This document shows positions 1 through 64,000 of a stretch of DNA of 64,000 nucleotides, piece by piece. Positions within the stretch are counted from its first letter, which is position 1, and each line of letters starts with the position of its first letter. Under the pieces are notes generated by a model. It made no database searches, was not told the origin of the DNA, and saw only the letters and a program-made list of their open reading frames with translations. The stretch comes from Heteronotia binoei (lineage: Eukaryota), in assembly GCF_032191835.1 (NCBI RefSeq), contig NC_083230.1, positions 58,590,001-58,654,000 of the forward strand, in the 5' to 3' direction. Made by a program: the position numbers and the translations under genes.

Positions 1-97
1 GAAAAGACAGAGAGAAAATAAGGCAAAGAGAAGGGAATGCTGTTTTATCTTTCTGCAATACACTAACCATGAAGGGCTGCCAAGCCCCCAGGCCGGG

Positions 98-515
98 CAG
101 GGTTTCCCTCACCCTGAAAGTTCCCAATCCGCTGGCCCACACTTGGCCAGCAGGGGGAACCTCCCTTGACATCACCAGCGCGATGACATCACCCAGAAGT
201 GATGTCATTGTGCTGCATGTGCCGGCCGCTCTAGGTGTTTCTGGGGAAACTCTATGGTTTTCCCAGACACTCTAGTAATTTGGGAGGAAAAACTCTATGG
301 TACAACAGGTACCATAGAATTTTTACCTCCCAAATTGCTAGAGCGTCTGGGAAAACCATAGAGTTTTCCTGGAAATGCCTAGAGCATCCTGTATGCGCCA
401 ACATGATAATGCCACTTCTGGGTGACATCATCGCACAAAAAAAGTCCCCCGATGGAGGCCACAGAGGACTTCGCAAGCCTATAACCATGGCTTTGCAAGA
501 TCTGGCTGGGCAGAC
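98..515. mobile_element. MITE-like non-autonomous DNA element with long internal palindrome
   Basis: Arms ~183-303 and ~309-431 are reverse complements around a 5-nt loop (GGTAC-AACAG-GTACC). The left end CAGGGTTTCCC resembles the AGGGTTGCC family seen elsewhere in the window. Confidence 0.6.
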
Positions 516-2667
516 AAGGAAAGGAAGAAATATAGACTGATTGGAGACAACCTGTAGCAGCCTTGCTAGCTTGTCTTTCATTGCTGCCTTGGTTAATGGG
601 CTTAACATGATTTGTTACACAAGTTTGCTTCAGTTTTGCGGAAAAGTGAGTCTAGTCAATCATCAGAGTGCCTTTTACTTTAATCAGACTTCCCTGCACC
701 TCTAATGGCTGCAGCCAGAATTGCATTAAAAGTAAAATAAATGTAAAGGCATTCAGCTGGATGCAGCAGGATGCTGGCTTCAGGAGCCCTCTAGCTGACT
801 TGGGCCCTGGGAATTTTGCCTTCTCATTCCCCTTCCACTTGATGGCCCTGCTGATATGTAAATCAGCAGTATCACTTGAGGTTAAAGTTTTATTCAGTGA
901 AACCCAACAGAAGAACAGGCCAACTGAAGAAAAAGTTCAGTGATTGTAAATGTTATGAACTGTTAAGGAAAAATGAACAAGGCCTGTCAGCAACATCCTT
1001 ATCAATATGCTTCTTCTTACAAAAGGCCATTACAAAATCCACAAAATAAATATTGGTGAGTTTCAAAATATAAATGTATCTCACTGAACTCATCCATTGT
1101 ATTTAGATCAGCAGATCACCTTGCATTTATTTTTATGTGTACGTGAAGTCTCTGCAGCTATCAGAAAAACCGCCACCTTGGTAGTAATATCTGATTATTT
1201 AGCAAAAACAGTGTTTATCTAAATTAGCTCCTTTAGTACATCTAGCACTGAGTGGCAGAAGATATTTATTCATGAACTAGGCAGCACGAAAGATACGGAC
1301 AGTTTACCTGTTACCCACAATCTGTTGTGATAGGCATCTTAGCATATCACCCTTTCAAAAACCTCAATGGCATTCTCTGAAACCTGTGCACAGTATATGC
1401 ATGTAAAAATGAAAATGTTGCACCAAGGAGATAATTTTCTAGCCTATGAAACTGGCATTGGGGAAAAGATAATTTTGAATTTCTGTCATATATTTGCAGT
1501 TTTTACTTTCTATTAAATGTCTTTTAACTGAGGATTTGACACTGCATAAATCCATAACCACATTCCTGCAACCAGTTATCAGTCTGTTCACCTTCTGCTC
1601 AGATAAGCAAAACTTTATCAGATATATCAGAGCTTAAACAAATAAGCTAAAATATATTAAGCCAGGCAAAAATGCTTGACAGGTTGTCAGACCACCAGAC
1701 AACAAGACAGGTGGCTAGGTTTTCTTCTCAGGTTTATAAAAGAATGCAAAAAGCGAGGCTTCCAGTTTGGATTTCATGGAGAATTTGCGAGCTTTCCAGT
1801 GGGGAAGCTCAAGAGACCTTCTATTCTGGGCAGAGAAGGTGTTTTAATACCTGCTGTCTACATCATCTAGGCAAGATGATGGCCGAGATATGCTTAAAGT
1901 TCTGAGGAGAGGTACTTTGGCTAATGAGAAATCCCAAGGGGAGGGTTTCTTTTGGGCTTTGAAGAGTCTTCGGAGAAGAACCACTTCCAACATCTATAGA
2001 GGGTATCTGGAGTCGTTAAATCAACATAAATTCAACATGCCCCAAGCTTCTTAAGGGCTAATTAATTGTAGATGAGAAACAGACCAGTGTGTTTGATGCC
2101 GGGACTTCAAAAATAAAGAGATTTTTATCTGTTGCCCCGGGACTAAATTGGGAAATATTTGGAAGGCAAACGAAGATCTGGACACATAAACAACTTGTAA
2201 TAATAAAGAAGGAGGAGGAGGGGGAAATCTTGGACTAAGTTAAACAGATATAAGGCTTAAAAAAGGCAAAAGCTGATATTGTTTGGAATTTTTGTGGTCA
2301 CTCCCCCGGAGAGTGGAAGAATTGCAGATCAACAAGTCATTACAGGAAATGATGTCTGGGAACATCATTAGACTTCACAACCATAGATAACGAGACTTTG
2401 TGGCAAGTGTAGGAGGAAGAGGCCATCAAGGGAAGGGAAAACTACAGGTTTTTTTAAGCCCCTCTAGGACTAAGCCATAGAGAAACATCGAGCACCATTT
2501 TGGGAAATTATAACTTTTTAAAAATTAATATCTGGACCCAGGGGCATAGGAGGATGGCAATTTTGGGCTTTTCTGAAATGGCATGCCCTAATCTATAAGA
2601 CTAGACCATTTAAAAAGAACTTGGTGACTTCAATTGTAAAGCCTATATTTATAATGGGAAGGCAGTA

Positions 2668-3460
2668 ATGTCAGCCCAAAAACCATTACAGACAAGATCC
2701 AAGACACTAGAAGAGGGCAAAAAGGCTGATAAAAAAGAACTGATGGATGCCATGGAAGCTAGATTGTCTAAACTGATTAAAGATTCTATAAGTGATTGTA
2801 AGAAGGAATTAAAAAAAGATATAGAAGTTCTCAGTAAAGAGTTTAAATCAGTATCCAAAAAAATCCAAGAGGTGGAAGAGAAAGTTAAAGACCATGATGA
2901 AAGAATTAATACAGTGGATTTCACTATTAAAAAATTGCAGGACAAAGCAGTACTGCAGGACTGCAAATCAATGGAAAATCAGATACATTTGAGAGGTGTG
3001 CCTGAAAAGGATGGTGATTTAAGGAAATACATAAAAAGGATTATTGCTGAATATGTTGGAGATGATCCTGTGGAGACTAATTACTTTTATGACTATATTT
3101 ACAGGGTCAATTCAGAATATGCAAGGAAAAATAAACTACCAAGAGATGTGATAGTGAGATGAGTAACAAGAGACTTGGTGGGAAGGATTCTAAGTAAACA
3201 GTATGAAGGCAAGCTGATTGTGGAAGGCAGTGATGTTAGAATTATGAAAGAATTACCAAGGAAAGTCTTAAGTGACAGAAGATTATATAAAAAACTGACT
3301 AAGCAATTGAGAGAGAGTCAAATGAGATATAGATGGATTTTTCCCAGAAGGATTGGTATTTGAATACAAGGGGAAGAGGATTACCATTACAAGCACTCAG
3401 GAGATGGAGAAGTTTTTTGGTGGAGAATAAAGAATTTGGAGGTTCAGATTAAAATAGAAA
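2668..3460 (+). pseudogene. L1 ORF1p (coiled coil, RRM, CTD), disrupted
   Basis: Coiled coil KKELKKDIEVLSKEF, then IHLRGVPE, IYRVNSEYARKNKLPRDVIVR and IMKELPRKVL...MRYRW; stop at 3160-3162 and a later frameshift. Confidence 0.88.
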
Positions 3461-3463
3461 ATT

Positions 3464-6400
3464 ATGATGGATTACAAATTATTATCTTGGAATGTAAATG
3501 GACTTAATTCACCACAAAAAAGAAAGGCAACTTTTCATTGGATTGGGAAGCAAAAATGTAACATAATTTGTCTACAAGAAGTACATATTAAATGATTGGA
3601 TTACAAATATTTGTGGAATAAGCAATTTGGTATGGAAATTTTTTCATTGGCTAAGGAGAAAAAAAGAGGCATGTTTTTTTATGTAAAACAGGAATTAGAA
3701 CCAAAATTGATTTTTAAGGACAATGATGGTAGATATATTGCAGTGCAAGTGATGATGAACCACAAGAAGACTTTGCTATTGGGACTGTATGCTCCTAATG
3801 GAGCAAAAGATTCTTTTTTTAAGGACATTATGCAGCAACTTGATCAAGAGACATATGAGCAAATCATGTTAATGGGAGACTTTAATGATATAGTTAAAAA
3901 TATTTTGGACAGATCTGGGAAGAATAATGAAGGTAAACTACCAAAGTCAGCAAGAAAATCTTGTAAACATTTGGAGGGAGAAAAATCTTACAGTTAGAGA
4001 CTATACCTTCTTCTCAGCTCGACATAACTCTTTCTCAAGAATTGATATGTTATGGAGTACAAAAAAATTGGGACTTACAACAAAAAAAAATAGAGATTCT
4101 TCCAAAAATAAGAGCAGATCATAATCCAATAATGTGGCCTGCGAAACCTACCAAAAAGACTTTAAGATGGCGAATAAATGAAGATTTACTGCAGAAAGAT
4201 GGGGTAGTAGAATCTCTGCAAAAAGAGACTAAAGCCTTTTTCCAAGTAAATGAAAATGAGGACATTCAATATCAAACGGTGCGGGATGCTTATAAAGCGG
4301 TGATGAGAGGTATTTTAATCATATTGAATAATAAAGACAGAAAAGCTAAAGAGAAACAAATGACAGACATACAAAAGGAGATTAAGAAGGAGAGAGAGTT
4401 TATAAAGAGACCAGGAAGAAGAAGATTTTAAAAGAAATTGGAATTCTATAGGACCAACTAAGTCACTTGTTAAATAAAGAAGTAGAATGGAACTTAAAAA
4501 GGCTTCAACAAAAATCTTTTTGTTGAAGAGTGCAAATAAAGCTGGAAAATACTTGACCTGGCAAATGCAAAGAAAAAGGGGAAATAAAATTGTTAATAAA
4601 ATTAGTTTGGGAAACAAAGAAATTGTTGACCAGGAAGGAATCAAAAGAGAGTTTTATAAGTTTTTTTATTTATTTATTTATTTTATGATTTATATGCAAA
4701 TTTGTATAAAAGTCATGTGGGGGGGGGAGAGAAAATAGATGCCTATTTACAGGAAATTAATGTTAAACCCCTAACGGACAATATCAAAAAGATCTAAACG
4801 ACCCAATTGGTAAGGAAGAAATTGAAGTGGCAATTAACTCAATAAAGCCAAGGAAGGCTCCGGGTCCTGACGGTTTTACAGCAAGATATTATAAAGTTCT
4901 TAAAGAAACTCTACTTCCAAAACTTCAGAAATTGATGAACATTATAAGAATAGATGGGAAGATACCTAATACTTGGAAGGAAACAGTAATCTCGTTGATA
5001 CCAAAAGAAGACAGAGATGTGACTAATGTAAAAAACTATAGACCAATTTCATTGCTAAATAATGACTACAAAATATATGCTAGAATTTTAGTGGAACACC
5101 TGAAACGGCATTTGAATAGTTTTGTTAAAGAGGAACAAGCAGGGTTTCTCCCCAGAAGGCAATTAAGAGGAGATATCAGAACAGTAATAGATATAATAGA
5201 ATATTATGACAAACATCCTGAAAAAGAAGTAGCTTTGCTTTTCGCTGATGCAGAGAAAGCTTTTGACAATGTTCATTGGGACTTTATGTTTGCAGTAATG
5301 GAGAAATTGGGATTGGGTGAAGACTTTGTTAGAATGGTAAAGGCAATATATACTGACCAACAAGCAAGACTTTGCATAAATGCAGATTTGACAGAGAAAA
5401 TAGCAATTTTTAAATGAACAAGACAAGGGTGCCCTCTATCCCCTTTGATATTTATAATGATGCTGGAAATACTGCTAATGCAAGTTCAAGAAGATAAGGA
5501 GACAGAGGGTTTGAAATTAAAAGGCTTTTCTTACAAATACAGACCGTTTGCAGATGATGTAATGTTTATAAATGAAAACCCAACTCAAGTTACACTGTTG
5601 CTGCTCCAAAAAAAAAAAAAGAATATGGTGATCTGGCAGGCTTTTATGTAAATAAAGAGAAAACTAAAAATTTGTGTAAAAATATGTCAAAATCTAAACA
5701 GACGGAATTACTAAATTTAACAAACTAAGAAGTGGCCTCTAAAGTAAAGTATTTAGGAGTAGAAATTACAACAAAGAATATTGACTTATTTTAAAACAAC
5801 TATGAAAAGCTTTGGCGGAAAATTGAGGTGGACTTACAAAAATGGAATAAGTTGAATTTGTCTATCCTGGGTAGAATATCGGCAATAAAATGAATGTATT
5901 ACCAAGAATAATGTTCTTGTTTCAAACTATACCAATAGTGAAAGAAGAAAAACAATTTCATAAATGGCCGAGGAAACTTTCGGAATTTATATGGGCTGGT
6001 AAGAAACCAAGAATTAAGATGAAGATCCTGACAGATGCTAAAGAAAGGGGAGGCTTCCAAGTACCGGATTTAAAACTATATCATGATGCAGTTTGTTTGG
6101 TATGGATTAAGAATTGGATAGTGTTATTAAACAGAAAATTATTAACATTAGAAGGCCATGGAAACGTTTTTGGTTGGCATGCATATTTGTGCTATGGGAA
6201 AAGTAAAATGGGTGGGTTTTTTCTCACATCATTATGTAAGAAGTAGTTTGCTTAAAACTTGGTTGAAATACCAAAAATATGGAGATGAGAGGAAACCGCT
6301 GTGGATTGTGCCAATGGAAGTAATACAGTTATATTCGGATATTGAGGAAGAGAAATGGTTACCATATAAACAATTGTTAAAAATACAAGGAGTCAAAGCA

Positions 6401-7211
6401 GAATTAAAATCAGTGGAAGAATTGGATTATAAGTTTAATTGGTTTCAATGGTTACAAATTAAAAGACTGCTGAAGCAGGATATTAGGAATGAAGGAATAA
6501 GACAAGAACAAACAGAAATGGAGAAAATGCCGCTTGGTGAGGACGTAAAATTGATCCCAAGAGTATATAAACTGTTGCTGAAATGGTCTACAGAGGAAGA
6601 AGTGGTAAAATCTCAAATGATAAAGTGGGCAATTAATATAAAAAAGGAAATTCCGATGGAACAATGGGAATATTTGTGGAAGAACTCTATGAAAATATCG
6701 ACATGTAATAACATAAAAGAAAATTGTTACAAAATGTTGTATAGATGGTATATGACACCAATAATCAGATGTCTGATCGATGTTGGAAATGTAAAAAACA
6801 TGAAGGGTCCTTCTACCATATGTGGTGGACTTGTGAAAAGGCTGTACAATATTGGCAAATGATCCAGCAAGAAATGTCAAAGATTTTGGGATACAAAGTG
6901 AAGAAGGCACCAGAAATCTTTTTGTTGGGATTACAAAAAGAAAATTTTCCAAAGCAAGACAGAACATTACTTTGGTACATGCTTTCAGCTTCACGGACAT
7001 TGTATGCGCAGTTGTAGAAGCAAAATAAAATTCCAGAAAAATGGGACTGGGTTATGAAAACTATGTGCACTGGAGTGAAATGGACAAATTAACAAGAACA
7101 CTAAAGGAACTTGATATGGAAAAATTGAATAATGAATGGCGAAAGTTTCAAAACTATGTGGAAGAACATTGGAGAGTGAAAGGACACTTGGTGATATTTG
7201 ATAATGGATAG
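3464..7211 (+). pseudogene. L1 ORF2p (APE endonuclease, RT, C-terminal Cys-rich), multiply frameshifted
   Basis: MMDYKLLSWNVNGLNSP, LGLYAPN, MGDFND, SRIDML, APGPDGF, NYRPISLLNNDYKI, DAEKAFD, RQGCPLSP, FADD, RCWKCKKHEGSFYHMWWTC. Confidence 0.95.
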
Positions 7212-7691
7212 CTTGTTTATCAGCTATTTTTAATTTACGGAGATAAGAATGATGGTTAAAATGAGAGTATGAGAAAATATTTTGTACTTTCTTAAAAGAT
7301 TATAATAAGATAGATAATATGTCTTAATTTAGTAATATATTGGATCATTAATCGAATGAGGTAATAACCATAAAGAAGTATAAGTTCCTTTTTTATTTTT
7401 AAACAGTTTTTTTAAAATGTTAAATTACCTTTATTGCTTTTATATTGTAAGTAATACTGGGGAAGTCTTGAAAGGGAAGAGGTGGAAATGTGATGCAACA
7501 TATTGACTTTTATTTAAGAGAAATAAAGTAGTGATCTAATATGTTGTAGAATAATAAAAAATTGTTTTTACACTAAGAATGCAAAAAGCGAGACAAATAG
7601 GCCAAACTGTAAATCTTTTAACAAATTTTAAAGTAACTTTTAAAATGGGTTAAAGGGTTAAATAATAATATTTTAAAATTCTTTTTTATTT

Positions 7692-8199
7692 GGGTTGCCA
7701 AGTCCAATTCAAGAAATATCTAGGGATTTTGGGGGTGGGGCCAGAAGGCATTGAGGTGGAGCCATGAACAAGGTTGGAACAAGTACAATTGAACTCCAAA
7801 GGGAGTTCTGGCCATCACATTGAAAGGGACTGCACACCTTTTCAATGCCTTCCCTCCATACAAATAATGAGGGATAGGGGCACCTTCTTTGGGGGCTCAT
7901 AGAATTGAGCCCCCTGGTCCAATCCTTTTGAAACATGGAGAGTGTTTTGAGGAAAGGCATCAGATGATATGCTGCTAATTTGGTACTTCTCCCTCAAAGA
8001 ACACCTCTCCAGAGCCCCAGACACCCGCAGATCAATTTCCAATTATTCCCTATGGGAATCATTCTCCATAGGGAATAATAGAGTGCCCAGTAGATATTTC
8101 CCTCCCCCCCCTTCACTTTCTAAAGCAGGGGGAGGGCCTCCAAACCCTGCACCCACCTGCACCCACCTGAGGAATCCCCTGCACCCACCTGGGGATTGG

Positions 8200-8206
<7 letters not shown>
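7692..8206. mobile_element. AGGGTTGCC-TIR non-autonomous DNA transposon (MITE), ~515 bp
   Basis: GGGTTGCCA ... TGGCAACCCT termini; internal sequence homologous to the interrupted copy at 47324-53254. Confidence 0.8.

Positions 8207-8208
<2 letters not shown>

Positions 8209-8249
<41 letters not shown>
8209..8249. repeat. (CT)n(CA)n compound microsatellite
   Basis: Direct read. Confidence 0.95.
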
Positions 8250-9904
8250 TTACTGGGTCTGGTTACTTGCTCTGAAAATGAAAGCAAAACAAACAGAAGC
8301 TGCTGCTGACCCTTCCCCATGAAGTGCTTCCTGTTTCATGCTTTCTGCTCAACTTTAAAGGCACACAAATAACAGAAACACACACACACATTTTAAAACA
8401 GGACCTGTTTGCAGGTTTCTAAACCTGCCAGAGCTCTAGAGGTACATGGTGGCTGTGGGGGCAGGGCTTCCCCCCGCCAGCCAGCTGACTGGGGGCGGGG
8501 GAAGCCTGTAAAACCGGGAGATCCCCAGGTGGGAACTGGGGATTGGGAAGCCTAGTTATATCCCTCAAGTAATCAAATCTTAATATGTAGTTTCTTTGTG
8601 GGACTTTTAAAAAGATATTTTAAAGGTTGTTCTAAATGACGAAAATGTTCAGGTCAATGACTGTAATAACAAACTGAACTAAACTGAACTGAGGTTCTCA
8701 GCATGCCTAGATCTAAATGTTACAATCAGAACTGTACAAGAGCTATAGCTCTGTATTTTTAATCTTTAATAAATCTCCCCTGTGTATTTCATAGATGTAC
8801 ACCATAAGTTAGAATATATATACATAATATGTTATGTATACAGGCCTATAGGGATGGGTATGGATTGACTGATGAATTAAAGTTTGTCACATTTTGGCTG
8901 GTTCGTGGTTCATGAAACAATGTTCATGTACTGAAGACAGGTTATTATACAACAATGATAAGAAGGGTTCAATGAATGAACTATGATCCATCCCTATAAC
9001 TGTTACTGATTTTAAAAATGGACATATGAAGGGGGGAAATAGCGCCATTTATTAAGCTCATTTGCCTATTGAAAATAGTACCAGAAAGTTGAGGTTTTTT
9101 AAAAGAACCATCAGTCCAAGTTCTGTTTATTAAAATATTAATCTGTTTTTTAAAAATATGGTCTTTGCCAGACTGAGTGAAAAAGTTTGTTTGATGATCT
9201 TTTAGCATCAGGAAGAAATGCAACAATTATATTTTTATATTATATTTTACATTCTTCCTATGAAGAAGCCTTGCAGTATTAGCTGGCATTTATTTGATGC
9301 TTTTAACTTTATCAATAAAATCATTAAAAAATGATTCTGCCACACTTTTGGTCATCAAAGAAGCTGCATGTTTACCAGAGCTTTTAAACTTTGTCAATAA
9401 ATTGATAAGTTTGTCAATACAAGACTAGTAGAGCAAATATAAAGAATACTGCAGATGGTTTACCCTTTGTTATATGGATTTGTATCCTGTTGAAACTATT
9501 TACATAGAATATTTAATGGTCCAAATAATTCTGTGAACACTTTTTTTAAAAAAATATATGCTTTTGTTTCAACTAGGGATGTGCATTCTGCTAAATCCAA
9601 CCTGAAAAAAATTCAAAAAATACCTTACTGGTATTTTTCTGATATTCTTTAAGCCATATATTTCTTTGAGCATTATTTGGCTATCTGAAATGGCCAAGCC
9701 CCCCAAAACATGAAAATATTCAGGACTTTTTGAGGCTGCTGGATAGTCATAGTTAAAGGGTGTTTAAAGGGATTGCAGTCCCTTTAAAAATTAAACACTT
9801 TCTGGGTGAACTCACTGCTTGGAGAAGGTGTTTAAAGGGACTGCAAGCTTGGAGAAGGCATTTTAAGGGACCACAATCCATTGAAACATCATTTCGCCCT
9901 CCAC

Positions 9905-10154
9905 CTATAAACTTAACTTGTTATTCCTGTTTTGTCTCTGTATATCTTAAAGTATCTTCATCATATTACATGCTAATTTGCTGTTCAGCCTCAGTTTATA
10001 AGTCTGAACAGTTATCTTCCATTTCTGTGTATCTGAGGAAGTGTGCATGCACACGAAAGCTCATAGCTTGAATAAAACTTTGCTGGTTTAAAAGGTGTCA
10101 CTGGATTGGAAATTCGTTCTATTGTTTCAGACCAACATGGCTACCCACCTGGAT
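9905..10154 (+). mobile_element. Penelope-like element 3'/pLTR remnant
   Basis: Hammerhead-type core followed by AATAAA and AAAGGTGTCACTGGA...CAGACCAACATGGCTACCCACCTG; homologous to 25638-25925 and 26350-26480. Confidence 0.75.
10029..10066 (+). ncRNA. Minimal hammerhead ribozyme motif (Penelope type)
   Basis: GTAT-CTGAGGA-A-GTGTGCATGCACAC-GAAA-GC-TC-ATAG: CUGANGA and GAAA cores, stem II GTGTG/CACAC, palindromic stem III AGCT, CUC cleavage triplet, stem I GTAT/ATAG (3 of 4 bp). Confidence 0.65.
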
Positions 10155-10172
10155 TTTTCTTCTTCCATTGCT

Positions 10173-10502
10173 AGGGTTGCCATTTTCCAGCCAGAGGCAG
10201 GGGATCTCCACCCACACTGCCATCTCCCTCCACTATTCCTACATCTGCCAGGAGAAAAATAATCTTTAAAAATGCCACCAGGCAACAACATTATTTAACT
10301 TCTGAGAAAGCATTGTCAGTCCACTGAAGGAATTGCTGGAAACTCTGTGGTTTTACCATATTTTTCCCATTATTCTTTGAGAGGTGTGATGTAACTTCCA
10401 GGATTTCCCTGGAAGTGACATGACACTGTTGCCTGACAGTGACACCCATGTCCCCACTCTCCAAAAACTCCCTTTGATTACCTGGCTGTGCCACCAACCC
10501 TA
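10173..10502. mobile_element. AGGGTTGCC-family MITE
   Basis: TAGGGTTGCCA ... CCAACCCTA termini. Confidence 0.65.
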
Positions 10503-11253
10503 CCAATGGCCCCTGGTGTCAACCATTCTTGTACATATCTGTCTGTGTATAGGAGCTGGCCTTCAGAAGACCCCAGTGTTAATCTCCAACTAAAAGAGTT
10601 TCAGTAGCATTTGTTAGGAAAGACCTTTTTTGTCCTGAGTTCCTGAAGAGTCACTGCCAATCAGCACAGAAAATACTGAAATATATGGATCGATAACTTG
10701 ACTCTGTATAAGGCAAAGTGATGTATGTGCTTGTCCTGTTCTCAAATAATACCCACATTGATTACTGGATTCAAATTTCAGTTTAATACACTGAGGAACT
10801 GCATCATCAACATCAGTCTAATTAAATTGTCAGTGTAGTGAACGGTAAATTGTAGGTTTGGTTGTTTGGGCCATAATTGATGCTGTATTAAAACATCAAC
10901 TGTTGTTCAGTGTTGGGGTCACTTAGGGAATGTGAATATGAACTAATTCTGAAAGAAAGACATATTTAATTAATAAATTAGTAAATCTATATACTAATAG
11001 GAAAGTCAGACAGATCTGAGGATACTTAAGTACTATGACTGCAGCTGTGAACAGGAAAGATTGATCTTTCTACAAACCTGAAAGGGCTTCAGGTTTGCAG
11101 GGAAACTTTTTTTAAAAACCCAAAATGATGAAAGAAGTGCCAGTATCTTTAAGCAACAGATTCCAGGCTTGTTCTGTCAGTAAAAGGCAGGAGAAGCCCT
11201 TTCCAGGACTATTTTAGCCTTTGAGGGAGGATTGATTGGGCCCAAGCATGGCT

Positions 11254-11474
11254 AGGACTGCCAGCTCCAGGCTGGAATATTCCTGGAGATTTTGTGGTGA
11301 AGCCTGAGGGAAAGTAAGGGTTAGTGAGTGGAGAGGAGAGACCTCAGCTGGATATAATGCCATAGAGCCACCCTCCAAAGCAGCCATTTTTCCAGGGGAA
11401 CAGACTTCTGTTGTCTAAAGTTCATTTGTAATAATGGAAGATGTCCAGCTGCTACCTGGAGGTTGGCAAACCTA
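11254..11474. mobile_element. AGGGTTGCC-family MITE (~220 bp subtype)
   Basis: TAGGACTGCCAGCTCCAGG ... CCTGGAGGTTGGCAAACCTA; similar to 12772-12959 and 44426-44637. Confidence 0.7.
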
Positions 11475-12161
11475 GGCCTGGCTGCCACCTCTGGGTGACT
11501 TGATACAACCCAATATGCATGACTTGACTAGGCCTTGCTGTAGGGTTACCAAGTCTAACTCAGAAAATACCTGGGGACTTTGCGGGTGGAACCAGGAGAC
11601 TTTCCCATTCCCTAAAATAAATAAATAAAATAAAATAAATAAAAATACAGCAGTGCAGTTCCCATGAATAGTCTTCATTACCTCATCTCACAGCACACAC
11701 ATACAAAGCAGCTAAAATAAACACAGTTTGGAAGCACACACTTTGTGGTCTCATTGGGGCAATGCTGTACACTCAACCAAGTTTTTCAGACTGACACAGA
11801 GGTTCTCTCTACTATGCAAATGAGTTCTGGAGGGGTTGTAAAACAAATTGAGGAAGGAGGCTCCTTCCTTTCCCTTCCTCACAACAGCAATGTTGTTCTG
11901 CTCACCCTGCCCCCATTCAGTCTAGCTCCAGAGTTTTAAAGGCATATACACCTTTCTAAAAACAAATTCTCCCAAGCATCTTCTTAAGCCCTCCTAAGTG
12001 AAAAGGCACATGGTGGCTATGGGGACAGGGCATACCCCACTTGCCAATTGATTGGGGGTGGAAAGGAGCCTGCAAAAGTGGAGAAACCCCCGCTGGGACC
12101 TGGGGATTGGCAAGCCCACCTTGTTGCTTGCTGCTTTCCAACAGCAGCCACCCTTTGAAAA

Positions 12162-12396
12162 CCAGTGTTGTGTAGCGGTTAGATCTTTAGAGCAGGATCT
12201 GGAAGACCCAGGTTCAAATTCCCATCTTGCTGTTGAAGCTCAATAAGTGATTTTGGATTAGTCACATACTTTCATCATAACCTACCTCACAGGGTTGATG
12301 TACAGATAAAAAGAAGGATAAGAAAATAATGTAAGCTGCTTTGGTCCCCACTGTGGAGAAGGGTAGGGTAAAGATGAAGTAGATAAATAATAAATA
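12162..12396 (+). mobile_element. tRNA-derived SINE (Squam3-like)
   Basis: A-box-like TGTGTAGCGGTTAG, B-box-like GGTTCAAATTCC, body ACCTACCTCACAGGGTTG, TGTAAGCTGCTTTG, (TAAA)n tail. Confidence 0.75.
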
Positions 12397-12771
12397 TAGC
12401 TGAAGATGAGAGACAGAAAGAAGATAGGTTGGTGAATGAGTGAAAAAGAGAGGAGACAGGGAAGGGGAAGGAACACCCCACAAGTCCTTGAGGTTTCCCT
12501 ACCATACAAGTAGTCCTGGACTAGTGGTCGGCATCACAAACTGGGTCATAGTTTTCCTAGGCAGAAGCTACAGGGGGTGGGAAACTTGAAGTCAAAGAGC
12601 AGATAAATGTAGGTTCGCTGTTTAGTGGGAAAGGGAGAAGGAGGCAGAAAAAGGGGAATGGCTATGGAGGCTTCCAGGAAAAGGAAAGAGGGAATCTGGA
12701 AGATGGAGAAATGAAATACTTCCCACTTAAGGTTTCTTGGTTCTCCCCAGCCACCAGCAGGCAGGGGGGAG

Positions 12772-12959
12772 AGTAGGATTGCCACCTCCAGGTTGAAAAA
12801 CTTCTGGAGATTTGGGGGTGGAGCCTGGAGAGGAGAGGGACCTCAGTGGGATACAATGCCATAGAGCCCAGCTTCCAAAACATCAATTTTCTCAAGATAA
12901 AATTATCTCTGTAGTCTGGAGGAGATCCCCAGGTCTCATCTGGAGGTTGGTATCCCTAC
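12772..12959. mobile_element. AGGGTTGCC-family MITE
   Basis: TAGGATTGCCACCTCCAGG ... CTGGAGGTTGGTATCCCTA. Confidence 0.7.
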
Positions 12960-13654
12960 TCCCACTGGTCCTTGTGAGTTCCCACTTGTATATACTATTT
13001 ACATGTTCATTGTATTCTCTATTCCTATGCACTTGTATACTGTTTATTTCTGTAAATATGTATGTAACTAATTTTCCCCATTAGTTACATACAATTAAAG
13101 CAGCAGGGAGAATCTCCACTTTAACTTTGCATAAATGCTTTAATTTGGAAAATAAAATAGTCCTCACCCACTCTTGCCTTTTCTCCTTCTCCACCTACTC
13201 GCAAAATGTGATTGACAAGCTGTCATGTCAGTTTTGAACGTAGAAGGCTGGTCCTTGGCTGATGAGTGGAAATATGTTTATTGCTGTATAGTTTAGAATT
13301 TTATTACAACCACATTCTCATGGTAATTGGCCTGCTTTCCTTTCCCACTAGGAGTGCCTGAAGGGTTGGCTCTGGCTTAAAGCATAAAGTTTTCCATTGC
13401 CTCTGGATTGATCCCAAACTGTCTGCTTTATATAACCATTTAAGCATGGAGAATGTGTAGGGGCTCATAGGATTCACTTGAATCCCACCTGCCCATTCTC
13501 TGTCTTGCAAGGTGTTGATAGGAAGCAGTGAGACAAAACGTTTTCTATTATTTCACTTTTATTGCTTCACCCTTTCAAACAGAAACATTAGTTGTACCAT
13601 TCTGTTCATGTAGTGATGTGTAAGTGGAATTCTGAAGATGTAACTATTAGAATT

Positions 13655-14199
13655 TTTTTTTTGCTCCTTGGGAGGACAGCTATGGCAAACCTGAGCAGTA
13701 TAATAAAAAGTAGAGACATCATCCTGCCAACAAAAGTCCGTACAGTCAAAGCAATGGTATTCCCAGTAGTAATGTATGACTGTGAGAGCTGGACCATAAG
13801 GAAGGCAGAGCACAGAAGAATAGCTGCTTTTGAGATATGGTGCTGGAGAAGAATCTTGAGAGAACCTTGGACTGCAAAAAGATCCAATCAGTCAGTCCTA
13901 AGGGAAATCAACCCAGACTGTTCCCTGGAAGGTCAGATGATGAAGATGAAGCTCAAATACTTTGGCCACCAAATGAGAATGGAGCACTCCCTGGAGAAGA
14001 TCCTGATTCTGGGAAAGACAGAAGGCGAAAGAAGAAGAGGACGGCAAAAGATGAGATGGCTGGACAGCGTTACTGATGTAACAAACACGGATTTGAGCAG
14101 ACTTCGGAGGATGGTGGAAGACAGGGGGGCCTGGCATGACTTTGTCCATGGGGTCGCAAAGAGTCGGACTCAACTGTGCGACTGAACAACAGCAACAAA
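13655..14199 (+). mobile_element. RTE/BovB LINE, 3' fragment
   Basis: LLGRTAMANLSSIIKSRDIILPTKVRTVKAMVFPVVMYDCESWT...MKLKYFGH...RWLDSV; (CAA)n-like tail. Confidence 0.93.
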
Positions 14200-14422
14200 T
14201 AGTGTTTTAAAATGGGTGGGGGTTCAAGAATTGTCTCTGACATTTTTTTTCCATTAGAAGAATTGTATAAGTACTTGCATAACATCTTACCTCAAACCTC
14301 CATATGTATTCACCTCATCTAGATATGTATTCACCTCATCTATGTCTTTCATATCTTGTCACCAGGTTTTATGGCAGTAAAAAAGAAATATGTAAGTTGA
14401 GCTGTTTCTGTAGATCAGAACA

Positions 14423-14703
14423 CAGATTTGGTAAAGTGGTTAAGAGCAACAGACCCTAATCTGGAGAACTGAGTTTGAGTCGCCATCCCTCCACATATAG
14501 CCAGCTGGCTGACCTTGGATCAATTACGGTTCTTTCAGAGCTGTTCTCTTAAGAGCAGTTGTTTCAGAGCTCTGTCAGCCTCACATACCTCACAGGGTGT
14601 CTGTTGTGGGGAGAGGAAGGGAAGGAGATAGTGAGCCACTCTGATACTCCAAGTGAAGGGCAAGGTATAAATCCAATTTACCTCCATCTTTTCCTCCTCC
14701 TCC
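14423..14703 (+). mobile_element. Squam3-like tRNA SINE
   Basis: GGTAAAGTGGTTAAGAGC head, CTAATCTGGAGAACTGAGTTTGAG, CCTCACAGGGTGTCTGTTGTGGGGAGAGGAAGGGAAGG, CT-rich tail. Confidence 0.8.
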
Positions 14704-15124
14704 ACAACCTGGTGCCTATCGATACGTTTTCTGGTATCTACTTTTTTCTTCCCAAATCAAAGAACCAAACCTGTCTTTCTTCCATTTCACTGGAGCTGGA
14801 GGTGCTTCAGAGGAACCCAGAAGGTATAACCTTTCTGTCAGCCAGGTGTACCCATTTGGAAATAGCTGCTTCATTATAAGCTTAGTATCTCCCAATGCAT
14901 AGTGATTGGTGTCAGCCTCCAATGGCTTCCATTTGGTGGTGGTAGCCAGTGCTTCTGTTCTCAAAATACTAGAAGTGCTCACAGGCTCAATACAGTTGAG
15001 ACCTCAGTTGTATGAGAAGCTTAAGTAAAGAGATTTTCCTGCCCCCCCCCCACCACCAAAAAACATTTCTCAGTGAATTCATGACATCAGAAACACTTTC
15101 ACTTCCCTGAACCTTCCCAATACA

Positions 15125-15443
15125 TAGGGCTGGACCTAGACTGTTTGGCACCCTAGGCAAGGCTAACTACTTGTGCCCCCTGCACATGGGCTCATAGGAT
15201 AGAATGGAGAGATTGGGGGGCCACTGCAGCAAGACCCCAGAGAAAGAGTTTAAAGTTTAAAATCTCTTATCTAACATCATGCTGCAGCTGTTTATGTTGC
15301 TGCTCATGCAGGGCCAGACCTAGACTGTTCGCAAAAGCAGGAAGAAAGCTCTGCTGGTCTGGGGGGGGAGGGTCCTTCTGTGCCCCTGGATCGGCGGCAC
15401 CCTTGACAATCACATAAGTTGCCTAGTGGGAGATCCAGTCCTG
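15125..15443. mobile_element. hAT-like MITE remnant(s)
   Basis: AGGGCTGGACCTAGA (15126) and CAGGGCCAGACCTAGA (15309) left ends; AGATCCAGTCCTG right end. Confidence 0.5.
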
Positions 15444-16251
15444 CCAATATCGTTCACAAAATCTGCACTGAATTAAGGAAAGCAGCCAAGACTAAGAACT
15501 GAGAATACAGTCCACGTAGGCTAATTCCATTTTACATTATACATTTTGCTCCTAAAATAGTGAAAATACTATTAAGCTAAGAGATTTTCTTTTTAGCTAG
15601 AATGTTGCTTCCCTCCCACCACCACCATGATAACATCATCTACCTTTTTCAGCAGAACAACACTCTGTCTTAATCAACTTCTACTTGTAGCAGAAAGCAA
15701 AACAAAAACAAAAAAACCCTGTGATTTAAAGTAAGCCAAAACATTTATGCAATATAGAAGGCACTGCAGCTCCAGCACATAGTCACAGCAATTGCTCCTG
15801 CTATTACTGTTTCTCCAGAAAATTCAGTCCCTCTTTGCCCCAGGCTTCCCTTCCCATACCTAGGTTTTCCTTTTGCATAATGAATATTGATTTAGTCAAC
15901 TCATGCATGTGATCACTCTAAACTAATTAGAGGTTATTTCTGAAGCCTTAATTATCCCTTCCCACACACAAACATACCGGAGGAAAAATGTTAAGGCAAA
16001 TTATCCATGGCTTGAAAGCCACAAGCAGCATACTGCGTCATCCTATTGCAAAAGAAAGGCTTACTGGCCTTGAAGCAAGTCTCTTTAGATCTGTGGAGTA
16101 AGAAAAACCTCAACAGAATTATGAAGGGCCTACCTAAACCTTCCTGTCCATGGGGAGCCATGATACCAGAAATTCCCCATCTCTGCCCAATGTCAGCAGA
16201 AAATGAAAAGCATGGTCACAGAAGACTGCTAAAACTCTCAATGCCAAGCCA

Positions 16252-16274
16252 TGTGTGTGTGTGTGTGTGTGTGT
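16252..16274. repeat. (TG)n microsatellite
   Basis: Direct read. Confidence 0.95.
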
Positions 16275-16705
16275 ATACACACCCTAATACAAATGTTAAT
16301 AGCTTTTTTGTACAGTAGACATGATAATTTGTTTGCTGCCTGTTATCTACACTGTTTGGCTATATAGTCATGTATGAAATGGTAGACAGTAGGGGTGTGC
16401 AAAAAACAACCATTTTTTTCTGGTTCGTAGGTACGTTTAACCCAAAAAATATCAGTATTTTTTGATATTTCCAAATCTCAATGTTGGTATGGTATACTAT
16501 TTGGATTCGGGAAATATTTGGGAAACCTGGATTATTTCAGCTCCCATTATACCCTATTGAGACCATTGTAATCAATGGTCCCTGTGAGCCACATATAATG
16601 GAGAATCAGTCCTGGAGTATTTGGGGCTTGGGGTGATGTTACAGCAAACAGGGAGACCTCAGCGATAGATATGGCACGGCCCCTTGACAATGGGCTCCCA
16701 AAGTC

Positions 16706-17790
16706 TGTGTTGTTGTTGTTCAGTTGCACAGTTGAGTCCAACTCTTTGCGACCCCATGGACAAAGTCACGCCAGGCCCTCCTGTCTTCTACCATCCTCTG
16801 AAGTCTACTCAAATTCGTGTTTGTTACATCAGTAACGCTGTCTAGCCATCTCATCTTGTGCCTTCTGTCTCTCCCATCATTAAGATCTTCTCCAGTGAGT
16901 GCTCCCTTTTCATTTAGTGGCCAAAGTATTTGAGCTTTAGCTTCAGCATCTGACCTTCCAGGGAACAGTTTGGGTTGATTTCCCTTAGGACTGACTGATT
17001 GGATCTTCTTGCAGTCCAAGGGACTCTCAAGATTCTTCTCCAGCACCACAGCTAAAAAGCATCTATTCTTCTGCACTTGGTCTTCCTTATGGTCCAGCTC
17101 TCACAGTCATTCATTACTACTGGGAATACCATCACTTTGACTATATGGACTTTTGTTGGCAGGTGATGTCTCTACTTTTTATTATACTGCCCAGATTCGC
17201 CATAGCTGTCCTTCCAAAGAGCAAACGTCTTTTAATTTCATGGCTACAGTCACCATCTGGAGTGATCTTGGATCCCAGAAATGTGAAGTCTGTCACTACT
17301 TCCATGTCTTCCCCTTCTATTTGCCAAGTTGTGATGGGGCCGGATGCCATGATCTTAGCTTTTTTTATGTTGAGTTTCAAGCCTACTTTTGTGCTCTCCT
17401 CTTTCACCCTCAACAAGAGGTTCTTTAGGTCTTCCTCACTTTCTGCCATTAGAGTGGCATCATCTGCATTTCTGAGGTTGTTGATGTTTTTCCCGGCAAT
17501 CTTAATTCCGGCTTCTGCTTTATCCAGGTCAGCATTCCGCATGATGTATAAATTAAGTAAGCAGGGTGACAAAATACATCCTTGTTGAACTCCTTTTCCT
17601 ATTCTAAACCAATCAGTTGTTCCATATCCCGTTCTGACCGTTGCTTCTTGACCCTTATACAGGTTTCTCAGGAGACATGTAAGGTGGTCTGGTACTCCCA
17701 TCTCTTTAAGGACTTGCCACAGTTTGTTGTGATCCACACAGTCAAAGACTTTAGCGTAGGTCAATGAAGCAGAAATAGATGTTTATCTGA
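16706..17790 (-). mobile_element. RTE/BovB LINE, 5'-truncated
   Basis: YAKVFDCVDHNKLW, GVQQGCILSP, NLRNADD on minus; (TTG)n tail at 16709. Confidence 0.95.
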
Positions 17791-17849
17791 TATTCCCATG
17801 CACCCATTCACTATTGTGGCATTTCCTAAAGTCAGGGTCGCGGCCCAGC

Positions 17850-18425
17850 ACTAAGCCACGGAGCCTTCAACGCCGGTCCACAGGGCCTCCAGTTCCCTGG
17901 CCGCCCCTCCCCCCGCCTTCCCTCGCATTGTGCATCCCTCCTCCGCGTCTCGTGCCTCCGCATCTCCTTCTCCCACCCTTCCCCACCTCAGGCAGGTCAG
18001 TTTCATGCTGCGCAAAGCCCTTCCCCCTCCCCGACTGATCACTCAATCGTTAGGAAATCAGCACAGAGCTCATTCCACAGCAGGCCAAGCCGGCGGCAGC
18101 TCAAACACACCACAGCCGAAAAGGGTGTGTGGCTATTCTGTCCTCCCTCCCTGGCACTTCCTTCCCATCCAAGAAGTGCCGGGGAGGGAGGAGCCATGCC
18201 TCCTTTTCAGCTGCAGTCTGTTTGAGCTGCTGCCAGCTTGGCCTGGTGTGGAATGAGCTCCGCGCCAATTTCCTAGCGATCGGGCCTTCGGGCAGGGTGA
18301 GGGGCTTTACGCAAGATGCAACTGACCTGCTTGTGGTAGGGAAGGGAGGGAGATGACCAGTGGGGGAGGCACAATGTGGGAGGTCTGGAGACTCCGCAGC
18401 CCAGCATTGAGGGCTCCGTGGCCAG
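17850..18425. repeat. Long imperfect inverted repeat (foldback/MITE-like)
   Basis: Arms ~17850-18115 and ~18210-18425, e.g. GAGCTCATTCCACAGCAGGCCAAGC vs revcomp GAGCTCATTCCACACCAGGCCAAGC. Confidence 0.8.
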
Positions 18426-18562
18426 ATTTCCCATTGAGAGAGAGCAGTTTTAAAGGTGAGTTGCTCCCGTTTCTTTTCTCTTTCTTCCTTTTGTCCCATC
18501 TTTCTTTCACTCTTTCCCTCCCTTTTCCTTCCTTCCTATTTCCTTTCTCTTTCTTTTTTCTA

Positions 18563-18708
18563 NNNNNNNNNNNNNNNNNNNNNNNNNNNNNNNNNNNNNN
18601 NNNNNNNNNNNNNNNNNNNNNNNNNNNNNNNNNNNNNNNNNNNNNNNNNNNNNNNNNNNNNNNNNNNNNNNNNNNNNNNNNNNNNNNNNNNNNNNNNNNN
18701 NNNNNNNN
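18563..18708. other. Assembly gap (146 N)
   Basis: Direct read; preceded by a CT-rich low-complexity run. Confidence 1.
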
Positions 18709-19835
18709 GAGTAGACCTGGGATGGGGGAAGCTTTAAATACCCTTCCATTTCATGTTTTCCCAGGCTGCTATTTCATGTTTTTCCAGGCTGAGAGCATTT
18801 TATATTTTTAGTTTTCTGCTGTGTTGTCCTTGTGCTTTTTCATAATGTTTTATTTTTAAAATTGCATTGCAAAATCCCACTATTCTTCTACCTTTCCTAA
18901 ACAAAATATTGCAAGAGTTTTAGGCTTGTTTGTACATAATTTCCTGTCTCCCGACTCCACCCTCAAAGTCTCTTGGTTCCACCCCCAAATTTTAGTGGGC
19001 TACGAAGGAGAAGGAGGGGGGAAGTTTGGGAAACCCTGCTCTATTGCTTTCAGTTGAGGGAGAAAGGGGCATTTAAAGAAAATGTGAAGTAAGCCACTTT
19101 GGGGTCCAGTTAGGGAGAAAGAAGAGATATAATGAAGTAAAATAATACATTTACTTCCACACTTTCTCCTCTCCAAATGTCATTCCTTCCCAAATATGCA
19201 AAATGAGTTTCTGCTCTTTCAGTGGGGGAAGCAAGTGAACACACGTATGGGGGAAAAATAGCTGATGTACAGGAGAAGGTACACATGCATTATGGGAAGA
19301 ACTGTGTTTGTCTGGGGGCTTTTAAGACAGTGTCCAGGCATGTAAATGTTGGGAAAGTACCTAGAACTGTCACTGATTAGACACTAAAGCAAGGTGCTAG
19401 TAACAGATAGTGCAGTTTCCATGTTATTTTGCCCTGAATTAATATTCTGTGCTAAAGTCGTATATAGACTTCCCATGAAATTCCATTCATAGTGCTGTGG
19501 AAGACCCACTACTACCCAAACATACCTTCCACCTTCCCCCCATACCTCCCAAAACAAAGCTGGACATGACTTTGTACATAGTTTTCATACTTGGACTTTC
19601 TGTCTTGCATGTCAGAAAGGCCTTGATATCCAGAATTTACTCAGTTCATGCTAATTCTGTTCATCCTAGCTGTCTTTGATCACTGCCATTCTCTAGGTGC
19701 TTCATCCTATTGGAAATTCATGAATTCTAAACTGATTTTTTTCATTAAGTAGCTGGAAGTTTTTCAGCTACAACTTAATTTTCATCTGAAAAACTTCTAG
19801 CAATCAGTAGCTTTCTTGTTATTCTTTTTCATTTG

Positions 19836-20001
19836 TGGTGGTGGTGGAAAGTACAGTGAAGTGGTTTGCAATTGCCTGCCTCTATATAGCAACCCTGAAC
19901 TTCCTTGGTGGTCTCCCCTCCAAGTACAAACCAGGGCCAACCCTGCTTAGGCTTCTGAGATCTGATGAGATCAGGCTAGCCTGGGCCATCTAGGTCAGGG
20001 C
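19836..20001 (-). mobile_element. 5S rRNA-derived SINE (5S-Sauria-like)
   Basis: Minus strand reads ...CCTGATCTCATCAGATCTCAGAAGCCTAAGCAGGGTTGGCCCTGGTTTGTACTTGGAGGGGAGACC (5S boxes A, IE, C), then GGCAATTGCAAACCAC. Confidence 0.85.
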
Positions 20002-21074
20002 AGATATTCTATTCTCTTCTTGTTGCATTCCACAGACTCTGTCTTGTCCCTGTACACTTGATATTGCTAATAGGTGTTCAGCCATTCTGTTGTCTTTAAG
20101 ACACTTGATTTTTTTTCTCATAAATGTCACATTTTCTATAATCTACTACACTGAACATTGCCTTCTTCACAAGCCTCTTGCTGACGGCGTGGAATCTTTT
20201 TTGTGGTTTAGCGGCAGTGTTACTGATATCAGTACCATTGTTGTTATTGCTGCTATGCTCATTCCAGATGAGAAGCAGGTCTTTTGTTTGTCTTTAAATA
20301 ATGGGTTGACATCTTTGGCACTAAACTTTCATAAAACAAAACATGTAACTGAAGAACCCTGCTGTTTTTAAAAGCCTCTCCATTAGCCTCTTCCCCCAGG
20401 ATGTTCTTGTAAAATCAGTAATGCACAATACAAATTGTTGTGATTTTTTTTCTCATTTGTTAGCATTGTGCTGAATATTAATCGAAGCAACTAAAGAAGC
20501 AACAGCTTTCGTTTAGTCCTCTGTCAAAGAACAGTGCTACTATGCATAGCCAACAGCCTCATCTAAATCCACCAAACAACATCCTCTCACAGGGTCCTAG
20601 AGCTTGCAAGGCCAAAGGGTTATTTTTGAGAAGGCTTTTCATGGGAAATTACAGAAAGGTTTCTCTTTGTGCCCCCTTTTAAAAGCATTTCTGGCACAAT
20701 GGAACAGTGATATACAGATGCTATGTTCTCCCTATGGTATGCACTGTTGTAGACAGCTGGATTATATGACAAGCAATAGATCTGTGTTGCAGTAGTTCAC
20801 TTTCTGCCAGTGTAGTGACCCAGATCAGGCTTACTTTCCTATAATTAACAGCCCCCTTTACTTGCCTAGTCTGCTTTAAAGCCTTTGAAGCAAACACCTC
20901 TTTTTCCTCCAACAAGTCCCTAGAACTGCATTCATTGTCCATGGGTAGCCCGAACCAGCAATGTGTGGAATTCAAAGTATCTATAACTCACTAGGGGGTA
21001 CTGAAGTTGACTTAACACCTTTGTTTCTATCTTTATTTATGTTAAACTTTTACAAATTATATAGGAATAATGAC

Positions 21075-22010
21075 CATTTTTAAAAAAGATGAACTATTGC
21101 TGTTTCTGACATCCACAAGCATTGGAGGGTGAGACAAGCCCCCCCTCATGGGCGACAACAATCACATTGCATTGGACCATAAATTTGTTATTCTCATCAG
21201 GGTGTTGCAAAATGGGCTCATTAGTAAACAAGCATTTCAAATGTTCAAAAGCCTGCCAGCATTCCGGAGTCCACACTAACTTAGCCCTGGTTTCTTATAC
21301 TCCAGCCCCTTCCCTTTAGTTTTCAATAAGTCTGTCAGGGGAAGGGCCACCTGGGTAAAGTTCTTAATGCACACCCTATAGAAATTTGCAAAACTGAGGA
21401 AAGATTGAAGTTGTCGCCTTGTTTGGGGGGGGCTGCCAGTCTACCATGGCCCGCACCTTCTCTGGGTCCATCCCTAAGACCTTCTCCAAGACTCAGTAGC
21501 CCAGTTCCATTTTATGGAACTCGCATTTAGACAGCTTGGCAAACAGTTTGTGTTTATACAAGGCTTGCAAGACTTCCCACACCAATTTCACATGCGAGTT
21601 GAGATTGTTTGAATAGATAAGCACATCATCAAGCTCAACGACCATGCCCTTATATAGATATTTCCTCAGTACTTTGTTTATCAAGTTCATAAACACCCCA
21701 GGCACCCCTTGTAATCCAAATGGCATGACTAAGTATTCAAATTGGACCAGTAGGGTGTTGGAAGCATTTTTCCACTTGTCTCCCTCCCAGATGCACACCC
21801 AGTAGTAGGCATCCCTGAGGTCTAACTTGGGGGAAAAAATTTCCCTTGCATCACCACATTTAACAAGTCTTTGCTCAATGGAATGGGATAGGCATTCAAC
21901 ATTGAGACCGCATTGATGCCTTGGTAATCAGTAGACTGTCTTAAGCCTCGGTCTTTCTTCTTCTGGAAAAGGATTGGGGCAAGTTTGTGGGTCAAATGAA
22001 GCCCCATTCT
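21075..22010 (-). mobile_element. Ty3/Gypsy pol fragment (RT to RNase H connection), decayed
   Basis: APILFQKKKDRGLRQSTDYQGIN, FEYLVMPFGLQG, VELDDVLIYS, KLFAKLSKCEF, WTPECWQAFEHLKCLFTNEPILQHPD. Confidence 0.92.
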
Positions 22011-22970
22011 AAGAACTTTTGTAGGTTAATATATATAATATTCAGTTTTGAATCTTAATTTGATATCTTCTCCAAAACTATTTATCACATGCCATTCTGA
22101 TTTTCATCTAATCTGTATTCCTCATTTATTTAGTTCATAGTTTTCTTGTTGTTTAGCAAGAGCTGTTGTGTCTTTTTCAGTCTTGATAATCTCATACTGG
22201 AGCTGTGCTAGTTTTCCATTTAAAGAGGAATTATTAATCTAGAGGAACGTTTAAGAATATGATCCTTCCCCTGCAGTCTGAAGTGGTACAGTCAATTCTA
22301 CTGCCTCAGCTTTATGCTACTTCATGTCTCTCACATGGTTCTGCTTGTCTGGACCAAGACTTAACTAGTACCCATCACCCTCTCTAATTTTGTGGCAAAC
22401 ACGGTAGTGCTTTTGTGCTACTCATTGTCTCTATGGCATGGATAAAGGATGCAGAAGATATGTTCATTTCTGTCATTAGCATTCTCTGGTGTTTGCAATA
22501 GACACTGTTGCCTTTGAACCTGTCTCTGGAAGAAGCACGGAAGAGAAAAAGCATAACTCACTGAGATTATTGTTTCTTGGAGTTTTGTGTGTGAGAGAAG
22601 AAAAACAAACCTGAATAGCAGAAAGCACATTATTCATACTCAGTAATCAAAGCAGGCAGTTTGTGACCCAGTAGCTTTCCTGTCAAGCAGAGAGACTTCA
22701 GAGATCTCTAACAGGCAAGCATTTCAGTGCAGAGGCAAATTAATAACAAGCCCTCTTCTGTCTGTTTGCATAATATTAATTTTAGAATGCACAATTGTTT
22801 GGCAAAGTTTCATTATTTGAACCATTCCTTTGCAACTATATCCAATTTTTATCTTTTGTAACTATAGACATTGTTAACAATGCAAAATATTGTTTCTCTC
22901 CTCCTTCTTTTGGCTCAAAGATTATCCTCATTAGAGAACTCACTGCCTTAACCAGAATGCCATTACCTAA

Positions 22971-23330
<360 letters not shown>

Positions 23331-24184
23331 TGATTCATCAGCAAAAAATAAGGGACATTTTATACTCTGCAGCACTGTACTCTGGGAAACACATTGATAG
23401 GGGAACAGATTTATTGACCATGGCTCTGCAATCATGAGGAAATTAGTTTTGCCATTTTACCCTTTTTCACATTAATTAATTTATCTCATTGCATGTGACT
23501 TGAGGACAAAAAGGTAATATGCATAGCTCTGATATCAAGCTATGCAGCTACCTCAGTTCGTATATGTATAAAATAAATATATTTGAGAATAGATAATCTA
23601 AAAGAGGGAAGACAATATTTCAGTTTGAGCACCTGAAAGCATGGTGTACCATCAGCTACTACAGAACTTTACAGAGCTTGATGCAGTACAAGAATTGAAG
23701 CAGTGTTTCAAGTGTACACCAAGTAGATACATCAACTCATATTCATTGTAATATTGGTTACCAAGGGCAGAGTTGGCTACAGAGTGTTGCCTTTACACAT
23801 GCTCTTTGCAAAGTTAGGGATTCAAAGTCAGGATATATGCAAGTACAATCTTGTAGATGATATTTTGGGTTTATTTTATCTAATTTATTATATGATTTAT
23901 CAGATTTTTTAGATAATGTATTAGAAAAGTAATTTAGAAAGTTTTAAAACTGACACAACCTATGTTTGATCTTTATCAAACATATTTAAGCAGAAAGAAA
24001 AAGTGAGAAAGGAGAGGAAGTAACAAAAACAATGCAATAAAATAACACCAGGAATGGGAAATACACTAAAATTTATAAATCACATAAATTCAAATCATTC
24101 AGATTGGGGAACAATCAATCAACAAGCATTCTGAACAATTCCTAATGAAAACTGCCCCATCTAAGAATGTAAGAACATAAGTAG

Positions 24185-25170
24185 AGCTGGAGAAGGTGGG
24201 CCATGCAGTTAATGCACCTCAGGCCCACAACTTGTGTCACTGCTCTAGTGTTGGCATGGCCATCAGTCACCATGAAGCCCATAAAGATGTCCCTGACTAC
24301 CTACTCCACTGTCTCCCGATGGCAGTAGAGATGTTGTCTGCCATGTGCATGTAATCAAGAATGCTGGTGTGGAGTAAAGCCTTATGGCAGCCAGCCCAGT
24401 GGCCCACGGTCTCACTCTGTATAACACTGGTCCCCCCCCTTCAAAACTGTCAGCTTTCCACCAGTAATAGGTACACATGGTGTGCCTAAGGGCAGGCCTA
24501 GATATCGGATGTGAAGTGCACAGTTCTCCCATGAGCACAGGACAACAGTGCCTCCACATAGTCTCTGACAGCCCTATACAAAGAAGGGAATGTGGTCTTG
24601 TTCTGCATGGTACAAGCAGGGACCATGTACCAAGCACAGGAATCCTGGAACAACCTGCATAAGTCAACATCTTCTCCTGTGGAAAAGGGCTGGTCATCTA
24701 GGGTAATCATCTTGCCAATGAAGCAAGTGGCCCTTTTCCACTTGGCACCCTAGTGTCAGCCTCACCAAACATCTCAGTATGAAATAATTGACATCCCTTC
24801 CATATAGGAGATCAGGAGGACAGAGCACCAGAAATGGTCACAGAACAATTCCCCTCTTGACTGGCTGGCAGGTGTGCAACCATCCCACCAGCCTCTCTCC
24901 CCTGACAACGCACCAGCAGGCATTGCTTATTCAGATGATCTCTGAGGCCAGTAGTTGAGGGATGACCCAGGTCTCTCCTGCAACTGATCTGGGCCCTACA
25001 CAGCTGGCACTGCACAAAATGGGGATTCTCCATCCTCTGAAAATGCTTCCAGACTGTGAAGGTGTAGGGGCATCCAAGCTGGCTACAGAAGCTGCCACCA
25101 ACTGTGAGGAGCTCAGGGCAGACAATCTAAGGAGACAGAGACACATGTCTGAGGCAGAAGGGGTTGAGAT
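24185..25170 (-). pseudogene. hAT (Ac/ZBED-like) transposase fragment with BED finger
   Basis: VWKHFQRMENPHFVQCQLCRAQIS...STTGLRDHLNK; MITLDDQPFS...VHFTSDI; GFMVTDG; NCMAHLLQL (CxxH). Confidence 0.9.
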
Positions 25171-25637
25171 TAGGGATGGATATGAACTGAAATATGAACC
25201 ATGGTTCACACATGAACCATGCCAATTCATGTTTTTTGAACCACCAGTTCATGAAGTGTGCCTCCAATGAGCAATCCCTTAACCTCCAGGGATGGTCTGT
25301 GCCTACCCTTAGCTTCCCCACGCACCATGTGGGTGCAAGCACCTGGAGAAGGCAAGGGAACTGCTCCCCCACCCTTGCTTCCCCAAGGCTTCTGTCCTGG
25401 AGAAGGCAAGGGAAAGCAGCTTGAACTTGAAGCTGGGCAGCCCAACAAAGCCCCAACTGAGCGCATGGAGAAACCTCTCTCCCACAGTATCAGTTGATTT
25501 GTGGGCTCTGCTGTGGGCTGAGTCTCGGAATTCCCAGGGAACAAAAGCCACTCTAGGCAGGGCATCTGGGCTGGAAGTGCAAAGGGGTTTACTCCTGAGT
25601 AACTGAATGGCATTGCAGCATGACTTTCAAGTGAACA

Positions 25638-25925
25638 GATCCAGGTGGGCAGCCATGTTGTTCTGAAGCAACAAAACAAAGTTAGAGTCCAGTGGCACCT
25701 TTAAGACCAAGGAAGTTTCATTCAAGGTATGCGCTTTCCTGTCTCTCCATCCCCACCAATCAGTCCCCCATTGTTCCCATCAAGCAGCATTGTTCCCATC
25801 AAGCAGTCCCCCATTGTTCCCATCAAGACTTTCCAGTGCATGCTCTGTGAAGAAGTGTGCATGCACTGGAAAGTTTATACCCAGAATCAAACTTTGTCTT
25901 AAAGGTGCCACTAGACTCAAACTTT
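25638..25925. mobile_element. Penelope remnant with inverted pLTR pair
   Basis: GAGTCCAGTGGCACCTTTAAGAC (~25685) vs GTCTTAAAGGTGCCACTAGACTC (~25896); 3x ATTGTTCCCATCAAG; degenerate hammerhead core. Confidence 0.75.
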
Positions 25926-26349
25926 TATAAATGTCAAAATTTTATAAATTTCAAAGAGAATAATTTTGTATATTAACTAAAGTATAAATGATGGGGTTTG
26001 TGTTGTATTTTACTGAGGAGTAAAATAAGTTTAGGCTTGATCGGAAAGTAAGTATTGCATATACTACCAAGTTTTTCTCCTGAAAGTTCAATTTTTCCCC
26101 ATAGCTTCTACATTTGCACATTTTTAACATGTTAGTGTTGATGTTACTGTTCTGTAAAAGGCAGCCAAATTAAACCAGCCTTGCTGTGTCAGACCTGAGA
26201 ACCTGGTTAAAAGAAATAGCATGAGGAGGTGTTTTATTTTTATTAGTTACATCCCTACTTTCTTTTGAGCTTTTTGACCTTTCCCTTCTTCTGTTTGCAT
26301 CTTCACAACACCCTTATAAGGTAGTTGGGTTGAGAAGAACAAGTCTAAG

Positions 26350-26480
26350 GCTAGATCAAAGTTTGAGTCCAGTGGCACCTTTAAAATAAATACAATATAA
26401 TTCTGGGTATAAGCTTTTGTGTGCATGCACACTTCTTCAGATACACATGTACACTTCTTTGTGTTATTCTGAAGCAATGG
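26350..26480 (-). mobile_element. Penelope pLTR remnant with mutated hammerhead motif
   Basis: Minus strand GTAT-CTGAAGA-A-GTGTGCATGCACAC-AAAA-GC-TT-ATAC at 26444-26407 (GAAA changed to AAAA). Confidence 0.75.
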
Positions 26481-27118
26481 AACTAAGTTACACACTTAAG
26501 CATAATAATTAGGGCCCCATAAAAATATGTGCCCCACTAAACAAAAATCCTGGCTTTGGGCCCCACCAAATGAAAAATTCTGGCTATGGGCCTGCTGGGC
26601 TAGGCTGTCCAGTTGAAGCTGGCAGCCCAGCAGAGCCCCAGCTAAGCCCATGGGGAGAACTCTCCCTGCAGGATCAGCTGTTTTATGGGCTCTGCTGGGC
26701 TATCCAGTTTCACTTGAACAGAGAGAAGAGAGATCAGCGATAGCAATCTCTCCAGTGTACCCTGTGGGTCCATAGAGTATAATAGAGAGATCTTGCCATG
26801 GCTGCAGCATGACTCCAGAGAAGTTGTTTAAAGTTTAAACCCCTTCTCTCTCAAGTCGCACCACAGCAGTAGCATAACCTCTCCATTGTACTCTATGGGC
26901 TCATAGGGTAAATTGGAGAGATCATGGGCTGCAGAAGGGAAGCGAAGGCATTTAAATGCCTCCTCCTTTCTCCCCCAACCATGCTGAACCATGAACCAAT
27001 GAACCACAAACCAGTTCAGGGAACATGGTGGCTCAGTTGGTTCATGGTTCATTCAGTTCAGTTCATGCAATCAAATGAACCACCATTTCCTCAGTTCATG
27101 CCCATCCCTAGTTGAGAT

Positions 27119-27290
27119 GGTAGCACCTTGGGGTGCTCCTCTATTTTTTCCTCTTGAGTCACCTTTTTTCTCTCCCTTTCCTTGGAAGACCTGCTGTACT
27201 CTGGAGGAACTCAAGATGGGGCATCCAGTCTGCCCCCTAATTCCTCCAGTATCCTCTGGGTCCCTTGGAGGAGCTCCAATGGAACTCTGA
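27119..27290 (-). pseudogene. N-terminal part of the same hAT transposase
   Basis: KGEKKGDSRGKNRGAPQGATIST joins in frame to ISTPSASDM at 25170 once the insert and one TSD are removed; acceptor-like TGTCCTTTCAG at ~27287. Confidence 0.7.
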
Positions 27291-28287
27291 AAGGACAGCA
27301 TAAAAAACTATTTTTTCCCTAAAACTTGGCTTCAATTGTTTTGAGGCCCAGAACAGACACTAATAATTATTTTTACAGTTAATCTATGCTACAATTTGCA
27401 GTTTGGTGGAGTGGCTAAGTGGACGGATTCTTATCAGTCTGTGTGTTCACACTAAACTAGATAATGTGATTTACATCAGAATTTTTGCTATTCTTACACA
27501 GTAAAAATCCAGATGTAAAATGCATTATTTAGTGTATTGGTAATGCACCATGGGAGAACCAGGTTTCATTCCCCACTTCTCTACATGCACCTGCTGGGTG
27601 ACCTTGAGTCAATCATAACTCTGTTCTGCTCAAGAGCAGTTCTCAAAAGAGCTCTCTCAGCCCCACCTACCTCAACAGGGTATCTTTTATGGGGAGGGAA
27701 AGGGAAAGGAGAGTGTAAGCTGTTCTTTTTTTTCCTTTCAGTATTAATATTTTATTAAGTGTGCATTTATCAACTTATTTATACATCTCAAATAAATACA
27801 TTTCATTTTTTTGTTTATTACATTCTACAAATCAAACTGAATACTAACAACAAATAAATAAACCCCTTCCTCTTTATCTTATTTTCTTTATTTACCCGTT
27901 TTCACCCGATTCCCATACCACTTTTCCTAATTCTTATTCTAATCATAATTATATTCTTTCTTTTGTTTCCAAAGCTTCTTTACTTCTTCACGGACTTCCA
28001 TCTTTTCATACTTAATTTTTAAAACTCTTATCTTCTCTCATGCCTGCAAAAGTAAGCTGGACAGGGTTACCTCCAGAACTGCGTGCTGCAGAAAAATCTC
28101 TACAGTTGCAGGTCCAGGGGGGGGGCACACCCAACACCTTCTTGCTATTCCACTAGGTTTAACAATTCATTTTCCATTTTCCATTCCCATTTCATATCTT
28201 TATCCTATTTTCTAACTATATACATATTCTCCTATTAATACTTCTCAAGAAAACATAATTTCCCAATTCAAAACATACTTTTCCAAT

Positions 28288-28481
28288 TCAAACTCTTCCA
28301 GACTTTAGTTTAATTACACTATCTATTAGTTCCTTGCCAGATGCCTCATTATAAGCAGTAAAAGTTTGGTTTTCCATATTGACCACTAGCTGACCTAGTA
28401 GTAACTATCTATACATAATTCCTTTGTCATGAAGAATCTTTGTTGTTCCTCTCAATCTCCTCCTTACTTCAGCTGGGATAT

Positions 28482-28516
<35 letters not shown>

Positions 28517-29318
28517 TATTTTTACTTATATCCCACCCTTCCCACCGAAGTGGCTCAGGGCGGCTTACAACACAATAAACTTAATATCAGGAAATAAACT
28601 ATCATGTCTCCAAGGCACAGTCCTTGTTTTTCCCTGGTGATTTTAAACAGTTTGTTCTTCATCTGTAGTTGTTTAAATTCAACAACAATGTCCAGGGAAA
28701 TGTTATCAGAAGCCATTTTGGAAATACTTAATCGGAAGGCAGAGGTAACAATCTTTTGGGAAGGCTCTGCTTCTCCTTCTGTGAGAAGAATCTGACTCAG
28801 CCATCTATTTAACGCTGTAGTAAGGTTTTCCGTCTCTCCAAAATTTACAGATATTCCACAAAGTTTGGCCTTTCTTTTAATTTTAACTCCTGGAGTATAA
28901 TCTTATTTTTGGCCCAAGACTTAAAGTCCTTAAAGTTTTTCAAATCCTCTGCTGTCTTTTTTGCCATCTGATATGCAGCATCAGCTTTGTTATCTATTGT
29001 TTTCAATGCTGCAGTGAGTTCTTCCAATTTCTTATTAATTGGTTCGACTGACTGTTTGAGAAGTCCAAGTTCCTTTTTTAATTGACCAACCTCTCCACTA
29101 AGAGACCTTAAATCACTCTTACTTTCATTCTTTATCTCTGTAAGGGCATGCAATATCTCAGTCTGTTCACTTTGAGGAGGATTACTCCCTTCAGCCGCCA
29201 TTTCCTCTAACAGAGAAGTCTCCAAGTCAGAATCTTCAGATTCTAAATCAATTTTACCATTTCTGGGAGGTCTATAGGGAGGATTTTTAGTACCTTTTTT
29301 TGCTCTAGTCCTTCCCAT
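28288..29318 (-). pseudogene. L1-type ORF1p of the half-L1, disrupted
   Basis: MGRTRAKKG...long coiled coil...ELKLKERPN; C-terminus DIPAEVRRR / ILHDKGIMYR*LLLGQLVV...KSGRV*; frameshifts plus a ~110 bp insert at ~28478-28585. Confidence 0.8.
28478..28585 (-). mobile_element. Short L2-type 3' end with (TAAA)n tail inserted in ORF1
   Basis: (ATTT)n then ATCCCACCCTTCCC...GGCTCAGGGCGGCTTACAAC, similar to the L2 3' end at ~53695-53745. Confidence 0.7.
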
Positions 29319-30379
29319 GCTTGACTTTGATGTTATTTCCAAAATTGGCTTTGTTTTCTGGGAATAGTCATTAATCTTCTGCAGGAATAGCAGGAGCATA
29401 GGAGGGATGCAACTGGCCTGAAGCTCAGTCACCACGCTCCCCCATTGTAAGCTGTTCTGAGACTCCAAGTGAAGGGTGGGGTATAAATTCAATCTCTTCC
29501 TCTTCCAGTATTGTTTAAAAAGCAATTATTGTTTAAAAAGCAACCTGCCTTCTTAATTGCCTAGCATTAGACTAATGAGGGAGGAACTAGCCTTATGCTG
29601 AGATTTATTTTGTGCTTTTTACAATTCCTAACACACTCTTATTAAAACCTTAGTTTTACAACAATTAAGTTGCTAAAACCAACAGGAACTCTACAAAACT
29701 AGTCACCCAAGGAAAATGATAACATAGTAAGTAAACCAGCTCAATCAAAAAAGATAAATATTCCAAAGGAGTTGAACATTCCCTTCAATTAACCCTCTAA
29801 AATTCAAGTGAAAAAAGTGCAGGAAAAAGGGACAGACCCCAAATCTGTGTCCCAACACAAAAGCAACAGGACTGGACAGAAGCCTTTTAACAAAAACAAC
29901 AGAATGTTAAGCCAAAGTAAACAAGCAAAACTCCCCCCCAGACCCCCTCCCTTAAAACCTGAATGGTAAGGCAGGGAAAACAGAGAAAACTAGCTTTTAA
30001 AATAAGCAAGCAAAGCTGCACACTAAACTAATAACAATATACATAGCCCCCCCCCCACCTGAAAATCAAAATACAACATAAATGCAATGCAGCAGTAAGA
30101 AATCAAAGCCTTAAACCTTCCCACACACTACCCATCACCAGCCCCAACCCCCCCCCCAAAAAAAAGAAAAGTAAGAACACTTGAAATATATTCTCAAACC
30201 AGGTGATGGTCTTCTTCAGGCGGGCAGGCAAGTAGGCAAAGAAGTATCCTCAAAGTGCCAGAATCCTCTGGCAGAAGCAGACCTCCAGAGCACCACAAGC
30301 TCATACTCCAGAAATCTCTCACTGTATTGGTATCTAGTTGCAGTCAGGGTCTGCTTATATGCTCTTTGCCCATGGTCAG

Positions 30380-30680
30380 AGAATCTGAAGCAAAACTAGC
30401 ATATGAGAAAATTGCTGTGATTGGGCAAAGAGTACAACTCCCCTTAAATTGATATCCCATTCACCTGTGACAACTGCCTTCTTCTCCCCTCCCTCTGTTC
30501 CCTGGGAAACCTGCAGATATGTGTGTGGGGGGAGGTTGTTGGACTCCAGATTTGAAGCAAAAGTAGCCTGTAAGAGAATGGCTGTGATTGGGAAAGGGTA
30601 CATTTCCCCATAACTGGAATCCCATTTGCCTGTAAACTGCCTCCTTCTGCTTCCCTCATGTTGCCTGGGAAACCTGCAAA
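30380..30680. repeat. Diverged tandem duplication, ~170 bp unit x2
   Basis: TGAAGCAAAA.TAGC...GCTGTGATTGGG.AA.G.GTACA...CCTGGGAAACCTGCA occurs twice. Confidence 0.8.
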
Positions 30681-32176
30681 AAAAGGAGAGCTTAAACAGC
30701 TGGTTCCAGATATTCCTAAATATATCCAAATACATCCAATATATTTGGGATCAAGTTCAGCAATTTTTCCCATGATTCTCTATTGTGTAGTTGGATCTGT
30801 ATCTACTGAAAAATACCATTAAGGGTTTTTTTAGGTATATATTTGAATCAGCTATATTTGAGCATACTTTGCTATCTAAAATGACATCCCAGATGAGCTG
30901 CTTAAATACAATGCCAGGAAACTAAAATTGACAGTGACAGAAACTGAAATTCAGGGTAATTATGTTACTCTGATGGGGATGCTAATAAGGCAGGCGATGA
31001 GATTATACTCTTGATAAATGACCTAATTACATTACCAGGTGTGTCTGCATTGTAGGGGGCCTTCTTGAGTGAAGCAGAATTTAAGGTTATTGTCCTGCAG
31101 ACACGAGGCCTGATGGGATCCCTGAGAATCAAAGCCTTGATTAGAGTTGTGACAGCTTCCACTTGGGAGACTGGCTGCTTCATCAGGACATGCAACTTGA
31201 TTGCACACAGGCAATGGTAAACAAAGAAATCAGACTATGTATTATGATCATTGATTCACATTAATAGACATTTTTTTCCTTTGCTGGTTAATTATTCCAA
31301 ACCATGACTATTTTTAATAAGATGGGAATGTCAAGTGAACAGAGACATATTCATCTTAACATGAGAGTTTAAAAGACTGGACATCTAATTCAACCCATTT
31401 ATCTTATGTGTGATTAAGATAGCAAAACGAATATCTCTTTGCAACAAAACCATACATATTAGGTGCCAAAAACTTTTGACTGCTCATGATTTAGTCTTTA
31501 AAACTGCTAGAAAGGTATTCACTTCTTTCCAATAGCATAAATAAGCCAATAAATATTTTTTTCAGTATATAGTTTAATAAGAACATCGAGTGGAAGGGTG
31601 CTTTCACACTATGAATATTCTCCATGTCATTTTCATCACTGCTATGGATGCAGAGGCATGTGTATTGTCCACAGATCTTCCACATGTTGGAATTTGCAAC
31701 ACAAGTTTCCTGCATCTTTCCCCCCAACTTTTCCCTTCCACAGTGACTCCTCATTGGCTATTGGGGACATGGCTACTTGGAGCTCATTTTTTGTTTCTTC
31801 ATGAATAATGCTAACCTGTGTGATTTCCAGACTAAAACCTGATGTGACCTAGGGCTTGGCTCACCTTCCCAGAAGACTATGCTCTCACAATCAGATCAGG
31901 CTCTAGAGTGAGAAGTACAGTGATGCATTCTGGATCCAGGTGTGTAGCCTTTAGTAAAAGGCAAGACACTGCATGAAAAAAGAAGTCCCATGTATTGGCA
32001 TGCACAGGGGATCAAGATCTTTTAATATAAATGAGACACCCAATTCTCCAGTTTTAGAAACATATTTGCCACTTGACTTGCTACAGCTCCAGTGGTCATT
32101 ATGGCAACCTCTGGGACTGGTGGTGAAGTTCACTTGCTTTGTCTTTTGAATTTCTCTTTTTCTCATCCTGTTTTAG

Positions 32177-32383
<207 letters not shown>

Positions 32384-35300
32384 AAGGAAAAGGAAATGAG
32401 AGAAGCCTTTCTGCATTTGCCCATATAGTGCTCTTTAGCCAGTATCTGTAAATACCTCAGTAATATGGGTCCTTTTCTTTCCAGCCATGCATTCCTAACA
32501 CAGATCAGTGGTACTTCAAATCTTGTTTTAATTTGCACAGTTTTAAATGTAGAAAGCCCTATAAGGCCCTCCATCTTACCACTGCCCTCAGATCTACTCT
32601 TCTTTTAAGCAATATGTGTAGATAGAGCATGACAGAAATTATTTATTGTATCACACAGTTGTACATACCAGTATGCTAAAAAGAAATTTATTTCTAGTCT
32701 GTTTATTTGTATGTTGTAAGCGTTTCCTAATCTGTGTATATCTAGATGTTTTTAATAAGATGTTCTATTTTAAATTATGTAAATCGACTGATATAGGAGA
32801 GCTGATAATATATTATAGGGTAATTATTGTATTGTTTGCATTCCAGCAAAAATTCCAACTTGTAAGGCACTAGTAGTGTTACACTGACATCTTAAAGGAC
32901 AACTTAAATCTGAGCGTTCAAGTGAACCATTAAAATATCAAGCTATGCTCACACGGTGCTCCTTGAAGGGGCAAATCCTATTGATAGACTATCCTCGTGG
33001 GCAACTTAGCATGATCTGAGGAGCTCCATGGCTGACCTCAAGGAAGCGTAGCCAAAAGCCAATACACTTTTTTCCCCTGTATATATATTTATATACAAAC
33101 TGAAAGCATGGCTTTATACTTAGCAGTTGAGTGGTTCAATTCCTTGCAGGGGAAAGGAGCATGACTGATTTCACATGGAACATATAAATTTGGGGGGAGG
33201 GGACTGTTAATCACGGTGGTGATGGGGGATGCAGTAGTAGCAAAGCCCTACCCCTAACCATGGCAATCACATACCTAAAACCCAGTAGCTCTCCGTTACC
33301 ACCTTTATATAAAATTTGCATACTGTGAATCCCATTTGTGATTCTACATTCTCTAATTCTAATGAGTTTGCACATTAGACTTTGTAATGAAATATTTTAT
33401 TATACTAAGCCAGATGAGAAGGAATGCAGAATATTTTTTAAAACAAAAATCACAGCCGTGTGTGTTTATTATACAAAAGTAGTTTCATGGTGACAAGACA
33501 GTATTGTAAACTCCCATCAAAAGATTATAAAAATTTAGCCATATTTCTGAATGCACTTCAAAGCAAGCCAAAAGATAACAGCTAGTGACCTTTTATATAC
33601 TATTTATACTTAATAAGTTTTAATTTGTCCTTTAAAAAAAGTGAAACAAAACAAAGAACAAGTTCTAGCAAACTGAAGCAACCTCTTATGTACACTAGAT
33701 GCTCGTTTCAGGAGGAGTTTTTAAATGTTTTCAATGTTACTATGTAGTAAATGGCACTATTATGAAGCTATTAGTCATTCCATAAGCGTCTTAAAAGACT
33801 GCTCTGTGTATCACTGTGAATGCCGTGTGTGCTTAGAAACTGTAGTTCTCTCAGTGGATAGCAATCAATTTATTCTGTAGTGATATTGTAAAAAAAAAAA
33901 AAACTGCCATTCCCTTCTACTGCACTGCCGAAGGAGTGCATAGCACAAGCAGTTCTCATAACTATGGACCAATTCAGAACTGAAGAGCTATGCATAGGAC
34001 AAGGGCATCATACAGACTGGATTGACCACACAGCATTTGTCGACACTGTGCAATATTCAACATATTCCCTCTCCCTCCCCTTATTTTAGATGGTAGATGA
34101 CTATCCTACAGTCTGTCATCTCCAATGACACCGTTTCATTGTATCATTTTGTGGGCATTACTTTTTAATTCTGGTTTCTTCTTTATAGACTGCTCTCACG
34201 TATTTATTTATTTATTTATTTATCTACCATACTGTGAATACATTTAAATATTTGAATGAACTTGTTGCTCTCTCTCCCCCTCCTTCCTCTCTTTTTTGGT
34301 ATCACTCAGCACTATATATATATGAGAAAGTATCTTTTAAAAGCACCCTTGGGTGAGAAAGTATCTTTAAAAAGCACCCTTGGATGAAAAATATGGGATT
34401 TCCCCTAGAACATAAGTTTTGATGCATTAAAAAAAGATGTCACCAACAACTTTTGAATGATAAAATCCCCCCTTGGGCATTTTGCAACCAAAGCATACTC
34501 TTAAGAAGGGGAGAATTTAACAAGAATGCACAAATGGAATTTGTGGCAGCATAATTCTGCATAATTTCCCAGAAAGCAGGGGCAGCAACATCTATCACTC
34601 TGAGAGTCTCTAGAATTTCTATATGAAACAGAAAAGGTACAGTCAAGTTAGATAAGCTGAGATGTACATAGGAAAAGTCCAGCAGAAACACTTTTATAAT
34701 GGTAAATTCTAAAGGACCAAATCCCACCAAAGAGAAAAGCTAACAATGCAATCTTATACCACATTTCTCCAGTCTATATCCAGTGAAATGAACTGGAGTT
34801 AAATTGGCATAGAATTGTGCTGCAAATAAGAAGCGAGCTTTTGCTCCACTATAACTTCCTTTATGTTATTCATCATAGCAGGGATTTAAAAATGTTGAAA
34901 TTTACAGGCTCAAACTGCCAGAACTGATTCATTGTATTAAGGTATTCTTAATGCATTCTCTTTCTACACTGCCAGACTGAATGTCACCACAGAATTGGTT
35001 GGTAATGTACTATAGTTCTCAGCAGAGAACAGACCTGCTATTTGACCAAGATGACATTTTCATCCTCAAAGAAGCCACATGTACCTTTCTGACAAAGCTG
35101 TGTAAAGTATTAGAATCTGATGCTGTAGAAAGATCCTAGTTGCCTTTGTGTATATTTACTTGCCTGATTGAGTGTTTCTATGTGTGGGTTTTCTCTGTAA
35201 CTTGTAGAAACGTTTGGGGTGTTCTATCCTGCCATATTGCTCGTGGCCAGCGAGCTGACAAGTTTAGCTGTATTTTAAATTCAGTTTTGATGAGGTGGTT

Positions 35301-35410
35301 TATATTTTGTTTCACTTTTGTGTAGTGAATCCCACAGTAGAGTTTTCCAGGTGTTGTTAAAATAAAACATACATACTACATAGATATTCAATAAAAATGT
35401 TTTATTTCCT
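32384..35410 (+). other. SYT1: SYT1 long 3'UTR (inferred)
   Basis: About 3 kb AU-rich with no TE recognised, ending at tandem AATAAA; contains Pumilio and neuronal miRNA seed matches. Confidence 0.8.
35361..35395 (+). terminator. SYT1: Tandem AATAAA poly(A) signals of SYT1
   Basis: AATAAA at 35361-35366 and 35390-35395; downstream T-rich CTTTTCTTTCT. Confidence 0.75.
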
Positions 35411-36399
35411 GTTGAGGCCTCGAGTGGTCCAAGCTTTTCTTTCTAAATCTTAAGACTTATCACACACTTTGCTCCACCCTATCAAATCTGACTTCAATCA
35501 ATGCATTAGTGGGATGGGGTTATAGTCTGCCTATGTGTAGTGTGGTTGTGCATCCTAGAAAAGTCACATCATGAACAATGAAAGGGAATAAAAAGCAAAT
35601 CTTTCTTCTGGACCACATGTAGAAATCAGGCTGCAGCCATAATAAGCAGGTGTCTTGCAAGAGGAGCAATAGTTCTAAATAACTCCTTCAAGAAGACGGG
35701 CAGCCCAATCCAGACATTAAGTGGCGGCCGGCCACTCGGGCGTGGACAGATCTACGGCGCCGCTCGTTGGCTTCCAAAGGGGTTTGGGGTGCCGGAGCAC
35801 AGCACGGCCAAGTCCCAAGCGTCGCCTGTAGATGTGTTAAATACACTGGAGCGTGGGCTCCCAGAACGGTATGAGGGCGGGGACAGGAGGGGGCGCTGCC
35901 ACAGGAAAGCCATGGATTGGCTGGCGGTGGCCAAGGAGCCAGCCCACGTGACACTCAGCAGCGGAGATAGGCTGCCCGCATGCCTCACCCCCCCATGCAC
36001 ACACCCAGCCCCATGGAGTGTGTGAATGGGGGTGGCTGTGTAATCCTTGGGGAAGCAACCAGTCAGCACTTACCGCTAGCTCCATGGAGCAGCCTACCTG
36101 CCAAAGGGGCGAAGCCGAGTCCCTGTCAGTGTCCCTTCCATGGGCTGCATGGCCGGATGCCGTCCCCAATGCCGCAGAGCCCCCCTGCCAGGACACAGTA
36201 GGCCACCCACTGCAGGCACCCATGCACCAAAGCTGCCGATGATGGTCGCCACGGTGGCTTGCACTCGTGCCCACCTGCTGAGAATTGGACACCCATGAGG
36301 GGCACAAGGTGACTTTGAAGTGGTTGTGTGCAGGACTCACCTCCCCCCACGCCCAGATCCCCCTTGAATAAGGACTCAACCCAATGTGCAGGGATAAGA

Positions 36400-38020
36400 T
36401 TTATTAAAGCACCAGGCTGCAGAGGGGTTACCGCTTGGCCCCCTCACAGGAAGCCGCCTCAAGCTGCGGTGGGCAGAGGTGGCTGCCTGAGGGGGGCGGC
36501 CAGTCCTGTCAGGGGAAGGTGTGGCATCCCGGATGTCGTCCCCAACAGCGCCCGTGTGCAGCGTCTCCCTGCCCGCCTCACCGGGGGGGGCACCTCACTG
36601 TGGGGGCCCACCTCAGGAGCGGCAGGAGCTCCTGTGGTGGACTGGACAGGGACTGGTCAGTATTGGCGAACAGCCACTCCACCCTCGCGCCCCACTCCTG
36701 CGACTGCCTTGTCATGGCCAGGAGACTGGACAGATGGCCAGTGGCCATGGACACAGTCCCCTCCATCCCCGCCATCCAGTGTTGGCCCACGGCCATGGCC
36801 TCTTGCCATTCCTGTTGCCCCTCCAACCGGTCCCGCTCTATGGCTGGCCACGTGGAGGACAGGGTGGTGGGGATTCTTTGAGTTGGCTGTGGTCCCCAAG
36901 CCGTGGGTCTTGGTTCTCAGCCACCTGCATAGACGTCCGCATCGCTGCCACCTTCCAGATCCCCCAGAGGCCCCCCCAGTTAGGGACCGGAGACAGGGGC
37001 CACCCCGCACACAAGTCTGCAGTGCTTGGCCCCCCCACCCGCATTCCCAGGCCCTGGGGCATGGGGAGGTGATGTGGGTAGATCCAGGGTTTGCAGCATG
37101 AGGGAGGCAGCTAGGGCCGACCATCTGTGTGGGGACACCCTCCATAGGTTCTCCACCACGTCGGTTGCCAGTGTCACAGTGTGGCTACCTATGGAACAGG
37201 ACAGGGGTCAGATGCTGGCATGAGTGGCCAGTCGCAGACACCCCACACCCCGCGCTCAGTGTCGCACCTTGAGGGGACTCAGGCCACTCATAATCTGTGG
37301 ACAGATGGATGTCAGACACTGCGGCATCCATGACCTCCTCACTTGATGTGTCCTCCTCGATTTGGCGCCTTCTGGCGGCTGTCCGGATGTCCTGGGGGCA
37401 GCAGGGAGTGCTGGACCAGCTGACCTCCCATCCCACAGGTGCTGGGCAGCCAGCTCCAGTCCTTGGCTGCCTCACTAGAGCAGCCTCCTGCCTCTGAGCC
37501 TACAGTGGAGCTCGTGGCAGCCTGCGGCAATTCCTGGGAATCACCTGGGGGGGGCAAAGGGCCTCGCCGTCAGAATCTGGCAGTCCCACGGTGGCAGGGG
37601 GGGAGGTGCCAACCTACAGCAGATCACCTCAATGCTGTGGCCAGCTACAGCCACCAGGCAGATAAGGGGTCCCATGATTGTCTCAGAGCCGGACAGGGCC
37701 TGGGCCACCGCCTCCTCATAGGTTGAGCCTTCAGCGATGAGACACCAGACCCGCTTCTTGGCAGGGCCAAAGGAGTCATTCTAATGCTTCAGGGTGGACT
37801 TCTCTGTGCAGGGCACCTGGCTCACAGCAGACACTAGCTCCACCGCCATTCGCCAGAAACCCCACCGACAGGAGTTCGCCCCAACGGCTCTTGTGGCGGC
37901 AAGCGCCACCATGGCATTCTTGGCTACCAAGCCAAAGAAAAGTGCCTTCTCTGCCTCAGTCCAGTTCGGTTGGCGGTAACTCTCAGTCAATTCCAATCTG
38001 TCTCCCGCCATTCCTTCCAT
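36400..38020 (-). pseudogene. Harbinger Myb/SANT DNA-binding protein gene, multi-exon
   Basis: MEGMAG...YRQPNWTEAEKALFFGLV...FWRMAVELVSAVSQVPCT...KH*ND (TAG where W is expected); candidate introns 37617-37545 and 37267-37189; C-terminal AIERDRLEGQQEWQEAM...; AATAAA at 36405-36400. Confidence 0.8.
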
Positions 38021-38300
38021 GGGCAGTGGAATGCAGGAGCTGACCGCAGCTGGCTGATAGTGGTCGCTCTCACAGCGCCTCACCCAACTTTCTCACAGGA
38101 CACCAGCAGGGCATCGGTTGGCCTTGACGGCACCCCGCCACTGCTTGTGCAGGGCCCCTCACAGCTCCAGCGGTGTCTGGAAGCAGTGGTGGGGCGCCTC
38201 GGGGCGGCAGTATGGCCACCGCAGTCCGCACTACAGTGCGCAAACCATGGGGGCCCATGGTGGGTGGTGCCCCCTTATCCCACTGCCAGAGCTCCCCTGG

Positions 38301-39353
38301 ATGTGGCCAGTGCACATCCTCCCCACTCTCTATGTGTGCATTGCACAGTGGCAGTAGAGACGCCGTCGAGCACGCAGGTACCAGGAGCACCTGAGCACTT
38401 TGCGTCCTGAGGATGCCACCTGTCTGGACTGCTTTCGCCTGGACTGCATCACCATCTAGGACCTGCGTGAGCAGCTCAGGGTGAGCCTCTCCAGCCAGGT
38501 GACCACCCCCCGCCCCACCCCTGTCCTCATCTCCCTGCACTTCCTGGTGACCAGCTCCTTCCAGGGTGTGGTAGCCGAGATCCTGGAGGTCTCCCAGTTG
38601 TCAGCTAGCCGCTGCCTCCACTCCTTCCTAGACACCATGCTTCAGCACCTCCAGCAGTGTGCGCGCTTCCCAACAGGCGAAGAGGAGCTGTGGACTGCCA
38701 GGCAAGGAGGAGCTGCGGAGCTGGCTTCACGGTTGCAGGGTTCCCCAATGTTGTGGGGGCTGTGGACTGCACGCATGTCGCCCTGGTGGCCCCACGGGAG
38801 GAACCCATGGTGTACCGGAACAGGCATCACTTCTACAGCCTCAACGTGCAGGCATCCTGTGACCACCAGGCACCCTTCGCAGATCTGGTGGTGAAGTTTC
38901 CAGGGAGTGTACACGATGCCCAGATCTTCACATCTTCGGGCCTCAATCACCTCCTGGCAGTCTGGATGGGCAGGGGTGGTTGCTAGGTAAGGCCACCAGG
39001 TGGCGGCGTGGGGTGCCCCTCGCATCCCTGTCTTCACCTTCCTGTCCTCCACAGGTGACCGAGAGTTGCTGCCCTACCTGCTGATGCCATACCAGGAGGA
39101 CACGCCTGAGGACAAGGCAGCATATAACCAGGCGCACAAGGCCACTCGCATGGTCATTGAGCGTGCCTTCAGGCAGCTGAAGATGAGGTTCCGCTGCCTG
39201 CACCACACAGGTGGCCTACGCAGCATGCAGCCCTTGCCTGTGGCTAATCTGGTCTCTGTGTGTATCTTGCTACACAACATCGCCACCTGTCAATGCCTGC
39301 TGGCCCCCCAGGACCTTCCCCTTCCCCTCCTTTTCACCGATGGGGTAGGATGA
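38301..39353 (+). pseudogene. Harbinger (HARBI1-like) DDE transposase, two exons
   Basis: FRLDCITI*DL; VLISLHFLVTSSFQGVVAEILEVSQLSASRC; GFPNVVGAVDCTHV; YRNRHHFYSLNVQ; FPGSVHDAQIF; WLL-G|D across intron 38987-39054; YNQAHKATRMVIERAF...RFRCL; CILLHNI. Two stops and at least two frameshifts. Confidence 0.95.
38991..39007 (+). promoter_or_regulatory. CTCF-like core motif within the transposase intron
   Basis: GGCCACCAGGTGGCGGC matches the CTCF core consensus CCACCAGG(G/T)GGCG. Confidence 0.45.
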
Positions 39354-42300
39354 GGAAGCGGGAGCATGGGCCACCGCCCAGCAGGACTTTGAGGGGCACT
39401 TGCATCAGGAGCATGGGTGAGCTCACATATGGGCCAATTGGCGCGCAGGCAGGGCACCCAGGGATGAGAGCATGCCGTGAGTGTGGCTGCTCACACACCT
39501 GGGGCTTCGCTCCCATGTATGCTGATACCTCTTGGGCACTTCAGTGTATTATTAAACCAGTATTGTCGGGACCACTCTTGGGATCCCTTCAAAAATTCAT
39601 GCACTTGTTGGAAAAGGCATGGGGAAGATGACGAAATGGTAGGCAGAGATGAAGTTCTGGGGGGAGACAAAAAAAAAAGACAAGATAAAAACGTAGGTAG
39701 GGGACCCGGGAACCTTTGTGCAATGCCAGGCATGCCTCGGCAGGGTTCCTGCATGCCATGGCCGTGGGACTGTCAGTCAGGGCAGCACGGCAGGCATTCT
39801 GTGAGGTGTGAGTGGCAACAGACTCAACTCCAAGCTGAAGCTGCTCCTCAGCAAACAGCGGCCAACGGGGACGATAGCCACCACGCACACCTCTCCATGT
39901 GCTCCCTGGACTGAGCAGGCGCACCTTCAAGTCCACAGGTTTATCTCATTTGCATATCTAGAAGCCCCCCATGGTGGCCCTCGCCGCCCCCTGCTAGTGG
40001 CCCATGCGTGACCCCCCTGAGCCCGCTCCAAAGGGAGCTGGGAGGAGCCGATCATGCCAACACTCTCAGCCAGGACTAACCCGCCCCCAGCGTGTAGCAG
40101 CTGTAAGCCGCCTCAGAACACAGCAGAGGCAGCTTGGCTTAGTGAGCTACTCCCCTGCCTCATTATGCTGGCCCTGTGGGTTCGAGACTGTCCTGCAGCA
40201 GGACTGCTCACACGCCCAGCTTCCCTCTTTATTGAGCCTGCCATCCAGCCGCCATTTTTTGGTCAGCCAAGTCAACTCCCTGGGCCACCCCCCCTTTCCT
40301 GTGGGCACCCACCCTGATCTCAGCCCCCCTGTCAGTGGCATCACAGACCCAGGCAGCGTGGACACATGGTGCAGCCCAGACAAGTGTTTGCCTCACTGTC
40401 TATCAGCCCCCACCCCCCCACCCCGCTATCACCCACTGCATCTCCCACACAATTGCACTAAGTGGGTGCCACAAGAGTCCCCCCGGCCACAGAGCCATGC
40501 CTTTTGGACAGCCATGAGCAGAGTGCGCGGGGGGTACAGGGGGCCGGGGCGAGGTGGGAAAAGTAAAAGACACAGAAGACAAGATGGGCATGATGGGTTA
40601 CGTTTATTGATCTGCAAGCAGGGAGAGCAAGCTTGCACGTGGAGGTTCCTGCTTCCCACAGTCGAAGATGCCGTTGCCGGAGGACACACCAACAGCTGCA
40701 GGGCTGATGGGACCTGCCGGCTGTGCTCCAGCAGCCGCAGAGGCTGGAGTGCAGTGTACACACCTGAAAGACAGAGAGACAGGGGGGAGCCTTGCTGTCT
40801 GCAGGCATAGGACTCCTAGGCAAGCCTGCAGGGAGCAGGGCAAGCGCCCCAGCTTTCTCTGGTGGGGCCATCCCACACAATTCCAACTGTCCTGCGTAAC
40901 GGGCCAACTGACTCGCATGTGAGCCCGCAATCACGCAGCCGTGGAGGGGTCTGGCGCAAGCAGCAGGACCTGCCCTAGATGGCAAGGCGCTGGCTGGGTT
41001 GCGGACAGCCAGGACACGTGTCACACCCCCTTCGCCCCTGCATGGGGATGACCGAGACACGGGGTGGGATGGGGCTGCCAGTGGAATGGACAGCCAAGGC
41101 GCACCCCCACATGAACATGTGCGGTGGCCGGCACCCCGGCCGAAGCCACAACCACACTGGACAGTGTTGGGGGCTGCGGGGACTCCTAGCCGGACTTACC
41201 CATCCATGCAGGGGGCTCTGGAAGCAAGACCTGTTAGGACTGGGAAGCAAAAGTGGTTAAACAGGCAGCCCAAATTTTGCTCACCTCCCTCAAAGTCCAG
41301 CTGCTCTAACTTAACTAACATCCTTCTCTGTGCCGTTCCCTCCACCAAGTGCACCCCTCCTCACACTAAGACCCCACAGAATGGCCCTCCGGAGCAGAGT
41401 GCCTTGCCGTGCGCCCTACCCTCTTTGGGGAGTTGTGCGTGGCAGGAGTCGAAACCTTTGTAGGGAGGGGTGTCACTGATTGGGTGCAGGAGGGGGGCCA
41501 TGCCCAGACCGGAGCAGGAGTGGATTGGTGAGTGATAACACAGCTCCCAAATGGGTTTGTGTGCTGCTGCACCGGCACCACCAGTGTGTGCTTTGTGTTC
41601 CACTAGTGCCTATGAGGTATGCCAGCATTTTGCGTGGCGCAGGTTTGTGCCTGGCGGGGGGGGGGGACGTTCTTGAATCGAAAGCTCTCTGGGAGCAGAC
41701 CAGCAGTGGCCACGCCCCTGGGTCAGGCCCCTCCTACACCGAAGTGCCCACGGTGGCGGCCAGAGAGTGGCACATGCCCCATTTCCGCAGGCGCAGAGGA
41801 GGATACGCCGTTGTAGGTCTCCCTACCACCGGCGTAGCAATAAATCCACTTCCACAGCACTTCCCCCCCCTCTGGATTGTGCTGTAAACCATACTCTCCA
41901 GAGAACGCATATAAATAAAATCACAGTAATATTTGTCCTGGGTTGGGGGGAATCTTTTCTAACTCTCATAATCGCTTATGCCCAGTCACAAAGATTGGGC
42001 TGGCAAAGAATTGTGTTCCCTCTGTACCCATTAACAGAAAGTAATCCCAGCAGCTTCAGCTTTATCAGTGTTTGTGATAGAAGGATGCTTTGATGAAGAG
42101 GAGGCTGATTCATTCTTGGTTTTAGGAAAAGGTATGCAGAAAGTTTTAAGTATTTTAATCCATGACATTTAGCAGCACAAACAACAGAAGGCATTGCTTT
42201 AAAACAGAAACAAAAAGAAATGGAAGGGTGTTGTACACACTACAAGATCTGCTGTGTAACATAATGGAGAAAATGGTAAATCTTTGCTAACAACAGTTGA

Positions 42301-42479
42301 CATATACCCATATGCTAAATATCAGTCATGTTACCATTTTATAAACTTAACAAACTGCCCTGTTGAATGCCAGTATTGATTAATTATACAATATATACTG
42401 AAGTATATGATTATGATACAGAGGTTTTTGATGGTTTCCCACTCCAGTTTTACAGACAAGTTGTTTTTATACATGACTC

Positions 42480-42553
42480 AGCACGGCCTGGCATGACATT
42501 GTCCATGGGGTCGCAAAGAGTCAGACTTGACTGTGCGACTGAACAACAACAAA
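42480..42553 (+). mobile_element. BovB 3' tip
   Basis: GTCCATGGGGTCGCAAAGAGTCAGACTTGACTGTGCGACTGAACAACAAC. Confidence 0.85.
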
Positions 42554-44425
42554 CAGCATCTGAGGGTAGCATGGTATTTTAACACATTAAACTGATTAAA
42601 ACCCATCTAATTCCCAGTAGTGTCATCTCTGAAATCGTCAGCCATTTAAATCAATACATACTTTAATGGAAAGACCCCCCCCCCCCATTTTTAATAGAAA
42701 TATAACAACTATTCCAATCAAATTATGATTCTCTTCCACCTTGTATCTAACCAAGACAAATCTTTACCTTTTTTTGTAGGGATAAGCAAAAACCAGGAGA
42801 AATAATGGTTCATTTCATTTTGTGATTTGATTGATTTCTGACCCAGTTTGTGTTTCATTGATTCATTTGGTTCAAGAGGTGTAAAACTCACCAGGAGTCT
42901 TCAGCAGGCTCTCCTCCACCTTCCAAGTTTGGCAAAGATTGAATTTGGAATGTGCAAGTTATAGCACCCCAAAGTGGGTGCCCCCAGGAAAGCTCAGTTT
43001 CAGCTCTTCATGCTGCAGAATGGGAGCTCTGTGATTGGCTCCCAGAGCTGCCAATCAAGCTGCTATGGGTGTTTCTTGGGCTCCCAGAAGTCCACCCCCC
43101 ACTGTTGCTTGGAATTCATTGAATCAGCACTAGCTGACCATGTTTGAATGCATCTGTAAGCTCGGTTTTATTTTGATTTTATATCCAATGTTTAAATTTT
43201 TATATTCTGTGTATTTTTATCTGAATCTATTATGCCATTAAAGGTTTGGTATGGTATGGAATCAGCACTAGGCTGTCTGAGAAAATGAACTGCAAAAATG
43301 AACCAAACAAAGCACCAAGGTCCAGACCAGTTTGGAATGAATTGCAAATCAGCCTGATTCTTGCACAAATCCTGATTCGTGGTTCAGTTCATGCCCATGT
43401 CTACTTTTCTGTTATACTGGCAGCTTAACATGAAAATAAAAAGATTTGACTAAGATCATTTTTATCTTGCCCTTCCTCCAAGGAAATCATGCACTTATTA
43501 CTGGAAATGCTTGAGGTTTCCTCTTTAAGATGGGGAAATTAGCAAGAGGGAGACTTAGGTAGAGTGAATTAGGAGCTGAGATCTTATTCACCAATGATAC
43601 AGCGGTCTGGTTTCATAAAAACTCCAGATTGAATATATATTTTATAATGTTTACTAGAAAATTATGTAAAAAGGTACAATCACACGCACAAGCATGTTTG
43701 TATTTTAAGAAAAAATATATCTTTAATTGTGTTTCTCTGTATTCTTTATAAAATTTCTATCTCCACTACCTGGCATTACATTTTACGATATGCATGGCCT
43801 GGCCCCACAAAGTCCCATTTATGTCAGATCTGGCCCTCATAACAAATGAGTTCAACACTCCTGGGCTAAATGACTGGTTCAAAGAGAACCTATTAAGGCA
43901 CAATAGGACATTAGTATGGGAAGGTGTCCAAATGATCATGTTATTGGTGGAGGAGAGGTCAAACTATTCCCACTTTTGTTGCTTTTCATTCTCCTCCACC
44001 CCATTAGAGTATTTGCCCTGAAAGAGAAAATATACAGATACATTTCATTTCTCCATGAAATCAAAAGCTCCAAGAGATCAACATACATTGGGAATGCCAT
44101 GAGTTAAACCACCTGTGCTGTTATCCCAAGCCAGGTCAAGGGTTCTAGTGGCTCCTAAAAAAAGCTACGATGAATAACCCATTTAATTTGTCGTTGTACT
44201 TACTAACCTTTTTTTTCTTCTTCAAGGAATCTCAGATTAGATCTGAGAGTTCTGGAGGAATTTAATTCACCTACTGTTCTTGTGCTTTCTTTGAAAAGTA
44301 TGATAATTAAACCTATCTAAATGTCAGTATTGAAGCATAGATAACGCAAACAAATTTAACTGCTCTCCTCAGCCCAATACCAGTACATATTTGTCTGGCA
44401 ATAAGTATTGTTCTATGGCCCTTAC

Positions 44426-44637
44426 TTAGGTTTGTCAACTCCAACTTGGGAAATACCTGGAGATTTGAGGGCAATGAATGAGAAGGGCAGTGTCTGGAGA
44501 GGGAGATCAATGCAAATGTGATGCTATAGAGTTCACCATCCAACGCTACCATCCCCTTCAGGGAAAATGAACTCTGTAGACAGGAAATTAGATGGAGTTC
44601 CAGGAGAACTCCAGGCCTCTCCTTCAGGTTGGCAACC
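44426..44637. mobile_element. AGGGTTGCC-family MITE
   Basis: TAGGTTTGTCAACTCC ... CAGGTTGGCAACC. Confidence 0.65.
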
Positions 44638-45599
44638 ACAACTCACTTTGTAGCAGAGCCGAATCTAGGGAGGGCAGAAAGGGCAGTTGCTCTGGGTGCT
44701 GCAAAAGGGGGGAGCAGTGATGCCACAAGTCACAGGATTCATTGGTTCCCCCCCCCTTCCCTAAACTTCCCAGACTCTGCTGTGCCGCCCATCCTCCAGT
44801 GAGCCGAGCCACCCACCCAAACCCCTGCATCACTGCTCAGGCAGCAGCTGCCCCATCCACCTCACACACACCTCTGCCACACTCTGCCCCACATGTCCAC
44901 AGTCACCCACCCACCACAGAGCCTCTCTTCCTGCTGACTGCTCTACCCATCAGCACGTCTCCAACTACTGCCAGGGCAGGGGCAGTGACATGCAAGGCTT
45001 GATCTGCACACAAGGAGAGGTGCTGGCCGCATCCCCTAAGATCCTTGCATGCTGGGCACACAGCAGCAGCACCGAGCGAGCTGAGCAACAGCACATGCTG
45101 CCTGCCACTAATCTGTTGCTGATGCCTCTGCCCATCTGCCACTGCACCTGAGGCTGGCAGTGGCTACAGATCACTGATGCTCCTGAGCTCCTACAAGTCT
45201 CCAACAACACACTGCTAGGGCACCCACACCACTGCCCCTGGCCCTTATTTACAGTACACCAGCATGGCCACACACAAGTCTATGTGAGCGTGAGAGGGGA
45301 GTGCCTGGCAGGCTTGGCCTGTTATTGTGGAGTCGACAGTGGGGGCTCATAGGCCTCTCGTTGTGCCTCAGCCTGCCAGGTGTTCCATAGAGGGAGGTGG
45401 TGGATGTGGGTTGGGGTGAGGTGAGAGAGAGAGTGGGTCGCCGAGGAGGTGAGGCAGCTGGTGCCGGGTGGGCTCATTGCACAAAGAGCTTCTCCTAGAC
45501 TCATAAAATGGTGGGTGATGGCAAGAGCTCATCCTAAGGGGGCTCCTAAAATGCAAGTACTGCAAAACTGACCCTCTGGGGATGTGGGAAGATCCTCCT

Positions 45600-45850
45600 A
45601 GGTCTCCTGCTGCCTTCCCTACTCTCCTGCCGCTTTCCCCACTCATGTGCCAGCTTCTCCACTCTGCCATCCCTGCTCTTGTGCTAGCTTCTTTGCTCTC
45701 ATGCTACATTCCCCACTCTTGTGCCAGCTTCTCTGCTCTCCTGCCTCTTTCTCGCTCTCATATCACCTTCCCTGCTCTCCTGCTGCGGCAGCACCTTCCC
45801 CGCTCTCGTGCCAGCTTTCTTGCTCTCCTGTCACCTTCCCCACTCTCTTG
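45600..45850. repeat. Degenerate pyrimidine-rich minisatellite-like array
   Basis: Recurrent CTCTCCTGC(C/T)GC, CCTTCCCTGCTCTC and GTGCCAGCTT units. Confidence 0.6.
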
Positions 45851-47620
45851 AGAGTACCACTGTGATGGCTCAACAGGGGAGCAGGCTGCCCAGGTTTTTT
45901 AAAGCTTGTGATATCATTTTGTGCCTCACAGCCCCCCCCCCCTAAAATTTTATTCCCTGGGCTCTCCCGGTCTAGATTTTTTCTAATTATGGACCCACTT
46001 TGTAGTAGCTGTATTTCAAATCTTAACTTCAGCAATGCCAGAACTCCGCCCCCCCCCCCCCCCCACTGCACAATGGTTCTCAATGCTCAGCTACTGAGAA
46101 GATAATCAACCTTTCTTCTAGAAAGATAGATGCCTATACCACCAACCAAAATTAAAGCCATAAACCTGAGCAAAAGAGAGCTGAATCATGCAGAGAAACT
46201 ACCCAGACTTCAAAGAAATTTTTCCTGATTTAAAAAAACCTGTCTGCTAACCAACTAATCCTTTTGCCCAGGGATGTTAAACCACAGTTTAAGATGGAAT
46301 AAATGACTTGAAGCAAGTGCTAATTCAACCTTTCTATTTGATCTCTCAGTTCCAATTGTCCAATTTTGTCTTTTATAAATTTGTCCTTTCATTCTAGTCA
46401 GCCATCTGTCTCAGCTAAGTAACTCCATTATACCTCCACAATCTACATCAACTCTAGCAATTGTCGTTCACTTCTTGAACATCTTTGAAACCCTTTTTAG
46501 TATGGATGTGCCTTTGAATATTAACTAATGAAAATCTGAACCAATAACATCCTGTCTTTTAGTAAATCATTGTTTCCATGTTGAACATTAATAACAGTTG
46601 GTAATCTTGGCTGCTCTAGTGTCTGGATTTCTATTTTAGAATTCAAAAAGGCAACAGAGAGGGAGTGTAAATATGTCACTGAATTAATATGTCACTGAAT
46701 GTTTACCAATTAAGGGATTCTGAGATAGATATTTCCTCCAGGTCTGAACAGCAGCTTTTGAAAGAGATGTAGACTTGGCATGGAAGATTTCAGCATCATG
46801 ATAATGGCTTATATGAGTGGAGGCAATGTTATGGAGAAAGAGGAGATCTATTAATTCTGATTAAAATTCAGATCATCTTCTAATTCTGAAAAAAAATCTG
46901 GCTAAAATTCAGAAGTTCATTCTTGGAATATCTTTCTTCATGAGTTGTCTGAAAATTTGGGGAATTGTGGTTAACCCTCAAAATGCATGATGTGAAGTTT
47001 AGCTACTGACTCACAAATCTGGCCACTGAAAGGAGTTAGGTCTGATAGGTCTGATTCCCACACAGTATTGTTTACAACAATCCCACTCCTAGCTCACTGG
47101 TAAGAAGAAGGCTTAAATTTGATCCTATGTTAACAGTGGCTTCAATTTGGTTTCCCTTCAGTTCTCTTTCAGGCTGTCACAATAGTATTGCCATTGGGGA
47201 AGACAGAGGCAAATATTTTACTCACACATACAGGCAGGCAGTACTGCAAACTAGAAGACATACAGGCAAATGTGATGCCTCCATCCACCCAATGCCAAGC
47301 AGCATCTGTTGTGCTGTCTTATGGGGTTGCCAGGTCAGACTCAATAAATATCTGGTGACCTTAGAGGTGTACCCAGGAGACTTTGGGGGTGGAGCCAGGA
47401 GCAAAGGTATGACAACCAACATGACTGAACTCTGAAGGGAGTTCTGGCAATCACATTTAAAGGGACCGCATGCCTTTTAAATGCCTTCATTCCATTTAAA
47501 AATAATGAAGGATAGGGGCTTCTTTTGGAACTCAAAGAACTGGACCCCTGGTCCAATCATTTTGAAACTTGGGGGTGCTTTAAGGAGAGGTACCAGATGC
47601 TTTTAAGGAGAGGTACCAGA

Positions 47621-49599
47621 CAGAGTGCCAGAAGAACTATGGATGGAGGTTCATGACATTGTACAGAAGGCAGCAATCAGCACCATCCCAAAGAAAAAGA
47701 AATGCAAGAAAGCAAAGTGGCTGTCTGATGAGACTTTACAAATAGCTGAGGAAAGAAGGAAAGTGAAAGGCAAAGGTGAAAAGGAAAAATTCACCCAACT
47801 GAATGAAAATTTCCAGAAAACAGCAAGGAGAGATAAGGAAGCCTTCCTGAAGGAACAATGCAAAGCAATAGAGGAAAATAATAGAATGGGAAGGACAAGA
47901 GATTTTTTTAAAGAAAATTGGAGAAATCAAGGGAACGTTTTGTGCAAAGATAGCCATGATAAAGGACAAAAATGATAGAGACCTAACAGAAGCAGAAGAA
48001 ATGAGGAAGAGGTGGCAAGAATACACAGAAGAATTATACAAGAAGGATTTCAATGTCCTTGACAACCATCACAGTGAAATCGCTGACCTTGGGTCAGACA
48101 TCCTGGAGAGTGAAGTCAAATGGGCCTTAGAAAGCATTACTAACAACAAAGTGAGCAGAGATGACGGTATCCCAGTTGAGCTATTCAAAGTCCTAAAAGA
48201 TGATGCTGTTAAAGCGATGCACACATTATGTCAACAAATTTGGAAAATGCAAAAGTGGTCACAGGATTGGAAAAGGTCAGTTTATATTCCAGTCCCAAAG
48301 AAGGGTAATGCCATGGAATGTTCAAACTATTGCACCATTGCACTCATTTCACATGCCAGCAAGATCATGTTAAAGATCTTACAAGCTAGGCTTCAGCAGT
48401 ATGTCAATTGGGAACTAGCAGAAGTTCAAACTGGATTTCGGAGAGGTAGAGGAACTAGAGATCAAATTGCCAACATTCGCTGGATTATGGAGAAAGCACA
48501 GGAGTATCAGAAAAACATCTATTTCTGTTTCATTGACTATGCTAAAGCATTTGATTGTGTGTATCACAACAAACTGTAGCAAGTCCTTAAAGAGATGGGA
48601 GTACCAGACCATCTCACATGTCTCCTGAGAAACCTGTATAAGGGTCAAGAAGCAATGGTCAGAACAGGATATGGAACAACTGATTGGTTTAGAATAGGAA
48701 AAGAAGTTCAACAAGGATGTATATTGTCACCTTGCTTATTTAATTTATATGCAGAGTACATAATGTGGAATGCTGGCCTGGATGAAGCACAAACCAGAAT
48801 TAAGATTGCTGGGGAAAACATCAACAACCTCAGATATGCAGATGATACCACTCTAATGGCAGAAAGTGAGGAAGACCTAAAGAACCTCTTGTTGAAGGTG
48901 AAAGAGGAGAGCACAAAAGTAGGCTTGAAACTCAACATAAAAAAAACTAAAAACATGGCATCCGGCCCCATCACACCTTGGCAAATAGAAGGGGAAGACA
49001 TGGAAGTAGTGACAGATTTCACATTTCTGGGATCCAAGATCACTCCAGATGGTGACTGTAGCCATGAAATTAAAAGACGTTTGCTCCTTGGGAGGACAGC
49101 TATGGCGAATCTGGGCAGTATAATAAAAAGTAGAGACATCACCCTGCCAACAAAAGTCTGTATAGTCAAAACGATGGTATTCCCAGTAGTAATGTATGGC
49201 TGTGAGAGCTGGACCATAAGGAAGGCCAAGTGCAAAAGAATAGATGCTTTTGAGCTGCGGTGCTGGAGAAGAATCTTGAGAGTCCCTTGGACTGCAAGAA
49301 GATCCAATCAGTCAGTCCTAAGGGAAATCAACCCAGACTGCTGAAGCTGAAGCTCAAATACTTTGGCCACCAAATGAGAAGGGAGCACTCACTGGAGAAG
49401 ATCCTGATACTGGGAAAGACAGAAGACAAAAGAAGAAGGGGACAGCAAAAGATGAGATAGCTGGGCAGTGTTACTGATATAACTAACACGAATTTGAGCA
49501 GACTTCGGAGGATGGTGGAAGACAGGAGGGCCTGGTGTGACTTTGTCTATGGGGTTGCAGAGAGTCGGACTCGACTGTGTGACTGAACAACAACAACAA
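47621..49599 (+). mobile_element. RTE/BovB LINE, 5'-truncated ~2 kb, lightly decayed
   Basis: RT motifs WKRSVYIPVPKKGN, QTGFRRGRGTRDQI, FIDYAKAFD, QGCILSP, LRYADD; (CAA)n tail; TSD ACCAGATGCT (47592-47601, 49600-49609). Confidence 0.97.
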
Positions 49600-49675
49600 A
49601 CCAGATGCTCTGCTGAAAATTTGGTGCCTCTACCTCAAAAAACAACCCCCCAAAACCCCAGATACCCAGATCAAT

Positions 49676-52600
49676 TGTTCTATAAACAATTTAAACCTAT
49701 AATTTCTCCCCATTTAGCTAATGTCTAAAACCAAGTTCTGTCCTCAGGAACCATGCCTCAGACTTGGTCCCAAGCCAAAATTATCGTACTACAAAAAAAA
49801 AGACAAAGACCCCTTGGATGTGGGTTTTTATAGGCCCATATCATTTCTCAATCAAGATTACAAAATTTTTGCTTCAACCCTAGTAGTGAGACTCAATACC
49901 TTCATAGGCAGACTTATCCATTGTAATCAAACAGGGACTTAACAGATAATACTAGAAAAATGTTCAACATAATACACTACTGTAAACAGTTTCAGATTGA
50001 TTTTTCATTCATTTTATCAGTTGGTTTTGAAAAAGCCTTTGATACTGTTGAGATTCCTTACTTAATTACATTACTAGTGTCTATGAATTTTGGCCCTAAC
50101 TTTCTAAGAGTTATCTGTGCTTTGTATTCCTCCCCCTCAGCAATAGTCAGAGTCAACAATTTGGATTCAGATGACTTAATTTTAAGCAGGGGCACTAGAC
50201 AGGGCTGCCCCCTGTCCCCACTACTGTTTGCTCTTATTATCGAGCCATTAGCTATATCCATCAGGAATGATCCCCATCAGGAATGATCCTCATATATTAG
50301 GCATCACAACAAAAAACCATATCTTCAAACTCTCTCTTTTTGCAGACAATCTTGCAATCTTTGCAACCCATCCTGAAATCTCTTTACCAGCAATCACTAC
50401 TCAACTCCATTCTTTCTCTTTAGTATCTGGACTGAAAGTCAATCCATCCAAATCAGTGCTGTACCCTATTTTGCTCTCTCCATTGCAACCGAAGTTTATT
50501 CAGTCAAATTAGGACTATAAATCGATTAGTAAATTTTGGTCATATTTGGGTGTAAATATCCCAATAAACCTCATTGACACTATTAAATTTAATCATCACC
50601 TTTTAAATAAGTCAATAACAGATCTTCTTAAAAATAGGAACTCTTCTTCTATCCCTTGGATCGAAAAAATCCAAATTCTCAAAACTTTCATATTGCCAAA
50701 ATTCTTATTCTTATTTAGAGCTTTACCTGTTCTTATTCCAATAGATCTCTTTAAAATATGGGATCGTTCCTTTCTTAATTACATTTGGAATAAAAAAGCT
50801 TCAAGAGTAAGCTATGACACTTTGATTCACCCCTCAAGTCTAAGGGGTCTTGCCTCACCTAATCTTATTAGATACTATAAGTCAGCCATTCTCAGTGGGC
50901 ACCTTAAACAATATAATTCACACTTTCAGACTGACTGGAAATGTATTGAGCAAGATTTTCTAGGAAATAAAACTTTTTCAAATATCATATGGGAGGTGCT
51001 GAAAAAACATTCAGTACATATTACACTTAACCCCTTCCTCAATGATCACAAGGGATTGCTTGCAGCCTGCAGCAATGCTGCTAGGCTGCGTTAGCAAGAT
51101 TTGCTCCCCTGGTGAGGGAAAAGCGGGTCTTCGGCCTGTTTGGGTGCAATCTAGAGGGGACAGGGCTTGGCTGTCTTAACAGCCAAGACTCCGCTCGCCT
51201 GTGCAGTTCTTTCGATGATCAGCCCTCCCGCCCGCCCTGTTTGTTATGTAAATGATTGCTGGTCGTCTCAGGTGAGGGGCCAGGTAGGAATTTTTTGCTC
51301 CCCAGCTGATTGGCTGTTGCTGGGGTGTGTTTTTCGCCTATCCTACATAGCAAAGCAGTGGATTGTGGAATTGGCTATAAGGAGGTGCTGTTTATTAATT
51401 GGTCACTTTGGTTTGGCAAGTTTTACTGGGTTAGGGTACTTTGCAGCTAGGGGAGGACCATGAAGCATCCCCCTTTTGGGAAGTCAGGGGTCTGGCATAA
51501 TCAACCTTGGGGTTTGATGACCCAGGGTGGGGGAAATGCAGACTGTCCTGGAGGCTCGACTAGAGGGTGCCTTCCATTGAGACGTGCATCTGGCGCGTGC
51601 CTCCTTGCTGGGCTGGCCTGGCAGGAGCTGTGTCTCACAGCTCCAGCTGGGGGCGGGGTCTCTCCCCCGCGAATGGCAGGGGAGCGGTCTGTTGAGACCC
51701 CCTAGCCCTGACCAGGCCGCACTTTTAGGTGCCCTTGCCGTTGTGATTATTATGATTAATAAAGTGGCCCTTAGTTATACCAAAGTCTTGTGTCCGACTC
51801 TTCATTCCGATCTTGGGGGGCAAAGCATTATTGTCAATATGGGACAAATTGAGGCCTAACATTGCACCTGAAATCTCTGCCGTTTCTCATTTTCTTAGCC
51901 AGTCATGGTTTCCCCCTGGCTTTTCATCTTCTTTTCCTACCTGGAGATCAGCTAATCTGCTCTCTTTTGCTGACATTCTGTCTGAAGGCAGTCTAATTGA
52001 CAAAAGAGGTCTAGAAGAAAAGAAACAAATCTCTATTAAATGGTATGAATATCTACAAGTAAGCCACCTTATAGATTCTCTAACTCACAAATCTAGGTTA
52101 GACAGGCCACTCACTCCCTTTGAATACCTTCTCTCCTCTAACAAATGAGATTTTAAAGGCATAATTTCAATACTCTAAAAAGGTTTGATTTTAATCGACT
52201 GCACGCATCCACCCTCATACCAGGCACCATGGCACCAGGACTGTGAATTTCAACTATCAGAAGATCAGTGGATGCAAATCTGGTCCTCTTCCTCTTATAC
52301 ATCTCCTTCCTTGAATATACAGGCTCAATGTCTCAAACTGCTTTCTGGATGGTATATGACTCCCAAAAGACTACACAGCATCTCAACAAAGCACTCTCCA
52401 TATTGCTGGAAAGCATGTGGATTAGAAGCCAATTACCTTCATTTCTGGTGGCATTGTAAAGTCATACGAAATTTTTGGCGACTAGTGTTAGCACACATTA
52501 AGACAATTATAGGTTACAACATTCCTCCAAAACCAGAACTGATTTTACTTGATTTATGGGTAGATTTTCCTATTCCAAACCTAAGCAAGGCTCTGATCTC

Positions 52601-53076
52601 TAAACTGCTAGTAGTTGCAAAAATGGTGATTGCTTTTCATTGAAAACGTCCTGGTTCCCTCCAAATAAAATCCTGGTATGCAAAAACGTGGGAAATCTAT
52701 GCAATGGATAAAATCTCTGACTATGTCAGCCCTACAGATAACTCTCATCCCTTGAATAACCTACTATATAAATGGCTTCCCTTTCTCAAAGCCTCTTACA
52801 ATCAGCAGTGTATGGTTAGCTCATGTATTCCTAGTCGATTTTATGACATTATTAACTACATGTGAAATATGATATGGAGACTGTAATACTTTAAACATTA
52901 TTTGCATTGCATTTTTTGTTAATGGTCATTGAGAAGTTCTTAATGTCTACTTACATGCTTAATTCGTTTTGTTTCTGTACAGCTCTATATCTGTAATTTG
53001 CTTTTTTAACTCACTGCTGTGTTTGTTTACATTGTTACAGTTCAAATAAATTAAATTATTTTTTAAAAAAAAAAAA
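49676..53076 (+). mobile_element. 5'-truncated L1-clade LINE (ORF2 RT to C-terminus, 3'UTR, poly-A)
   Basis: YRPISFLNQDYKI, FEKAFD, GTRQGCPLSP, LFAD, YCWKACGLEANYLHFWWHC; AATAAA and A-tail 53045-53076; protein clearly divergent from the L1 at 1758. Confidence 0.92.
51043..51823 (+). mobile_element. 781-bp non-coding insertion, LTR/DIRS-Ngaro-like, no clear TSD
   Basis: Removing it restores L1 codons TTC CTC AAA GCA TTA TTG (FLKALL); only CAA shared at the junctions; TATA-like CTATAAG ~51375; AATAAA 51758. Confidence 0.55.
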
Positions 53077-53689
53077 CAGCCCCCAGAACCCCAGATCAAT
53101 TCCCCATTATTTCCTATGGGAATCAGTCTCCACAGGGTATAATGGAGTCCCTAGCAGACATTTTCCTCCCTTGCCCCGCTTTCTGATAACAATAAAGTGG
53201 GGGAGGGCCTCCAAACCAGGGAAACCCCTGCCCCCAACTGGGGATTGGCAACCTTACTTACAAAGCAATCCTAAAACACTTTCCTGGAAGTATACCCCAT
53301 TGAATAGACCTGAGTAGGATTCAGAGTAAACCTCTTTAGGAGTGATCTCTTAATATTGTAGTTGCTTATTATAGTATGCTTAACACACCTCAATACTGAG
53401 ATTCACTGTAAATCACATCAGGGAACTAAAAATATGTTCAGTATCAGGAGAATATACTACTGTCATTGATTCATGATGGTATTGTATTGACATCTACTTT
53501 ATACGAGTACTCAGTGGATTGATATTTACCATCTTTTAGCCATAGAAAAGACAAACATATTGCATAGGACAATGAAACCCATAATGTTACAAAGATCTTA
53601 CGTAAGCAGTTCAAAGAAAACAGCCATTAATCTGATTCAGAGCATGTTTTATTCCCAAACCTGCTGGTTAATAGTTTTATAGGTTACAG

Positions 53690-55630
53690 GTTTATTAAAT
53701 TTATACCCTTCCCTCCCCGCCAAGGCGGGCTCAGGGCAGCTTACAACAATAGTCATAACAACAATAAGAGATTTAACACGTTAGTGCATCATAATAATAA
53801 AATCAATTAAAATTTAAAATAATTTAAAACAGTTGGTGATAATAACATTCTGGTGTTATTCAGGTTCGATGATGTTCGTATTTCTTGGATTCCTCCTGTT
53901 GTTATAAGTCTCAAAGTCAGCTGAAAGCGAGCTGGAAGAGTGTGGTCTTACAAGCCTTGCAGAACTAGGTGAGGTCCCGCAAGGCTCTAACCTCTTCCGA
54001 CAGCTGGTTCCACCAGTAGGGGGCTGCTACTAAGAAGGCGCGATCCCTGGTACCCGTCAGTCTCACCTCTCTCAGCCCGGGGATCACTAAAAGATGTTGA
54101 ATTCCTGATCTTAGTACCCTCTGGGGAACATGTGGGAACAGTCAGTCTCAGATAAGCAGGTCTTCAGCCATAAAGGGCTTTGAAGGTAATGACCAGCACC
54201 TTGTAGCAAATCTGGTGCAGTTCTTGCAGTGCCGGCTGTATGTGCTCCCACCTGGGCAGCCCCAATAACAGCCTGGCCACCGCATTCTGCACTAGCTGTA
54301 GTTTCCAGCTTCGTGACAAGGGCAGCCCCATGTAGAGGGCATTACAGTAGTCCAATCTTGAGGTGACCGTTGCATGGATCACAGTTGCCAGGTTGCTACA
54401 GTTAAGGAAAGGAGCCAACTGTTTCACCCGCCTAAGATGGAAAAAGGCGGATTTTGCAGTTGCTGCTATCTGGACCTCCATTGTCAAGGAGGACTCCAGT
54501 AGCACCCCCAGCTTCTGACCTTGTGTGCCATTGTCACTGGCTCACTGTCAAAAGTTGGGAGGGGAATTCCCCTGCCTAGACCGCCGTGGCTCAGGCAAAG
54601 AACCTCTGTCTTCATTTGATTCAGCTTCTGTCAGCTCAGTTTAAGCCATCCAGCCTCAGCTTGCAATGCCTGGTCCAAGTTTTCTGGGACATCATCAAAT
54701 CGGCCATCCATCAGTAGATAGAGCTGGGTGTCATCAGCATACTGGTGGCAACCCAGCCCATACCTCCGGGCAATCTGGGCAAAGGGTCGCTGTCCCACCC
54801 AGCCTGAGCCAGAACTCCACGGGCAGCCCCCCCCCCGCACCCACTAGTCCCCCTCCCCACCCAAGGGAACCGGGGAGTTACCCAGGGCGATGCTGGCAGC
54901 CCCTACACCTGATCCCCAACATACCTCTAGGGCTGCAAGCAGAACAACGCCGCCCACAACGCACGCCAGCCCACACAGTCAGTGCACCCATCCTTGGGCA
55001 TGGGGAGATTGGTCACTTTGCAACACCAGCAGCGGTGGGGAAAGAAAGGCACAGATGAAGGAGCACAGCAGAAGAAGGGGCCTGCAGACCGAGCTGTGGC
55101 AGCTGGCGGCACCGCGCTCTGACACTTCTCCATGGCCAAGGACACCCCAGCAGCCTCAGAGAGGCCAAGCCCAAGAACACCTCTCCTTGGCATCCGGGCT
55201 TATCAACAGGGGTGGAGCCAGCTGGGGGGTGGGACCTGGGGAGCGGGGAGGGAACTCCAGGAGGGATAAAAGGCCCAATGGCCAAGAAGTCGAGGAGGAA
55301 GCTGGTTGATGCTGCAGAGGGGCTGCCAACAAAGAGAGATAGCCCAAGTACAGCTGGAGGGGACAGGGAGCCTGAGGTGCAGCAACCCATCTCTCTCTCC
55401 CCCCCTCTCCATTTCTGAGACCTCAGGAGACAACAGGAAAGGGACCAGAGGGGACGGTCACAGTAAGGAAGGCTACGGCCATGTCGGGGAACCCCGGTGG
55501 GCGCCAGAGGGACGACAGTCGCATATAGATGTTAAACAGCATCGGGGATAGAACCACCCCCTGGGGCACACCATAGTTAAGCATGTGTCTCTGAGACGAT
55601 TCTCCCCCAATTGATAATGTTGTTTCCCAA
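53690..55630 (-). mobile_element. L2 LINE 3' portion, interrupted by a solo LTR
   Basis: YGVPQGVVLSPMLFNIYM, CHQYADDTQLY, KSAFFHLRR, SRLDYCNALYMGLP, KLQLVQNAVARLL; 3' end at ~53695. Confidence 0.93.
54791..55517 (+). mobile_element. Solo LTR (Gypsy/ERV type), 727 bp
   Basis: TGTC...GACA termini; 5-bp TSD GTCGC (54786-54790, 55518-55522); TATA-like GATAAAAG ~55264; orientation inferred. Confidence 0.85.
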
Positions 55631-56486
55631 GGAATTAAGAACAAGGATTCATTCTACATAATATTCTACATAATATTCTTTATCAGCCAGCAAAAAAAAA
55701 AATTGTCAAGAATCTTTGAATATAAGACAAAAAATTAATAGGACTCTACTCGAGCAAAAACAAATAACTAGATTAGTCTATCTATATTTACTTGGATTTC
55801 TACTAATCCCTTAATTTTAACTGAATTCCTTTCTGTAACCAATCAGAAAGTATTATTCTGCTCATTTTAAAGTTACATTTATTTAATTAGCAGCCAACAT
55901 GACAATTTTGCCTGTTTTATCTGAAAAGTCCAAATGTCCAGATTTTTCTCCTGTGGTTGCAAATTCCTTTGTGGCACAGATGGACACTTGATGCAACAAA
56001 CAAATAATCCTTTATGAAGGGTGAACTAAGACTATAAACTGTTACTTAGCAAAAAATAGCCATGTATGATGTCTCCTTCCTGTGATAAAGTCCTGTGGGC
56101 TTTGATCCGTTTTGCAGGTTACAGATTTCCTTGTTTCTGTTGCAAATACTTTCAAGTTAACAAAGAAGTAAGGGACCACTGTTGTAACTTGGAAAGCAAG
56201 AGAAGAACAGTTTATTTTATTTTATTACAATATTTTTACAATATCAGTAGTAAAACATTTTTACGATATTTTTGTGATATTAGTAGTAAAACAAGATAGA
56301 CACATATGTAGGCCAATCCAGAACTCACCTGTAGCATGCAACATTATCAAGATTCCTTAAAAGAAGCAACCGGGGAGGGGGCGGTTTGCAGAAAACACAC
56401 TGTTAGCCCTCTGACATTTTCCTAATGACAACTGTCTCTGTTCTCAAGTAATTTAACTTTCCATAAGTCTTTGCCTTCTTCTACAA

Positions 56487-58476
56487 TGCTAAAATTTGTG
56501 GTATAGTGGTTATAATGTCAGACTAGGATTTGGAAGACCCTGTTTTGAGTCTACCATGGAAGCTTGCTGGGTGACCTTGGTCCACTCAAACACTCTCAAC
56601 TTAACTAAAAGGTTTTGTGAGGATAAAATGGAATAGAAAGGAATGAAGATGAGAAGTGTTTGCCCACTAATTTTGGAAGGGGTGTTGAAGGACCTGAGTC
56701 AGATTGAGGTGACAAGAGAGGAGGTCCTACGACTGATAGACAAATTAAAAACTGATAAGTTACCAGGCCTGGATGGCATACATTCAAGAGTTCTGAAAGA
56801 ACTCAAAGGTGAAATTGGGGATCTCCTGACGAAAATATGTAATTTTTCATTGAAATCTGCCTCCGTTCCTGAGGATTGGAAGGTAGCAAATGTCACCCCC
56901 ATCTTTACAAAGGGCTCCAGAGGAGATCCGGGAAATCACAGCCCAGTCAGTTTGATTTCAATACCAGGAAAGTTGATGGAAACTTATTAAAGAGAGAATG
57001 AGTAGGCACATTGATGAACACAAGTTATTGAGGAAGACTCAGCATGGGTTCTGTAAGTGAAGATCTTGTCTCATTAACCTGTTACAGTTCTTTGAGGGGG
57101 TGAACAAACATGTGGACAAAGGGAACCCGATAGATATTGTTTACATTGACTTCCAGAAAGCTTTTGATAAAGTTCCTCATCAAAGGCTCCTTAGTAAGCT
57201 CGAGAGTCATGGAGTAAAAGGACAAGTCCTCTTGTGGATCAAAACCTGACTAATTAATAGGAAACAGAGAGTGAGTACAAATGGGCAATTTTCACAGTGG
57301 AAGATGGTAAGCAGTGGGGTGCCACAGGGCTCAGTACTGGGTCTCATGCTCTTTAACTTGTTCATAAATGATTTGGAGTTGGGAGTAAGCAGTGAAGTGG
57401 CTAAATTGGCAGGTGACACTAAGTTGTTCAGGGTGGTGAGAACCAGAGAGGATTGTGAGGCACTCCAAAGGAATCTGTCGAGACTGGGTGAGTGGGCGTC
57501 AATGTGGCAGATGAGGTTCAATGTGGCCAAGTGCAAAGTAATGCACATTGGGGCCAAAAATTTTAGCTATAAATACAAGTTGATGGGGTGTGAACTGGCA
57601 GACCAAGAGAGAAATCTTGGGGTTGTGGTAGATAATGCACTGAAAATGTCAAAACAGTGTGCGATTGCAATAAAAAAGGCCAATGCCATGCTGGGAATTA
57701 TTAGGAAGGGAATTGAAAACAGATCAGCTAGTATCATAATGCCCCTGTATAAATAGGTGGTGTGGCCTTATTTGGAGTACCATGTATAATTCTGGTCACT
57801 GCACCTCAAAAAAGATATTATAGCATTGGAAAAAGTCTTGAAAAGGGCAACTAGAATGATTAAAGGTTTGGAACACTTTACCTATGAAGAAAGGTTAAAA
57901 CACTTGGGGCTCTTTAGCTTGAAGAAACATCGACTGCGAGGTGACATGATCGAGGTTTACAAGATTTTACATGGGATAGAGAAGGTAGAGAAAGAAGTAC
58001 TTTTCTCCCTTTTTCACAATACAAGAACTCGTGGGCATTCAATGAAATTGCTGAGCAGTCGGGTTAGAATTGATAAAAAGAAGTACTTTTTCACTCAAAG
58101 GGTGATTAACATGTGGAATTCACTGCCACAGGAGGTGGTGGCGGCTACAAGCATAGACAACTTCAAGAGGGGAATGGATAAGCATATGGAGCAGAGGTCC
58201 ATCAGTGGCTATTAGCCACAGCTTATTGTTGGAACTCTATGTCTGGGGCAGTGATGCTCTTTGTATTCTTGTGCTTGGTGGGGGACACAGTGGAAGGGCT
58301 TCTAGCCCCACTGGTGGACTTCTTGATGGCACTTGGGGGTTTTTGCCACTGTATGACACAGGGTGTTGGACTGGATGGGCCATTGACCTGATCCAACATG
58401 GCTTCTCATATGTTCTTATGTAAGATGCTTTGGATCTCTACTGGGGTGAAAGGTGGAGTATAAATGCATAAATAAA
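56487..58476 (+). mobile_element. tRNA SINE split by CR1 (parts ~56487-56645 and 58421-58476)
   Basis: GTGGTATAGTGGTTATAATG head...GAAAGGAATG | TAAGATGCTTTGG...TAAATAAA. Confidence 0.7.
56645..58420 (+). mobile_element. CR1 LINE, 5'-truncated (RT and 3'UTR)
   Basis: KLPGLDGIHSRVLKEL, PEDWKVANVTPIF, DFQKAFDKVPH, SGVPQGSVLG, LRGDMIEVYKI; tail ATGTTCTTATG. Confidence 0.96.
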
Positions 58477-58994
58477 GCACAGTGATTTGAGCACAGTGGA
58501 GCCCTTTTAAGTCCTATTGATGATAGCTGAATAAATACATACCTGAATAACTTTTATATAATTAAAAACATGGGCATGATCTAAATAACATTAAGTCCAA
58601 ATACTAAGATCCAAACATTAAGTCCAAAAACATGGGCATGATCCAAATATTCTTTAAGTCCCATTGATTTCAGATGGAATTTTTCAGGATTTCAATATAA
58701 ACAAAAGTATTTTTATGTTGAATAAATTGTGTGTCATATTACTAAATCTCTAAGCTGAGGTTGTGCTTCTCCCTGACAAATCAAATCTTCAGAGGAGGGC
58801 CTATGTTGTGTTTCCCCACCACTGGAGTAAATAAGAGCTGCAAAGAAGGGGGCCCTTTTTGGTGCTTATGGAGCTCATTCATATTGAGAGTTCATAATAT
58901 ACAGACATTTTAAAAACATTTATTTTGTCCGCAGGGATAAAAATCTGTTATAAAAAAAGCACTGCTGAATCACAAAAGACCAGTTTAATTTTTG

Positions 58995-59190
58995 TTTGTT
59001 CTGCTGTCACAGTTAAACTTCTGGGGTTTTCAAGGCAAGGGCCATTCAGAGGTGGTTTGCCATTGCCTGTCTCTGTGTCAGGACCCTGGTATTCCTTGGG
59101 ATTTCCTTTCCAAATACTGGCCAGGGCCAACCCTGCTTAGTTTCCGAGGTCTGATGAGACTGGGGTAGCATGGACTGTCCAGGACAGGGC
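58995..59190 (-). mobile_element. 5S rRNA-derived SINE (5S-Sauria-like)
   Basis: Minus strand 5S head TCTCATCAGACCTCGGAAACTAAGCAGGGTTGGCCCTGG, then GGCAATGGCAAACCACCTCTG...CCTTGAAAACCCC. Confidence 0.82.
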
Positions 59191-59261
59191 CTAATACAGC
59201 ATTCTGTTTATCACAACTGCCAACCAAATGAAGCGAAAAGAGCAAAAGAGAGTGACTTTGG

Positions 59262-59400
59262 CAAGTCACACACACTCTCAGCCTAACCTACCTCACAGAT
59301 TTTTGTGAAGATAAAATGGAGAAGAAAAGAATGTAAGCTGCTTTAGGTCCCCATTGGGAAGGAAGTTAGTGTAGAAATGAAGTAAATAAGTAAAAGATAA
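59262..59400 (+). mobile_element. SINE 3' half
   Basis: CTCTCAGCCTAACCTACCTCACAG...TGTAAGCTGCTTT...TAAATAAG. Confidence 0.65.
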
Positions 59401-59402
59401 AA

Positions 59403-59855
59403 ATGATGGTGAGGGGTCTGGAGACCAAGTCCTATGAGGAAAGGTTGAAGGAACTGGAGAGGTGTTTAGCCTGGAGAGGAGACGGCTGAGAGGTGATATG
59501 ATCACCATCTTCAAGTACTTGAAGGGCTGTCATATAGAGGATGGTGTGGAATTGTTTTCCATCACCCCGGAAGGTAGGACCAGAGCCAATGGGTTGAAAT
59601 TAAATCAAAAGAGTTTCTGGCTCAACATTAGGAAGAACTTCCTGACTGTTAGAGCGATTCCTCAGTGGAACAGGCTTCCTCGGGAGGTGATCGGTTCTCC
59701 TTCCTTGGAATTTTTTAAACAGAGGCTAGATGGCCATCTGACAGCAATGAAGATCCTGTGAATTTAGGGGGAAGTGTTTGTGAATTTCCTGCATTGTGCA
59801 GGGGGTTGGACTAGATGACCCTGGAGGTCCCTTCCAATTCTATGATTCTATGATT
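59403..59855 (+). mobile_element. CR1 3' fragment (second subfamily)
   Basis: FSLERRRLRGDMITIFKYLKG...WNRLPREV; tail (ATTCTATG)2. Confidence 0.95.
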
Positions 59856-60047
59856 TCCCTCCATCCAGGGCTGGTGCTACCATTAGGCCAACTAGGCGGC
59901 CTCAGAGGGAGCAGAACTGACACTCAGCATTAGGGTGTGAAATCTGTCACATGTCTATCAAATGTAAATTTTCTAGTAAAAAAGGAGGAAGTTGAGGTAA
60001 ACAGTAGGAAGTTTGTCATAAATATCCCAAGGTTGAATTCTCTATGT

Positions 60048-60182
60048 CAGGGGTGGCCAACGGTAGCTCTCCAGATGTTTTTGCCTACAACTCCCATCAG
60101 CCCCAGCCTGCATGGCCACTGGCTGGGGCTGATGGGAGTTGTAGGCAAAAAACATCTGGAGAGCTACTATTGGCCACCCCTG
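60048..60182. mobile_element. Palindromic hAT MITE, 135 bp
   Basis: CAGGGGTGGCCAA...TTGGCCACCCCTG; perfect 8-bp TSD CTCTATGT. Confidence 0.95.
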
Positions 60183-60659
60183 CTCTATGTATTTGGCTAG
60201 AACAGAATTAGCATTAGATTAAGGAATGAAGGGATAATAAAACAGATGCTGTAGCAGGCTCAGAATGAAGTAAAGAAAAAGACAGAGAGAACAGGAGAGT
60301 GCTTCACAGTACTCCTGTAGAACTCTTATTGCTGGGGAAATTATTTTTGACAGAATAGGAGACACAGAATAAGAAATTTAAATCCAGAGGTAAGTGAGCA
60401 CAATTTTTTTGCTAATATATGCTAACTCACAGGAATTTTATTCACAGAGTTGAATTCACAGAGTTGTGGTGTTCTGCATTTACTCTGAAGATTTAAAGTT
60501 GCTGGGACATGACCTCAAGGATCATGCCACTGTTGCTTGAGTCTGTATTGGTTCACTTAGAAAAGAATCCTACTCACAGCCTGATCCTATGCAGTTTATT
60601 TTCTTTTATTTACTTTATATATGGTCTACCTTTCTCACTAATAATCAAAATGGGTTACA

Positions 60660-61232
60660 CAGGGGTGTCAAACATGCGGCCCAGGGGCTGAATCAGGCCC
60701 CCAGGGGGGTCCTATCAGGCCCCCGAGCAACTGGCTATCTTCTTCCTTCTCCCTCTCTCTTGCTTCCTTCTGCATAACAGCTTGCTTTGCAAGGCTTGAT
60801 CAATCTATTTTCTCAATTGGCTAAGGCTCCTCCCTTGGGGAGGAGGCAGAGTTTGCTTTGTCAGGCTCTCTCAATCGCACAGCAGAGCTACTGAGCCAAG
60901 CCTCTCTTCCTTCTATTGGCTGAGGCTCCTCCTCCTCCTGGTCCCTTGAGGAAGGAAGGAAAGAGCCAGAGCTTCCTTTGTCCAGTTCTCTGGATCCCAT
61001 GGGAGAAATACAAAGAAAGCACCTTTAAGACCAATAGGTGCTAATTTTTTAAGCATGTTTTATTTTAAGGTTGTTGTTTTTTAAAATGTTAATTGTGTTT
61101 GTCTGCGTCCTTTATAAAGGTTATATCTCTGCTACCTAACCTTAAATATGGCCTGGCCCAACATGGCCTGGCCCAACAGGGACTCATTTATGTCAGATCC
61201 GGCCTTCATAACAAATTAGTTCAACACCCCTA
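60660..61232. mobile_element. hAT MITE (CAGGGGTGTCAAAC type)
   Basis: CAGGGGTGTCAAAC ... GTTCAACACCCCTA; a related right end is at ~43790-43863. Confidence 0.8.
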
Positions 61233-61458
61233 GGTAACACAGTGTAAGTTAATGTAATAATTCACATGAGACATCTAAGAAATGCAATAAGACCAGGATT
61301 ACAGCAATTTGAATGCAAACAATGCACAAATGATATAATAAAGGTACAAAGCAACCTAACTCTAACCCCCAAGACAAACCAGGCTAAACCCTGGTTACAT
61401 GCAAAAACAGAGACTCAGCATGTGCACATTTCCTCACATACATTGACACAGATTTCCT

Positions 61459-61616
61459 CAGGGCTTTTTTTGTAGCAGAAACTCCTTTGCATATTGGCCT
61501 CCAAGAGCATACAGGGTTCTTAGTACAGGGCCTACTGTAAGCTCCAGGAGGATTGGCTACATCAGGGAGTGTGTGGCCTAATATGCAAAGAAGTTCCTGC
61601 TACAAAAAAAGCCCTG
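61459..61616. mobile_element. hAT MITE, 158 bp
   Basis: CAGGGCTTTTTTTGTAGCAG / CTGCTACAAAAAAAGCCCTG; perfect 8-bp TSD GATTTCCT. Confidence 0.95.
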
Positions 61617-63018
61617 GATTTCCTCAAATATTATAAGCAGGGGGGGTGTTAGTTGTCAGGGAGAGATGATTACAGTCAAGATGCATAAGTAACTGAGCAA
61701 TAAATACAGCAAAATTGCCATCTCTCAGCCACCTGTGGCATACTAAATTAATATCTGTGACTGAGATAATCTACTGCCAGCCATAGTTACTGAATCCCAG
61801 GGGTTGTTATTGCTGACTTGTAAGTAGGGGGTTCATATAGCTTTATGGAAATGCATGGGAGCAGTTGTAAAGTTGCTTTATTGGAGGGGCAAATTAGTAC
61901 AGTGTCAGCCCATCATAAGGAGCAAACAAAGCTAGAGGGGTTCTTCTGGAAAATTTTTGAAAATTGGTTTGGGGGGGGAGTAGATAGACTTGCCTAGTGC
62001 AAAAAAGCCTGGCACCAGCCCTGACTCTGTCGAAAGGAGAATGCTGGACAAGATGGGCCTGTAGTCTGCCCCAGCAGGGATCTTATGTCAGTACTGGAAA
62101 AGAAGCCAGTTTTTTGTTTCACTAGTACATTCTGGGTGTAATGCAGTAACCTTGTTGGCAAATACATTTATTTGTGTTCATGCAAATGAAATGCCCTCAT
62201 GAATTGTTTAGAAGTAACAAAAAACTGCCAGTTTTGTTCAGCTCATTTAACCCCTAATCAACAACCACAGAAAATGTTCTCCACAACTGACAGTTCACTA
62301 AAGGAATTGCATCTCTCAGTCACCTTTCACACTAAGATTAACTGAAAGTATTTAAATGCTTACGATTTGTGTGAAACAAGAGGTATTGTATTGGGATACC
62401 TGATGGTTTGCTTATTGGTTTTTTTATTAGAATTTTTATTTTAACTTCTCAGAAAAGATTCTTACTTTTTAAAGTTGGGAAAATCTAGTTGATTGGAATC
62501 CATAAGAAACTTTCTCAACTGCTATTCCTGCATATTTTCCCACACAGGGACAGGCTTGTCTCCCCAGTGCTTCTACATATTAGATTTCCCTGACCCAGTC
62601 TCTCAGCAGTGGCTATTTACCTTTCCCCAGGTCACCAGGGCCACCATGGCTTTTTCAGTTGTTTAAAAACCAGCTATTCAATATCAACATATTGATACAA
62701 TGTAATGCCTTTCCCTTTATATCTCCACAATGAACAGGACTAAATAAATACTTTTAAAATGAAAGCTGATAATGTAGAGAATCTGAGACACTGGTTGTTA
62801 TGTTATATTGATATAAAGATATTCAATTGCTGAATACAAGAAACAGAAAAGCCCTCCAGTAATGAAGGCCTCTGGTGGGCAACTAGGCTCTAGCGAGATC
62901 AGGATCTATGTATACAGAAGATGTCTCCTTTGGAAGTCATCCAATAACAAGGAGATGTTGTCTACTCATCAATGGTATTTATTATAAAATAAAGGCAATC
63001 ATACAAGAGAATAAAATT

Positions 63019-63154
63019 CAGGGGTGGCCAACGGTAGCTCTCCAGATGTTTTTTGCCTACAACTCCCATCAGCCCCAGCCAGCATGGCCACTGGCTGGGG
63101 CTGATGGGAGTTGTAGGCAAAAAACATCTGGAGAGCTACCATTGGCCATCCCTG
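63019..63154. mobile_element. Palindromic hAT MITE, second copy
   Basis: Near-identical to 60048-60182; TSD imperfect. Confidence 0.93.
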
Positions 63155-64000
63155 GAATAAATCATTCAACACACATACAGACCTAGGAAAACAGCATGAA
63201 ATGCACAGGGGTAACACAAGGATGGACACAAGGGCAATGCAATTACCTATCATAGTCTTCAAGGAAGGCTCCAATGGCGAAGAAAAAGGAGATTGGGGAA
63301 AGGACCCTCAACTGATCAGGTACTGGGGGCGCATCTAAACAGCAGGGTAGGGGTACTGTCAGATGCACACCTGGGGCACATTGGGTCAAAGGTTATAAGG
63401 ACTACCTTGAGCCCTTAGGGGGAGGGAGGTCCAAGAGTCTGTGACATGGGGTCAGATGGGTCATGATGCTGTGATGTGTGGTACATTAGCTCAGAAAAGC
63501 GGAGGCTCCAAAGTGACACTTGGGCAAGGCATGGGTTGATGGGATTAAAACAAGCTACACAAATTTATCTAAAATGATAATAGATGGCTGAATTGGTTTC
63601 TAAGGTGACACCCGATTTACAGAATAATGCTGGCTCTGGATTAAGACTGGTCTTCCTCTTCTTCCTCCTCTGGCTGGCATCATCTTTTGTTGAATGTTCC
63701 CTTTGACAAAAGCTTGCGCGGTCCGGCAGGATACACGCCTATGATAAGTATAATGACCTTATGCAGATGTCTGAAGCAACTGCTGGATACGTGGGAAAAT
63801 ATGTAATGTATTGATGAACTATATTTAGATTCTGATAGTAGAATATTTTTCAATATATTGCAAAATAAAAATTTTGTTACGTGGGGCTCCCGCTTCTCCC
63901 TCATGGAGTCTGGAAGTGCAGGAAGATGGTTACTGATGGTGTTACACTAATTGAAAAGGGCTGAAAACTGCTTGACTGGACAGCTCATAGCGATGAGACT

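What the first reader, a model, noticed from the sequence alone, without database searches (positions are those of the whole stretch)
35701..41884. Large two-gene Harbinger with head-to-head genes, inserted just past the SYT1 poly(A) site
Transposase (+, ATG ~38301) and Myb/SANT partner (-, ATG ~38020) diverge from a 280-bp GC-box-containing spacer, implying one bidirectional promoter. The two-protein system is established for PIF/Harbinger and gave rise to HARBI1 and NAIF1-like host genes. Here both genes fill only ~3.1 kb, leaving ~0.7 kb (left) and ~2.3 kb (right) unexplained. A CpG-rich 6-kb block ~300 bp past the terminator of an essential synaptic gene could affect termination or methylation (inference). 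The TWA-type target is seen only on the right.
Basis: partly seen in the sequence, partly recalled or inferred. Interest (0 to 1): 0.75.

Follow-up and report, generated by a model that had tools for sequence, protein, structure and literature searches.

The report
Dead Harbinger transposon beside gecko SYT1
This is a long-dead copy of an ordinary cut-and-paste (PIF/Harbinger) jumping gene lying about 3.3 kb past the end of the SYT1 coding sequence in a gecko genome; its enzyme gene is clearly identified but broken in many places, and its back-to-back gene layout is already described for this transposon superfamily.

Summary
A 6,184-bp block of 61% G+C (35701-41884) sits in 37-43% G+C DNA. It is bounded exactly by a 14-bp terminal inverted repeat with one mismatch, found nowhere else in the window. 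On the + strand it carries a PIF/Harbinger DDE_Tnp_4 transposase gene (38247 to about 39440, one 68-nt intron). Its closest relatives are two Heteronotia binoei (gecko) gene models, 75-79% identical over the core.

The copy is dead: at least four stop codons, three frameshifts and one in-frame deletion. Its true start is 38247, not 38301, so the spacer is 226 bp.

The divergent minus-strand partner gene (38020 down to about 36400) has the right position, codon periodicity and a poly(A) signal. No profile or database search confirmed it as Myb/SANT.

The 0.7-kb left arm and 2.3-kb right arm show no coding signal, domain, RNA family or repeat, and remain unexplained. No other copy could be fetched.

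The block is not a CpG island (observed/expected 0.39). A head-to-head gene pair is called canonical for Caenorhabditis Harbingers in a 2026 paper.

Verdict: an ordinary decayed member of a known kind, of low interest. The scan had already noted other Harbinger families in this genome.

The parts
35701..35714 (+). Left terminal inverted repeat, CAGCCCAATCCAGA. It is preceded by GGG and there is no TAA/TTA on this side.
   Evidence: 2 matches in the window, 0.06 expected; sequence.
35715..36380 (.). Left arm, about 0.67 kb. G+C-rich and unexplained: no domain, no codon periodicity.
   Evidence: no Pfam hit; periodicity p=0.41; no Rfam match.
36400..36405 (-). AATAAA on the minus strand, the likely poly(A) signal of the partner gene.
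   Evidence: TTTATT at 36400 on the + strand. Its function is inferred.
36581..36916 (-). Open 112-codon piece in the same frame class as the partner's N-terminal piece. It shows codon periodicity and is the probable C-terminal part of the partner protein.
   Evidence: chi-square 19.2, p=0.004, third-position G+C 0.76; translation; no Pfam family.
37188..37780 (-). Middle of the partner gene, broken by stops and at least one frame change. It includes an acidic, serine-rich stretch (37188-37418).
   Evidence: three-frame translation; TGA at 37541-37543.
37784..38020 (-). N-terminal piece of the partner gene (79 codons from ATG 38020 to TAG 37781-37783). It carries a W/F...E...L pattern and W spacing reminiscent of Myb/SANT-like (trihelix) domains.
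   Evidence: ORF; periodicity p=0.06, same phase. Negative tests. AlphaFold2 mean pLDDT 65, two helices.
38021..38246 (.). 226-bp spacer between the two divergent start codons. G+C 0.655, CpG observed/expected 0.54, one GGGCGG box at 38202, no TATA.
   Evidence: Promoter function is inferred, not tested.
38247..38986 (+). Transposase exon 1, decayed. Lesions: TAG at 38355 and 38457, a 12-nt deletion near 38515, a 17-nt duplicated insertion at 38703-38719 (frameshift), and a frameshift near 38965. The first catalytic Asp lies in the AVDCTH motif.
38987..39054 (+). 68-nt GT..AG intron (phase 1) that splits the GWLLG|D motif. One H. binoei model reads through the same segment; the other splices it out at different junctions.
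   Evidence: donor CTAG|GTAAGG, acceptor CACAG|GTGAC.
39055..39440 (+). Transposase exon 2. It holds the second Asp (GD) and the Glu (VIERAF) of the DDE triad. The C-terminal tail has a frameshift near 39325 and two stops.
   Evidence: DDE_Tnp_4, E=1.5e-10; 78% identity to P0002 over 87 residues.
39551..39556 (+). ATTAAA, the likely poly(A) signal of the transposase gene. An A-rich stretch follows at 39665-39691.
   Evidence: Its function is inferred.
39571..41870 (.). Right arm, about 2.3 kb. G+C 0.60 and unexplained: no domain above threshold, no RNA family, no repeat, no similarity to the rest of the element, no clear codon periodicity.
40611..40919 (+). Open frame with a sub-threshold Pfam match to the PEX6 N-terminal domain (PF25394, 21.7 bits against a cut-off of 26). 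Probably chance.
   Evidence: Not backed or 65 (periodicity p=0.99).
41871..41884 (-). Right terminal inverted repeat (reverse complement CAGCACAATCCAGA).
41885..41887 (.). TAA next to the right end. A possible remnant of the 3-bp target-site duplication, with no counterpart on the left.

Best explanation
The block is one old, inactivated insertion of an autonomous-type PIF/Harbinger DNA transposon of a gecko family. When the element was alive, a DDE transposase (+ strand, two exons) and a partner protein (- strand) were transcribed away from each other from a short central spacer. By analogy with studied Harbingers, the partner would bind the subterminal DNA and recruit the transposase, which would cut at the 14-bp inverted repeats and paste the element into a TAA/TTA target. 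This copy landed about 3.3 kb downstream of the SYT1 stop codon and then decayed in place: both genes are broken, and CpGs are lost in the way expected of methylated DNA.

Shown here: the ends, the transposase and its lesions, and relatives in another gecko annotation.

Inferred: the partner's Myb/SANT nature, the shared promoter, the mode of transposition, and that both arms belong to the element.
For: - TIR pair at the exact compositional edges, unique in the window.
- DDE_Tnp_4 in two frame pieces.
- 5,115 homologues at E<=0.001. The two best are Heteronotia binoei models named 'putative nuclease HARBI1', at 79% and 75% identity, on two different scaffolds.
- P0001 aligns from its residue 1 at 38247.
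- The DDE residues sit in the expected motifs.
- The intron is shared with the H. binoei models.
- Codon periodicity is strong in the transposase (p=6e-6 to 1e-3) and present in the minus-strand partner pieces (p=0.004, 0.06 and 0.11, all in one phase).
- Strand-appropriate poly(A) hexamers lie at 39551 (+) and 36400 (-).
- Multiple stops and frameshifts are present.
- CpG observed/expected is 0.39.
Against: - No target-site duplication is visible on the left.
- The partner ORF matched no Myb/SANT profile, solved structure or database protein.
- About 3 kb (the arms) has no recognisable feature.
- No second copy could be examined, so it is not shown that the arms travel with the element.
- No expression data could be obtained (no run was listed).
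Confidence: 0.85

Rival explanations
1. Composite block. Only the central 3.2 kb, perhaps with short ends, is the Harbinger. Part or all of the 2.3-kb right arm is an unrelated G+C-rich sequence nested in the element or captured by it, and would be absent from other family copies.
For: - The right arm has no codon periodicity.
- It has no Pfam domain above threshold.
- It has no homologue.
- It has no similarity to the rest of the element.
- The size asymmetry is marked: 0.7 kb against 2.3 kb.
Against: - G+C and CpG content are uniform across the whole block and drop sharply only at the two TIRs.
- No internal TIR/TSD pair or tandem array marks a nested insertion.
- No reverse-transcriptase or other transposon domain was found.
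Confidence: 0.25
2. Three-unit element. The right arm once held a third gene, either a second Myb-type gene as in another gecko Harbinger lineage noted by this scan, or a captured host exon such as the N-terminus of PEX6.
For: - Earlier scan notes describe gecko Harbingers with two Myb genes. These are leads, not evidence.
- Minus-strand AATAAA hexamers lie at 40603 and 40228.
- There is a sub-threshold PEX6_vert_N match, E=3.2e-4, covering model positions 11-93 of 101.
Against: - No Myb or other domain appears in any right-arm frame.
- tblastx finds no paralogy to the left partner gene.
- The PEX6-like frame has no codon periodicity (p=0.99).
- Its protein-atlas recognition score is low.
- It has no PDB or database relative.
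- After correction for 65 pieces scanned against Pfam, its E-value is about 0.02.
Confidence: 0.08
3. A domesticated host gene pair (HARBI1/NAIF1-like) rather than a transposon relic.
For: Public annotation names the nearest relatives 'putative nuclease HARBI1'. The DDE residues are retained.
Against: - Both frames are interrupted by several stops and frameshifts.
- TIRs are present.
- The relatives lie on two different scaffolds and are themselves truncated models.
Confidence: 0.02

Closest known systems
Autonomous PIF/Harbinger transposons of vertebrates (two-gene elements such as zebrafish Harbinger3_DR; my own knowledge plus PMC9179366)
   Same: It has a DDE_Tnp_4 transposase with an intron, short TIRs, a TAA next to one end, and a second gene beside the transposase. 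Its size is in the several-kb range.
   Different: This copy is dead. The partner could not be shown to be Myb/SANT. The 3-bp duplication is visible on one side only. About half of the length is featureless.
Caenorhabditis Turmoil2-like Harbingers (PMC13668399)
   Same: The transposase gene and the DNA-binding-protein gene lie head to head inside the TIRs. The paper calls this arrangement canonical.
   Different: Those are nematode elements of at most 3 kb with a MADF partner. Here the element is 6.2 kb, with long arms and an unclassified partner.
Heteronotia binoei gene models XP_060109813.1 and XP_060098254.1 ('putative nuclease HARBI1')
   Same: They are 75-79% identical over the catalytic core, have the same N-terminus (MGAHGGWCPLI...) and share the same intron segment. 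They belong to the same transposon family.
   Different: They are automatic models on other loci. Both have Lys where the window copy keeps the catalytic Glu (IKRAF and IKHAF against VIERAF).
HARBI1 / NAIF1 domesticated genes
   Same: They descend from the same transposon superfamily and the same two-protein logic.
   Different: Those are intact, single-copy, conserved host genes without TIRs. This is a broken, TIR-bounded insertion.

Membership tests
PIF/Harbinger superfamily (transposon) | Transposase of the DDE_Tnp_4 (PF13359) type | tested here: met
   49.9 and 41.3 bits against a cut-off of 24.8, covering model positions 1-69 and 90-158; 654 homologues at E<=1e-10.
PIF/Harbinger superfamily (transposon) | Catalytic D, D, E residues in their conserved motifs | tested here: met
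   AVDCTH, the spliced GWLLG|D, and VIERAF align with the same motifs of P0001, P0002 and P0005. Activity is impossible because of the stops and frameshifts.
PIF/Harbinger superfamily (transposon) | Short terminal inverted repeats at both ends | tested here: met
   14 bp, 13 of 14 matching, unique in 64 kb, at the compositional boundaries.
PIF/Harbinger superfamily (transposon) | 3-bp target-site duplication (TAA/TTA) | tested here: inconclusive
   TAA at 41885-41887 only, and GGG before the left TIR. No empty site or second copy was available.
PIF/Harbinger superfamily (transposon) | Second gene encoding a Myb/SANT-like (or MADF) DNA-binding protein | tested here: inconclusive
   A divergent ORF with codon periodicity exists. 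There was no hit in Pfam at E<=10, NCBIfam, PDB, the protein atlas or the length-limited homologue search. The AlphaFold2 model has low confidence.
PIF/Harbinger superfamily (transposon) | Multiple copies in the genome (repeat family) | not testable with these tools
   There is no other copy in the window. Two related models on different H. binoei scaffolds suggest a multi-copy family. No genome or reads were accessible.
HARBI1-type domesticated gene | Intact conserved open reading frame without TIRs | tested here: not met
   stops and frameshifts; TIRs present.
Gecko three-gene Harbinger lineage (earlier scan notes) | A second, different Myb-type gene besides the usual partner | tested here: not met
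   no domain, paralogy or codon periodicity in the right arm. Decay could hide it.

The most novel reading that the evidence does not exclude
The 2.3-kb right arm is not junk but a family-wide cargo module carried between the transposase gene and the right TIR. It would be a third transcription unit or a captured host fragment; the PEX6 N-terminal-like frame at 40611-40919 is the only hint. That would make this gecko family a cargo-carrying Harbinger.
Probability: 0.07. Interest if true: 0.5.

Novelty: new member of a known kind. Interest (0 to 1): 0.2.

Why it matters
It matters little. The finding documents one more decayed Harbinger family in a gecko, with relatives in Heteronotia binoei that public annotation mislabels as 'HARBI1'. 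It also gives a clean example of an intron-bearing, head-to-head two-gene layout in a squamate.

It could be useful in three ways:
- as a marker insertion for gecko phylogeny at the SYT1 locus;
- as a caution for annotation pipelines;
- if the arms prove to be shared by all copies, as a case of a Harbinger with unusually long non-coding or cargo arms.

Nothing here suggests an effect on SYT1.

Tried and rejected
1. Myb/SANT confirmation. All of the following were blank or uninformative:
- Pfam at E<=10 on three partner pieces;
- NCBIfam;
- PDB phmmer;
- the protein atlas (best score 0.88, to bacterial hypothetical proteins);
- The search for homologous proteins (limited to 55-175 aa candidates, so full-length partners were out of reach);
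- AlphaFold2 on the single sequence (mean pLDDT 65, so no fold search was run);
- local phmmer of the read-through, with X at the stop, against the 151 fetched proteins.

2. Other copies and expression:
- The look-up of sequencing runs listed no run.
- A metagenome scan with P0001 found nothing.
- The scan's own index had no look-alike; per the operators, these blanks mean nothing.

3. Arms:
- 55 stop-to-stop pieces of at least 70 aa from the two arms were scanned against Pfam.
- Also tried: Rfam, TRF, blastn and tblastx self-comparison, and a homologue search with the 270-aa right-arm frame.
- The only result was the sub-threshold PEX6_vert_N hit. I rejected it as probably chance.

4. Domesticated-gene reading: rejected because of the lesions.

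5. CpG-island reading: rejected (observed/expected 0.39).

6. SYT1 exon sequence was inspected only locally and was sent to no search tool.

7. The Sinzelle et al. 2008 paper on Harbinger3_DR is not held in the library.
Full report
**What is there.** Between 35701 and 41884 the window changes abruptly from 37-43% to 61% G+C. The two edges of this block carry a 14-bp inverted repeat, CAGCCCAATCCAGA on the left and CAGCACAATCCAGA (reverse complement) on the right. A one-mismatch search finds only these two sites in 64 kb, against 0.06 expected by chance. TAA follows the right end; the left end is preceded by GGG.

**The transposase.**
- Two + strand pieces match Pfam DDE_Tnp_4, covering model positions 1-69 (E=3.6e-13) and 90-158 (E=1.5e-10).
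- An exhaustive HMMER search with the 84-residue core found 5,115 relatives. The two best were 79% and 75% identical; the next best was 58%.
- Those two are Heteronotia binoei (Bynoe's gecko) RefSeq models named 'putative nuclease HARBI1', on two different scaffolds.
The second model (P0002) extends the match to about 39435.
- The start codon is therefore 38247, not about 38301.
- A 68-nt GT..AG intron (38987-39054) splits the conserved GWLLG|D motif. One H. binoei model reads through the same segment; the other splices it out at different junctions, so the intron belongs to the family.
- The three catalytic residues are still readable (AVDCTH, G|D, VIERAF).

The gene is nevertheless dead. Against the H. 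binoei models it has these lesions:
- TAG stops at 38355-38357 and 38457-38459;
- a 12-nt in-frame deletion near 38515;
- a 17-nt insertion at 38703-38719 that duplicates the sequence 25 nt upstream and shifts the frame;
- a frameshift near 38965;
- a further frameshift and two stops in the C-terminal tail.

The two copies of the duplicated 21-mer already differ at 3 of 21 positions. This suggests long decay, but it is a rough inference from very few sites.

**The partner gene.** On the minus strand an ATG at 38020 opens a 79-codon frame that ends at a TAG (37781-37783). The same frame continues with another stop at 37541-37543. An acidic, serine-rich stretch follows in a second frame, and a 112-codon open piece (36581-36916) returns to the first frame class.

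Evidence that this is a gene:
- Codon-position composition is non-random in 36581-36916 (p=0.004). It is nearly so in the two N-terminal pieces (p=0.06 and 0.11). All three have the G+C-rich position in the phase expected for that minus frame. As a positive control, the transposase segments give p=6e-6 to 1e-3.
- A minus-strand AATAAA at 36400-36405 and a plus-strand ATTAAA at 39551 fit the 3' ends of the two genes.

The layout and a W/F-x2-E...W...(W→stop) spacing resemble Myb/SANT-like trihelix domains. That is a resemblance from memory, not a test. Every actual test was blank:
- Pfam at E<=10;
- NCBIfam;
- PDB sequences;
- the protein atlas;
- the homologue search, which could only see proteins of 55-175 aa;
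- a single-sequence AlphaFold2 model, too uncertain to search with (mean pLDDT 65).

I therefore rate 'a partner gene exists' as likely and 'it is Myb/SANT' as about 60%.

**The spacer and the CpG claim.**
- The spacer is 226 bp (38021-38246), with G+C 0.655 and CpG observed/expected 0.54.
- It has one GGGCGG box of the seven in the whole element and no TATA.
- One GC box is no more than its share, so it is no evidence of a promoter.
- The divergent arrangement makes a shared promoter the natural inference for the living element, but nothing here tests it.
- The whole element has CpG observed/expected 0.39 (3.6 CpG per 100 bp, against 0.6-0.7 in the flanks).
- It is richer in CpG than its surroundings only because it is G+C-rich. 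It is depleted relative to its own composition, as expected for long-methylated, decaying DNA.

**The arms.** The left arm (35715-36380) and the right arm (39571-41870) remain unexplained. I scanned all 55 stop-to-stop frames of at least 70 codons in both arms against Pfam at E<=10. I also ran Rfam, TRF and blastn and tblastx self-comparisons, and searched the largest right-arm frame against 5.8 billion proteins. There is no domain above threshold, no RNA family, no repeat, no paralogy to the partner gene and no clear codon periodicity.

The one outlier is a sub-threshold match of 40611-40919 (+) to the vertebrate PEX6 N-terminal domain (PF25394):
- It scores E=3.2e-4 and 21.7 bits against a cut-off of 26, covering model positions 11-93 of 101.
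- After correction for the 65 pieces scanned against Pfam, the E-value is about 0.02.
- The frame has no codon structure (p=0.99).
- Its protein-atlas recognition score is low.
- It has no PDB or database relative.

I treat it as probably chance but record it. Uniform composition up to the two TIRs argues that the arms belong to the element.

**Surroundings.**
- SYT1's last coding exon ends at 32381-32383 on the + strand (…DAMLAVKK-stop). The preceding C2B exon is near 23000.
- AATAAA hexamers lie at 35361, 35390 and 35587.
- The element therefore begins about 3.3 kb after the stop codon and 110-340 bp after candidate poly(A) signals.
- Which signal is used, and whether the insertion is outside the 3' UTR, could not be tested.
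- The SYT1 exon sequence was looked at only locally and was sent to no search tool.

**Comparison with what is known.** The element meets the tested defining features of PIF/Harbinger: transposase family, DDE motifs and TIRs. It is inconclusive on the target duplication and on the Myb partner. [quoted passage not shown] PMC2213677 reports a variable order of the two ORFs (upstream or downstream) and element lengths of 2.2-25 kb in Medicago. It is not HARBI1 and not a domesticated gene. Earlier notes of this scan describe other Harbinger lineages and Harbinger-derived genes in this same gecko genome, including a three-gene lineage. I looked for a second Myb gene here and found none.

**Verdict.** This is a real but ordinary feature: a dead copy of a gecko Harbinger family, and a new member of a known kind. 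The only open point of some interest is whether the long right arm is a constant part of the family.

Noticed in passing
window 40611-40919 (+): A sub-threshold Pfam match to the vertebrate PEX6 N-terminal domain (PF25394, E=3.2e-4, 21.7 bits, cut-off 26) lies inside the right arm. It has no codon periodicity and no other support, so it is probably chance. If real, it would be a captured host exon fragment.
   Followed up: partly
P0001 and P0002 (Heteronotia binoei XP_060109813.1, XP_060098254.1): Both public models of the same transposon family are annotated 'putative nuclease HARBI1'. They are truncated transposon copies, and both have Lys instead of the catalytic Glu (IKRAF, IKHAF). They are likely mislabelled pseudogene copies.
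   Followed up: partly
P0005 / P0151 (Anolis sagrei, 684 aa): The next-nearest relative (58% identity in the core) is a long Anolis protein. It has about 350 extra N-terminal residues in front of a Harbinger transposase that keeps the GDSGYP and VVERAF motifs. It could be a fusion or domesticated gene.
   Followed up: no
window 23000-23150 and 32200-32383 (+): The last two coding exons of SYT1 (C2B domain and C-terminus). The stop codon is at 32381-32383, and candidate poly(A) hexamers lie at 35361, 35390 and 35587.
   Followed up: partly
window 54164-54505 (-): A 113-codon ORF with a motif typical of the C-terminal part of retrotransposon (LINE-type) ORF2 proteins (…SRLDYCNALY…), inside another G+C-richer patch (54-56 kb).
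   Followed up: no
window 18563-18708: A run of 146 N (assembly gap or masked). It was left untouched.
   Followed up: no
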